A stretch of DNA of 63,360 nucleotides, the filler included, from Phoronis australis (Eukaryota > Animalia > Phoronida), in assembly GCA_002633005.1 (NCBI GenBank). It is 5 parts of 5 records of this genome, joined end to end, with 100 filler letters (N's around TTAATTAATTAA, not from the genome) between each part and the next. Parts side by side here need not be neighbours in the genome. Positions count along the whole stretch, not along the records: positions 41,569 to 49,155 come from NMRA01002003.1; 4 more parts are not named here. The stretch is one strand, 5' to 3'. The notes beneath the pieces are model-generated. The model did not search any database. It worked only from the letters and a program-made list of their open reading frames with translations, and was not told the DNA's origin. Both the position numbers and the translations under genes were made by a program. Numbering within the stretch: the stretch's first letter is position 1; each line of letters starts with the position of its first letter. This document shows, piece by piece, positions 1-63,360 of this stretch.

Positions 1-325
1 TCACAGGTACAACTTCTCACAAATTTAGCTGATTAGTCTTAAAATACAAGACAGTAAGAACAAGTTAGCTCATTTTTAGCAGTTTATAAACTATATTGTT
101 AAAATAATTCAAGCTTAAACTCTTGGTTGACCACAATTCCGAATTTTAAACACCGAATTCCAGAAAAAGGGCCTATTTTTGGGCGACAAAAATGCCTGTA
201 GCATCAAAACCCCTCAACCGTTTTTAAAAATTCAAAAAGCAGCAAATTATACTCAATGAGGGCTTTCATTTGAATGCCTCTTCATGTAATTTTGTTAAAC
301 TTGAAATTTTGGTTTGCTCACCCTA
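1..325. mobile_element. Right end of a TAGGG-terminated DNA transposon (same family as 1807-6325)
   Basis: 1-48 and 219-325 match 6169-6325; ends in TGGTTTGCTCACCCTA, the reverse complement of the left TIR. Confidence 0.7.
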
Positions 326-1392
326 AGATTTTGTCTTCGACTTGTACTCCGAAGTCTTATGCTTGAGCAGTTAAATATTCTGAGTTAACAAATTGCAATC
401 GTTCGATTAAGGTTCAGATACGCCTTACCTGGACATTTATGCAAAATCAACGCTAGCAAATAGCAGATTTGAGCTCTTTCTTGTCTTACAAGCTTTTCAG
501 TACTAAATTAGCAAGTAAAAACAGCCATTTTGGATGATTGAACACTGGCGACCTCTATCGTGAATCTCCATTTGTGTCGCGGAGTCTTATCAAGGAGTTT
601 TCCACACTCCTTGGTCTGTCGTTGGCTATTTACAGCATCCTGCCAGTTTTGGCTAGACCTAATTTGCGATGAGAGAGAACAGTCTTAAAGCATTAGAAGA
701 CAACTCCATATCTTATTCCGCTCTAGACCTACCGCACTGAGAAGAGCCAAACTGTTCGCCTGGTAACACATAGAAACACGATCCCGGGCACTTTTTGTCA
801 TGCCAACGGAAGGGATATGAGGGTAAATTGCATGGAGATGCACAAAACTTACTCAATCATAATAAATTTCGTCTCGTGTTTCAAAAGGTGGGTCATTCTG
901 ATGGTGCACAATGTTACAGAATACTTACTGATGGACCCCAGGCATTAATGCGACGTACTCAAAGCGAAATAGTGGATAGTTTATTTTCTCCGAATGTGAA
1001 AATATATAAACAGGTTTTCAATAGAAAAATCATGCAATCGGATTTTGTCTGAAAAAGATATAAATTTGCGAATTTTAGGGTTATGATCTGCGTTTTCGTT
1101 TTTTTTTTCCTAATTTGAAAAAATAGGAATAGGTTTCCGATAGAAGAATCATGTTATTAGGCCTGATTTGATTTTAGGACAGGGTTGCATTTCTATTTCT
1201 GCGTCATTCACGGCGTACAAGTTACCGTACGCTAGCTGCCCTAGGTTGCCTATGCCGAGATAAGCGATGTGTTATGTTCTAAATCAAAATCAATTCTTAG
1301 GCCTAGTACCAAAGCGTGTGTTGGTGGTTTCGACCACAGGTTGTGGTGCTTAGCGTCTAGTGTGGTAGTGTAGTTAGTAGTAGTATCTAGCN

Positions 1393-1506
1393 AGGGTGAG
1401 CAAACCATAATGGCCGATTTTCTGGAATCCGCAAAATCGGCCATTTTTCTAGATTTTCAAACTGTCATATCTCTTTTGATCATTACTCGATAAGAATAAA
1501 ATTGAT
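1393..1506. mobile_element. Duplicate left end of the TAGGG-terminated element
   Basis: Near-identical to 1808-1921 and bounded by single Ns, so it may be an assembly duplicate. Confidence 0.6.
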
Positions 1507-1656
1507 NTTTCTGATTTTTGCACCATTTCATTTCTCACACCAAGGGCTTTTCAAAAATGTATGACACATGGGTATTGTAAAAAAGATTAAAAAAACGTTG
1601 TCCTCCCTACAACCTCCTAAAGTGTTCCTCTATGTGCAAAAGGTATTTATAACGTG

Positions 1657-1738
1657 ACTTTGATATTTGTCGGTGCGAGGCATAATTCGCCGAAAGCTTT
1701 TCGGCGAATTATGCCTCGCATCCGACAAATATCAAAGT
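1657..1738. repeat. ~82-bp near-perfect palindrome (mini foldback element)
   Basis: ACTTTGATATTTGTCGG-TGCGAGGCATAATTCGCCGAAA / TTTCGGCGAATTATGCCTCGCA-T-CCGACAAATATCAAAGT; the right half recurs at about 18471-18520. Confidence 0.85.
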
Positions 1739-1806
1739 ATGAAGCGACTATAGGAGCTGCATCGCCTCTGGTCGGGCCAACAGAGGCGATGGTCATTGCC
1801 TAGCAG

Positions 1807-4800
1807 TAGGGTGAGCAAACCATAATGGCCGATTTTCTGGAATCGGCAAAATCGGCCATTTTTCTAGATTTTCAAACTGTCATATCTCTTTTGATCATAA
1901 CTCGATAAGAATAAAATTGATATGATGATAAACACTGATTCTTCGTCTTTCCATGCATGTCCAACACACATTCACTCATCCTAAATGAAATACTAAAATT
2001 TTTGACGAAAAATGGCTTACACACGCATTTTCGTCACTTCCGTAAAATTTTGTGACAGCTCAGTGGGGGTCGGATTTTCGGGCGTAGCATTGCAGTCCGT
2101 GAATGAAATTCGCTGATTAATATATCATTTTAAACAGCATAAAATTCTNGCGTAGCATTGCAGTCCGTGAATGAAATTCGCTGATTAATATATCATTTTA
2201 AACTGCATAAAATTCTGCATTTTTGTGAGGGTGAACCAATTTGAAATCGGAGATAAAAATAATTAAAAAATTGAAGTTTAAACTTTACCGCGATCTGGCG
2301 TTCGCACAAAAAACGATCCCGAATTGGTTCACTCGCTGCCAGCTGACCCATTTATTGCCTGACACATCCCACATGTCAATTAACTGTCAAAAACAACCCC
2401 TTCTATGCTACGATTCGTTGAAAAATGTAATCAAATCTGCCAGTCTGGGCTTCCACGACACAGTAAAAACAACAACGGTTGCTAATGACGTCACGAAACT
2501 CCGCCCCCAGATCTATAGCAGACGAAGAAGTATGTCAAGTAGAATACCCGCTGGATTTTCCCTTACTGTGGACGACATACAATTTATCATGTTCGGCGAA
2601 GGATTACTAACGGAGAGGAACTCACAGTAGGTAAGTTAATATACATTTGATTCATAAATTACTTCTCATTCGTCGACGGCAGCACAAATGGAAGATGACC
2701 TAGATACGACTGTCTTGTCGCCGCAATGGCCGCTATCGATGTCACTCAATGGATCTGCCGAAAGCCCGGGAAAACCAGCGTTATTTCAGTTTTGGTGATC
2801 TAATATTAAAACTTGTTCTTATAATTGAATTAAACAATAGTATTTTTATAACGAACTATTCTTCAAGCGAAATCATTGAAGTAGACGCCGTAGTTTTACC
2901 CTATTTTGTTCCGTTTTTTACGAGCGCTAGNCACTCAATGGATCTGCCGAAAGCCCGGGAAAACCAGCGTTATTTCAGTTTTGGTGATCTAATATTAAAA
3001 CTTGTTCTAATAATTGAATTAAACAATAGTATTTTTATAACGTACTATTCTTCAAGCGAAATCATTGAAGTAGACGCCGTAGTTTTACCCTATTTTGTTC
3101 CGTTTTTTACGAGCGCTAGGTGGCGATAGGGTCGATTTTTTGTTTACGTCTCCGCCCAATTTCTTCACTGAAATGGTTCAATTCGGCGTATTTTCACGCT
3201 CTTTTAACAAACGCAACCACTTACATTTGACTTATTACAATCGCTAATGTAATCAACTTAGAACAGCATCAAAATCGATTGTATTCCCGGATTTCTTAAT
3301 GAAAGGTGACATGCCAGTAAAACGGTTATTCATTCACCGAGATATTGAGAATGCGACGTTCAAACGTGCCGGGAGTAAAACTTATATCGCATGCAAGACT
3401 GGGTCACCCCAGTGGAAGTTGTAGCTTCGATCAGTTTTGTAACTTTTCATAATCCACTTGTATTTGGCTCATAAAAAAATAAAATAAATCACTTNCACAT
3501 GCAAGACTGGATCACCCCAGTGGAACTTGTAACTTAGATCAGTTTTGTAACTTTGCATAATCCACTTGTATTTGGCTCATAAAAAAAATAAAATAAATCA
3601 TTTATTAACTGCTTAATAACTGTTAATACGTCGATCTCTTTTCAACATTTATTAAGAGAGAAGATCTAAATCACAGGAGTAGGTTCAGTGAAAAAAGGAG
3701 ACTTCAACACCAGTATTGTGCCATATGCATAGTTGCCAACTGTCTTGCTTTTGAACCATCCTGCCCTTCGAGGCTTTGTATCGCGTATCACACCATCAAA
3801 TTTTGTATATGTTTGTGCCTTTATTTCCACACCAATTTCCCGATTCATTTTCAGCCGTGAGTAGTCTCAATTAAAAAACTAAGGCAGTCGGCTTTGTATT
3901 TCTGGATGTTAATTGCAGCAGACCTTTCTCCCTTGCGGTATGGCCTAGATACGCATGTTCCTGGTGGTTTTTCATTCTGAACGTTGGCAACTATGCAAGC
4001 GCCATTCCTCTCAGCCACCTCATTTCCAAGTGTCGATGTCCCTATTGTCCTCAGCAAGCGTGTGAAACACCTTTATGCTACCAGAAATTCATAGATGTGG
4101 TATTGGATGTGGTTCAAAGCATAACGCTACACCAAAGTATGATAATCTATGGCATCTATGGCGGCAGTGTGCTTGTTTGTGCTCTTGGACGACTTGGAGG
4201 AGGTTGACTGAGTATGAGACGAATAATGGTGATGAAGCAGAAGAGGATGACAGTGGTGAGGATCCACGTGTTCGAGGAACCACTCCATCCTGTAGCAATA
4301 TATGGGCCAGTTGTACATCATACTGTAGAGACCTGCTCATNCGAATAATGGTGATGAAGCAGAAGAGGATGACGGTGTTGAGGATCCACATGTTCGAGGA
4401 ACCACTCCATCCTGTAGCACTATATGGGCCAGTTGTACATCATACTGTAGAGACCTGCTCATTATTTTTTCAGTGAAAGCCAAACAATATATCAAACCCT
4501 GTAAATAGATTGAAACAATTAGACATATGGTTCGTTACAAAATACAAAAAATGTTCAATCTACGACGATCACTTCTTGAGGTACTCATTACAAACCCACA
4601 ATACAGTTGGGTTGGTGTCGGGTGGATTTTATTCCAATAATTCTTGGACTGTATTGCTAATAATTAATGAATTTGTTGTCGTCATCAATGAGATTTAGTT
4701 GTTATTGTGACTGAATGACTGCGACTGACAGAACCTTCCAACTTAGCAGGTAACTGTGAATTAGAACCAATCATTACTGACAGGACTATCCCTACCTCTT

Positions 4801-6325
4801 AGTGTTCTTCGAATGTTTGATCACATCGGTTCCCTGTGTTAGCCATTTTTATGTTGAAAACCAATACTTATTCAACTGCAACTCTAATACAACATAAGTA
4901 CAGAACATAATACTAAAAACAACACTAAAGTAGACACATTGGCACACATAGCAGTTAAACAAGATCAGTTAATAGTTTACTTAAAAGAANGAACTGTGTT
5001 GCTAATAATTTAATGAATTTGTTGTCGTCATCAATGAGATTTAGTTGTTATTGTGACTGAATGACTATGACTGTCAGAACCTTCCAACTTAGCAGGTAAC
5101 TGTGAATTAGAACCAATCATTACTGACAGGACTATCCCAACCTCTTAGTGTTCTTCGAATGTTTGATCACATCGGTTCCCTGTGTAAGCCATTTTTATGT
5201 TGAAAACCCATACTTATTCAACTGCAACTCTAATACAACATAAGTACAGAACATAATACTAAAAACAACACTAAAGTAGACACATTGGCACACATAGCAG
5301 TTAAACAAGATCAGTTAATACTTAACTTAAAAGCAAAATGTACGAAAATGGAACTCAGGATGTCTATTTTCATTTTGTGGAGTCAAGAGTAGATTTGGTA
5401 TTTGGACTATGAACTATTTACAGAAAAGCGAAATGCTTAGGTGTTGATATGGTGGTAGAGCATTTAGTTCTACAGACTTAAATTAGAGCAATCTTGGAGG
5501 ATTTTGGAGTTATGGCAAAATGCGCACCCGAGGACATTAAAAAGTAACGGCTTTTCATGAGTTTATTTTCAATTTTTTTATTTATGTTCCAATTCAATGA
5601 GCTGTGTTAGGTGTCAAAGTGATGACTGAGAGTTAGTAGTGACATAGGAAAAGAAATTAGGCAAAAATCTTGTACGGTTTTTGAGATATTACGTCATAAA
5701 TGCCACAAACGTTAAAATTTCATAATTTTCATAGGTTTTTCAATTTCAAATTCTAATATGTTTTTCAAATTTAATGTCCTGTTATAGGTGTTGACATGAT
5801 GTCTGAGTGTTAGAACAACATGGTAAAAAAAGAATTAGGCAAAAATCTTTAACGGTTTTTGATATATAGCAAAATACATTCAATAAATCGTGAAAAGTTG
5901 CCGATTCTACAAGATTGTTCAATTTTGAGATTTTTTAAAATTTAAAATTACTTTTTTGAATATGCATTTACTAATACAGGAGCATTAATGTTTCAGTGAC
6001 CTTTCTATGATGATGTTATGACATCCTGAAAGTTTCAGAGTTCTATGTGTGTCCTTTTTTAAAATATAGGGTCTTGAAGTTGCACTCAGAATGAAAAACG
6101 CAGCGTCACAAACCAGAAAAAAACTAAGTCGAGTTGTTTTTTTCCAATTTTGAACACCTTAGTAATTATCACAGGTACAACTTCTCACAAATTTAGCTGA
6201 TTAGTCTTAAAATACAANCGTTTTTAAAAATTCAAAAAGCAGCAAATTATACTCAATGAGGGCTTTCATTTGAATGCCTCTTCATGTAATTTTGTTAAAC
6301 TTGAAATTTTGGTTTGCTCACCCTA
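1807..6325. mobile_element. Non-autonomous or decayed DNA transposon with 16-bp TIRs (possibly Academ-related)
   Basis: TAGGGTGAGCAAACCA at 1807 and its exact reverse complement ending at 6325. No intact transposase and no clear TSD beyond TA. Length is inflated by N-joined duplications. Confidence 0.65.
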
Positions 6326-7061
6326 TTTTCAATTTGCACTTGCAGGCAGTGTAATTGTATCATTTCTCGAATAATTCTTAAGATGAAATAATATCTAAAT
6401 ATCTAGTAAAAAGTGCCCACGCCACACACGTGACTCACCATGATTCTACACGCAGTCCGAAGCATATTTACAATCTGACCAGACGATATGATGTGAGTAA
6501 ACTTGCAAAAACTCAAAGTCCAGTGCAGCGTCAAGTGCCCTACGAACTTGTTGACTTTTAATGAGCATGCGTGAAGTCGAATAGGAAAGAGATTGGATCA
6601 CAATACTAAACTTAAAAGGGTGACTGAAGATGTACTTAACAAAAAATTGTGAAAAGTTGTGAAATCCTTGTTCTATGATTGACAATTTTGATACAAAATA
6701 AACACCAATACTTATTTAAAGATGTTTAATATGTTCAAAAAAGCCTGAAAACATTTGGATGATACGCGCATGTACATGAAAAATGTACCCATCTATACCC
6801 TGTTCCAGCTTGGTTTCAACCGTCTAATAAAAATAGGTCAACATGGCAGACAACTCGTCCTCGGATACCCCCGGTGTGTATTATAAAATTGGTTTTCATT
6901 ATCATTAGACAACGTCTGAACTGGATCAGCGCAGCTGTCATAATGTCATGAAACTGGCTAACTTTTTTTTTACAAGTTTGATTAAATGGCTCTTATACGC
7001 TTCCATATACATCAAATTTTGGGGTTTGTGTAGCCAGCCAGCTAGCTCAGGGCTAGGCAAT

Positions 7062-7110
7062 GGCAATGACCATCGCCTCTGTTGGGCCAACAGAGGCGAT
7101 GGTCATTGCC
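7062..7110. repeat. Perfect palindrome with 24-bp arms
   Basis: GGCAATGACCATCGCCTCTGTTGG-G-CCAACAGAGGCGATGGTCATTGCC; a partial second copy lies at 1760-1804. Confidence 0.9.
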
Positions 7111-7118
7111 TAGCTCAA

Positions 7119-7490
7119 GGCCCGTCTCTAATCTTTGTACTCGAAACGAACTCGAAACTATTTTTGGCAATTTCTCTGCTCCTTTTTTGCGAACTTAAGA
7201 TAATTGGTTATCAGACTGTGTTCGAATACATTATAGTTTATGCATAGGAGTTTCTAGTTCAAGTTTGCACTTGAAGACTCATGTTGATTTCTTGCTACAA
7301 ACTCTAGTAAAACACGAAATTTCGAGTTCAAACTCGAACTTATTGCTTTAATATTGGGTTTACAAACTGTTATTGTGTACTTGAGCATAGCATAATAGAC
7401 ACTTATCTTGAGTTCGCCCAAAAGTAGAGTAGAAAATGCCAAATGTAATTTCAAGTTCCATTTCGAGTAAAAAGATTGGAGACCGGGTCC
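7119..7490. mobile_element. MITE with ~28-bp imperfect TIRs
   Basis: GGCCCGTCTCTAATCTTTGTACTCGAAA ... TTTCGAGTAAAAAGATTGGAGACCGGGTCC; related copies at about 34725-35083 and 49950-50210. Confidence 0.7.
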
Positions 7491-7625
7491 AGGAGTCAGT
7501 TGCTGTATGAAGACTGTCGTCAAACTACAGCTAGAAGTAGGTATCACTGTGTGTATTTCTTCCGCACATAGGCAGGGTAGGTCTGCTCGTCACCGCACCG
7601 TGAAACTTGTATCAACATGTAAAAC

Positions 7626-9010
7626 TAAAGGCCGGACGGGGTGCTGCAAAATCTGGGAAACAACCTACACTCACCTTTCCCCTTACAGCCGTTTAAGTGA
7701 AAAACAATGCAATAATGTCATTTTCTTGCGTAACTCTCCGCCTTTTCTAACAATGAAAAATGTGTTGTCGTTTTGAAAAACATACGCTCGTGTCACACAC
7801 AAGCGCCATTTCCTAAATTTTTGTGACATCTCTCGGGAGATGATGATAGCTTGGCAGCAGCAAAATTTCTTCTGAAATTCAGGTTTTCAGTACCAAAATT
7901 CTGAAAACTCATAATAAAGTGAAACCAGATCCGATAATTTGTTGCGGCGTGTACGCAACCTCGTGAAAGAACAACAGTTGATTGAAGAATTGGCGAAAAG
8001 AGAAACTAGCCAATAGGTGACGTCGAAAGCCGTGGCTAAAGATCGCTCCACAACTTTAGCAGCAGAATAACGGTAGAACGCCACTTTTTCCAACACCGTT
8101 AAATAATTTTCTTTACTCAAGGAAGACTATAGTTTTTAATGACACTAATTTTGTGTCAGATTTTATCTTACCACCTTTTTACCCACATCGGTACAAAGCT
8201 GTATATATGTGTGTTTCCTTGATTTTCCATGTATTTTGCACTAAATTAAACGGCCAGTCATCGCCGACTCCAATGCGATGGAGACAGTGAAAGCCAAATT
8301 TGATGATGTCACAGGCTTTGATTGGGGGGAGCACCATCTTCATTTTTTTGGCGCTAAATGGGGTTCGTGATGGGGCTGCTGTATTGTAAAAGGCCTACTT
8401 AATTAACAATGGTGGTTTGCTATCACACGTGTGTTGATGTTTTTCATCAATACAAAAACATGTATGTTAGTTATAAAAATATTCATTTTAGCACCGCAGT
8501 GGACCTTTAAGTGAAAAACAATCTAAGGAATGTCATCTTCATGCGTAAATCTGCTGCTTGTCACAAAGAATGTCTGTTGTCATCTTGAAAACATTACGCT
8601 CGTGACACGCTATTTGCTAAACATATTTAGGCTTTTTTTGGCAGATGAGGAAAAATCTTATCACAAATTTGCTAAAACACTAAAAGCTTATTATTATTAA
8701 TAACAAAGTGAAACCAAGTCTAATTATTTGATGTGACATGTACGCAACCTTGTGGAAAAGGAACAGTTGATTGAAAAATCAGGTGATAAAGAAATTGGCC
8801 AAAAGGTGAATCTGTATTTCATAGCATTAATAGCCAACACATCTTATTGCTCCACAAATCTAACTGCAGAATAAAGTGGAAGTATGGCAATTTTTTAGCT
8901 CTGACAACTACTCTAGTTTTCTCAAGGAAGAAGTTTTTCATAACATTTCAGATTTTATGTGTCCATTTTTTACCCTCAATGGTGCACCCTGTACATGTAT
9001 ATTTACAAAA
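7626..9010. mobile_element. Degenerate DNA element (Kolobok-like end) followed by a diverged tandem partial copy
   Basis: 7692-8230 and 8506-9010 are diverged direct copies (both start TTTAAGTGAAAAACAAT). The end GTGGACCTTTAA at about 8510 loosely mirrors TAAAGGCCGGACGGGGTGCT at about 7626. Confidence 0.4.
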
Positions 9011-9465
9011 CTTTGCAATGAGGCTTTATATTGTGTTGGCATTTATTTTATTCATGGTTTTTGTTACAATTTAATTTCAAATATTATTGTAATTTAGTTA
9101 TTCCGCTCTGTATGGCTGGCAAAAAAATCGAAATTTGGTCCTTTTTATGTGCTCACTTTGTAATTATGGGCTCATTATGCTGTCATGTATATAGGTCCAC
9201 CTGTCATTCTACCATTTTGCCAAGAAAGGAATATGACAGATCTGAGGGCTTAAAATTTTTTAAGTAGTTTCCATAGTCCAGGTGAATTTAGTTTTTTGAT
9301 TTTGTTGAGAAAAATATTGCTCATGAATATCTCTATATTATGTTTGATGTGTCACTGTGTTGCATGGTAAGATAACAGATGAACAGACAAATATAACGCA
9401 TGGACATAGTATGGAATGTATTTACATGTAGCATTTATCCTCCACATACCCGCACAGGCGCATTA

Positions 9466-10031
9466 GGGCTGTTCCAGCAAAATCTGTGTGGGAGGGGGGG
9501 GGAAGGCAACTGAAATAAAAAATTATTGGTGGTTGCGTTTGATTTAAATTCAAAATGGCTGGTGGTCGTACTTCAAAAAAATAGAAATTTACAGGTCGTT
9601 GTTGTTTCATTGGGCCATAAATGTTTGATGGTGGGTAATTTTAGTAAATTTTATAAACAATCCGCACAGAATCAAAAACTGAAACAAAAATGCAACGTGC
9701 AAAAAGCTCCGACTTTTTCACTCCCTCCATCTCCTCATCGGCATGCCCATAACACCATTTAACCACAGGTGCTCGAATTTCTTGATGGCTAATAACCATA
9801 TATAAGAAACATGTTTTCTTAGTAATGAATGATGTTAGAGGTGATGGAGAAACAGATAAACTCAAGCGCCTGTGCAGTCAACCACAAGAACAAAAAAAAA
9901 TTATGGGTGGTTGCATTTCAAACTTATAAAAAATTACGGGTGGTAGGCTGAAGAAATAAATGAAAAATACGGTTGGTGGGTGCGAAAAAAAGGTGCCTTC
10001 CCCCCCCATACAGATTTTACTGGAACAACCC
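9466..10031. mobile_element. PIF/Harbinger-like MITE
   Basis: TIRs GGGCTGTTCCAGCAAAATCTGTGTGGG / CCCATACAGATTTTACTGGAACAACCC, with TTA on both flanks (3-bp TWA TSD). Confidence 0.75.
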
Positions 10032-10169
10032 TTATAGATTATCATATGCACACAGGCACACTGTCTATAGATTGTCATTTCTTCTGTTAAGCTCTCCATG
10101 CTGGTGAGATAGATTGCTCTCGCCATGAGTTCAGCTCCCTTACCAAAGAGATCCGTTCAGTCTCTGACA

Positions 10170-10269
10170 NNNNNNNNNNNNNNNNNNNNNNNNNNNNNNN
10201 NNNNNNNNNNNNNTTAATTAATTAANNNNNNNNNNNNNNNNNNNNNNNNNNNNNNNNNNNNNNNNNNNN
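10170..10269. other. Artificial contig linker (N-run, TTAATTAATTAA, N-run)
   Basis: The same 100-nt construct with stops in all six frames occurs at 41469-41568, 49156-49255 and 60026-60125. Confidence 0.95.
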
Positions 10270-10390
10270 ACGCTAGGACCTAGCTAAAACCTAGTCAAGG
10301 TCACGTGTTCTAATTTAAAATGCACGGCAATATCTCACGTAATCTCGCGAAGTCTTACTTTTTAGCGAGGTCCTAGTGTTACTGAACGGG
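10270..10390. mobile_element. Short MITE copy, truncated by the gap
   Basis: Reverse-orientation copy of 52922-53063; ends GGTCCTAGTGTTACTGAACGGG. Confidence 0.7.
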
Positions 10391-11936
10391 AGGCACATTT
10401 CTTCCGAGAAGTGTAAAAACTCAGCTCGCATACGTTGGAAATTCCAGGTCGCATTTAGCGACTTGATACGAGCTGACAAAAATCTCAGCTCGCATTTCCA
10501 AATTTCAGGTCGCAAATGCGACCTGCAGCTCGTTATGTCGAGCCCTGATAACAGAGTAAAGGTGATGAATAAATCTTATTCGCAATTTAGTGCATTTAGC
10601 CGACCATTTAATGCATGAAACTACTAGAAGATCAAATCAACTCACTTCAGCCACTGTTTTCTAAAAGTAGAAAGCTGACAGAATTTGAGTTTTCACTTTA
10701 TGAGAATTGACCATGTCATGAGACCATGACTTCAGTAAAACTGAGCACGTAAAAGAAAGGTTAGTGCCAAACTCAGGCTTCACATCTCAGCATTGAGTGG
10801 AAAACCCTCAACGCTGGTGTTAGAAGTACAACACATACAAAAAAAAGCTAGGGTAAAATCTCACCAATTTTGAACAAAAATAATTGCCATTTTAATTTTT
10901 GAACGTTCGTACCATTACAATGAATGTCCAGAGTTTCTCAAAACATTGTCCTGTGGTAGCTATGATATACAACTAAAAGCTTTTATTCCGTGCTACTTAA
11001 CTTTCGTAAATAAAAAAATTCCACGTCTGCAGCAAAATTTTGCAGCTCAACATTCCATAAAGGTCAGACAGGAAGTGACAGAAGAAAACAGTTACGTCAG
11101 CTAATTCCCACCCTCTTTTGCGGGGGGTAAGAAGACGGCCAGTGTGCCTTTTGCAAGACTCAGAGGCCAATGCGGAGGGTCTCTTGCAGGGATGAAATAG
11201 AAATCAGTTTAGGCCTATTGGACCCTGCACAGGTCCCCAAAAACTTGCCAAAAAAGTACTGCCAACTAGAAAATTTTGCAACACGCTTGCAGGAAACTTG
11301 TTAACATGAGTGTACCCCCAGGATTACTGTACGGATTCCTACTTAGTGAAAAAATGCAGTGTGGGATGTTCCACTTGAATGGATGAATGAAGCATTGAAT
11401 ACAGTGTTCACACCTTATCAACACAGTTAAAAACAATGTGTTACAAACAATAACAATAGGGCTTTGCCTGTAAAACTGGCCATGAGCAAACTGGGACAGA
11501 AATGAATTTTCCGCCTTTTAGCCACATGCATAAGTGGAGACAACAAATTAATATTTTAAATTTCAGAATAATTTTGCGTGCACAAAATGAGGGTAGCTCC
11601 CACTACAAGCACTTCAGGTCACTATAATGATGCGTTTAAGTAAAGCGACAACCCTCGAGGCCTCGAAAAAATGGCCATAAAATAAGCGCTCAAAGTATTG
11701 TAGTATATTATAGAACAGTTGCAGACTCGGAGTCCGAGAAGTCGACAGTGATACCCATAGATCGATGCACATGGTGACGATTGCTGGTTGAGAAGTTGAA
11801 ACCAGTGGCATTGATAGAATTGACAGTTTGCTGGTGCCGTGTTGTGTCTAACTTCGTCTGTTGCTGTTGTACCTCAAACTGAAGTCAGTGCCACACTGAT
11901 TTGACGCACCTCAATAAATTGGCAGCTGGTTGTAAT

Positions 11937-12543
11937 CACAGGCGTCCTCAGCTTCTGATCGTCCCCAATACACTACATATAATACTACAAGGTATGACAC
12001 TCCCGACCAGAAATTCCACGGGTGCTTCACTTCAGCCATCCATATCAAACACAAAACTCAATAAATTTACACAAAACAGAAGTTCAACAAACCATGAAGA
12101 ATTGTCCTTTCTCCCAATACCATTCACGGTGTCCTGTTCCGGCGACTTCGTAAGAAATTCGCGTAAAGTCACGATGTCGATAACTCTACACTTAGCCGTC
12201 AGTAGAAAACTATTGAGTACTTCCGTAACTCACCGGCAATTTCCGTACCATCCTTGACCTCGAGCGGCCCCTGATGGACGTAGGTGGTTTTTTTGTGAAC
12301 ATTTTTGTTCTTTGACTGCAAATTTCTTACGAAGTCGTCGGAACAGGACACCGTGAATGGTATTGGGAGAAAGGACAATTCTTCATGGTTTGTTGAACCT
12401 CTGTTTTGTGTAAATTTATTGAGTTTTGTGTTTGATATGGACGGCTGAAGTGAAGCACCCATGGAATTTCTGGTCGGGAGTGTCATACCTTGTAGTATTA
12501 TATGTAGTGTATTGGGGACGATCAGAAGCTGAGGACGCCTGTG
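11937..12543. mobile_element. Foldback/MITE with ~220-bp TIRs and a probable 8-bp TSD
   Basis: 11937-12159 is a near-perfect inverted copy of 12321-12543, with CACAGG...CCTGTG termini. Flanks are GTTGTAAT / TTTGTAAT (7 of 8 match). Confidence 0.85.
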
Positions 12544-15156
12544 TTTGTAATGAGCCAAACTGATGCCTGTGTCAAACTGACACAGGTGCATGGGTTTTAA
12601 ACGGTTATCGAAACTGAAATTGACAACATTGAGTGCTCTCGTATGCAGGTCACATGGATTGACCACATAGGTAATGTGTCCTGGGCCCCCAGGGCAGGCT
12701 GGGGTAATTAGCACCAGCAATTTTGGTTCTGATAACCGTTAAAAATCCATAAACCATTGGCTGTAATTTGGGAATTTACAGTAGCTTCAGCGCCGACATT
12801 AATTTGGCCCACCATCCCGTACCAAAATGAAGTGCGCCAAGTCAACTGGGCGCAAGCATGAAGTTTGCCGGGCTGCAACACCTGGCACACAGTGAGACAA
12901 TCGGGTAGGCATACTGGAGTGGAGAGCGGAGTGATAGAAACCGGTGAAAGATTGCTCATTTGATGAAAAAATAACAAAATTATCTTAATACTTACGCTGT
13001 CCATGACTTCAACTACTGTATGATCATTTCTTCATTTTCTTAAAGACATCGCCCACGGCGCAAGGCGTTTAAAATGAAAGCGCATTCACTCCAGTGAGCT
13101 AGTCCTTCGACAAATCTGTAATAAAAATGGCCACCGACAGGTGCGTGTTTACAAGGGCTAAACGTAAGAGAATGGAGGAGATATTGTGATGAAAACTATA
13201 TCACTTGTCAACTAATGTAAATTGTGCCTTAGTGTATCTTTAATATGAATATTTACTGCGTAAAATTCATTTTTAATTTATCTTATTTTAGGTACATTAC
13301 GGAATAAGGTAATGCAGTATTTGCTCACGTCATCGTAAGAGGAGTGAGTTGCTGGGAGACGATTAAACATAAGCGCAGTCTTGTATGTTCCTGTTCAATA
13401 AGTCATTCCAATCGGAGTGATTACACGAGCTGCTGTCTCGTTCCGGTAGTATTCAAGAGCTTTCAATCGCCTAAGCGTTTCGGTTCAGATTTCAACAGTG
13501 ACAGCTAAATAACAGATTAGGGGCGAAAATCAAGTGATATTGCTACAAAATTGAGTCTGAAAATCCGCCAGGTGACACGTACAGGGTGTTTCGGGCCTCA
13601 CAGACCGCATAATATTTGCCCGACATGGGCCGGAGCACCGCACTGCGGTCTTTGCTTTGTCTAATACAGTATTTTAGTTGTACATATTTTCAAAAAGTCA
13701 GCTGATATGCAGGCTTAAAAAGGTCGCCGGATTCTGAATTTCCTTTTCCAACGTCATTGATCAGTGACTAAGGTGAACTTGACGCCACCGTGCGGCTGAA
13801 AAATGACAATGTAGGACGAGTTTCGTCAAGTCCAACCGGGGTCGGGTGGCTGTGCGTGAACTTAAATAATCACGTTCACGTGGATAAAAATTTGCACTGC
13901 ACTAAATCAAATTATCGTGTAACGTAAAAAAATCAACTAATCTTTTTTAAGCTATATTGGCGATCTTATTCATCAGACAAGTGTTTTAACCAATCACAAA
14001 TTCCGATTCTTTGACACAAGTTACGGTAAAGGAGAAAGTGAGTGTTTAATAAGGCCAATAATTACAAAATTTTAACACGACTGAACAAAAAATTTCACCT
14101 GATTGCCCAAATATATGTTCAATTCCAAGTTCACGCATACGCGATCTTGAGATTAAGCAGGATTCCAAATTCACGCACAGGAGGGCCGGGTCCTTCTGGT
14201 ATTTTAGACTGTAAGGTTTCAAAATGAGTGGGTTGCTACTCAGTGCAGTGATTTGGCGTTGGGCCGGACTGGGTGTGAGTGGTGTGGTGATCAACCTCAT
14301 TCAGTGCCGACATGAGACTAGGTGAATTTTTGCCTCCGGGCGCGCTCAGTACACAAGTACTGCTTGTGACACATGCTCACCAAACTGTAAAACCGGTCAA
14401 AGGTCAGGAGGACCAGTCTTCCAGCGTCAGTTCCGATTACCGACCAGTAACGTGGAAAGTATGCCAAAACACATTAATCAATAATGGCACTCAAAAGTCG
14501 AAATCTTTTTGTTTTTCATTTGAAAACACTTTTTGGCCGGAGAAACTCGGTGATCTGAAATTAACTAAATATCCACGGAGATCACAACGTACGTGTTGCC
14601 GGGAAAGGAGTATACCATAGACATCTTAATACTGTGATGCCATGGGGTATACTAGAAACTTATTATGTTGAAATTCGATCGCCAACAGTGTACAAGTTTT
14701 ACCGATATACGCGGTACGTATTATTATTGACAATTTTAACAGACAAATGCAGAAAACTGGAAAATATTTGATAACTCAAAGCTTGAGACGAACTTTGAAA
14801 AAATTGCCCCGGTTTCCTGTCCGATCCCCGCGATTCATGTTTTACTAAAGGTCAGGGTTCGTGTTTTTCGGACTGGTTAGCAGGTGCGGGAGTCTGTTTT
14901 CGACTCTGGGACATCTGATTTACACCGGGGTTCCTGTTTTGATGGAACACGAGAATTGACTTCCGACAATTGTAAACATTGGGCCTTCCTTTAAACCTGA
15001 ACGGGAACATGGAAATGTTTTCACCAAGAGAGATTGCCGAGAGAATATCGCTGATATTTGGCAGTGACCTCTGTCAGTCTGTCTCCCCTTACTTAAATCG
15101 GCGATAATAAAATACCGCGCATTTCCGTCTATTTCTGATCACAAAGCCTAGAGGAG

Positions 15157-15306
15157 CATGGACGGCGCAGCCCTGAAAAAAGTGGGGCCATTAAGGCCCC
15201 CTCAGCCCCCCTGTGGTGCACCGCTTATAGACCATGTGCGGCGTAACACTCAGGAAAAAAGTGAGGGTATAGCCCCCCCCAGCCCCCTATGGTGCGCCGC
15301 CCATGA
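15157..15306. repeat. Tandem pair of ~70-bp mini-TIR elements
   Basis: CATG(G)GCGGCGCA...TGCGCCGCCCATG termini; a single inverted copy lies at about 39793-39858. Confidence 0.6.
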
Positions 15307-17129
15307 GGAGTTATGGCCTGATCAACACTTGTTGCGCAACAATACGGTAAGCATCATAAAGCGTGGCAAGGGCACATCAACCTCTGACCAAATTTCCGAA
15401 ACAGGTCCACCGAGCAAGCAGTAATCTCAATGACGAAAAATGTTGTCCAATTTCTTCAGTCACTTTGCAGATATTTAATTTCCCGCTTTTATGCATTTCC
15501 TTATTTAGAAATTCGACATTCCATCCCCAAAAACGGGATGAAAACTTAATCTCACTGAGCCGAACTTGTTTCCGTCGTGTGCCGACAAAAACCTTAGTGC
15601 GCCATTCTTGAGTACTCGCCATCATATACGCTGTAGCACCGGGTTCCGTTCAACAACATTGACACTGAGAACTCTGGACTAGATGGACATGATGAACCAC
15701 TGGTGCAACTACATCAGAACTGTTACTATTGGAAGAGAGCAGGCTAAAATAATCCAAGTTTAATTTTCCGAAGCTTGAGCTTGACTGAATTTTCTTCTTG
15801 GCAACTGAAATAAAGTTAACGGCAAGGAGCGTTCTCGAGATCGGTTCTCGGAATTTTGGCAGGAAATGCAAATTCATCATGCAATGTATTTAGTTTTTTC
15901 TTAGTTTCATTTTCAAACATTTGATTTCACGTTGTATTCTTTCACTAATTATTTGATCTGGTCAAGAAGTGAGCTTTTGAAAGTGGAGACTGGACCAATT
16001 TTCATACATCAGCGATATCTATTCGGAGGCATGTTTTTGTTACAAGCCCATTCTCTGAGAGTGTTTAAGGGTTTCTTCATGATTAATTTGCGTGCAAATC
16101 CACCCACGCGCTGATAACCGAACGGTGAACAGCCAATTTATTTAAAAGGAAAGTACCACGTGGTGAAGCTCGTATATTTGTGGCACACAATGTGCTGAAC
16201 ATTTAAATCTCCGGGCACAACACTGAAGTAAATGCCCAAAACTAAGATTAGAAGTTTCTATACAACGTAGACCGTGGGCAGTAGCTCCAGTCCTTATCAT
16301 GCATAGGCGGATTTAGGGGTAGGGGGTCCGCCCCCCACCCCCTTGGCTGCCGCAAAAAATAAAACAGCAAGAGCGTGAGGAAATATTGAGTGTATTAATT
16401 AACCCCGGTAATTAACATGAAATAAGAATTAACAAGGTGCAGTTTAATTTTGTGTGTGCTCGTGAGTATGTGGGGGGAGGAGGCTGAGAGACCCGATTTC
16501 AAGCGTCCGATTCAGACCACCGGCGCAACTGGTTCCCGTTTTTTTAGTCCCCGTTTGTTTTTTAGCAAAAAGGTCCATATCCTCATATCTTAGGGTGGGT
16601 ACGCGCATATAATCATTGCCGGAGACAAAGTGTTGGACCCCCTTATCATATCCTAGACTCGCCACTGTCATGTCAGAGAGGGCAACTCTAGGGCTTTAAT
16701 GATCTTCATGAAAAACATAAAATAAAACGAAAAAGAAATGATAATTTACGAAACTGTGGCAGCGTTTCCGTTATATCAAATGTACGGCTGTTTTTCTTTC
16801 TTTTTGCTGAATTTTATTAAAAAGATGTGGTCACGTGACCCAAAAAATAGCAGATTAGTATGAGTCAATATCAAATTACACAACTTTCTATTATCAGAAC
16901 ATGTCTATTTTTACCTAGTTAAAATCCATAATTTTTGAAGATAAAACAAAAAAGACCCTACAATTTGGCCCCACAATAACTAACCTCCTTCTTGTGTATG
17001 TCATCTAATTTCAAATAATAATGACGGAGCCAGCAGCACGCAGGGCTTTGCACCGGATCAGATTGGTATGCGATGGACAAAAGTTGTATTACTTTCCAGG
17101 GAGATATCAGTTCCTGATGTGGAACACAG

Positions 17130-17500
17130 CTTGTTAGAATTATTCGCTGACCAGCAAATTAAACAGATTTACGTTCTGCCTTTTAAACTGTTGCTCCAAC
17201 CTCATTTGAAAGTGTTTAAGTATTATCACATTCATAAAAAAGTTTATACAAAATATGTTTTAAAGAAAATGAAAATTATCGAAAACGACAAATGCTTATT
17301 TTGTGGACTCGTAGAAACTTTTAATCACTCACTTGTTTTTGGAATGTGAGTATGTACTTTACTTTTTGGAATGAATTACAAACTTGGATATCAAATGTCG
17401 TTGGAACTAACTTTTCATTGTCTGAAAAGCGTGTTCTGCTATTTGCATACTTTGGAGATCATTGTTATGAAATCACCCAATATTATTTGACACCGCCAAG
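17130..17500 (+). mobile_element. L1/Tx1-type LINE ORF2 C-terminal zinc-finger fragment (decayed)
   Basis: KKVYTKYVLKKMKIIENDKCLFCGLVETFNH then, after a frameshift, FLECEYVLYFWNELQTWI: the CxxC..ET..H...C...FW pattern. Confidence 0.7.
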
Positions 17501-17765
17501 ACATTGAAAAGTATAAAATCAAGTGCATCACCCCCTGACTTGCTAGGATCTTTTGAAACCCTTATACATTTAGAAGTAATTCAAGTAGAGCTGGACTGTG
17601 TTTTTGTTTGTTTCTTTTCTTTTCTTTTCTATGGCATTCCATTGTTAATTTCTGTTTCCTTAAATAAATTTATCAAAAAGCCTTATTTCACGTGCTTGAC
17701 CATTTTGTGTTATGAGTTATTTCATGTCAAAAACAGCCTGTCACATAAGTGTGTAAAAGAATCGA

Positions 17766-17847
17766 CGTCGTGAGCAGGATTCGAACCTGCGCGGGAAGAT
17801 CCCATTTGATTTCGAGTCAAACGCCTTAACCACTCGGCCATCACGAC
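17766..17847 (-). tRNA. tRNA-Ser(CGA)
   Basis: Minus strand GTCGTGATGGCCGAGTGGTTAAGGCGTTTGACTCGAAATCAAATGGGATCTTCCCGCGCAGGTTCGAATCCTGCTCACGACG, 82 nt. It has a perfect acceptor stem, anticodon arm TTTGA-CTCGAAA-TCAAA, long variable arm, intact A and B boxes, and a downstream TTTT terminator. Confidence 0.96.
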
Positions 17848-19614
17848 AAATCGGAAGTCTCAAGTGATTTTTATGTTATTTGAAGATTAGTTATTCTCAA
17901 AGATTCAAAATACTTCATATTGTTTTTAGTTTGATGATATAATGTTACACATTACTTTTACTATAAGAAATTAAGACATTTTGAACACAATTCAGATAAT
18001 GACCTTCCCAATGGTCACTGAAGAGTTAGGTTGCGGCCGCGGCCAGTTTCCAGAAAACAATTCTCTGGGATAGGCCAGGCTTGGGGGGTAGTGTACGCAT
18101 ATAGGCTGATTGAACGTGATTTGTTTGTATTTGTAAACATGTTGAGAATGAGAAAAGGCAGTTGCTCGGCTGTAGCTGCACTCTTCTGTAAGATGGCGGC
18201 CCCCTGTTACATTTGTGCGTGTATTGCTGGGTAGCGCCTGAGAAATCGGCTTCAATTTTGGGTAGCCCGTACAAGCTAGAAATGCAAAAAGTTCACATTA
18301 CTTTTGGACCACATTTTTGAAATCGGTAGGAAATTTTCTTTCAGAAACTAATGTGGGCTTGGGCCTATATGTGGTTTATCGGTAGGGAAATTGCCCCAAG
18401 ACCAAGCGGTGGTTTTTTGGGTAGACAGTGACCACCGTCTGTACCTGGCTCAGAAGAGAGGGTCATGCGCCGGAAGCTTTTCGGCGAATTATGCCTCACA
18501 CTGAATAAAATAACAAAGTCAAGTTGTTGTAATTAGAGAATTATATATTATAGTTCATACTATAACCAATAGGTGTCTCTGTAACTAGTTTCCCCACCAT
18601 TGTCTTTGTGACTACACATTGATATTACATAGAGGTAGGAATTATCACCTTTTCCACGAGTATTCACTTTATATCCCGTTTATAGTACATTATCATTACC
18701 CTTGAGCTATACAGTAAGCATTCTCTTTACTTGTACTTCTAGGTCTCCATCATTCTTTCAATAAAGGGTGAAACGAAATGACGAATGTTTATATCTAGTA
18801 ATATCATGTTGGTAAAATAAGAAGTGATTTCAAGGTCGTAGAGCAGAATTGTTAGCCTAATAGGCCTACCATGTGTGCACCGTTGCCGTCAGTGTCTTGT
18901 TTGTTGTATTTGATTTTTTTGCTGTCAAGGAATCATGCATCAAAACTCGAATTGTTTACTGTTTTTTTAAATTTTTGAAATACGTGTACATTTACTTGTT
19001 ATGTAGCATTTTTTACTCCGTTTATGACGCTGGTTTGTCTGCATCCCGAGTATTTGGCTCCCTTCAAGTTTTCCGTCTTCTTCGTTGTAAATATTCACAA
19101 GATATGAAGGATGCATAGGTAAATTGATTCCTGTTTTTGTATATATTATCATAGACTTTACGTGGACCGCCAACTCCGTATGTTTTCAATGGATGAAATC
19201 TGTGAACTTACGCACAAGCCATTACGTAATTATTTATTTGCCACACCTGGCCAAATTGTCGAGTTTTATTTCCTGCAAGTATGTCGTCTACTAATCATGG
19301 TTAGCTGTGGTGTGTTCGGGTGGTAGTAGCATTGCTAAAAGTACTCACTATACTAACAGTTCTGCTATTGGAAGACTTTGAACAGTGTTTCAATGCCGAA
19401 AATTTTTTTTTTTCGTTTTACTGGACAGTAAAATACTGAGATGCGAGAATTTCCTGTCACAATACACTACGGAAACTGAAACAGATAATTTAGGAGAGTG
19501 GCGCCTCCTCCAGGATAGTATGCAAGAAAATGTCGGGAGTTGCGAATTTGTTGTCTATAATCTATGACATTGTAGTCTAATACACCAATTCCTCCTACTT
19601 GTCTTGTGTTTCAG

Positions 19615-20663
19615 ATTGGATCATGGTGAGCTGCTGGTGAGAAGTTTGTGCGAATTAGAAAGCTGATAATAACCTGAGTTGTGGCATGGATGTATAAAAA
19701 ATTGCGTGATCAGCGTGTGACCAGTATGAATCAGTACAGTACAAGTAACATTTTTGATATTAAATGCGCTAGTGGCAGTGTTGCTGATGAGAATGTCAAA
19801 GATGCCATAGTTAAACAGGAGCCTGGTGAAGACCAAGATGTGAATAAGCAAGTCTGGTATAATGAAGGAGGTAATATATTTCAACCAGCAGAGTTTAAAC
19901 TTGAGTGTGATGATGGTGATCGTCTAGGTAGTGACTATTTCAAGCAGACGGATCTAGCATCATTTGAGAAGAACAAATCTCCTTTGCTGGAGCTGGGTGT
20001 TGTTGATGTATCTGGTGTTGCAAATGGACAGTATCGAGTGACTAGTGCGAAATCATTAGTACAGTTGCCATGTGGCAAATGTGATGCGGTGCTAGGTGGC
20101 GTTGCACATCTTGAGGAACATATGTTAATACACACAGGGGAGAATTGCTTCAGCAATACTGACTGTGGAACGTCATTTAAGACAAAAGATTGCCTCGTGA
20201 ACTCGTGGATGTGCATAGACCTTACAACTGTATGGATTGTGGAAAACTGTTTAAAAGTCACTGCTTCCTCATCATCCATCAAAGCAAACATATATGTGAG
20301 AGACCATACAGCTGTTGTGAATGTGCAAAGTCCTTTCAGAAGGAGCATTTTCTAGTTGAGCACAAAACTCTACACACAGGGGAGAAGCCATACAGCTGCT
20401 CTGAGTGCGGCAAGTTGTTTCGAACGAGTCATTCTCTGTCTAATCATAGGAGTGTACACACTGGCGAGATACCGTGCAAGTACAATGCGTGCAGAAGTTC
20501 ATACAAAATCCAATCTAATGTTATTGTTCGTAAGAGAACACGCACTGGTGCTCAGTTTGAAAAGCAGTTTGGCAAAAAATTTCATCTAGTTTACCACAGG
20601 ATTACACACACTGTTAAGACACCATACAAGTGTTGTGAATGCGGAATGCCAATTAAAACTTAG
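19615..20663 (+). pseudogene. C2H2 (Kruppel-type) zinc-finger gene exon, frameshifted and degenerate
   Basis: Acceptor-like TTTCAG ends at about 19615. VKQEP motif, then CGKC..HMLIHTGE, a frameshift near 20200, then several CxxC...H(TGEKPY) fingers. Confidence 0.8.
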
Positions 20664-20680
20664 TTTAATCATTTTTATGN

Positions 20681-21674
20681 GTCAGTACGGTATAAGAAAT
20701 TGCATGATCAGCGTGTGACCAGTATGAATCGGTACAGTACAAGTAACATTTTTGATATTAAATGCGCTGGTGGCAGTGTTGCTGTCAGAAGAGAAATAAT
20801 GTAAAAAATACTATAGTTAAACAGGAGCCTGGTGAAGACCAAGATGTGAATAAGCAAGTGTGGTATAATGAAGGAGGTAATATATTTCAACCAGCAGAGT
20901 TTAAACTTGAGTTTGATGATGGTGGTCGTCTAGGTAGTCGAGTGACTATTTCAAGCAGACGGATGCAGTATCATTTAGGAAGAACAAATCTCCTTTGCTG
21001 GAGCTGGGTGTTGTTGATGTATCTGGTGTTGCAAATGGACAGTATCGAGTGACTCGTGCGAAATCATTAGTACAGTTGCCAGGTGGCAAATGTGATGCGG
21101 TGCTAGGTGGCGCTGCACATCTTGAGGAACATATGTTAATACACACAGGGGAGAATTGCTTCAGCAATACTGACTGTGGAACGTCATTTAAGACAAAAGA
21201 TTGCCTCGTGAACTCGTGGATGTGCATAGACCTTACAACTGTATGGATTGTGGAAAATTGTTTAAAAGTCACTGCTTCCTCATCATCCATCAAAGCAAAC
21301 ATATATGTGAGAGACCATACAGCTGTTGTGAATGTGCAAAGTCCTTTCAGAAGGAGCATTTTCTAGTTGAGCACAAAACTCTACACACAGGGGAGAAGCC
21401 ATACAGCTGCTCTGAGTGCGGCAAGTTGTTTCGAACGAGTCATTCTCTGTCTAATCATAGGAGTGTACACACTGGCGAGATACCGTGCAAGTACAATGCG
21501 TGCAGAAGTTCATACAAAATCCAATCTAATGTTATTGTTCGTAAGAGAACACGCACTGGTGCTCAGTTTGAAAAGCAGTTTGGCAAAAAATTTCATCTAG
21601 TTTACCACAGGATTACACACACTGTTAAGACACCATACAAGTGTTGTGAATGCGGAATGCCAATTAAAACTTAG
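20681..21674 (+). pseudogene. Second copy (allele or assembly duplicate) of the C2H2 zinc-finger exon
   Basis: Near-identical to 19690-20663 after the N at 20680; same internal frameshift plus extra indels. Confidence 0.75.
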
Positions 21675-21682
21675 TTTAATCA

Positions 21683-24104
21683 TTTTTATGCGCCCACATA
21701 TTTATACGTTGGTACATACAGCCATCATGTCTGTTTGAGTGTCCGTGCATCGGCGGCTGTAGCTGCTAAACTCTTGCAAGATTGTAATGAGATTTGACAG
21801 ATGTGTTGCTGTGAAGCTGATGACAGTCGATCACAAGTTTCGGACCTATTGGAATAGCGCTCTACCCCCTAACGGCAGTTTTAGTTTTTTATACTATTTG
21901 CCTCTGTATCTTTGGATGGATTTGCGTGAAATTTAATAAATAGGTTTCTTTTTAGGAGTTGACGAGGCCTTCCAGTTTTCGGACAGATTTGACATGTTCT
22001 GCACCACCTGGTGGAATGTTTTGACGTCTGCCTTTCCATCTGCCAAACTGCATTAAGAAAATTGGCAGATGTACTGGTATTCCAGATAAGAAGACTTCGG
22101 CTGACACTAATTTTCCAACAAGTTCGATTGCTATGGTAACCCTTGGTGGCAATTTTTTGAGGTTTTGCGTCCACGGCTCTATCTTCTTAACTTTTTGGAC
22201 GATCTTTGTGAAATTTGGTTGATGTGTTTCTATGGAGATGCTGACAAATGACAGCAAGTTTTAGACCAACTGGTCTGCAGGTGTGCCCCCATGGTGGCAA
22301 TTTTATTTTTTAACGTTTGTCTCTATCTTTAGAGTTCTTTAATGGGTTTTCATGAAAATTAGCTCATATATTTTTATCAAAGAGATGATGACGCCTTCTG
22401 GTTTTCTGACGGATTTGACTCCAGGTGTGCCCCCTAGTGCCACTTTTACTTTTTGGATTTGCCTTTGTATCTTTGAAGTTCATAGATGGATTTTTCTGAA
22501 ATCTGGCTAATAGGTTTCTATTAAGGCGACAAGTATATCGTTCCTTTTCCCAACAGATGCAATATATTTTGTGCCACTTAGTTACCAGTTTTGTGATTTT
22601 GAGTTCGTTTTCACCGTTTGTCTCTATCTGTCAAACTGCTCAAGGAATCATTATTCTTGAATAGTAGCAGTTGTGTTCCTAATGAGAAGACCATGGCTGA
22701 TATTGATTTTGGACGGAACTGATACAACCCCTTATGGTGATTTTGTAGCTTTCACAGGTGTTTTAGTATGGATGCGACTGTGGCTGCCCATGGCTTTGGA
22801 CGACTCTGACTACTGCTATGCCGTCTGTCTTCCTTGAAAGAAGATGGCGGACGACCTTTGGAGCCTGACGACGATAGGTATCCGGACTATAATGTAGATG
22901 CAAATATTTCTCGTCAAAATACACTAACCGGAATCTGTACCAGAAAGGTCAGAAGAGTGGCGGCGCCTCTTGGCTACTACGTTGATGTCTTCCCGTGTGT
23001 GGGATACCAAAGCATGAAAATTAAGACAGAGCTCACGGAATAAGAATTATCACGACCAGTCTTCACGAGCCACTCTACAAAAGGTCTATCTACTACGGAG
23101 GCATTGAAAGGACAGCTGCGTTTATTTTATTTATCTTCAGTCCTCCTAAAAATGGCTACTTTCGTATATCTGACCCAGAGACATTGGTGTGCCACTTTAG
23201 ACCAAGAAAAAAGTGGCCATTGATAGCGTAGTCTCAACCAATGAAATCAAGACTTACAACGAGTGTATGATCGTCTGTGCCTCAGCAAGAATTGACAAAA
23301 ACAGGACAAGATTTTCTTCTTCAAACAATTTTGTTGTGCCTAGACACAGAACTTCGTTTTACTCTAAGTCCTTTTTTATTCAGGCCATTCAACAATGGGA
23401 CGACTTGCCAAATAATCTAAAGGAGGCTGATGGTTATTATTACTTGAGACACAAACTCATCAGTTACCTGTAGAGGTGGTCATCATAGCTGTCCCTATCT
23501 TCGTCACTTCAATATATACACCATATAAAAGTTCTAAAGTTTTAGTTATTTATGTTATTTACTTATCTTTTAATTTAATTTGTAAATTCAATTTGTAAGA
23601 TACTCATCTTAATTTAATTTTAACTTAATTTAATCTATTTATCTAAATTTATTTAATTTATTTTTTTGCTGAGAGAGGACCATGTTGTATATTAGCCTTT
23701 GGCTAAAGCATGTTTTTAATCTATTGTATTTTATCCTCTATAAATAAAGTTTATTTATTAGTTTATTATTATTATGATGATGATGTTTTTTCATGAAATT
23801 TGGAAACAAGTTTCTATTATGAAGATGACAGCATCTTTCAAATTTGCAATGGATTCGAGGTATTTTGCCTTGTCAAGTATTTTATGTCTGCCTCTGTATA
23901 TTTGAAGTTACTTGGTGGATTTTCAGGAAATTTTACAAACAGTTTTGTAATAGAGAGACGACGACACTTTTCCAATTTCGGACCAGTTTGACATATTCTG
24001 CACCATCTAATGGCCATTGTTACAATACCAAAAACATCATTAAAAGCAGACCATTTGCATTGCAGCCGTGGGCGCATTTTAACAGTCCGCATTGCTCTTT
24101 TGTT
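21683..24104 (+). mobile_element. Helentron-associated interspersed element (HINE/DINE-1/pearl-like) with ~140-bp internal tandem core repeats
   Basis: T-rich ends; subterminal inverted repeat ATGCGCCCAC (21688) / GTGGGCGCAT (24068); GTCC-type motif; diverged ~140-145-bp units with a GAAATTTGG...TAGGTTTCT-like motif from 21780 to 22750. Interrupted by a LINE end. Confidence 0.7.
23270..23775 (+). mobile_element. CR1/L2-type LINE 3' end
   Basis: RTR...FVVPRHRTSFYSKSFFIQAIQQWDDLP..LK ORF2 C-terminal motif, AT-rich UTR, AATAAA and a (TTA)n tail; duplicated at 24431-24763. Confidence 0.75.
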
Positions 24105-25860
24105 GATTGCCAAGGAACAGTGGTAATAGACCATACAAGAACAGAGAATGCTGTCATTTAACACAAACTCCCCCCGACATTTTTTTGCCAATTGATCGTA
24201 AATTGTAAAGAACCCCTACATGTATGGTCTCATGGCATTAAATTTATACAAGAATGCAGACCGCTGTCCACCGTCTACCCCATTGTCATCTAGCGACAAC
24301 GCATGTTTCATCATGTCTTCGGTATATTGGAAAATGGAAGTTAACTTATGTAATTGGCCACGTGCTTATACTGAGTGCATGAAGTCATTTAACAATTACT
24401 TTTCTGCAATAGCCTCATAAAGTTTCACANCTGATGGTTATTATTACTTTAGACACAAACTCGTCAGTTACCTGTAGAGGTCATCATAGCTGTCCCTATA
24501 TACACCATATAAAAGTTCTAAAGTTTTAGTTATTTATGTTATTTACTTATCTTCTAATTTAATTTTTAAATTCAATTTGTAAGGTACTCATCTTAATTTA
24601 ATTTTAACTTAATTTAATCTATTTATCTATCTTAATTTATTTAATTTATTTTTTGCTGAGAGAGGACCATGTTGTATATTAACCTTTGGCTAAAGCATGT
24701 TTTTAATCTATTGTATTTTATCCTCTATAAATAAAGTTTATTATTAGTTTATTATTATTATTATGATGTTTTTTCATGAAATTTGGAAACAAGTTTCTAT
24801 TATGAAGATGACAGCATCTTTCAAATTTGCAATGGATTCGACGTATTTTGCCTTGTCAAGTATTTTATGTCTGCCTCTGTATATTTGAAGTTACTTGGTG
24901 GATTTTCAGGAAATTTTACAAACAGTTTTGTAATAGAGAGACGACGACACTTTTCCAATTTCGGACCAGTTTGACATATTCTGCACCATCTAATGGCCAT
25001 TGTTACAATACCAAAAACATCATTAAAAGCAGACCATTTGCATTGCAGCCGTGGGCGCATTTTAACAGTCCGCATTGCTCTTTTGTTGATTGCCAAGGAA
25101 CAGTGGTAATAGACCATACAAGAACAGAGAATGCTGTCATTTAACACAAACTCCCCCCGACATTTTTTTGCCAATTGATCGTAAATTGTAAAGAACCCCT
25201 ACATGTATGGTCTCATGGCATTAAATTTATACAAGAATGCAGACCGCTGTCCACCGTCTACCCCATTGTCATCTAGCGACAACGCATGTTTCATCATGTC
25301 TTCGGTATATTGGAAAATGGAAGTTAACTTATGTAATTGGCCACGTGCTTATACTGAGTGCATGAAGTCATTTAACAATTACTTTTCTGCAATAGCCTCA
25401 TAAAGTTTCACACCACTGAGAGACTGTATTTGCAATAAGTGCAGAGAATCGTTCATTAGTCTGTCTTTAAGGAATCTGTGTAGAGAAGTATACACTGATG
25501 AGACCATGACGTTGTTGTGCTTGTATTGTCCTTTAACTACCTGTCTTCTCAAAATCAGTACAGGAACTAGGGGTTCGCAGATGAAAAGCCATAAGACTGC
25601 TATGCTTGCAAATTCATATTATTGGCCTGATTTCCCCAAATTACTACCCAAAATGTACTCTTGTGGAAAGCCAAATTCTTGTCAATATAGGAAGTCTTTT
25701 AAAACTCAGTGCAACTTTGCCACTCACAAGAATGGCCACTTATAAGAGAATCCAAGTCTTTGATTATTAAAATACGCTCAACATTTGTTATCTTCTTGAA
25801 CATAGAAGCACACATAGTTGTGAAAGACCATGTACTGAGTGTGGAAATTTGAGTGGCCAC
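24105..25860 (+). pseudogene. Heavily decayed continuation of the C2H2 finger array
   Basis: Relic motifs SGNRPYKNREC, YTECMKSF, ICNKCRESF, DEKP and HRSTHSCERPCTECG in shifting frames; includes the assembly duplicate 24431-25410. Confidence 0.5.
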
Positions 25861-26191
25861 TCTCTTGAAATGAATGCTGAAAATCATTAATTTTCTTGTA
25901 TTTATATTGTAAAACACACCCTGATGAAAAGGCAAACAGCCATAGTAATTGTTAATCTTACAAAAGTAATGCCTGCCTCTTAGAAACTACTGAAAAATAC
26001 AGTTTTTCCATTATCAAATTTGTCTTGGTTCTTCCAAGTCACATGGCTCACAATTTGATATGTCCCGGACAGGTGTAAATATTCATTGATTTCTTCCCAT
26101 GTCATTAGGATATTATATCTTGGTAGAAGGTATTGTAATTTTTAAAGATAATTTATATTTATAGTTGCTTTGAAGATTGAAACACCCCCAC

Positions 26192-26720
26192 TTTTTATGG
26201 GCCCACATATTTGTACATGTATGTGGGTGCCCTCCACTGCTGTATCTCCTAAAACCCTTGAAGTGTCTTATTGAAATTTGGCTGGTGTGTTCCTAGTGCA
26301 ACTTCCTACTGTACGAAGCTGACCACAGATGACCATTTTCGGACTGACCCGACTGTTCTCCTAGTGGCAATTTTAGTTTTTACGTTCTTGATGGATTTTC
26401 ATAAAATTCGGCAAATAGGTCTGTAATAAGGAGACGACGATGCCGTTCCATTTTCAAACGGATTAAACATATTTTACACCGCCTGGCGGCCATTTTTGTG
26501 TGCTTTTTCTGGCATGCGCCTCTTTGTCTGCCAAATCATCAAATGATCATTGTGAAAATTTACAGATGTATTCATGACGAGAAGGCCACGACTGACTGAC
26601 GTTGACTTTCGCAGGGGTCCTACTACCGCGTTGCTCCCTTGTGCTGATTTTGCTTTTTGCGTCTGCAGCGGAATCTTCTAAGGTTTAAAAACCTTTGAAG
26701 TTACTTTGTTAAATTTGTAA
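26192..26720 (+). mobile_element. Partial HINE copy
   Basis: TTTTTATGGGCCCACATA...TATGTGGGTGCCC 5' hairpin plus the same core repeats; another partial copy lies at about 27914-28260. Confidence 0.6.
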
Positions 26721-26729
26721 GATAATATG

Positions 26730-27800
26730 TATTGCCAAACCACTATTTTCATGGGTATTCATAGTCCCTTCTTGTCTAACTCTGTTTTTTGCCAGACATG
26801 TTTTATAATGGTATTAACCTTTGCCCTTTATGCCCTTTTTAAACCCAAGTTACTTGTGCCACAAATCATTTCAGATAGGCAGAAGTACATTTATTCCACC
26901 GAACAAGGAAACATTTTGACTGCTCCATTTATCAAGAGACTTTTTAAAACTCTTGATTTTTAAATCAAAATTTAATAAGTCATTTTCTTGTTGATTGTCC
27001 ATAAAGAATATTCCCAGACTTTTGATTAGTTTGCCATTCCACTTCAATCCAGGCAATGGACCAGGATACCCTTTGTCACTACTTTTACATTTCTTTAAAT
27101 TTAACTATATGATGAAGCTAGAAACAAATATATTGGTAACATCCCAAGAAGTATTGTCATGCTTAAGAGACTCTTATAGTCAGATGATGAGAGAACATTA
27201 AGACATGTAGCCAAGTTTACTGTACGTGCAGAAACTCAACGAAAAAGATTTATAAATGTAAATCTGCTGTTTTTGTTGATTTATAATGTGGACTGGAGGC
27301 ATGTTTACTCTGATGATAATTAAATACGCATGCCTTTAATTAAATACAGTTTCGCTTGTAATGCGCCATAACTTCAACCGTCAAACAAAACCATGGTCCC
27401 GACAAGGAATCCTTTTGACTTGCACCTTTCTCAAAAGGAAAATAATTCGTGTTGAAGCTATGCCGATGATTTGGTATGAATTATCTTCGCCCATATTGTG
27501 AAAATATGTTTAAATTTGAAATCCTCTAGTGATCGAAAAATGAAATCCCATTTGCTGCTGTCATGTGCATTACAAAAATCCAAAAATAGAATGTGTCCTT
27601 GAGCATAACATTTGTATATGTTGTAGCATCCTGAATTACTCTTGTATTATTACCTATGTGTCGTCCATTGACAGCTGTTTGATTTGGATGAATTAATTTG
27701 GCTACAACTTTATTTAAGTGAGCTATAAACACTTTTGTAACAAGCTTATAATCAAAGTTATTGGTTGTCAAATATTTAGTAGTAGTACTGGTGATTTGTT
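26730..27800 (-). mobile_element. L1/Tx1-type LINE reverse transcriptase fragments (decayed)
   Basis: KVFIAHLNKVVAKLIHPNQTAVNGRHIGNNTRVIQD (RT N-terminal domain), IKSLGIFF, and LDKWSSQNVSLFGG (W..R.LSL.GR motif). Confidence 0.75.
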
Positions 27801-28902
27801 TGCAAAAAAGAAAAGCAGCTATGTTAATAATGACAACCCCAGGCACTTTTTCTTTTTTTTTAACAGTGAAGCACAGCTTAAAGACCAGTACCAGGCATGA
27901 TTTTCATCGTTGTCATGGGCCCACATACATGTGTGGCGAATCATACTGTCACCTCCGTCCGTACCGTAAGGCGTGCAGCCTATTTGCAATTTATTTTTTA
28001 CGTTTTTCTCTGTATATTTGCAGTTCCTTGGCAGATTTTCATGAGATTTGGCAAATAGGTTTGTATTAAAGAGCCGATGCAGACACTTTGAGTGAATTGG
28101 CGTATTATACGCCATCTACATGTATAGTGGCCATTTTTATTTTTTTCGTGTCTTGTTGTTGTCGACCCCCTCTTTTTCAGTCAGCCAAACCTGGCACACT
28201 TTGGGATCATTATGAAAATTGGCATCTATTGCATTTCGATCTTCAAATTGTCAAGAAACGACAATCGAAGTGCTCCTTTTGGTCCCATAAAATTGGTCGC
28301 GTAATATTCCTTACCGTAGTTAGGGTTACATTTCTGCCATCATCTCGAGTCGTAGCTAAAGCGGTGTGCGCCCATTTTCGAATTCGAAATTTTAGTATTG
28401 GCCCAACCCTTGAATAAAGCGATTTGAGTCGCTGATTGCCTAGATTTTGTTGGAAATATCCCGTCTTGGCAAGGAGTATTACTAGACAGGTTTTCTGAGA
28501 TTAAAACGCTCGTATTCCGTTTTAATTTCTAACAGCTAAATAGTTTGCTGGCATTGCTGATTTTAGTCAGCGTACGTAGAACTACGGTCTCGATAATTTA
28601 TGAAGACCATTGGGATGCACATCTGACGTATAAAGCCATTCGTTGGTATGTTCAGTAGACATGCTCTCCCTCACCGTTCGGACATATGTCTCAAGGCAAC
28701 AAACAGGTATATGCACGCAAATATCCTGAAAAATTTCTAATCACTGAGTCTATGCACATGTTTTGCAGTACACTTGCAATCATTTGTGTCGTGTTGAAAC
28801 TCTTTTAATCCAAACGGTACGCAAAAACGGCCTTTGACGAGAAATTTGCAACCCGACGTCGGGTTCTAGAAATTCACCCCACGAGGTAATTTAAAGATAT
28901 GG

Positions 28903-29067
28903 CAGGGGCGGATCCAGAATTTTGAGTTAGAGGCGGGGGGAGGGCAAGACAGAGTATTAGCCAGGATTTCACCCTTCAGACATTCGCACCCCCGAACTCC
29001 CAAATGGAATCTGGGAGAATTTTAGTGGGGGGCATGGCCCCGTGGCCCCCCTCTAAATCCACCACTG
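28903..29067. mobile_element. ~165-bp GC-rich MITE (CAGGGGCGGATCCAG termini, hAT-like)
   Basis: Inverted copies at about 52335-52510 and 62192-62350 share AAAATTC(T/C)CCCAGATT.CATTTGG; related ends at about 16303-16670 and 62650-62663. Confidence 0.7.
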
Positions 29068-29939
29068 TACTAACTAGTCGACTATCGTGTGGTAGGGCCG
29101 TAATGATATAACTCAATATTTCTTCACAAGTCCATGAGGTGCACGTGAAAACAAACAAAAAATTGCAGGGAGTCGAGAGATCTCTGAGAGTCATCAGTGT
29201 TAGCTGTAACTTGGAAAGTTTTAGTTCGTGAAAAAACAACAACTAGGCATGTGGATAAACATGGCGGAATGTCATTTATTTCCTACCTCGTGTAACTTCC
29301 ATGAGCCAGTGAGACGAATATTAAACGTTTAAAATTTTGGTACAAAAATCCGTAATTTGTGTAGTCATAAAATGTCCTGAGAGAATGTGTGACAGAGCCC
29401 GGCTGTCGATGTCATACTATTGCAGTTCGTCAGGGAAATGTTTTCATGATGCGGCCGTTACAGACTGCAGTCCGCAGTAGGCTAAATGTTGTTTAAAAAC
29501 TCTACCTACTATAGGATCGTGTTCAGTTGGTGGCGACATGAAGTCGAATGTAAGGTAAAAACACGTGGCAAACAGACATACGACTGAGTGGTGATCCATA
29601 TGCTTTTGACAGAAATCGACTCCATTCACTCGCAGCCAACATTGAATGTTGGCATCGGTCACTTTCCGATACCTCATGTTTTAATTCCATAACTGTTGCT
29701 ATTTGTGATACAAAAGAAGCCATGTAGCTGCTGAAAGAAGATTCAAAGAGAAATAAGACAATTGTTTTCGTATTTTTAGGAAATCTAGGAAGCAACAGTC
29801 CCAAAAAGATTCTGCTAAAGTCTTCTTTACTGTAATTCATTTCTTTCAAACTGGCTGAGTTCGTCATGAATCGGCTGATAAACAATCTTCACGACAAATT
29901 TCCTCTCTGGTAATTGATATTCCATTGAAACAACACCAT

Positions 29940-30474
29940 GTGGAAGTTGTGAAACGTCAAAGACTTGTAACAAAGATGAAATTTTATAAAACCTTGATCG
30001 TCAATTTTATCCTCATGTGATGGCCAAAAACGAACAATTCTGGCACTCCGCTGGCGACAGGCTTCGGGGAAGAGCGTGTTTTCCTTCCCTGGCCTAACGA
30101 CAACTTTCCTCAGTGGTAATTGATCTTCCAGTAAAACAACACCTTATTGCGGCGTTGTCATCCTTTGTCTTTTCGTATAAAGCAATTAACTCCCATGTAC
30201 GCTGTTCTCATTTGTTTGAAATGAATGTAACAAAGTGAATATCCAGTGAACACCAATTATGTGTATTTTACGTGAACGCATGCTTTGTACAGTTCAGATG
30301 CACATGACACGCTTAATTCCGTAGGCCGGGGAAGAAATATACGGCCTTTTCCGGAGCCTGTCGCCAGCACAGTGTAAGAGTTGTTTTTGGCCATAACATG
30401 AGGATAAAATTGACGGTCAAAGTTTTATGAAATTCCATCTTTGTTACAAGTGTCTGACGTTTCACAACTTCCAC
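29940..30474. mobile_element. Foldback/MITE with ~130-bp imperfect inverted arms
   Basis: GTGGAAGTTGTGAAACGTCA...GCTGGCGACAGGCT (29940-30070) mirrors AGCCTGTCGCCAGC...TGACGTTTCACAACTTCCAC (30348-30474). Confidence 0.75.
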
Positions 30475-32048
30475 TGAGCTGCATTATCAAGAAAATGAAT
30501 ACGCACAACATTCAAAACATGGCGGGAAAATTACAGTGGTCATAGGATGACGGCATTCTATTGAGTTGGGGTTTGTGTTCTAAAATTTTAAAACTTTCTT
30601 TTACAAACATACGGAATTTACTATAAGCATCGTGATCTAAAATTCTGACGTCAAAATCTATCTCGTCACCGGTCTACACTTGGTTATTAACATAACTGTT
30701 TAGTACCCGCGCTTCAATCAATTTTGAAACAACACTTTGTCAAATATACCAACTGGAGGACCGGAACCGCTCTTTTTCAAAGTGCACCTTCAAAGCATGA
30801 CCTTAACAAAATGATTTTTTTCAAAACTGGACCCTAACAAAGTGAACTTTGACCTTAGACCTCATTTGCATTCTCCAAAAGAAGCTGTTGCCGAAGTTTC
30901 CGAGACGATGTTCCGTCTACTCAATTCCGAAGTGATGTAATTTCTCCCCGTTATTTTGCTTGATTTCACTGCCTGTTCTAGGAGTTACTTTTACACACTA
31001 AAAGTCTGCATTGCATCCGCGCAAGGATCATACCAATACACCACTAAAAGTCAAAATCATATCATTCTCGTGAAATTATGGGTATCCAAGTTTCTGGTGG
31101 GAAAGTCACTAAGATGGATTTCACGGGATACGTGTGACACAAAAACAATCCTCAGACTTTCCGGTGACTGAAAATATGATTTGAAGGAACGGGAAGTGAC
31201 TTCCATGTACGTGACTATAATTAGTATATCGATACAGTTGACCACGCATGCAAGAGTGACGGCCTGTATCGAAAACATCACAAAGTTGCACGCGTCGTTA
31301 ATTGCGTATATGCTTTGTCGCAAGTACCTACTATTTTTCATCAGAAAATTACACATGGCTTTCACAAGAAGCGTTCCGAGTTGCCATAGCGATGTTGTTT
31401 GATTATTGAAATGACTGAACCCTGCGATCTCTCGAACACGTGTATGAGGTATGCATCTCTCAATCCGTTGGGCCGACCGTGTCCTCGAGCGGTGTACATC
31501 ATAATACTGCAGCTAGCATTGGAATTGAGACAGCACGTTTCATTGCTATTGATCGCTGTTGGGAACAGAATTAGTAAAGTTATCCAAAAAGTAGTTTTAG
31601 GAAAACCAGGTAAGGCGTCACACACACTGTGTTTGTTCTACTCAAGCGCAGGTTTAGATTACTTGTTGGAATTTTCTGTTCTCTTCATGCAAAGACTTGT
31701 TATTCTGTTTTACATGTCCTCATTTGATACATTTTGCGAAAAATTGTTGCAAGGCAGAAATTGGTGCTTTGTCGTTTAGTTTGTTATTTCCTGCGTAACT
31801 CACTTCACAGAGCTTTTAATGAAGTTGTTCACTGCAAGCAATACAAAGATGTTACAGATATTTTGCGTAATTCAAATGATAAATTGAACCACAATGCAAA
31901 ACCCCCGACATAGCACCAAATTTGCTAAGGTTCATGAGATCGTTACTTTGTAAAGTTGTTGAGAAACGTTGTCTTCGTAAGTGTCAAACTGTCATCCAGT
32001 AGGACGTCTGTGACGAACCAGCGCGCGACCAATGTACCTTGTTGGTAG

Positions 32049-32123
32049 TGTATGTATGTGTGTGTGCTTGCGTGCGTACGTGCGTGGGTATGGGTGGGCG
32101 TGTGTATGTGTGCGCGTGTGCGT
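32049..32123. repeat. Imperfect (GT/GC)n microsatellite
   Basis: Alternating purine-pyrimidine tract. Confidence 0.8.
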
Positions 32124-33110
32124 GAATCACTTGCTGGGCTCATTGAAATGTCATTATAACAAAACAGATGCTTGTCCGCGTGCTGCAAAAAATGTTAAAC
32201 TTTAAAAATGCGTTAAAGAGACACAATCGGTTCCAAGGTCTTTTGGGGGATTATTGTAGGTTATCAGCTTCGATAAAACAGCAAATTTCGTTGTGTTTTG
32301 TGATTGTATTAGATATCGCCTTTTTCCAAAATTGGCTTCCTGTCATGATTCGGTAGGATTAACTGAAATCGTGAATTGTGGCCTTATCAGTATATTAGGG
32401 TTAAAATGCTTGGCAACTTTCCACATCGGGCTTTTAGCTCTACCAGCAAGGTGAAGGTTCTAATGCGTCTTGGAACTGATCTCAAATGCACAACATTATC
32501 GTCGTTACCGTCACTTTAACATAAATTGCAGATTCTCGTCGAGATTTTGCAATATAGCTGACTTTCGAAATAGCCACCCCATATTGAAATTTGCAATCCC
32601 CCCAGCCGACGACATCGTCTTTGGTGGACAAGTGATCAGCGCCACCTGCAGATCCGATGGGGACGGGAGGTATCAATTTAATGACATAAACAGTGTTTTA
32701 AGGCCTTGGTGCTATCATAATGCCGGCAAATTTTAAATTGCGGCGAGATATATTACTGGCTCACGAAAAAATGCACTAAAATCTTGAAATATCTGGCCAT
32801 GGGTGAAAGACATCATGTCCAATATATTCCATGCGAAGAAAGATCCGCGACTGTATAATCGGTAGCTGCGACCGATAAGGCTGATGAATTTTAATCCCAT
32901 TCGGCGATGTAAAAAAAAACAGTGAGCTTAACTAATAAAGCAATGACAGGGCCAGGTTGAAAGGGGTTTTCACATGTTTCAAAGTAACGAAGCACTATGT
33001 ACCCAGTTGTGAATGTCTGTCCACCAAATCAAGCAGAATTCGATTTCTCGCTGTCATTCAAGTTACTCTATGAAAAGTCCCGTATTGACTACACGTGTGT
33101 TCACTCCATA

Positions 33111-33960
33111 CAACCTCGTGCCCAAGCCTCAAGATGGCGTTGATCGATTTGAGGCTTGGTTATGGGAAATTCTTTCTACGCAATGATTGGCTGCTGCCTT
33201 GACGTCATTAAAGCACAGACAGATTTTAATCAGTATTTTCACAGGCGTTGTTGCTGCCATTCAGAAGGCATTGTTTTGCTTATTGTTTGAAATAAATAGA
33301 AATGTTGTTGGGGTACTTATTTTCAATTCTTTTTATTAATAGTGTCATAGACAGTTTTCGAATCAAAATACATATTTTTGCAATAATTTAGACCTTAATT
33401 GCTGCAATATACCGCTAATTTACATTTGTATATCATACATGCTGCAGAAAATTTCATCAAAGTCGACATAACCTTACATTGCTCGTGATATTCCGGCGAT
33501 TTCCGTAAAAATGTGTCAGAATTCTGACACATTTCATTTCCTGCGTTTTAAAATATAGGTCTTGTCATTGTAGTAACAGTAAAGTGCAGTGTATATGTGC
33601 TGGCGTTACAGTTATATTGAGTACTGTTTCGGTGATTGATTTTACTTTGGGATATCCCGTTTCATGCATGGGGAAATCTCAGTGTAAGAAATTTGAAATG
33701 AAAAAATCGGTTTATCTGTTGCTGAGAAATTACCAGTGCTGTAGTGGTAGAATTAGAGGTATGTAGGCGCCCAAAGCTCACCGCATCACTTTAAGCACTG
33801 AACGTAACTTACTGGTGCGTAGGCGCTACGTTCAAATCCCATAAGGTGCTTGGCTGCGCCTACGTGCGCCTACGCCCCACTACAGCACTGGAAATTACAC
33901 CACTGAAGTTTCAAATGATGAAACCGATTAGCGCCATCTTGAGGCTTGGGGACGAGACTG
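33111..33960. mobile_element. Non-autonomous DNA transposon with ~36-bp TIRs and a perfect 9-bp TSD
   Basis: CAACCTCGTGCCCAAGCCTCAAGATGGCG ... CGCCATCTTGAGGCTTGGGGACGAGACTG; CACTCCATA at 33102-33110 and 33961-33969. Confidence 0.9.
33734..33890. mobile_element. hAT-type MITE nested in the 9-bp-TSD element
   Basis: Perfect 14-bp TIR CAGTGCTGTAGTGG / CCACTACAGCACTG, with 8-bp TSD GAAATTAC on both sides. Confidence 0.92.
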
Positions 33961-36900
33961 CACTCCATATTCTTCACACACTCACGCACACACACACACT
34001 TTCACACTAGTGAAATCGTAGCGTCGTCTACCGCTCTTTAGACATTACTCGTTCATCGTCAAGTTTGTGATTTCATCCAGGCCGTAACGCACAAGGACAA
34101 CAAATTTTATCATCAATCTCACACAAAATTCCTCTTATCATTATTCATGCACAATTTAACCACGGTTTGTTGATCAGTACAACCTAATTCTTGGCGCGTG
34201 ACATTTATATAACAACCGTTGCTATTTTTTCAATAAACGTTACCTGTTTCTTGAACCCGGTTGGCGTGATGTAAGAGGTCAAATAACAACACCGCAATGT
34301 TGACACGGATTAATTGGTATGATCTGATTATCGGTAATTAGAAATGGAGCACATATCCAAGCGCTAATCATCAAATGAAACACCGACTCCCGGCTTTGCA
34401 AACAAGGCACTCTCGAACCAGCTTCACCCCAGTGATGACGACGCGAAGAAGTGTGGAAACCAGTGTCCCAGATGCTGGACCGTCAAAAATCTCGACCGAT
34501 GACATCTTTTGGCGCTGATTGGCAGACTGACGATGAACTTGTAAGTTCGTTGTAATATTTAAGCTCGAAGTATGCATTCACACTGCCAGAATTGTACCCG
34601 AGACGTGACACAGGACATCTTTTTGTGATTCTGTATGAGCGTAAACATTTGTAAGCCAGGATGATAAGAAAATGGGCTGTGCTCGACTAAAAACGCAGGT
34701 AAGTAGGACAGTCTCCGCGGGTATAAAGTTTTTACTCGAAATCGAACTCGAAATTGTCTTTGTTAATTTCTACTTTTGTGCGAACATAAGGTAAGTGTCG
34801 ATTACGTTATGGTGTACAAGGACAGTTTTTGATTCTATTTTATTCTTGATGATCCCAGCATTAAGGTTAAAAGCTCAAGTCTGAACTCCAAATTTCGAGT
34901 TTTTACTCGAGTTCGGAGTCATCAAGTGCAAACTAGGACTAGAAACTCATGTGCATAAACCAAAATGTACTCGAACAAAGACTAATTGACACTTGTCTTA
35001 AGTTCGCACAAAAGTAGCACAGAAATTAATTGCCAAAAATTATTTCGACTTCGACTTTGAGTACAAATATAAAGAAACCCTGTCACGGGCTCGAATCAGG
35101 TTGGGTAAAACATCGTCATCGGGACAGGTACGATTTTTGCGTGCTAATGGTTTCACAAGCACCACGCACGCACATTGCCGGAATGTGAAGACGACATTGT
35201 CTTTGCTAAAAAAGAACACGTTATGACTGATTGATAAAAGTCCTCTTTAAACTTCATGAATTAACACCTCTGTGCACGGTGTGCCGATAACTAAAGGTTC
35301 GATCGATCATGGGACAGTAATACTTCATTGTTAACATCACTGTAAACTTGAAAACGCGGAACAAGTACAAAGCGTAGATTTATCGTAAGCCTTACGACCG
35401 GTTGTATTCAGCAGACGTGATATCGCACGCGCGCCCGTGAAAGCGACGTACATGTACATTGTGATTTTCCATTTTAATGAAAATCACATCTTTTCATCAC
35501 TTCAGTATACCTAACACTAACCTTCGTGAGTCCATTCACTAATTTAGAATCACTGAATAATTTCCTATAGCTCTATCCATCAAATTAAGTTTGTTGTTAA
35601 CAGTCCAGTTCAGAAGTACAACAAATTTCCGTAAAGTGCGTGTCAGCTACACGTAACACCACCACCACAAAAGAGCATGTGTTGTCGGTCTGTCTCATCA
35701 CCTGTCTGCAGACGTGCGTTTACTTGTTTTTATCTCTGATTTTATTACAAATGGCCGAATCCTGATAAAGGCTTTTAGCCAATAAAGTAAAATCGAGGCG
35801 GTGACTTCATCAGCTGTTTCAGTACTACCATAGTAGGCTCAATAAAAAAAGGCCGACGAGGCGATGATGATCAAAGCCGGCGAGAGAAAAGCCAAGGGAG
35901 AAAAAGAGGGAATAGCTAAGGCACGTTGGGGGATTGACCTCTTCAGAAAAAGCACTGTTGGGAATGAAATCGTGCGCTGGCCAAGCCTTGCGAGATGAAC
36001 AGTGCGTTGAATATTTCCAGAAATGCTGTGTAGTCCAGTGGATTTGCATTCGAATCCCTCCCCCATATTCCAGAATCAATTCCTTGACATTCATACTTAT
36101 TTTTGATAGATGAAATGCTTAAAAAATTTAGAATTTGAAAAACTTATAAGCTACGTTTCCAGTCTTTGAAAACCTATATTGAATCTCTTGCCGAGTTTCA
36201 AAAATGACACTCGTATTTCCAGATTTTTGCTCGTAAAATAGTGGCGATCAAAACAGCCGGACGTTCGCTGGGCGTCCCATACGATTGAGGTCAATTTTTT
36301 ACTCGTACTTTTCTTTTTTACACTCGTATTTTTAACCCATTCATTTCCACTCTCCGGAGTTACTGTCGCCAACAGTGCCACCTAGTGGTTGCCAAGGACA
36401 TCGTCTTGTTAGCATCTTTTCCACTGCCAATTGGTGCTGAAATCGACAATTAAAAGGTCTGAAGTCTTCCACAGCCTCTCATCTACTAGGCCCATTGTGC
36501 GAACTTATACAAAAAAATGTGCTGGCGCGCCGGGCCAGTTAGTCTGAAAAGATAGTGGCCCGGCTGCCAAGATGCTGGCCCTGCTTTTTGCATCCTATAA
36601 CTATACGTTTTTCTCAGTCTTTTACTTTTACAATAAATGCATATGCTCTTGAAAACAGAACCTTATTTGTTTTGTTATTAACCCTATGTGAGGATTTATA
36701 GCCCACAAGGTTCAAAAGTTAATTCGTTGGCGTTCAAGAAGTGATAGGCAAACAGATAGGCAATAGACCTTTTTTAAGTTAATTGAATATGAGACCACAT
36801 CCGGGCCCCACACACAGAGCCCGTCCGGCCACTGACTTTTAAAAAATACTGGCCAGGCGGCAAATCCATTGGCCCCGAGTTTTATCGGAATAAATGGTTC

Positions 36901-39424
36901 AAATCATAAATACCGCAGACAAAGATCGTTTCAGACACTTGCATAAAATTACGGACTAAGTCACAATCCTCTGCTTAAGATTGAATAACAAGGCCCACGA
37001 CTATGGCGACTAGGCAAAGCGTGTTTCTTGGCTACAATTAAGAGTCTAGTAAACCAACAGTATAAACATCAAAACGAACATTCAATATCAAAATAATTGA
37101 ATAAAATTGTTATGAAGTTAGAATATACTGACGATTAAACTTGCGGAAATGTCGAAAATAAATTTTAGACGGAAACTATGATACCCGGTGGTCTCCCTCG
37201 GCTTCCGCTACGGCCGGGCGACTGACGGCCAACAATGAAAACCATTTCGTGGCGAAATACATCCAGAAAGAAAATTTTAAATGGTGCCAAATGGTGTAAT
37301 AAAAGTTTTAATGAGTTTTAAGTAAAAGGAACAATTCACACTCAGCCGAAAGCATTCGTATGAGCTACTACCCGGCGGAGCCCGACCGCCTGGCCTCCTG
37401 CGCGGACATCTTTGTTCCCCGGCACAAAGTGAATTCATCAATTAGCTGACCTGGCCTTGAATGGAGGAATTCGCGTGACAAAGAGATTAAAAAATACTGC
37501 GTCATGCTCCTAACACTGCAATATTTAAGTATCGCCGACATTCAGCTCATTGACTACAATTCACTACACCCCCCTCGTTTGCGGCGCGAATTTTTATATT
37601 TATACAACAGAGGTATATAATATATTGTAAGTTTTCGTCACGCTTTAAAATTTCTTTTCCATGATAATTGAAAATCAAAGCCAATTTAGCAAGAGATTAT
37701 ACTTTCCCGGCGAAGGGTTACGGCAACTGCAGGGGAATTATTTCGCCGTTTACTGTGTTCCGGCAGCAAAATCAAGTACACGTGCCCGTTTTTGTCATTG
37801 AAATGTGGTCTGGAGCTCAGTGTTTTGAGATAAAACTTGATTTTGTTTGATGAAACATCGCCGTGTGTGGATGTTTTTTTTTCTATTTTACATTTTTAAC
37901 GGACAGTAAAGTCGGTGCCTATTTACTCAGCCAAGTACGTAGAAATACGCTCACACGTCCGCGTAGTCATACGGCAATTGCTCACTCCAGTCTAGCCAGT
38001 ACGTTGGATCATTTTCACGATATGGCGATAGAGATAAGACATTTGCTGATCTAGAAAGTTTTTCCCCCTAATTAATTACCTAAACGGGCACTTTTGCTGA
38101 AATTTGACGTACCCTAGGTATGAATCAGGGCTGACCTCAATAGCCGAGTGTTGGCTGTAGGAGATGCTACGTACTTCACAAACTTATGATTATGCATTAG
38201 ATACCATTCGTCATACGCAAAAACAGGTAAAATTTGTACAATAAATAATGAAGTATGCATAAAAAGAATCAAAATGAGAATCGAAAAACAACCAAACCAA
38301 ATAACAACGCATTTACGCGCACGGTGATATCAATACGTTTTCAAGGACAACACGACCGCCATTCAGGAATCGTTCCTGAATTGACACACAGGAACTAAGG
38401 TCACGGAAATAGACGGGAATAGTCGATGATTTTCTAATCTCGGCCGAGGTGCAAAATTGTGCTCAAAAAGGCTTTTAGTTTGATAGCAGAAAAGTAGTGA
38501 ACATGCTACATATTACTTTGGTATTTACTTTTAAGTTTTTTAACTAGATTGCCCTTTGAGATAAGGACTTTAAGCCGCAAGTAGCAGCCATTGTGTCATG
38601 GCTAATGTTTTGGGGTCACAGAGACGTTTAATATTGTTTTAATCAAGTCATGTCAACATTCCTTGGTATTATTAGTTTTTAACAATATTTATTGAGGATA
38701 AAAGTAAGATATATAACATCCTAAGGAAAAAGCTTATCTTCGAGATGGTCATCACAAGCCTGTAAATAACAAACATGGTAATGAACAATGGTATAAATAA
38801 TGAAAGGATGCGAAGATACAATGGTAATAAAACACAAGGAATTTGCTAAAGCAGGAAATTTTGCATGAAAATGATAATGATGAAATTAAAAACAGTATTC
38901 AAGTTATGTATGAATATTTTTTAAAGGAAAAAGTGTACAAATAATTGTGGTGTTGCAAGGATATTATATGAAAGATGTAATGATTAAGTTGAGCAAAGGT
39001 GACTGTACAAAATTTCTTAACTTTTTAATAGTAACTATGTATTTAATGTGACCAGGGAGCTAATTCCACAAGAACAAAAAATGCCTTGCGTAAAAATCAC
39101 TCCTGTGTCTAGGTACCACAAGATCATGTTTGAGGCAAAACGAGTTTGTTCCAAGTGTATAACGAATGGGTACAATATTTCTGGCCAGGTATTCTGATGC
39201 ACCACCGCAGTACATTTAAAAATCATACGCAATCGTCTAAGTTCATAAAATTGATCAATGTGTTCACAGCTTAACTCAGCGACTACCTGTCGGGGTGAAG
39301 TGTCAAACGGGACACCCAGGGTGATCATGACAGTCTGTTGTTGCATCTCTGAAAGCTCATTAATCAAACTGGTTGTGAAACGGGAACACACGGTACAACA
39401 ATACAAAAATGTTTTAAAACACAG

Positions 39425-39679
39425 CATGCGCGAAGCAAGGGGGGGCTCGTTGGGCTCGAATGAGCCCCCCATTTGGCGAAGTGGGCAAAAAGGTCCGCCT
39501 CAGAGAAACAAAAAGTACGAGAAAACGAGACAAAAGCCCACTAAAAAACGCAGACGCACAGTTCATTGTTGTGAAGGTGGTACTCCGTTTTTTTAGTCCT
39601 CAAGATTCGTTTCGTCAGCAAAAGGTCCACATCGGACAGAAATTCGAGCCCCCCATATTGAAGGCTGGGTGGGCGCATG
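39425..39679. mobile_element. MITE-like element
   Basis: CATGCGC...GCGCATG termini; internal repeated GAGCCCCCCAT and AAAAGGTCC motifs. Confidence 0.5.
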
Positions 39680-40849
39680 CACAGGAACTAAAATATTTCA
39701 ATGTGCCCTGTTAGGAAGGTAGGGTTAACACGTCTTAAAAATCCGAGTCTCAGTTGTAGTTTGGAGACAACATCAGAACCATTGTCACTCCCATGGGCGG
39801 CGCACCATAGGGGGTTGAGAGGCTATAGCCCCACTTTTTCATTGCTGCGCCGCCCATGATTCCGTGATAATGTGTTGTCAATCTTAACACCAAGTAATCA
39901 CTTAGAATGTGTACATGTATATTCCAAAGAAAGTTCCTCAAATTTGAGATCCAATTCCAAATCCTTTAAGTCTATGACGTTTTGCATAGATGCGATACAT
40001 ACATGTTTAGTTATACAATACAAGAGAGCATGATAGGCAGAAGGGAGTGCATTGATAGCTTCAACAGGATGGGAAGATTCGCTACCGTAAATGCGTTTTA
40101 TATTTTTGGAATGACCTTATTAGCACCCAGTAAGACTTTAAAAATGCAAAAATCTCGATAAAGGCCGTGGTCTTATACTCAAATAGTCATACTCGATTAA
40201 AACCATGATCCTAATTTGGGATTTTACGGTACCAGCTGCTTTTTGCACGCGCTGACTTTTTTGCTTAGTGCATGCGGGCATTTTATTTGCGGTAAGTCGC
40301 CATTTAGCCATTGGGATACGGAAGGAACGTGTTTTCATAAAACATCACTGAGTACAATAAGTCATTGTTCAAAAGCTGAAGTAAACATACTCGTCGTCAA
40401 CTACATTACTGCAGTCAGTGTTGCCGGAGTGACTACAACCGGGGCGGAGTTTCTGGTTATTAAGTCTTTGGCTGGACAGGAAGGAACCCGGATTAGCGCC
40501 GATTTGATGGATGTAGCGCCAAGAACTGGAGTGTCCGATTTCTGAGGCAAGTATCTTGCAATTACGGCGATATCAAACAAGTTTTCCCGAGACATATATG
40601 CATTACACCTGAAGCCTGACGCATATCGTAGGCCAAGTGCGAAATATGTCCGAATTATTAATAATTCGTTATTTATTCCAGTAATAATTCCTTAGGCAAT
40701 CAGAAGCCAAGAACAATTACTGTAATAAATATATATTGCTAAAATTAATATTTATTTCATTTAATAAATATTTATTACTGAAAAAAATCAGCCAATCGGA
40801 TGCCAGGTGCGCTCCCCATATAGACCGGCAGCCCAGAGCACTTAGCATA

Positions 40850-41468
40850 GATGAACGAGGTACCAACATCTGATCACGGGAGCATTTAAAGTCCACCTTA
40901 GTATGTACAGAAATGGACGTCTGCCGTTGTCTGCACTCTGGGTGTGACCCCTGGGGGCCTTACGAAGAGCCCAAAAAATGAGCTAGACTAGATATTCGAG
41001 GTACCAACCAAAATTGATTTAAAACGAACAATAGTACCTCACTGAACACCGAATGACCCATGACAGACAAATTACACTCTGGAATGGGTCCGGCAGAAAC
41101 CAAAAAAGGACCCCCCAAAAATGAGCTAGCACATACATTCGAGGTACCACACAAAACCAATTCCATGTGATTCAATACATGTCACAGATCACTAAAACCC
41201 CTATGACAGACAAAATACACTCTGGGTTGTGCCCGGCAGAAACCCCCAAAAATCTCAACCATGGTATGCCATCAAAAATTTGAGCTAGACTAGATTTTCG
41301 AGGTACCGGCCAAAACTGATTTTAAACGAACAATAGTACCGCACTGAACACCAAATGACCCATGACAGACAAATTGCACTCTGGAATGGGTCCGGCAGAA
41401 ACCAAAAAAGGACCCCCCAAAAATGAGCTAGCACATACATTCGAGGTACCACACAAAACCAATTCCAT
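40850..41468. repeat. Satellite-like tandem array with a 302-bp dimeric period
   Basis: TGAGCTAG...TTCGAGGTACC units at 40979, 41122, 41281 and 41424, alternating 143 and 159 bp; runs into the gap. Confidence 0.85.
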
Positions 41469-41570
41469 NNNNNNNNNNNNNNNNNNNNNNNNNNNNNNNN
41501 NNNNNNNNNNNNTTAATTAATTAANNNNNNNNNNNNNNNNNNNNNNNNNNNNNNNNNNNNNNNNNNNNCT

Positions 41571-42449
41571 GCTGCATCCGCCCCAAAGCCAGAGGCAGTC
41601 GATTCGCATTTCCACCTAGATCGGCTGACCTTCGCGTGCCAACGGTTTTCCCCCGAATTGGCCGGCCGGCTACTTACCATCCCTGAGATCACTGATATGA
41701 CGGCCATGCTCCCTTGCCCCTCAAAAAATCCCGTCCATTTAACAGGGGGCATAGCGGTATTTTGTGATCCGATCCACTATAAGTTTGTGGAAAAATCTAC
41801 TGAGGCGTTCCCTTCGGGTTGGAAGGCTGCCATAGGCATCCATCCGAAAAACGCCAAGTCGTACAATCCGGCCATGGAGAAGGAGATTTTCAGGCTCCTC
41901 CGGTTGCCCAACGTTGTTGCACTAGGTGAGTTGGGATTAGAAGAAGGCCACGGTAGCGCTGAAGTACAGCAGCGAGTAGTTGTGTCGCTGGTGCGCGGTC
42001 TTGCCCGCTTCCAGACGGTTCACGGCTCTCGTGTGCTTGTATTGCACCTTCGCGCCCGGGAGTCCACTTCGCCCTTTCACTCTGGTCATCAGTACATGAG
42101 ACGGTTGCTGAGTGACGTCTTGCCCAGAGCCCAACCAATCCACCTCCATTGTTTTTCTAGTAATCCCCAGGAGGTGCGATCATGGATGAAGGCTTTCCCA
42201 AATGCCTATTTCGGCTTTGCTGCCACTGCTCGTCACTTTTCCTCTCCCCAAGCTAAAGCTTTGGCAGCCGTGCCCCTTAATCGGCTTCTTTTGGAGACCG
42301 ATTCCCCCCATTTAGCGACGTCCTCTCGACCTATGGCCCCATATTTCATTGGGGAAGTGGCCTGGAAAATAGCACGCCTGCGTCACTGTAATGCTGACTA
42401 TTTGTTGGAGCAAGCGGCCAAGAACGCACGTGTTTTATACCGACTGTAA
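41571..42449 (+). CDS. tatD: TatD-family metal-dependent nuclease (5' end in gap), retrotransposon-borne
   Basis: Open frame from the contig edge: AVDSHFHLDRL (HxH), AAIGIHP, VVALGELGLE, LVLHLR, IHLHCFS, GF, PLNRLLLETDSPHL, NARVLY. Intronless. Confidence 0.92.
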   Translation, partial: AASAPKPEAVDSHFHLDRLTFACQRFSPELAGRLLTIPEITDMTAMLPCPSKNPVHLTGGIAVFCDPIHYKFVEKSTEAFPSGWKAAIGIHPKNAKSYNPAMEKEIFRLLRLPNVVALGELGLEEGHGSAEVQQRVVVSLVRGLARFQTVHGSRVLVLHLRARESTSPFHSGHQYMRRLLSDVLPRAQPIHLHCFSSNPQEVRSWMKAFPNAYFGFAATARHFSSPQAKALAAVPLNRLLLETDSPHLATSSRPMAPYFIGEVAWKIARLRHCNADYLLEQAAKNARVLYRL

Positions 42450-42775
42450 GTCCGGAGAGGGTCTCTAGTGAGTATTTCTACCACTAGGTGTCTGCTCTCC
42501 CGTCCATGGGGGATGGGTGGTTCCCCATAAGGGTGACTATTTATTATTTATTTCATGTGTTCAAGGGTGCTGGCTCTTTGAACTTCTATATTATTTGATG
42601 GTACTTCTGTTCTTAACCCATGTGTATTATGCTCTCATTCTAGGGGAACTGTCCTTGTGCTACTAACACCCTGAATTTTCTTCTTTTTTGGAGGGGGGAG
42701 GAGGATCAAAAATTTTCGGGCATTTTTTGATAAATTGGCAATGATGTTGTTTCCCGGGTGGGTCCCACGCTTTTT

Positions 42776-42789
42776 AGGGAGGAGGGAAA
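42776..42789 (+). promoter_or_regulatory. Polypurine tract (PPT)
   Basis: AGGGAGGAGGGAAA, preceded by TTTTT and directly abutting the LTR's TGTTGTA. Confidence 0.85.
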
Positions 42790-43039
42790 TGTTGTAATCG
42801 GCAACATCATTGGCCCTTTGTTTTTCCTGTGGCGTCTTGTGATTGGTCCGTCTTTGTGTGTTCCCTGTATGTAGGATATATAAGTCGTTGGCGCCACTGC
42901 CGGACGGGTTTTTTTCAAGAACCGGCAATAGATACACAAGTCTATGGTTGCTCCGCTTGGTGCCAACTGACCGACGAGCTGATATCTCATAACAGTAAGT
43001 ACTCTTGTGCCTAACTAGTGAACCTGTAGGAATACAACA
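42790..43039 (+). repeat. Long terminal repeat (250 bp)
   Basis: TGTTGTAATC...GAATACAACA terminal inverted repeat (9 of 10 match); ATTGG at about 42842; TATATAA at 42877-42883; bounded by the PPT and PBS. Confidence 0.88.
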
Positions 43040-43041
43040 TT

Positions 43042-43055
43042 TGGCGTAGTCGGCA
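43042..43055 (+). promoter_or_regulatory. Primer binding site, tRNA-Ser type
   Basis: TGGCGTAGTCGGCA lies 2 nt after the LTR and is complementary to the ...UGCCGACUACGCCA 3' end of metazoan tRNA-Ser(AGA/UGA). Confidence 0.88.
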
Positions 43056-43442
43056 CTAGTTAGGGGTCACATAAGAGTATTTAACCGACTAGTTCAGAAG
43101 GCTTTTACCTGTCCAGGGCTTTTTCTTTCGTCCGGGGGGGAAAGTTGGAAGATTTAGTCGGTGCCGTGCTAACAGGTGGGTAGTACGGTGGCCAAGGGGT
43201 TCTTGGTCTTTAGGTAGAGTTGGTTGTAGGTTGCTTGGGCCTGATTTTTTTGGGTTTTGGAGGTTTATTTTTTGGCTTTTTGGGTATTTTTGGGTTGGTT
43301 TGCCGGTTCGACTGGGTGTGGTTCCCTTGTGACTTAAGTCACGTGTCACGTGGTAGGCAGTGTTTTGGTTATATTAAACACCGATTCATTCCCTTACTTT
43401 TAGCCCTTTCGTAATATATATATTGGCCGTTTATAGTCAACC

Positions 43443-45038
43443 ATGTCAGTAGGTTTCAAAATTCCTATTAACTACTGCCGTGAGTCGGACTTGTTTGATC
43501 TGCCGGGAGTTGACGAAGAGATCGTCCTAGAAATAGTTAACTTCCGGGAGAGATGCCCTATCGGTCGTCATAATATCTATCAGATATCTGACGATTGGAT
43601 AGTGACCAGCGCGGTGACTGACCGGGTGGATTATTCCCTAACCCCCAGTTCAGGTTCCCGACACTCTGATTTGCCGGCGGGGTTAGCTCAAGTGGCTGAC
43701 GCTTGCGACAGGCTGAATAGGTCCCCTAGTCCTCGTTTGGGTAGAACCACTAGGTACCAAGGGGGTTCCCAATACCAAGTCGATGAGGGTAGGCGCGACA
43801 GTGGTATAAGTCCCGGCGTTTATACTCCTCCTAATAGGCGAAGAGGGTATTCGGGAAACGTAGGAGGTAGGTGTGACAGTGGTCTGGAGCCCGACACTTT
43901 TACTTCTCCTGTTCGCCCCAGGGGGCACTTGGAAAGTAGAGAGGGAAGGCGTGACAGAGGCGGAAGTCCCGGCGCAAGAAATGCCAGGGGGTATAAGGTA
44001 GATTCGCATGCTCCTCATAATTTAGTTTTTAAGGGCTTGCGTAATTCCTGGAAGGATTTCCACTGGAAGTTTAGCCGTTTTGCAAGGGAAAACTTCTGGT
44101 CCGGAGATAAATGTTTAGCAGAGCTAAGTCTCTGCTGTGAAGGGGATGCACTCCGCTTTCTTTGTAATTTTACAGAAAGTCGGCCAGAGGCATTATATGA
44201 CGAAGTAGTAGAAGCCATGAGGAAACGTTTTGGTGTTGCGTCAGGGGTGCCAGGAGTAGACCAATTACAATTTCACTCCGCATCCCAAAAACAAGCAGAG
44301 TCCCTACATCAATGGGCTGACAGGCTGAATCATCTGTATTTTTCGGCCTTTCCAAACCCCTCAGATGGTGACCGCCATCAGGCTATACTCAGGTTTTGCT
44401 TGGGGTTAAGTGATCAGGATATAGGCAAGCAGGTGTTAAATGGTCGTCCAGAATCCATAGACCAAGCACTGGATCTAGCCGTGTGGTTCTCTACGACGAA
44501 GGGCCTAATGCCATCGCGTAAGAGTGTTACTTTTAGGGGAGATGAACTGAGCGAGGATGTTAGTAGGCTACGTCTCGTCTCTAGTCAGAAAAGGTCGCCC
44601 ATTAGGTTTTCGCCAATTTCGGGTCGCCAATCCCCACCTGATTCCCCCAACAGTTCTCCCGGGTCTAACAACTTAGCAGAGAGGTGCAGAGTGTTAGAGT
44701 CACGGGTAGATTTTTTGACAGAGGATAACAAAGCTCTGCATAAGCAGATGGACAATCTGTCCAAAGAAATGAACCAAAATTTCTCTAAGGTTGAAGGTCG
44801 TTTTTCTAAAATAGACACCAATTTAGAGAAAATGCTGGGTTTATTAGCCTCGGGCCGGGCGTCTCCTAGGAAATCACCGTCCAGATCACCCGGCAATTCC
44901 CCACGAAAAGCCGGAGAGTGTTTCAACTGTGGGGAGACTGGGCATTATAAATATTCATGTCCCAATAAACCATCGGCCAATGTAAGACTAGCCTCAACGT
45001 CTCCAGATTGTTTAAACTGGAACGGACTGAAGGACTAG
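43443..45038 (+). CDS. gag: Gag protein (N-terminal HhH-like segment, capsid-like domain, coiled coil, CCHC knuckle)
   Basis: 531-aa intact ORF; W..F..F.....W....LCCEGDA capsid pattern; Q...ES....ADRL major-homology-like region; CFNCGETGHYKYSC. Confidence 0.92.
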   Translation: MSVGFKIPINYCRESDLFDLPGVDEEIVLEIVNFRERCPIGRHNIYQISDDWIVTSAVTDRVDYSLTPSSGSRHSDLPAGLAQVADACDRLNRSPSPRLGRTTRYQGGSQYQVDEGRRDSGISPGVYTPPNRRRGYSGNVGGRCDSGLEPDTFTSPVRPRGHLESREGRRDRGGSPGARNARGYKVDSHAPHNLVFKGLRNSWKDFHWKFSRFARENFWSGDKCLAELSLCCEGDALRFLCNFTESRPEALYDEVVEAMRKRFGVASGVPGVDQLQFHSASQKQAESLHQWADRLNHLYFSAFPNPSDGDRHQAILRFCLGLSDQDIGKQVLNGRPESIDQALDLAVWFSTTKGLMPSRKSVTFRGDELSEDVSRLRLVSSQKRSPIRFSPISGRQSPPDSPNSSPGSNNLAERCRVLESRVDFLTEDNKALHKQMDNLSKEMNQNFSKVEGRFSKIDTNLEKMLGLLASGRASPRKSPSRSPGNSPRKAGECFNCGETGHYKYSCPNKPSANVRLASTSPDCLNWNGLKD

Positions 45039-46130
45039 GTCTAAATTCAGTCCATGATTCCCAATCAGGCCTGCCCAAAGACTATTCGACTCTGATTGGT
45101 TTGGTGGGAGGGATCAAAAATCAGTTAAAGCGTGCAAATAAAAGAACCAAGAAAACTGTTCGTTCCACGGGGGTTGGGACGGATTCTGAAGATTCTTTCT
45201 CCCTAGCAGATTCCGACAGTGATTCTAATCCGGGTTCTCTTGCTAGTAAGGATACGTTGACTGTAGATCCACCTATCAAGTCAGATCTAGATCGAGCGAC
45301 TCCGAATGTAGAACGGACCGACTCTGATTCAATAAAATCGTCGCCGGAGGTAGTAAACATATGTAAACTATCTTCAGGTCGTACGTATTACATTCCCATA
45401 GAGTTGAAGGGTNTAAGGATACGTTGACTGTAGATCCACCTATCAAGTCAGATCTAGATCGAGCGACTCCGAATGTAGAACGGACCGACTCTGATTCAAT
45501 AAAATCATCGCCGGAGGTAGTAAACATATGTAAACTATCTTCAGGTCGTACGTATTATATTCCCATAGAGTTGAAGGGTTTGAGGTTAAATAGTATCCTG
45601 GATAGTGGTGCCGACAGCACTGTGATTTCTACCAGGGTATCTAAATTTCTCTCGGGCGTCCAAGCCGTGCACGATGTAAAGGTGACAACGGCCGCCAAAG
45701 GTCTGGCTCTTGGGGGGTTCAGGACCAATAATATTCCCATTACTATTAATTCCAAAACATATCGAACCTCAGTGGTAGTTTCGGATATTCAGGACGATTG
45801 CCTCTTGGGGTTAGATATCATGAAACAATTGGGATGTGTTCTGAACATGAAAGAGGATGAACTGACTATTGAGGGGAAAACAATTCCAATGGAATACGGT
45901 ATCCCATCCAGATATCTTCCTCCCGTGGTAGTGAATTCAAATGTTTTGATTCCTGCCAATACGGTGAAGAGGTTAAGTGGGATCGAATTTCCAAAGATTG
46001 CCCCCATGGTTATGTTTGATCCCTCGCCATCTCTAGATCCACGTATTTCGATCCCCCGCTCAATACATGACCCCCAATCCTGTTCTTCCCTTTTTGTTTT
46101 CAATTCATCGGAACATGGGGTAAGATTAAC
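45008..46130 (+). CDS. pol: Pol N-terminus and aspartic protease (broken by an N-joined duplicate at 45413)
   Basis: SILDSGADSTVIS catalytic motif; CLLGLDIM. Confidence 0.85.
45011..45073 (+). promoter_or_regulatory. -1 programmed ribosomal frameshift signal
   Basis: T TTA AAC in the gag frame, a 6-nt spacer, then stem GGACTGAA / TTCAGTCC; pol is open in the -1 frame. Confidence 0.8.
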
Positions 46131-46148
46131 NAGGGGAAAACAATTCCA

Positions 46149-47809
46149 ATGGAATACGGTATCCCATCCAGATATCTTCCTCCCGTGGTAGTGAATTCAA
46201 ATGTTTTAATTCCTGCCAATACGGTGAGAAGGTTAAGTGGGATCGAATTTCCAAAGATTGCCCCTATGGTTATGTTTGATCCCTCGTCATCTCTAGATCC
46301 ACGTATTTCGATCCCCCGCTCAATACATGACCCCCAATCCTGTTCTTCCCTTTTTGTTTTCAATTCATCGGAACATGGGGTAAGATTAACAGGAGGGACT
46401 ATCTTAGGGGTAGTGGAACCCGTGGAGTCTGAAGGAGTAAAAGATACTCAGGTTCGGGAACACTGCTCCGTTAAGGTAGCTAAATCAAAGGAAACTCCTG
46501 GGGGTGTTGAGACACTGTCGGGGAGATTACCAAGGCGAACTCCTGGGAATGTTAATGCACTTTCGGGAGGTTTACCTAAAAAGCTAACTTTGCTGTTTGA
46601 CCAATCTTCAATTCATTTAAGTGAGGGGGAAAAGTCACAGTTGAAGAAGCTATTGTTAGAATTTGAAGATGTGTTCGCTGCCAGTGATTTGGATCTAGGA
46701 AATTTTACGGCAGTAGAGCATGTCATAGACACCGGGACAGCAAAACCTATTAAAATGGGTATGCGCCGGACGCCAGCCTGTTTTGTGCAGGAAGAGGAGG
46801 ATAATCTAAAGAAAATGTTAAATGCAGGAGTAATTGTCCCCTCTATGAGTGACTGGGCCGCAGCACCTGTGTTAACCCGCAAGGCTGACGGGACAGTGCG
46901 TTACTGTATTGATTACAGGGCGTTAAATAGTGTTACCCAAAAAGATGCATGGCCTTTACCATTAATTGAAGAATGTATAGACCTTCTTGCTGGAAATGTT
47001 TGGTTTAGTAAGTTAGATGCAAACTCTGCTTATTGGCAAATCAAAATCCGTGAGGAGGACCGTAAAAAAACTGCATTCATTACAAAATATGGTTTGTACG
47101 AGTTTCGCTCTATGCCTTTTGGTTTATGTGGAGCTCCTAGTACATTTTCTCGGGCCATGAGTCTAGTTTTAAGAGGTTTGAACTGGAACACGGTATTGGC
47201 GTTTCTAGACGACATATTAGTGTTGGGTACCAGTTTTGAGGACCACCGGTCTAATCTTACAGGCGTTCTTGCTCGTTTCCGGGAGTTCGGCCTGAGATTG
47301 AAACCCAGAAAGTGCGCCCTATTTCAAAAGAAAGTAGAATGCCTGGGTAGGACGGTGGGTCCGGAAGGGTTGGAGATGGGAAATGACAAAATTAAAAAAG
47401 TCCAAGAATGGCCTATTCCCCATAGTAAGAAACAGTGTCAAAGTTTCTTGGGTTTTGCAAATTACCATAGGCTATTCATCAAAGATTTTGCAAAATTAGC
47501 TGTACCTCTTTATGAGGTTACAGGGTCGAAGAAAACCTTTCAGTGGGACGATGCACAACAGAATGCTTTCGATCAATTAAAGGTAGCTCTAACATCACCA
47601 CCTGTTTTAGCCTTACCGAATAAAAATGACGAATTTATTCTTGATTGTGACACCTCTGATAAGGCTATTGGCTGTTGTCTTTCCCAAGTCCAGAACGGGT
47701 TGGAGCGAGTTATCTCGTACTCCAGCTTCGCTTTAGTGGACGAACAAAAACGTTATTGTACTACTCGGAAGGAGCTGCTGGCTGTTGTACGATTTACACA
47801 CCAGTTCAG
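46149..47809 (+). CDS. pol: Pol reverse transcriptase and start of RNase H
   Basis: WAAAPVL.RKADGTVRYCIDYRALN, FSKLD...AYWQI, MPFGL..APSTF, AFLDDIL, FLGFANYHR.FIKDFA. Confidence 0.93.
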
Positions 47810-47810
47810 N

Positions 47811-49155
47811 ACTGGAACACGGTATTGGCGTTTCTAGACGACATATTAGTGTTGGGTACCAGTTTTGAGGACCACCGGTCTAATCTCACAGGCGTTCTTG
47901 CTCGCTTTCGGGAGTTCGGCCTGAGATTGAAACCCAGAAAGTGCGCCCTATTTCAAAAGAAAGTAGAATTTCTGGGTAGGACGGTGGGGCCGGAAGGGTT
48001 GGAGATGGGAAATGACAACATTAAGAAAGTCCAGGAATGGCCTATCCCCCATAGTAAGAAACAGTGTCAAAGTTTCTTGGGTTTTGCAAATTATCATAGG
48101 CTATTCATCAAAGATTTTGCAAAATTAGCTGTACCTCTTTATGAGGTTACAGGGTCGAAGAAAACCTTTCAGTGGGACGACGCACAACAGAATGCTTTCG
48201 ATCAATTAAAGGTAGCTCTAACATCACCACCTGTTTTAGCCTTACCGAATAAAAATGACGAATTTATTCTTGATTGTGACGCCTCTGATAAGGCTATTGG
48301 CTGTTGTCTTTCTCAAGTCCAGAACGGGTTGGAGCGAGTTATCTCGTACTCCAGCTTCGCTTTAGTGGACGAACAAAAACGTTATTGTACTACTCGGAAG
48401 GAGCTGCTGGCTGTTGTACGATTTACACACCAGTTCAGGCATTACCTTTTGGGTAGGAAATTTAAAGTACGGACGGACCACAGTAGTTTGAGATGGCTGT
48501 TAAACTTCAAATCTCCTTCGGGACAATTAGCTCGTTGGATACTACAGTTACAGCAGTTTTCGGGTATGGAAATAATATACCGTCCCGGAGTTAAACATAT
48601 CAATGCTGATGCTTTGTCACGTATTCCTTCGTCCTCCTGCCCCGCGTACAAGCTAGGGGTAGAGCCCAAAGACCTTCCTTGTGGGGGTTGTCCCACCTGT
48701 TGCAAATCCCATAAGGAATGGTATAATTTCGTACAGGAAGTTGACGACACTATCCCTCTTGCACAACGCCCCCGGGCAGTTATGGTTGACAAAAGTACCA
48801 ATACCCGTGTGCGATCTGTGTATGTGTCTGATACGCACAAACATTCTCTGTTGGGTAGTCAAAACGTCCCAGAAGAGTTTATCCCTGACGACTTAGGTGA
48901 GGAGGGGTTTGCATTAACTATATGTAATCCCGAGTTGACGGATGTCCCTTGTATGGATGACTGTTTCCTAATCTCCATAAATAGGGATGATCGAAACCCT
49001 TGTTTTGTGAGAGCATTGTCAATAGAGGATGAATCCGACTTTGACCGCAAGCAGAGGGAGGACACAAATCTGACTTTCCTATTTGACTGGTTAGATAACG
49101 GTGTAGAACCTTCACAATTTCGCTTGTTTATCGCCAGCGCTACGGCCAAAAACTA
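47811..49155 (+). CDS. pol: Pol RT C-terminus (overlapping duplicate), RNase H and linker toward integrase; truncated by the gap
   Basis: CDASDKAIG, ELLAVV, RTDHSSL.WL, HINADALSR. Confidence 0.9.
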
Positions 49156-52100
49156 NNNNNNNNNNNNNNNNNNNNNNNNNNNNNNNNNNNNNNNNNNNNT
49201 TAATTAATTAANNNNNNNNNNNNNNNNNNNNNNNNNNNNNNNNNNNNNNNNNNNNTGCCCTGTATGTTACTATTACCATTATGTTTTGGTCAGTGTTTTG
49301 AGCAATACGCTAGTGTTTCATTCTTGTGGTTATGATCTACATAATACAGCAGTGATTTTAGTCAACATTTCGGTCTTTTCGAACAGTTTTTCAAAATTAC
49401 AAATTTGACTCTTACTGAGGGGGCCTCCTCGTGGCAAGAGTTGGGCAGTGTGAAATGCTTCAGAACATTCGCACTGGCAAACACCCTCACGTTGACATCA
49501 TTAATGTGTTCCGAGAAACAGTATACCCATAAGCTACAAAACACACAATGTGCCAAGAAATTTATCTAACCATCGGGAACTTTATTTTGCTGATGTATTG
49601 ATTACAAATATGGCTTAGTTTAGCGATACACTGAAGTACTAAGTCTGGGCATTAACATAGCCGTGGGCGCACAACAGGGCTATCCCCTCCTCATTGCAAA
49701 CCCTTCCCCTGATAGAGACTCATTTCAGTTTTGTTCTTGCCTAGCTTCCCTGTCCCTGTCCCCTATTCATGCAGTGCTTCCAAGTTGCCTCACATTACAG
49801 TCATTGGTTGCCAACAAGTTTAGCAACCTCTTGAATAATTCTGACTACACCAGTGTTGCTATGGAAATAGGTTACTAAAGACCCGACTGCCATTCAAGTT
49901 GCACATTCCCTGCCTTGTGAAAGCATAAACCATCATGAAATTAACACCTGGGCCCTGGGTTTCAACTTTTTACTCAGAATTATTTTTATTTTCTATTCTA
50001 GTTTTGTTTGAACTTGAGATAATTTTCTTTTATTCTATGTGCTTATTTATGGCAATTAATGATCCCAGCCTTAGAGCTAAGAGTTCGAGTAAGAGGTTTT
50101 GCTAGAAATCTTGAGTTTTTACTCAAATTTCAGCTCGAATCTATTGGTCATTAAGTACTATCTTGATCTCCCAAGAAAGTGGACTAGAAGTGACAAAAAC
50201 AATTTCGAGCCCTAGAGGTGTATTCCCAAAACGTGATCGCATAATCCCTTTTCAGGGGTTTAAATCAATCCATACAAGACTGGGCTGGAATCTGTTTAGC
50301 CCAAAAAGCATTTAAATGCTATGTGGAAAATATTAAAACATCTGTACTAAACTGTGTTGAAAAAATGAACCCTTTTGAAGTTCCTTATCCACAAATTGTA
50401 CCATTTTTCTAGCTGCTATTAACCCAACCTCTTTTTAGAATCGTCATGTAACAATATAAGATTGGTCTGGTACAAACAATGTTTTTTTTGGCCAAATTAG
50501 TACCAAAAATCACAAGCACTCACATGGAGATTGGCATTGGATTTAGATACTAGTGTCTGATGTCAATCTTTATATGTCTGATGGTGATTAGACTCTTGAT
50601 CTCGTACTGTTCCTTACTGAGATTACATGTGATATATTGGCTTCGGTTGAACTGATAGTTTGTTGTTGCTTAAGACCTGGTGCAATAACTATGGCTTTGA
50701 GCAATAACAAAGTTTGAATTCTTCCAAGTCCACTAAAGAACAAGTTGAGACAGGGATATATGCAGGGCTTGGAATTTTCCTTTTTTGTTTTTATTTCCTC
50801 TTATTCGATTTCCAGCTTCTTTTTTATCATCATTTTTTGGCTAACTTGATTCATGCAAAAACATTTATTTCAGTTTAATTTTACAACACAAAAATATTTC
50901 TTAACACAAGCCTATTTGTGAAATGATAGATCACCTGGAAAATTTTCCTCTTATAGTCATTCCAATTCCTGTATATAGTGGTAATTTGTTCTGATCAAAA
51001 TTTATTCTTTTTCACATAAGACGCATTTATAGCAACTTTAAGGGATTTATTTCGAAGGAAATCTGGAAGCTAGAAGACACCATCTGATAAGCGCATTCTG
51101 AAATAACAATTGTGCTTGTACTTTCCAAGATGTTCAACTCCCATTGTTAGGTATAGGGATAGGGTTCATTCCATCATCCTTGGGCTTTCAGAGTACCCTC
51201 CTAAAACCATTCCAAGGGGGTACTCCTACAGGTTTATACAAGATACGACACTCAACTGGGTGATTTTTCTCAAACAATTTCTCTTCAAAATGGTGCTTGA
51301 AAAATCCCTACCAAAGCAAACTTTTTCCCATGAATACAACGGGTTTGACTATGGAAGTTAAAAACACTGCAAATGGTACCTTTTTCCTACAGCAAAAGGG
51401 GTTTTAATACGATACCTGTATTTTTAAAACCTTGGACACCAGACTCATTTTTGACAACTGGAATCTCTGAGCCGACTTCTTCAAGCTTAATGGGTGAAAA
51501 AGACAGCTGTCCAAGAATTACTACGAAAGGATTCTGTTGTTAGCATTTGCTCTTATAAAAAGATTGTGCATTTGAAACATTAGGCTACAATTTTATTGAA
51601 GTCCAAATCTCGGACCACAAACATAATGTTTTTTAGCCACTGTCTAAATGGGTGGAGATTCTTCTAGTACCATATATGCACAAAACTAAAGGTTGGGGCC
51701 CATTTGGAACACCTCTCGGGTATTTTGGTAGCTACAAATTTACCCTCGGAACATCTGGAGCACCTCGGCTATTTTTCCTATTTACATGTGCAAATTTTTC
51801 TTAGAAACACTTTAGGTATTTTCGTAGCCTCAAATATCCTCTCGGAGATGAATGTTATCCAAAATATGGCAAGTCACTTGATTTTCAATCTTGACAATAA
51901 TAGGCTAACTGAAGTCCGCACACATGGAGAGAGCGTTCACCTATTAGGTGAAATTTGAGGTTACGAAAACACCCGAGGTGTTCTGGATGCCCTTGGAAGT
52001 TAATGTTTTCAGTGCATGCTCGAACTTTATGGCCAATCATTCCCACTAAGTTTGATAATCACACAGGTTAAATTCACCTCGAATGAGAAGTTTGAGGTCC

Positions 52101-52921
52101 CGAATACACCCACGGTGATCTGAATGGCTTAGGACACAAAAGTTGTGCGGGGTCCCACCTCAAAAAGAGAAATGGGGAAGAAAAAATAGTATGTCAACGA
52201 GGTGAGGGTGTAGCTTGAGAATTTTGGCTACCTGGAGGGTCGAAAATTGTGTTGTTCTAGGAGGTGAAGACTGTGTAGGCTGCGAAGTGGTGGAAATTGG
52301 GTGCCAGCAGTGTCTACTGTAACACTGTACAAAGACGGATTGGTGGAAGGGGGGGGGGGGAGGGAGGCACGGCAAGGGGGCCATGGCCCTGCCTAAAATT
52401 CTCCCAGATTACATTTGGCAGTTTGGGGGTGCAAATGTCTGACGGGCAAAATACTCTGCCCTTTCCCCTACCCCCCTCCCCCCTAACTCAAAATCCTGGA
52501 TCGTCCCCTGCTGTAAGATCTTACAGCAGGGGAGAATCCAGGATTCCGGGACGTTTTCAATTCATAAAAAGCGTTCATAAATGAAACTGAAAAAATGCCA
52601 AGTGAAAAGAGTGAAGCCATTGTTAATTCAGGTTTATTTTCCTAATAAGTAATCGATAATTACAGGATTTTGCTTCAATTATTTGGTAATATCGCTACCT
52701 CACCAGAGAGTTCCCCCCGACCGCAAACGCGACCCAGTCGCAAAATAACTTTTTACTCTAGGGACACCTAGCGACCTGATAACGTAATACCGGATGTCAG
52801 CATGCGCAGAGCAAACTTCCTGGTTAAAAATTGCCAATGAAAACTATCGTTCTAGTGCGCTGCACCTGGGCCTTCACAAGCAATCCGTGACGTCAGCTTG
52901 TGAGGCCCGGGAAACCAGCCT

Positions 52922-53063
52922 CCCGTTCAGTAACGCTAGGACCTAGCTTAAAAGCAAGACTTTGCGAGATTACGCGAGATATTACCGTGTATTTCAAATA
53001 AGAGCACGTGACCTTGACTAGCTTTTGGCTTGGTCCTAGCGTAGGTCCTAGCGTCTACTGAAC
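52922..53063. mobile_element. Short MITE
   Basis: TIRs CGTTCAGTAACGCTAGGACCTA / TAGGTCCTAGCGTCTACTGAACG; second copy at 10270-10390. Confidence 0.75.
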
Positions 53064-53499
53064 GCACGCCCGGTTACCTGTTGGCCCAGCCGCAAGCAAC
53101 AGTACGTTCACTCGTAAGTTTTCCTAATCAGCCAGTTTTATACTTCTCCCACCCTCCCTACCGTGGGTACCACGACATCTCCACGCAACCGATTCATACC
53201 TTTTCCACACTCTCCCTTTTGTCGAACAAAATCTGCTGTTGGTTATTGTTGTTTTTGCAGTCCCTGCTGGTAGCTTCTTCAGGCCCGGAGCGTGATACCG
53301 TCCAGCAAGAACCGACGTCATTGGCTAGCGACGCGACCTGTACTCGAGCATCCATCACTGCAGCTTGCTTCTCTCCACCCCGGTCACAGCTCTCGGCACA
53401 TACTGAGCCACAACACCACGTTCCTTACAATATCTCCTTTTATCACTCCGGCTGGTCTGCTCACTCAGCTTGTCCGGAACCCTGCTTTGCAGGTTGTTG

Positions 53500-53765
53500 T
53501 AGCCCAGTTGGCTGTTTGGTGGACCCACTTGGTACTTTATATGATATTTGCCCATTTGGCAGTTTGTACCCACTTGGTACTTGTTATTGAATTTGCCGTT
53601 TTGCTCGACCCAGTTGGTAGGCAATCGGCCAATACCCATTTGGTATTATGTACCCATTTGGTACAGTTGCTAACCTGTGTCACTTAGCATCCGATACTCA
53701 ATTGTACTTTGGGTATCGGAAATGTGTGTGTTATCTCTTGTAACTAAGGAACCCATCTGGTTCCT
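53500..53765. repeat. Cluster of short quasi-palindromic repeats
   Basis: About 8 irregularly spaced copies of (A)CCCA(C/T/G)TTGG(TA). Confidence 0.65.
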
Positions 53766-53854
53766 TTTGTGAAATATTTATTTGTAGAGCTGTGACCCTG
53801 AAATTCCCAATACAACTTAAAATATACATTATTCTTTGTTTTATTTGTCCCCAA

Positions 53855-54360
53855 TAATTTCCTTACCAAACACTGCGGCCAGATAATTTTGATGTTTTTA
53901 CCCATGTTTTCATGGTCAAAAAATTTAGTAGTGCAAGTTTTTTTGTGGACACATTGTCAATTTGCATAATTTATGCAAATTAAGACCCCCATTATGCAAA
54001 TTTCTACTTTTGCTTATAATTTCCTTACCAAGCACTGCAGGCAGATTATTCTGATATTTTCACCCATGTTTCCATGGTCAATCAATTTAATAGTGAAAGT
54101 TTTTGGGTGGATACATCGTCAATTTGCATAATTAATGCAAATTAAGGCCGCCATTATTCAAAATTTTACTTGTTCTAATAGCTATGGTACCAATCATCAC
54201 AGGTGAATTATTATATTTGCACCTATGTTTCTATGGTCAATTAGTTCAATGAAATCAGTTTGCATGTTGTTGCATGGTAAATTTGCATAATTAATGCAAA
54301 TTAAGGCCACCATTATTCAAAATTATTTGTTGCTTAAAGCTCCCTTACCAAGCACTGTAG
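53855..54360. repeat. ~162-bp tandem repeat, about 3 units
   Basis: Units start at about 53855, 54017, 54178 and 54338; each has the palindrome AATTTGCATAATT(T/A)ATGCAAATT. Confidence 0.85.
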
Positions 54361-54394
54361 ACAGGGCGCAAATTAGTTTAATTACTTGGGTGAA

Positions 54395-55680
54395 TGCTGG
54401 AATGGGGCTCGGAGCGATCAGTTTATAGGGACCATATTGACGAGGTACGAATACAGTAGTGAGGGAATAGTAGGGAATTGCCCTCAAAGAAGAGAATCTT
54501 AAGCTTTGCGAACAAGTTGCCATTTGTCCTAAAAGAATGAAACAGATCTTGGAGAAATGGAGAGCGGTAACTAAAACTTATCACACGGAAGAAAGTAAGG
54601 CACGTCTTGATGCACAAGCCCAGGATATTGCGCGGATCTGTCAAAAGTAGATACCAGCATCGATCTATTGGATCCCAGTGTCCATCACAAAGACACAGTG
54701 GTGAACATTAGCATGACAGGATTGCCACTTCAACAGTTAAAGTACATGAAACAATAAGCATGGGGCAGGTAATGTTATCAGACTTCGAGAAAGGATCCAT
54801 TACGTTGGGAACACAAGTAGGCAATCACTGATGAAGATCCTTGTCCCTCAATACAGTACAAGAACATTGGAGATCGAGACATCCCATGAAGAAGCTAGCT
54901 TCGTTATTGTCTAACAGGACGTGAAATGTGCATATGAACTATTAAATTTTAGGTTATTTCGGATGACAAAAATGTATTTGTCCTTCGTGTGCAGTACTAA
55001 GACAAGGAACAGCTTCAAATACCACAACCATGAAATCACGTAGTAAGCGTAGAACAATCGAACACATAAAGTTAACAGTGAAAACTTAAAGCGATATTGT
55101 AAAGGTCTCCTCCCTGCCCATGCACTGTAGGGGTGTAAAACGTTGGCATGCTACTGTGGAGTTGGAAAGGGATCCATCGTTAAAATATTGAATATTGAAC
55201 ATGACCTGTCTGCCATCGGCACTAGTAATGCACATTTTTCTGATGTCATGAAACAGGCCACTAAATGTATGTGCGCCTGTTATGGAATGAAGAGAATCGG
55301 GAACCTGTCATGAACCATATTACTGGTATGGGGAAGAGAAACGGCAGGAAATATATGTCCGTCCCGCCTGTCACCGACAACAGAGACATTCAAAGAGAAC
55401 GTAAACGTAAACAGAGCCCATTACCAGTCAGTCATGTGGTGGAATGTCACCAGCTCTAGATCCAGAAGACTAAGGATGGAAGAAAGATGCCACAAACAAA
55501 TCACTCTCACCATCTATAATTAAGCATGGTGTCCAACTCGCTCTTATTGCATACTAGTGATGATTTAGGTGTGACTGCAAAGGTCAGATTTCACGAAATT
55601 CAAGTAGATACAATTGAAGAGTCAATTTTCTACCCCGCACAATGTTTTGGGCACATTATGCTGTAGAGTGTTCACGTTCC
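54395..55680 (+). pseudogene. Academ-like transposase relic (many stops and frameshifts)
   Basis: Colinear motifs WNG..SDQFI, H.EESKAR, VVNI, ETSHEEA, VISDDKNVFVL, GLLPAHAL*GC.T.ACYCGVGK, RAHYQSVMW, GWKKD, RCDCKG, matching my recollection of the Academ transposase C-terminal half. Confidence 0.7.
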
Positions 55681-56689
55681 GAAATGTTGAATTAGCATTT
55701 GAAACGTCTTGTGACTGATCTCCATTCGATAGGTTATTGTCCTGGGTTTATGCAATTACTAAGCTGGGTACACACCCATCATAGGCTATAACGAGTATAT
55801 ATGTTCCCATTTTCCTTTAGTTGACGACAAAAGACTATCAGCCAGATCCTCATTCGCAGCGTTAAATATTGAAAACTTTTAACTATTTATCATATATACC
55901 ATTCTTACCAATTCATAAGAATCGTTGATATGAATTAATCAATTTGTAACAAACCATGACCAACCGGTCACTGTCTGTATAAAACTGCATAAAACCTTTT
56001 GATGACACATTTAGCAAATTACTTTCAAAAATGCTTGCCTAGAGCTTGCTTACAATAAAAGCATTCATAGGTTGAAGGTCATGAGGCTTGTATACGATCA
56101 CAAAAATGACCTTGAAAGAGTTGTTTTGTTTAAAATCAACTTTGTATAGTACAATCTTGTGACGAAGCAGCTTCGTTTAACTGTTTACAAAGAGAACGTC
56201 GTTACGAAATATATGAGGAAGTTCGTGTCAAGTTTCAGTAACGGGGACAACAAGACTTTCGAGTTCTATACGTCNATGAATAAAAAAAATGAGTTACCTG
56301 TAATTTTATTCTTACTATGCCACGGCGAGTACTCACCTGGATAGGCAAAAACAGACTTAAACTTCTTCTTGTTCACAAATAATAAAATTAAAAGTTTGAA
56401 GCCGTTGTCACGGGAAAAACCTTTGCTAAGACACGTTAATGTGCATGCGCGGAAATGGGGCAAATCTTTTCCCGTCATCGAGACGGGAAAAACAATTGCC
56501 GGAAAAAAACCTTTGCTCCCGTTGAGCCTTATTGCGTGTGTTTTAAAATTTAATCAAATGTTTACTTGGTGTTTATAGATTTAATATTGCAGCTGTTTAC
56601 AGCTATTATGTTCCGAAGCTTATTTTGTGGTAAGACAAGGACAGCGAGGCACAGCCGGTGATTTTAGTGGGCGGTGAGGGAGCAGACTA

Positions 56690-57842
56690 AGTGTCTTGGG
56701 AAATGTGTCTGCCATGTGGATGTGAACATGCGGTGACGTTTTGCAAATAGCTTTTTGCGGTCCTACATGTCTCAGGCTCACAAAATACATTTGCCATGCG
56801 GTTGGCCATTCGTATAAGTGCCGAGAAATAGTGCAGTACTTGAACAATGTCTCTGTAAATACCTTTGCTATACGTTGACCAATGTTTGGTAACTTTTGTA
56901 ATTTATGTTAGGAATATCCCGCGATCGAGACAAAACAAATAATTGCCCAGACATTTTTGTTTGCTCTAGTGCATGCAGGGAAAGACAAAAGCAAACGTTT
57001 TTCCCGTTTTCGAGACTGCAAAACACTGAAGCCGTGTCGGGAAATACGTTTGATCCTGGAAACACATCCACCCGTCACTGCTTGGCCTTTCGTAGAATGT
57101 GCACATTAATCCTTTGCCATGCGGTTGGTAACTATATTAATATCCCACAATTATCGGGAAATATGTTTGCTCCGCGAAATACACTCGTCTCTGCATGCAA
57201 TTGTTGCCATTCTTGGACTATAGACATAGCAAATGGATTTCCCGCTACGGACTTTCTCGGGGAAATACATTTGCCATAAGGTTAGTCAAAGTTTGGTAAC
57301 TTGTGTAAATTATATTGTTATGTTCTTGTTTTTTATATTCTACACTTATGTATTCTAGTTTTCTTATACCGTTATTAGTACCCATATTTTATCATAGTCT
57401 AATCTTGTTATTGCCCGGGTTCCGCTTCCTCGGATGGGCGATGTCAGCATTCCCGTGCTGCCATTATGGCGTTTTGTCCATGCCCATCTTGCAGAGTCTT
57501 ATTTAGTTTTATCTATTTACGTCATAATAAATGACATTATTCCCAATCCTCCTCTTGTTTGACTCTGCAACATAGCTCGTGGAGTATCCCAGGCAAAATA
57601 GATTATGATAAATATAAGTAAGTTATTAAACTTTGACTAACCGTAGTATGGTAAATGTATTTCCCGAGACACTGCGTTGCGGGAAATTAGTTTGCTAATG
57701 CGGCGATTCTATGAAAGGTAACATTTGGATGCAGGGACGAATGCATTTCGCGGTGTAAAGATATTTTCCGACTGCTTCGACCACGGGAAAAACATTTGCT
57801 CGTCTCTACTACGGTTAGTCAAAGTTTAATAACTTACTTATA
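56690..57842. repeat. Diverged repeat units ending in a 230-bp segment with perfect 36-bp inverted arms
   Basis: Shared motifs ATACATTTGCCAT and GTTAGTCAAAGTTT; 57613-57648 is the exact reverse complement of 57807-57842. Confidence 0.7.
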
Positions 57843-58020
57843 GGCTGGCACTAGTTGGTTGTGGGGGTTTGATTTCCCACAGAGCTTTCATGTAAGCATT
57901 GACCAATAGAGTGGATTTTCCGTACCTGTCAGCAAGTAGGTCCATGGCTTCTATGTAACTGGCGTTCGTCAGTGGAAGGCCAGCGATGGCATTGGCGGCG
58001 TCGCCGGCGATGTGGGCACG
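57843..58020 (-). mobile_element. BEL/Pao retrotransposon gag fragment (DUF1759-like)
   Basis: GDAANAIAGLPLTNASYIEAMDLLADRYG....VNAYMKAL. Confidence 0.8.
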
Positions 58021-59218
58021 NTTTAGAGAGTATTCGAAACGGTAATATACCATCGCTTTCCAGAAGCTAGTGGGCCTTGAGCTAGTATTAACAACCTAAC
58101 ATTTAAAACGGCGGATAGCATCGACGGATACTGTCGGACAGGAGTAGTGCTAGAAGTAACCAGTAGATTGCTTTTCTTTTGAATTACAGTTTTTGCAACA
58201 TACTGGTAAGTGTTTGCAGGTGGATGCGCTGAATAGCTTGATGCTCGTTACCTGTCATTGCAATCCATTGAATTTTAGCCAGTAGTCGATCGCTAGCTGG
58301 ACTAAATGAACAGTAAAAGTAGGGCTGTCCAACCGATCTTTTTTAAATTTGCAAAAATACTTCAATATTATCAGAAAAATAATGCATCCTACTCAATAAA
58401 AATTGAAAAATTATCAAAATTGGGTTAAGCAGTGCACATTTATTGCAATTTTGGTGGCGAAATTTGTGTAGTAGAATAGTGGAGAATAACTCGACTTAGT
58501 AGCAGCGTTGTGTTGTGTTGTGGACAGTCTCGGTCCGTCAATGAGATGGTTGTATTCAGTAACTAAGTGTGGAACACTCAATTACACTAGTAAAGCAACT
58601 GGCAGTAGCAAGATGAGGACTGTCTTTATTAGACAAGTGAACCGATTTATATACAAGTTACAAGTATGTGGGTTGCATGCACTAAACCTTATGATTCAAT
58701 ATCCTACAGGAAAAAACAGGAAGCAACTATAAGAACTTTCACAACAATCATCTGAACTACTCTGTTGTGTTTGCCATATATGGTAATGGTCAGCTGTCTT
58801 TAGGCTATGTTTCTGTGAATGACCATTACGCAATCTTGTTTACTACAGAGATCATCAAAACATGTGTGGATGCTTCACATCAACTAGCCACATGCTAATG
58901 TTCAATGTTGCTTTGAGTATAAAATGAAAATATGTGTGTGTGTGCGCACATGCGATACAATTTTGTGAAAAGGAACTGCTCAAATTTTATTTGTACCATT
59001 TCCACGTAGTTGTAACAGACAAGCTCAATGATGATGCGGTATGTTATTGCCAATAATGAGATTGTTACCTTCATAACGACCCAGCTCTGTTCTAACTTCT
59101 AGTCAAAAAGTTGATTACAAACACATGAAAGGCCCTGACACTACCAAATTGTAATAGAACAATTTTGTCATATTTGTGAATATATAGTATATAGAAATCC
59201 TACATCTGACTAAATGAG

Positions 59219-60025
59219 TCAAAGCCGTGATTTAAGAAACTTTAGTTGGTTACTAAAAATGCGTTCCACATCAGACCAAGAATAAGCAGTCAAGTTTTGT
59301 TCAACAAAAATCCTCAGTTCAGCTGCAGAATTCACGGTACGTATTCCGTAGGCTGTTTCCCCACTCTTAACTTCATACAATAATATTCCATTTCTGGTTT
59401 CTTTGAGTGCGTAAGACAATCCTGGAGGACAAATGATTGATATCGCCTTCTGGTGCAATGAACTACCACTACTGGGCAAGTAGCCTTTCTCATTAAACCA
59501 TACAGCTAACTCATCCAGTGAAAACGCATCTAGGTTGAAAGTATAAGCATCTACCCACTGGGGCTTTTTAATATCTGTAAAGTATGGATCCGCCCTATGT
59601 ATGAACTGCCGACGAACGTAATGATCACCAACTTTGGCATATTTGCACAACATATGAATTTGCTGATAAGATGGAGATTCTTCTTCAAAATCCAGAGGGA
59701 ACGCATCAAGAGCTGGCTGTCCATTTGCTACATCCACCACAAAGGTATCTCCCTCTTTCTGTAGATCTTTAACAATAATAATCATATGCCGTGGATACTT
59801 GTCCTTCGGTGCGATCGCTAAAGTGCAGTAGGTATGGAAACCTAAACCTGCCAGCAGCGCATGCAAGAATGTATGCAGCTCATAACACAGACCACCTTGT
59901 CGGCTCATAATTCTCTCTTTGATGGTGTCCCATCTCGGAAGACACCTCTGATCCATAGGAATCATTAACAGATTGAAGTTGGTAAACGGGATGTGTTGAT
60001 TAAATGCTGTAATTATCTGTTTCAG
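59219..60025 (-). CDS. NAT: Arylamine N-acetyltransferase (5' end in gap)
   Basis: Frame is open from the gap: HIPFTNF (PFENL-like), RQGGLCYELH (catalytic Cys), RHMIIIV (His), FVVDVANG (Asp). No introns in the visible part. Confidence 0.9.
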   Translation of the reverse strand: MKQIITAFNQHIPFTNFNLLMIPMDQRCLPRWDTIKERIMSRQGGLCYELHTFLHALLAGLGFHTYCTLAIAPKDKYPRHMIIIVKDLQKEGDTFVVDVANGQPALDAFPLDFEEESPSYQQIHMLCKYAKVGDHYVRRQFIHRADPYFTDIKKPQWVDAYTFNLDAFSLDELAVWFNEKGYLPSSGSSLHQKAISIICPPGLSYALKETRNGILLYEVKSGETAYGIRTVNSAAELRIFVEQNLTAYSWSDVERIFSNQLKFLKSRL

Positions 60026-61460
60026 NNNNNNNNNNNNNNNNNNNNNNNNNNNNNNNNNNNNNNNNNNNNTTAATTAATTAANNNNNNNNNNNNNNNNNNN
60101 NNNNNNNNNNNNNNNNNNNNNNNNNAGGGCCAAAGGCTTACTGGCATTGACATGTCATTTGCAAAACTTGAGTGTCAAAAAGTTGTGTGTCAAAAAATTG
60201 CTGTCACTACTATCATAGACCAAAAGTATATTGTAAGGCAACTTCTAAACATAGCTACGACTATGCAAAATTGGTTCGATACATGACACTTGTTGCTGTC
60301 ACAAGCTTTATTCCATTCCGTTCGTATCGTCAGAACATTGGTAAAGAAACTGACCAAGAGATGACAAACGATATTTTGAAAATACTTGTTTCATCAAGTG
60401 GAAATAAAATGACACAGCAATACCACCATAGAGCAAAAGCTAGTCAAATATGCAATGGTACACAGCAGGTGTGAAATACTGCAAAGACTGACAAATGGAG
60501 GGGGTAACAAGAATGTCGTGCAAACAAGTGCAGCATGACCCTGTTTTCTGCTCATTCAAAACGGGCTTCGAGAATGTAATCAAAAGGGACTCTCAATATT
60601 TTCAATAGCAGCACATCATGCTCTCCATATCGACTGAGTTGGCGTATTCTCCACAGTTTCTTGACGAGTGATACTTATGATTATGTAGGTGGGCATGCTC
60701 ATTATGACCTAATGTCTATTTCTCTCTTTCAGTGTCTGAACATCCTCTAAATGTCACAAATACATAGAATATCTATAAAGTAATATGGAACGAAGAGTTG
60801 TATCTGGAAGGTGATTTTGTGAAAGTGAACTCATTCCCCCAGGACTTTTCTATGGCTTTTTAACAAAAAACTGAGCTAATTTCCAGTATTGCATTGAGCG
60901 TGAATGTTTAATTTCCACACCAGAATCAGTTCCACTATTGAGTTGTGGAGATAACCAGTGAATTGAAGAAGTCAAAATTTTGAAGGACCAGTTGGCACTG
61001 TAATTTTCTTTAGGGTTTTGTGACGCCAACAGATATTCAACGTTGGAAAGGAAACTTGTATAGTATATTTTTTGTAAATTAAGTTTTTGTACTTTATACT
61101 TAGTGAAGGGAATTCAACTTTAAGTGTTATATTTTTGCCTGCAGAAGAAAAAAGTTATAACATGAAATGAAACCACCAACTGAAACAAAATACCCCAAAA
61201 TTGAAATAGAGAACATGAGAGGGAAAGACTCAGGTTACGAAAGGTGTTCTGTCGGCCTTATTTTTAGTGGTTATCAGATAGCACAGCACACACAAATTAG
61301 ACATTTTTCATTTCTTTATTTTCCCAGTTCCAATGAGTAAGTAACAGGGGTCTGAGATTCCCCTGCCTTACTTTACAATTGTTAAGTGAAAATGACAACA
61401 CAAATATACAATGGAATTGATTTTAAGTTACGTATCTCAAATAAACACAGAAAAATCAGG

Positions 61461-61534
61461 AGCCCCAACTGGGAATCGGACCACAGGTCTTTAGATTGCG
61501 GGTCTAGTGCTCTCACCACTGAGCTATTGAGGAC
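61461..61534 (-). pseudogene. tRNA-like sequence (pseudo-tRNA or SINE head)
   Basis: Minus strand ...AATAGCTCAGTGGTGAGAGCACTAGACCCGCAATCTAAAGACCTGTGGTCCGATTCCCAGTTGGGGCT: good A box, degenerate B box, imperfect stems. Confidence 0.6.
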
Positions 61535-63268
61535 CGATANTTACATAAAGTCAGTGTTGCATACATTTCTGAGAAGGAATTCAAAAACACCCTTTGCGTA
61601 CTATGTTTTACAAAAAGTAGCTGTCAGAGCAAAGCAAAATACAAATTTCATCAGAAACACTTCAATAGTCTAAAATGGTAGCTTTAGATATGCCATTTAT
61701 ATATTTTTTTTTAAATTGTTTAGGTGGCTCTCGAGTTATTTAAGTATTACAGCCTCAAAAATAGCCCTTTTTTCAGCAAGTAGCACCCAAAAATTTCAGG
61801 CCACAAAAAATATCAAGTTTAGACAACTATATTTGGCAATCCATAGCTTACTGTATTGCTAAAACAAGATAGAGAGTCCTTTACAAGTAGGTTAACAACA
61901 TGACATCGTCACCAAACCACTTTCAAACGACAAAACACTTAAAAAATTACCATGGTTCGGTGAAAATATTTCTTTTGTTCCAAAATATTTCAAAACAATT
62001 CTAAAAATGAAATTGGTATAACAAATTAATTCAAAAATAGCAAAAACTAGAAACCTAGTTTTTCAGAGTATTTCGTCATTTATTCAAAAATCTTTGAGTT
62101 TATGTGAATTCTTCTTTTTTCCCATACTTTATCAAAAAAAAAAACAACTGAAAATGTACACTTAAAGCAGAATTTTTTAGCAGTTTGACATCAATAGCGA
62201 ATTAAGGGGGGGGGCAAGAGGGCTACACCCCCCCCCTAAAATTCCCCCAGATTCCATTTGGCAGATCGGGAGTGCCAATGTCTGAATGACAAAATCCTAG
62301 TTAATACTCCTCTCTGGTTCCCCTAACACAAAATCCTGGATCTGCCCCTGGATATACATATCATTAAAATCGGTTCAGTAATGGATATTTAGCAACTGCA
62401 AATTTATCCTCTTCTCACATGCTGCAGTAGTTCGATTTTTAAAAATATTCATGAATGCCCCCATTTGTTGAAACGGCTATCAATATAAAGAAGAAAATAT
62501 TTCGGTAGCATACTTTTCATTTTCCACCACTTTTCATGCTGATATATATGAGCTTCTGAAAATCATGAAAATGGCAAAATTTCACTCTTGCTGAATTTTG
62601 GATATGTTGGTAAACCATNGGAATCCTTAAAACCCCCCTTACTGAAAACGTAGATCCGCCCCTGGCTTATGTATTGTAGACGTAGTGACGAATGAGAAAC
62701 TACATTTAGGTCGAGCCAAAATTCATACAAAATCACAATATTCAAACTACATTTCATCCTACACGACTGAGAATTCAACTAGTGAACAGAATTATCCATT
62801 TAGCTCAACCTTTTCATTGGGCAAAACTCCTGGATCGATTCGTTATCGTATGTTGAACTGTGCCTGCAGGCGGGCTGACCAACAACAACTTGTCAAATTA
62901 ATTCCGACACGTTTCGTAGCAATAATCCGACTTGAATGGCTCGCATACGCGATTTAGTTTGCATTAAACACAACAAATTAATTTCAAACTCAAAAATTTG
63001 CTTGACGTGCGCGAAATAAAAACCAAAGTTCACCTTCGTTACTATGCTTAGCCATGAGACCGGAAGTTTTGAATCCTGCTCACGTACTTTTGCGTTAGGC
63101 CGCGAGACTTCACGTAGCAAAAGGTACCCGCTCATCCAAAACATTTACGGCTAACAGATGGCGCTTTTCATCAATCACGTGTCATTTTATCGCTCAAGTA
63201 AGACTGTCTGCCAGAGAATCTTAACCAAGAACCTTGACCTACATTCTGCTGCTGCTGCTGACTGTAAC

Positions 63269-63360
63269 TAGGGCGGTCGAACCCAAATTTTTTTTTTCGT
63301 TTTGAAAAAATTCTCGATTATCATCGGGAAGATAATGCATCCTACTCAATAAAAATCGAA
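63269..63360. mobile_element. Left end of another TAGGG-starting element
   Basis: Shares the TAGGGC start and ATAATGCATCCTACTCAATAAAAAT with 58320-58410. Confidence 0.5.

Follow-up and report, generated by a model that had tools for sequence, protein, structure and literature searches.

The window analyzed here, a stretch of 63,360 nt from the Phoronis australis assembly GCA_002633005.1, contains parts of a Ty3/Gypsy LTR retrotransposon in which a TatD nuclease domain lies in the env position. The earlier note on this DNA had proposed a Gypsy lineage with TatD as an accessory open reading frame (ORF) in that position, and the proposal was borne out by related contigs, the RT tree, codivergence of integrase and TatD, and read depth. 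Enzymatic non-env third ORFs (ORF3s) are known in bdelloid rotifers; a literature search found no description of TatD in an LTR retrotransposon or as the ORF3 of a Gypsy element, and Repbase, Dfam, subscription papers, or supplements may describe these families. The main texts of PMC5408684, PMC13524379, and PMC6431247 do not contain the term TatD, and the available main text on the mollusc and annelid Gypsy clades MolGy, CsRN1, and C-clade (PMC6238403) contains no ORF or PHD description.

The TatD domain (positions 41571 to 42449, + strand) forms the C-terminal end of ORF3 and consists of 292 codons without interruption. It matched PF01026 over profile positions 1 to 252 of 253 (E = 6e-30) and retained seven of seven metal ligand residues (H13, H15, E120, H159, H193, E242, and D244). 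AlphaFold predicted a TIM barrel with high confidence (pLDDT 92.8), and the top matches of this model in a structure comparison were all members of the TatD family (TatD/YcfH/TATDN; TM, 0.67 to 0.75). The HxH motif and the E, H, H, and E-x-D ligands on a TIM barrel identify a class II TatD. Profile match, ligands, and fold confirm the TatD ORF with metal ligands described in the earlier note, where the ORF was also called intact; that word applies to the TatD domain and not to the whole ORF, because the window ORF begins at a gap (N run, 41469 to 41568) that hides the 5' part of ORF3 and its link to pol. Relatives of the ORF have 200 to 800 extra residues N-terminal to TatD. The GExGxE motif had been listed as canonical, and this was incorrect for the family, in which 124 of 125 members have D at that position. 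All seven ligands were kept in 118 of 125 family TatD domains, a count that is circular for columns D11, H13, and H15 because those columns served to cut out the domains. Judging from the ligands and from the selection described below, the window frame very probably encodes an active two-metal nuclease.

The TatD stop codon (42449) is followed by the 3' untranslated part of the internal region (42450 to 42775, +), which had continuous read depth, and then by a PPT (42776 to 42789, +) adjoining an LTR that begins at 42790; the TatD end had been placed about 330 bp upstream of such a PPT, in agreement with the 326 bp found. The 250-bp LTR (42790 to 43039, +) has TG...CA ends, 7-bp inverted termini, a TATA-like box at 42877, and a splice-donor-like motif (42995 to 43000, +) 45 nt before its end. 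A check for an LTR pair and a target-site duplication found this one LTR in the window, with contigs carrying foreign flanks at both of its ends (42790/42791 and 43040/43041). The adjacent PBS is tRNA-Ser-like (43042 to 43055, +), with 11 of 14 positions complementary to the tRNA-Ser(CGA) 3' end plus CCA, and was the one match of the PBS search (0.03 expected). An LTR with TG...CA ends, followed by a PBS and preceded by a PPT, is what the termini of a Ty3/Gypsy element comprise. The tRNA that pairs with the PBS is presumably a tRNA-Ser isoacceptor other than the tRNA-Ser(CGA) of the window, whose gene is located at 17764 to 17848 (- strand).

Downstream of the PBS, gag (43443 to 45038, +) encodes an HhH-like N terminus of the kind with which gag of these elements starts (HHH_3 scored in relatives), a PNMA-like capsid segment, and a CCHC knuckle. 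Based on profile matches and relatives, pol (44969 to 49155, +) encodes protease, RT, RNase H, and then a segment that matches, in relatives, the beginning of the integrase N-terminal region; in those relatives the Ty3/Gypsy order PR-RT-RH-IN is complete. Assembly duplications in pol occur at single Ns (45413, 46131, and 47810), and pol stops before the integrase core at a second gap (N run, 49156 to 49255), where the layout of relatives places the integrase core, the PHD finger, and the 5' part of ORF3. The PHD finger and the ORF3 N terminus of the window element would both fall in gaps and are attributed to it from relatives. The window order is gap-TatD-PPT-LTR-PBS-gag-pol-gap. TatD had been described as lying on the same strand as gag-pol; the strand agrees, but in the window gag-pol follows the LTR and TatD precedes it. 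Because gag-pol is downstream of the only LTR and pol is cut at 49156, proof that integrase and TatD are contiguous does not come from the window.

That contiguity was found in relatives, in which the full order is LTR-PBS-gag-pol(PR-RT-RH-IN-PHD)-ORF3(low-complexity region, C2H2/helical domain, TatD)-PPT-LTR. The order gag-PR-RT-RH-IN-TatD was present on one strand in seven contigs (L189, L194, L198, L201, L202, L203, and L208). Integrase was upstream of TatD in 15 of 22 related contigs, the others being too short or starting inside ORF3 (six) or carrying a bacterial-type TatD (one). A clear PPT plus TG followed TatD in 10 of 24 loci, 186 to 1,342 nt past the stop, with several other loci ending too early. 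The earlier note's alternative that the PPT of other copies is never preceded by TatD was not borne out. In protein P0253, IN-PHD-TatD is a single frame, and the Mytilus gene model P0185 has a Gypsy protease joined to TatD. Four contigs (L191, L193, L195, and L202) are permuted like the window, and three (L189, L195, and L203) have exact terminal overlaps of 88 to 91 nt. Both features are expected from short-read assembly of an element with a collapsed LTR; a tandem array of the element may also give them. The window almost certainly represents the same element as these relatives, assembled through one collapsed LTR.

The context contigs came from three bacterial bins, and we infer that they are animal DNA; 3 of 380 scanned genomes of the MAG's family had matches. 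In a Sedimenticola bin (G001; also G371 and G252), Gypsy integrase was matched 40 times and TatD frames of the element type numbered 20. The bin appears to be heavily contaminated by animal DNA, and such contamination would account for database entries of this family labeled as bacterial TatD. A bacterial operon origin of the "Sedimenticola/Thiodiazotropha TatD" matches was ruled out, as these sit in gag-pol contigs. Broader scans returned almost exclusively bacterial TatD/YcfH, with this family in 1 of 80 metagenome, 0 of 6 viral, and 1 of 80 genome loci. Four contigs (L203, L184, L185, and L186) form a second, divergent TatD subclade with ORF3s of approximately 500 to 590 amino acids (aa); L203 is a full gag-pol-TatD contig without a PHD.

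The window RT was 61 to 67% identical to those of six elements bearing both TatD and PHD and formed a 100/100 clade with them. At an integrase identity to L087 of 59% or more, 11 of 11 contigs had TatD, and at greater distance 1 of 31 did (20 of the 31 inspected); many of the 30 contigs without TatD end soon after pol. The integrase and TatD trees of 12 elements contained the same groups (Mantel r = 0.64, P = 0.0014), and the cargo was therefore inherited together with the element. This agreement, and the placement of the window RT inside the TatD-element clade, support the proposal of the earlier note. Since an intact nuclease has been kept for long across a whole retrotransposon clade, it is presumably useful to the element. 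The proteins closest to the window TatD were 30 to 40% identical to it, those with names coming from bivalves, gastropods, sea urchins, and hemichordates, and many close relatives are proteins of 500 to 1,100 aa with TatD at the end.

Sequencing depth was evaluated with contigs of one sample and raw reads (151 nt, Hi-C) of a second individual. In both, depth was unbroken from TatD through the untranslated region into the LTR. No contig spanned the interval from the TatD stop to the LTR among the best 24 of 474 pieces listed, and the raw reads measure 151 nt; support for the TatD-LTR junction therefore consists of continuous depth, not of a single spanning molecule. The dominant TatD contig had 4.3 to 5.9 times the depth of a single-copy stretch (around 56533 to 57253; the host NAT-like frame, itself elevated, was unsuitable as a baseline) and 0.8 to 1.3 times that of gag. 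Raw-read depths were 31 for TatD, 26 for gag, 33 for the LTR (not clearly above TatD or gag), and approximately 0.8 for low host bins, a ratio to host bins that is unreliable because the run is Hi-C of another individual. The possibility that TatD is a single-copy host TATDN gene conflicts with these contig depths and with its position outside the TATDN2 branch. Among 40 of 401 variant sites listed, 14 of 18 in TatD were silent (expected fraction, 0.34; P = 2e-4), as were 11 of 14 in gag; the silent excess among the listed TatD sites is the signal of selection among copies that the earlier note had proposed looking for. The window element is a few-copy family under purifying selection.

Ahead of TatD, ORF3s of relatives had a low-complexity stretch and a basic cluster as well as a conserved C2H2/helical domain, which measures approximately 135 aa. 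The basic cluster preceded the C2H2 finger in 28 of 45 proteins versus 157 of 845 background windows. The C2H2/helical domain was modeled with a pLDDT of 94.6, and no clear match to it was found in Pfam, PDB, or a viral library (best Foldseek E values, 2.9 for PDB and 0.4 for viral structures). A VIA structure comparison gave a best Z of 3.9 with weak helix-turn-helix-like rows, which does not in itself prove a new fold, and an Atlas comparison returned only hypothetical clusters. A query with the domain retrieved 155 clusters at 50% identity, and TatD follows in 36 of the 40 proteins examined in which the domain is trailed by 300 residues or more. In five full ORF3s, TatD was the only domain family matched in Pfam. 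Some mollusc gene models (P0379, P0382, P0394, P0334, and P0352; Patella and Mytilus) have the C2H2/helical domain but no TatD. In one of them the domain is attached to an RBM10-like gene and in another to an EF-hand gene; domestication or chimeric annotation is possible. An 875-aa protein, P0288, consists of a UvrD helicase fused to a TatD domain.

The env genes of errantiviruses and retroviruses are expressed from a spliced subgenomic mRNA. Like them, ORF3 lies after pol and before the PPT, with a donor-like motif near the 5' end of the element and an acceptor-like motif before the ATG. Of 12 LTR segments, 9 contained the donor-like motif, which has a background rate of 0.15 per 300 nt; it lay 45 to 62 nt from the end in five of six LTRs of known end, including the motif at 42995. 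An acceptor-like site preceded the first ATG in 8 of 11 long ORF3s, compared with 45 of 507 background ATGs. Because both motifs are enriched, an env-like spliced message is predicted for ORF3, which is likely made from its own mRNA joining the donor near the LTR end to the acceptor just before its ATG. Unlike env, ORF3 encodes an enzyme, without a match to an envelope family and without a conserved transmembrane helix; maximum hydropathy over 19 residues was 0.9 to 1.8 in 20 main-clade ORF3s, in which no conserved hydrophobic helix was seen. ORF3 thus differs from the membrane glycoproteins of env-carrying (errantivirus-like) Gypsy elements. TatD may have joined an old regulatory gene that already occupied the ORF3 slot. 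Eight more distant Gypsy elements in the same bin (L216, L217, L218, L219, L220, L223, L225, and L226) have ORFs of 250 to 550 aa past pol, with C2H2-like fingers, low-complexity tails, and no TatD, and L214 has a 270-aa ORF there that appears SGNH-like by eye.

A PHD finger was present at the end of pol in 64 of 120 RT relatives. It was nearest to the PHDs of PHF2, PHF8, CXXC1, and DIDO (E = 5e-14), which we take to be readers of H3K4me3, and the cage residues M and W were kept in 64 of 64. Chromoviruses are Gypsy elements with a chromatin-reader domain in pol. Like them and like Gypsy-7a of Chlamydomonas, described as carrying a PHD in the available text of PMC9940879, these elements have a chromatin-binding domain in the polyprotein; unlike either, they have a PHF2/PHF8-like PHD at the integrase C terminus, co-occurring with a TatD ORF3. 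A complete Tpt1/KptA RNA 2'-phosphotransferase domain (PF01885) was observed in two pol proteins of this RT neighborhood (P0509, residues 41 to 216, E = 4e-54; P0517, residues 1065 to 1234, E = 4e-43), before the protease in one and between integrase and PHD in the other. It is the second enzyme of RNA processing to have been captured, and its place differs between the two proteins.

The closest parallels to the TatD ORF3 are the bdelloid rotifer LTR retrotransposons Juno and Vesta, in which ORF3 is enzymatic and non-env (DEDDy 3'-5' exonuclease or GDSL; PMC5408684, text available in part). In both cases, a Gypsy-type element carries an enzymatic non-env ORF3 between pol and the 3' LTR, with intact catalytic residues and a putative function. 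The enzymes differ, with a TIM-barrel TatD here, distinguished by Pfam match and fold from the DnaQ-like DEDDy there. The present cargo codiverges with integrase across a clade, in contrast to the family-specific exonuclease ORF3s of bdelloids, and has an unmatched C2H2/helical domain fused to it; the named relatives here are from molluscs (bivalves and gastropods), sea urchins, and hemichordates.

The origin of the domain was investigated with a mixture-model tree of 66 rows, which included 16 bacterial rows and four basal rows of unknown origin and lacked TATDN3 and eukaryotic TATDN1. Element TatDs formed a 98/98 clade. Its sister group consisted of proteins that are annotated as animal TATDN2 or look like it (100/94 for the two groups together), and the 16 bacterial rows lay elsewhere in the tree; quick trees broadly agreed. 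In the best tree the element TatD is thus placed as sister to animal TATDN2, with the alternative of holding the element rows with the bacterial rows not rejected by the AU test (P = 0.39). In PDB profile scores, bacterial YcfH was nearer to the element family than TATDN1/3 were, among listed matches that included no TATDN2 chain. The TATDN2 proteins of molluscs and spiders form a group from which the element clade is excluded; on this topology the capture would be old. Like animal TATDN2 (PMC10085689 and PMC10711561, as far as available), the element TatD has HxH, all metal ligands, a VFCxP segment, and a C-terminal TatD after a long low-complexity N terminus. It differs in having only approximately 25 to 33% identity, DSHFHxDR in place of D[ST]HCHxD[FL], other N-terminal domains, and one open frame in multiple copies inside a retroelement; being multicopy and outside the TATDN2 branch in the 98/98 element clade, it is not a host TATDN2 orthologue.

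The reading that we tentatively favor, with a chance somewhat short of even, is that ORF3 of this low-copy Gypsy element is a nuclear nuclease, translated from its own spliced message, that clears R-loops or similar RNA:DNA structures for the element. A spliced LTR-to-ORF3 message would yield the protein as for env genes, the basic cluster and C2H2 finger suggest a nuclear location, and the TatD domain would cut via two metals. In the nucleus it would strip R-loops of their RNA strand, either at transcribed copies of the element itself or at active chromatin where the PHD-guided integrase would insert. Clearing of R-loops or hybrids is favored by the position of ORF3 outside Gag-Pol, its nuclear look, and its closeness to TATDN2, as well as by the retention of RNase H motifs in pol. 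According to the available text of PMC10711561, human TATDN2 breaks down RNA in R-loops and in hairpins and hardly acts on DNA, and its R-loop binding is no longer detectable without the N terminus. The N terminus of ORF3 differs from that of TATDN2, and the weakest step, that ORF3 works in the nucleus on R-loop RNA as TATDN2 does, is held more tentatively than the rest.

If the nuclear nuclease acted instead on DNA, it might trim or repair integration intermediates (gaps, 3' ends, and AP sites) or destroy unintegrated cDNA of competing elements, which we consider unlikely without being far-fetched. Bacterial TatD/YcfH and human TATDN1/3 are single-stranded DNA 3'-5' exonucleases and AP endonucleases (PMC10085689, available text), the nuclear features of ORF3 fit equally, and the TATDN2 origin is statistically unsecured, as the AU test indicates; against this, the best trees put the element clade with TATDN2-like proteins, and the DNase activity of human TATDN2 is small (PMC10711561, available text). 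Action in the particle or cytoplasm, by trimming or proofreading reverse transcription intermediates or by clearing cDNA or hybrids that would alert innate sensors, the idea raised in the earlier note, is quite unlikely. The 3'-5' chemistry would fit, 3'-end processing was proposed for the bdelloid DEDDy ORF3s (PMC5408684, available text), and IN-PHD-TatD is a single frame in P0253, but as a rule ORF3 has a frame, an acceptor, and a start codon to itself and thus lacks a Gag-Pol route into particles, the RNase H motifs of pol are intact, and the basic clusters and C2H2 finger indicate the nucleus. Less probable again is a function of ORF3 against silencing, through degradation of small RNAs or of the structured RNAs that these target. 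This reading draws by analogy on hairpin RNA being cleaved by human TATDN2 (PMC10711561) and on a silencing-related role raised for the DEDDy ORF3s (PMC5408684), both in the available texts, and on the C2H2-type, regulatory-looking ORF3s of distant Gypsy elements in the same contig set. That TatD is a host gene or a separate nonautonomous element sharing the LTR, with gag-pol adjacent by assembly accident, is very improbable: gaps flank TatD and gag-pol, assembly duplications are visible, and many relatives are named "TATDN2" or "YcfH-like" in databases, but depth is multicopy and near that of gag, the window TatD and RT both group with pol-anchored elements, independent contigs repeat the layout, and named host TATDN2 proteins are on a separate branch.

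As a small, well-folded enzyme with an assayable substrate, the TatD ORF3 could tell whether R-loops, hybrids, or cDNA ends limit retrotransposition, and the elements offer a new protein domain (ORF3 C2H2/helical) and a candidate integration-targeting PHD. They also explain apparent TatD/TATDN2 expansions in bivalve and echinoderm annotations, such as a cluster of 47 members (90% identity) that is represented on six or more large Dreissena contigs. A wider scenario, rather doubtful as a whole, is that an ancient and so far undescribed clade of Gypsy elements in marine invertebrates acquired, before the mollusc/arthropod split, a TATDN2-type nuclease and kept it as an R-loop resolvase, fused to a domain without structural match and paired with an H3K4me3-reading integrase, so that the element would target active promoters and clear R-loops there. 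If so, hundreds of "TATDN2/YcfH-like" genes of shellfish and sea urchins in databases would be retroelement genes.

Elsewhere in the window, an arylamine N-acetyltransferase-like frame (59219 to 60025, - strand) is cut by a gap, and a C2H2 zinc-finger stretch is duplicated (19678 to 21674, + strand). Many near-identical tandem duplications beside single Ns in the window look like assembly artifacts.
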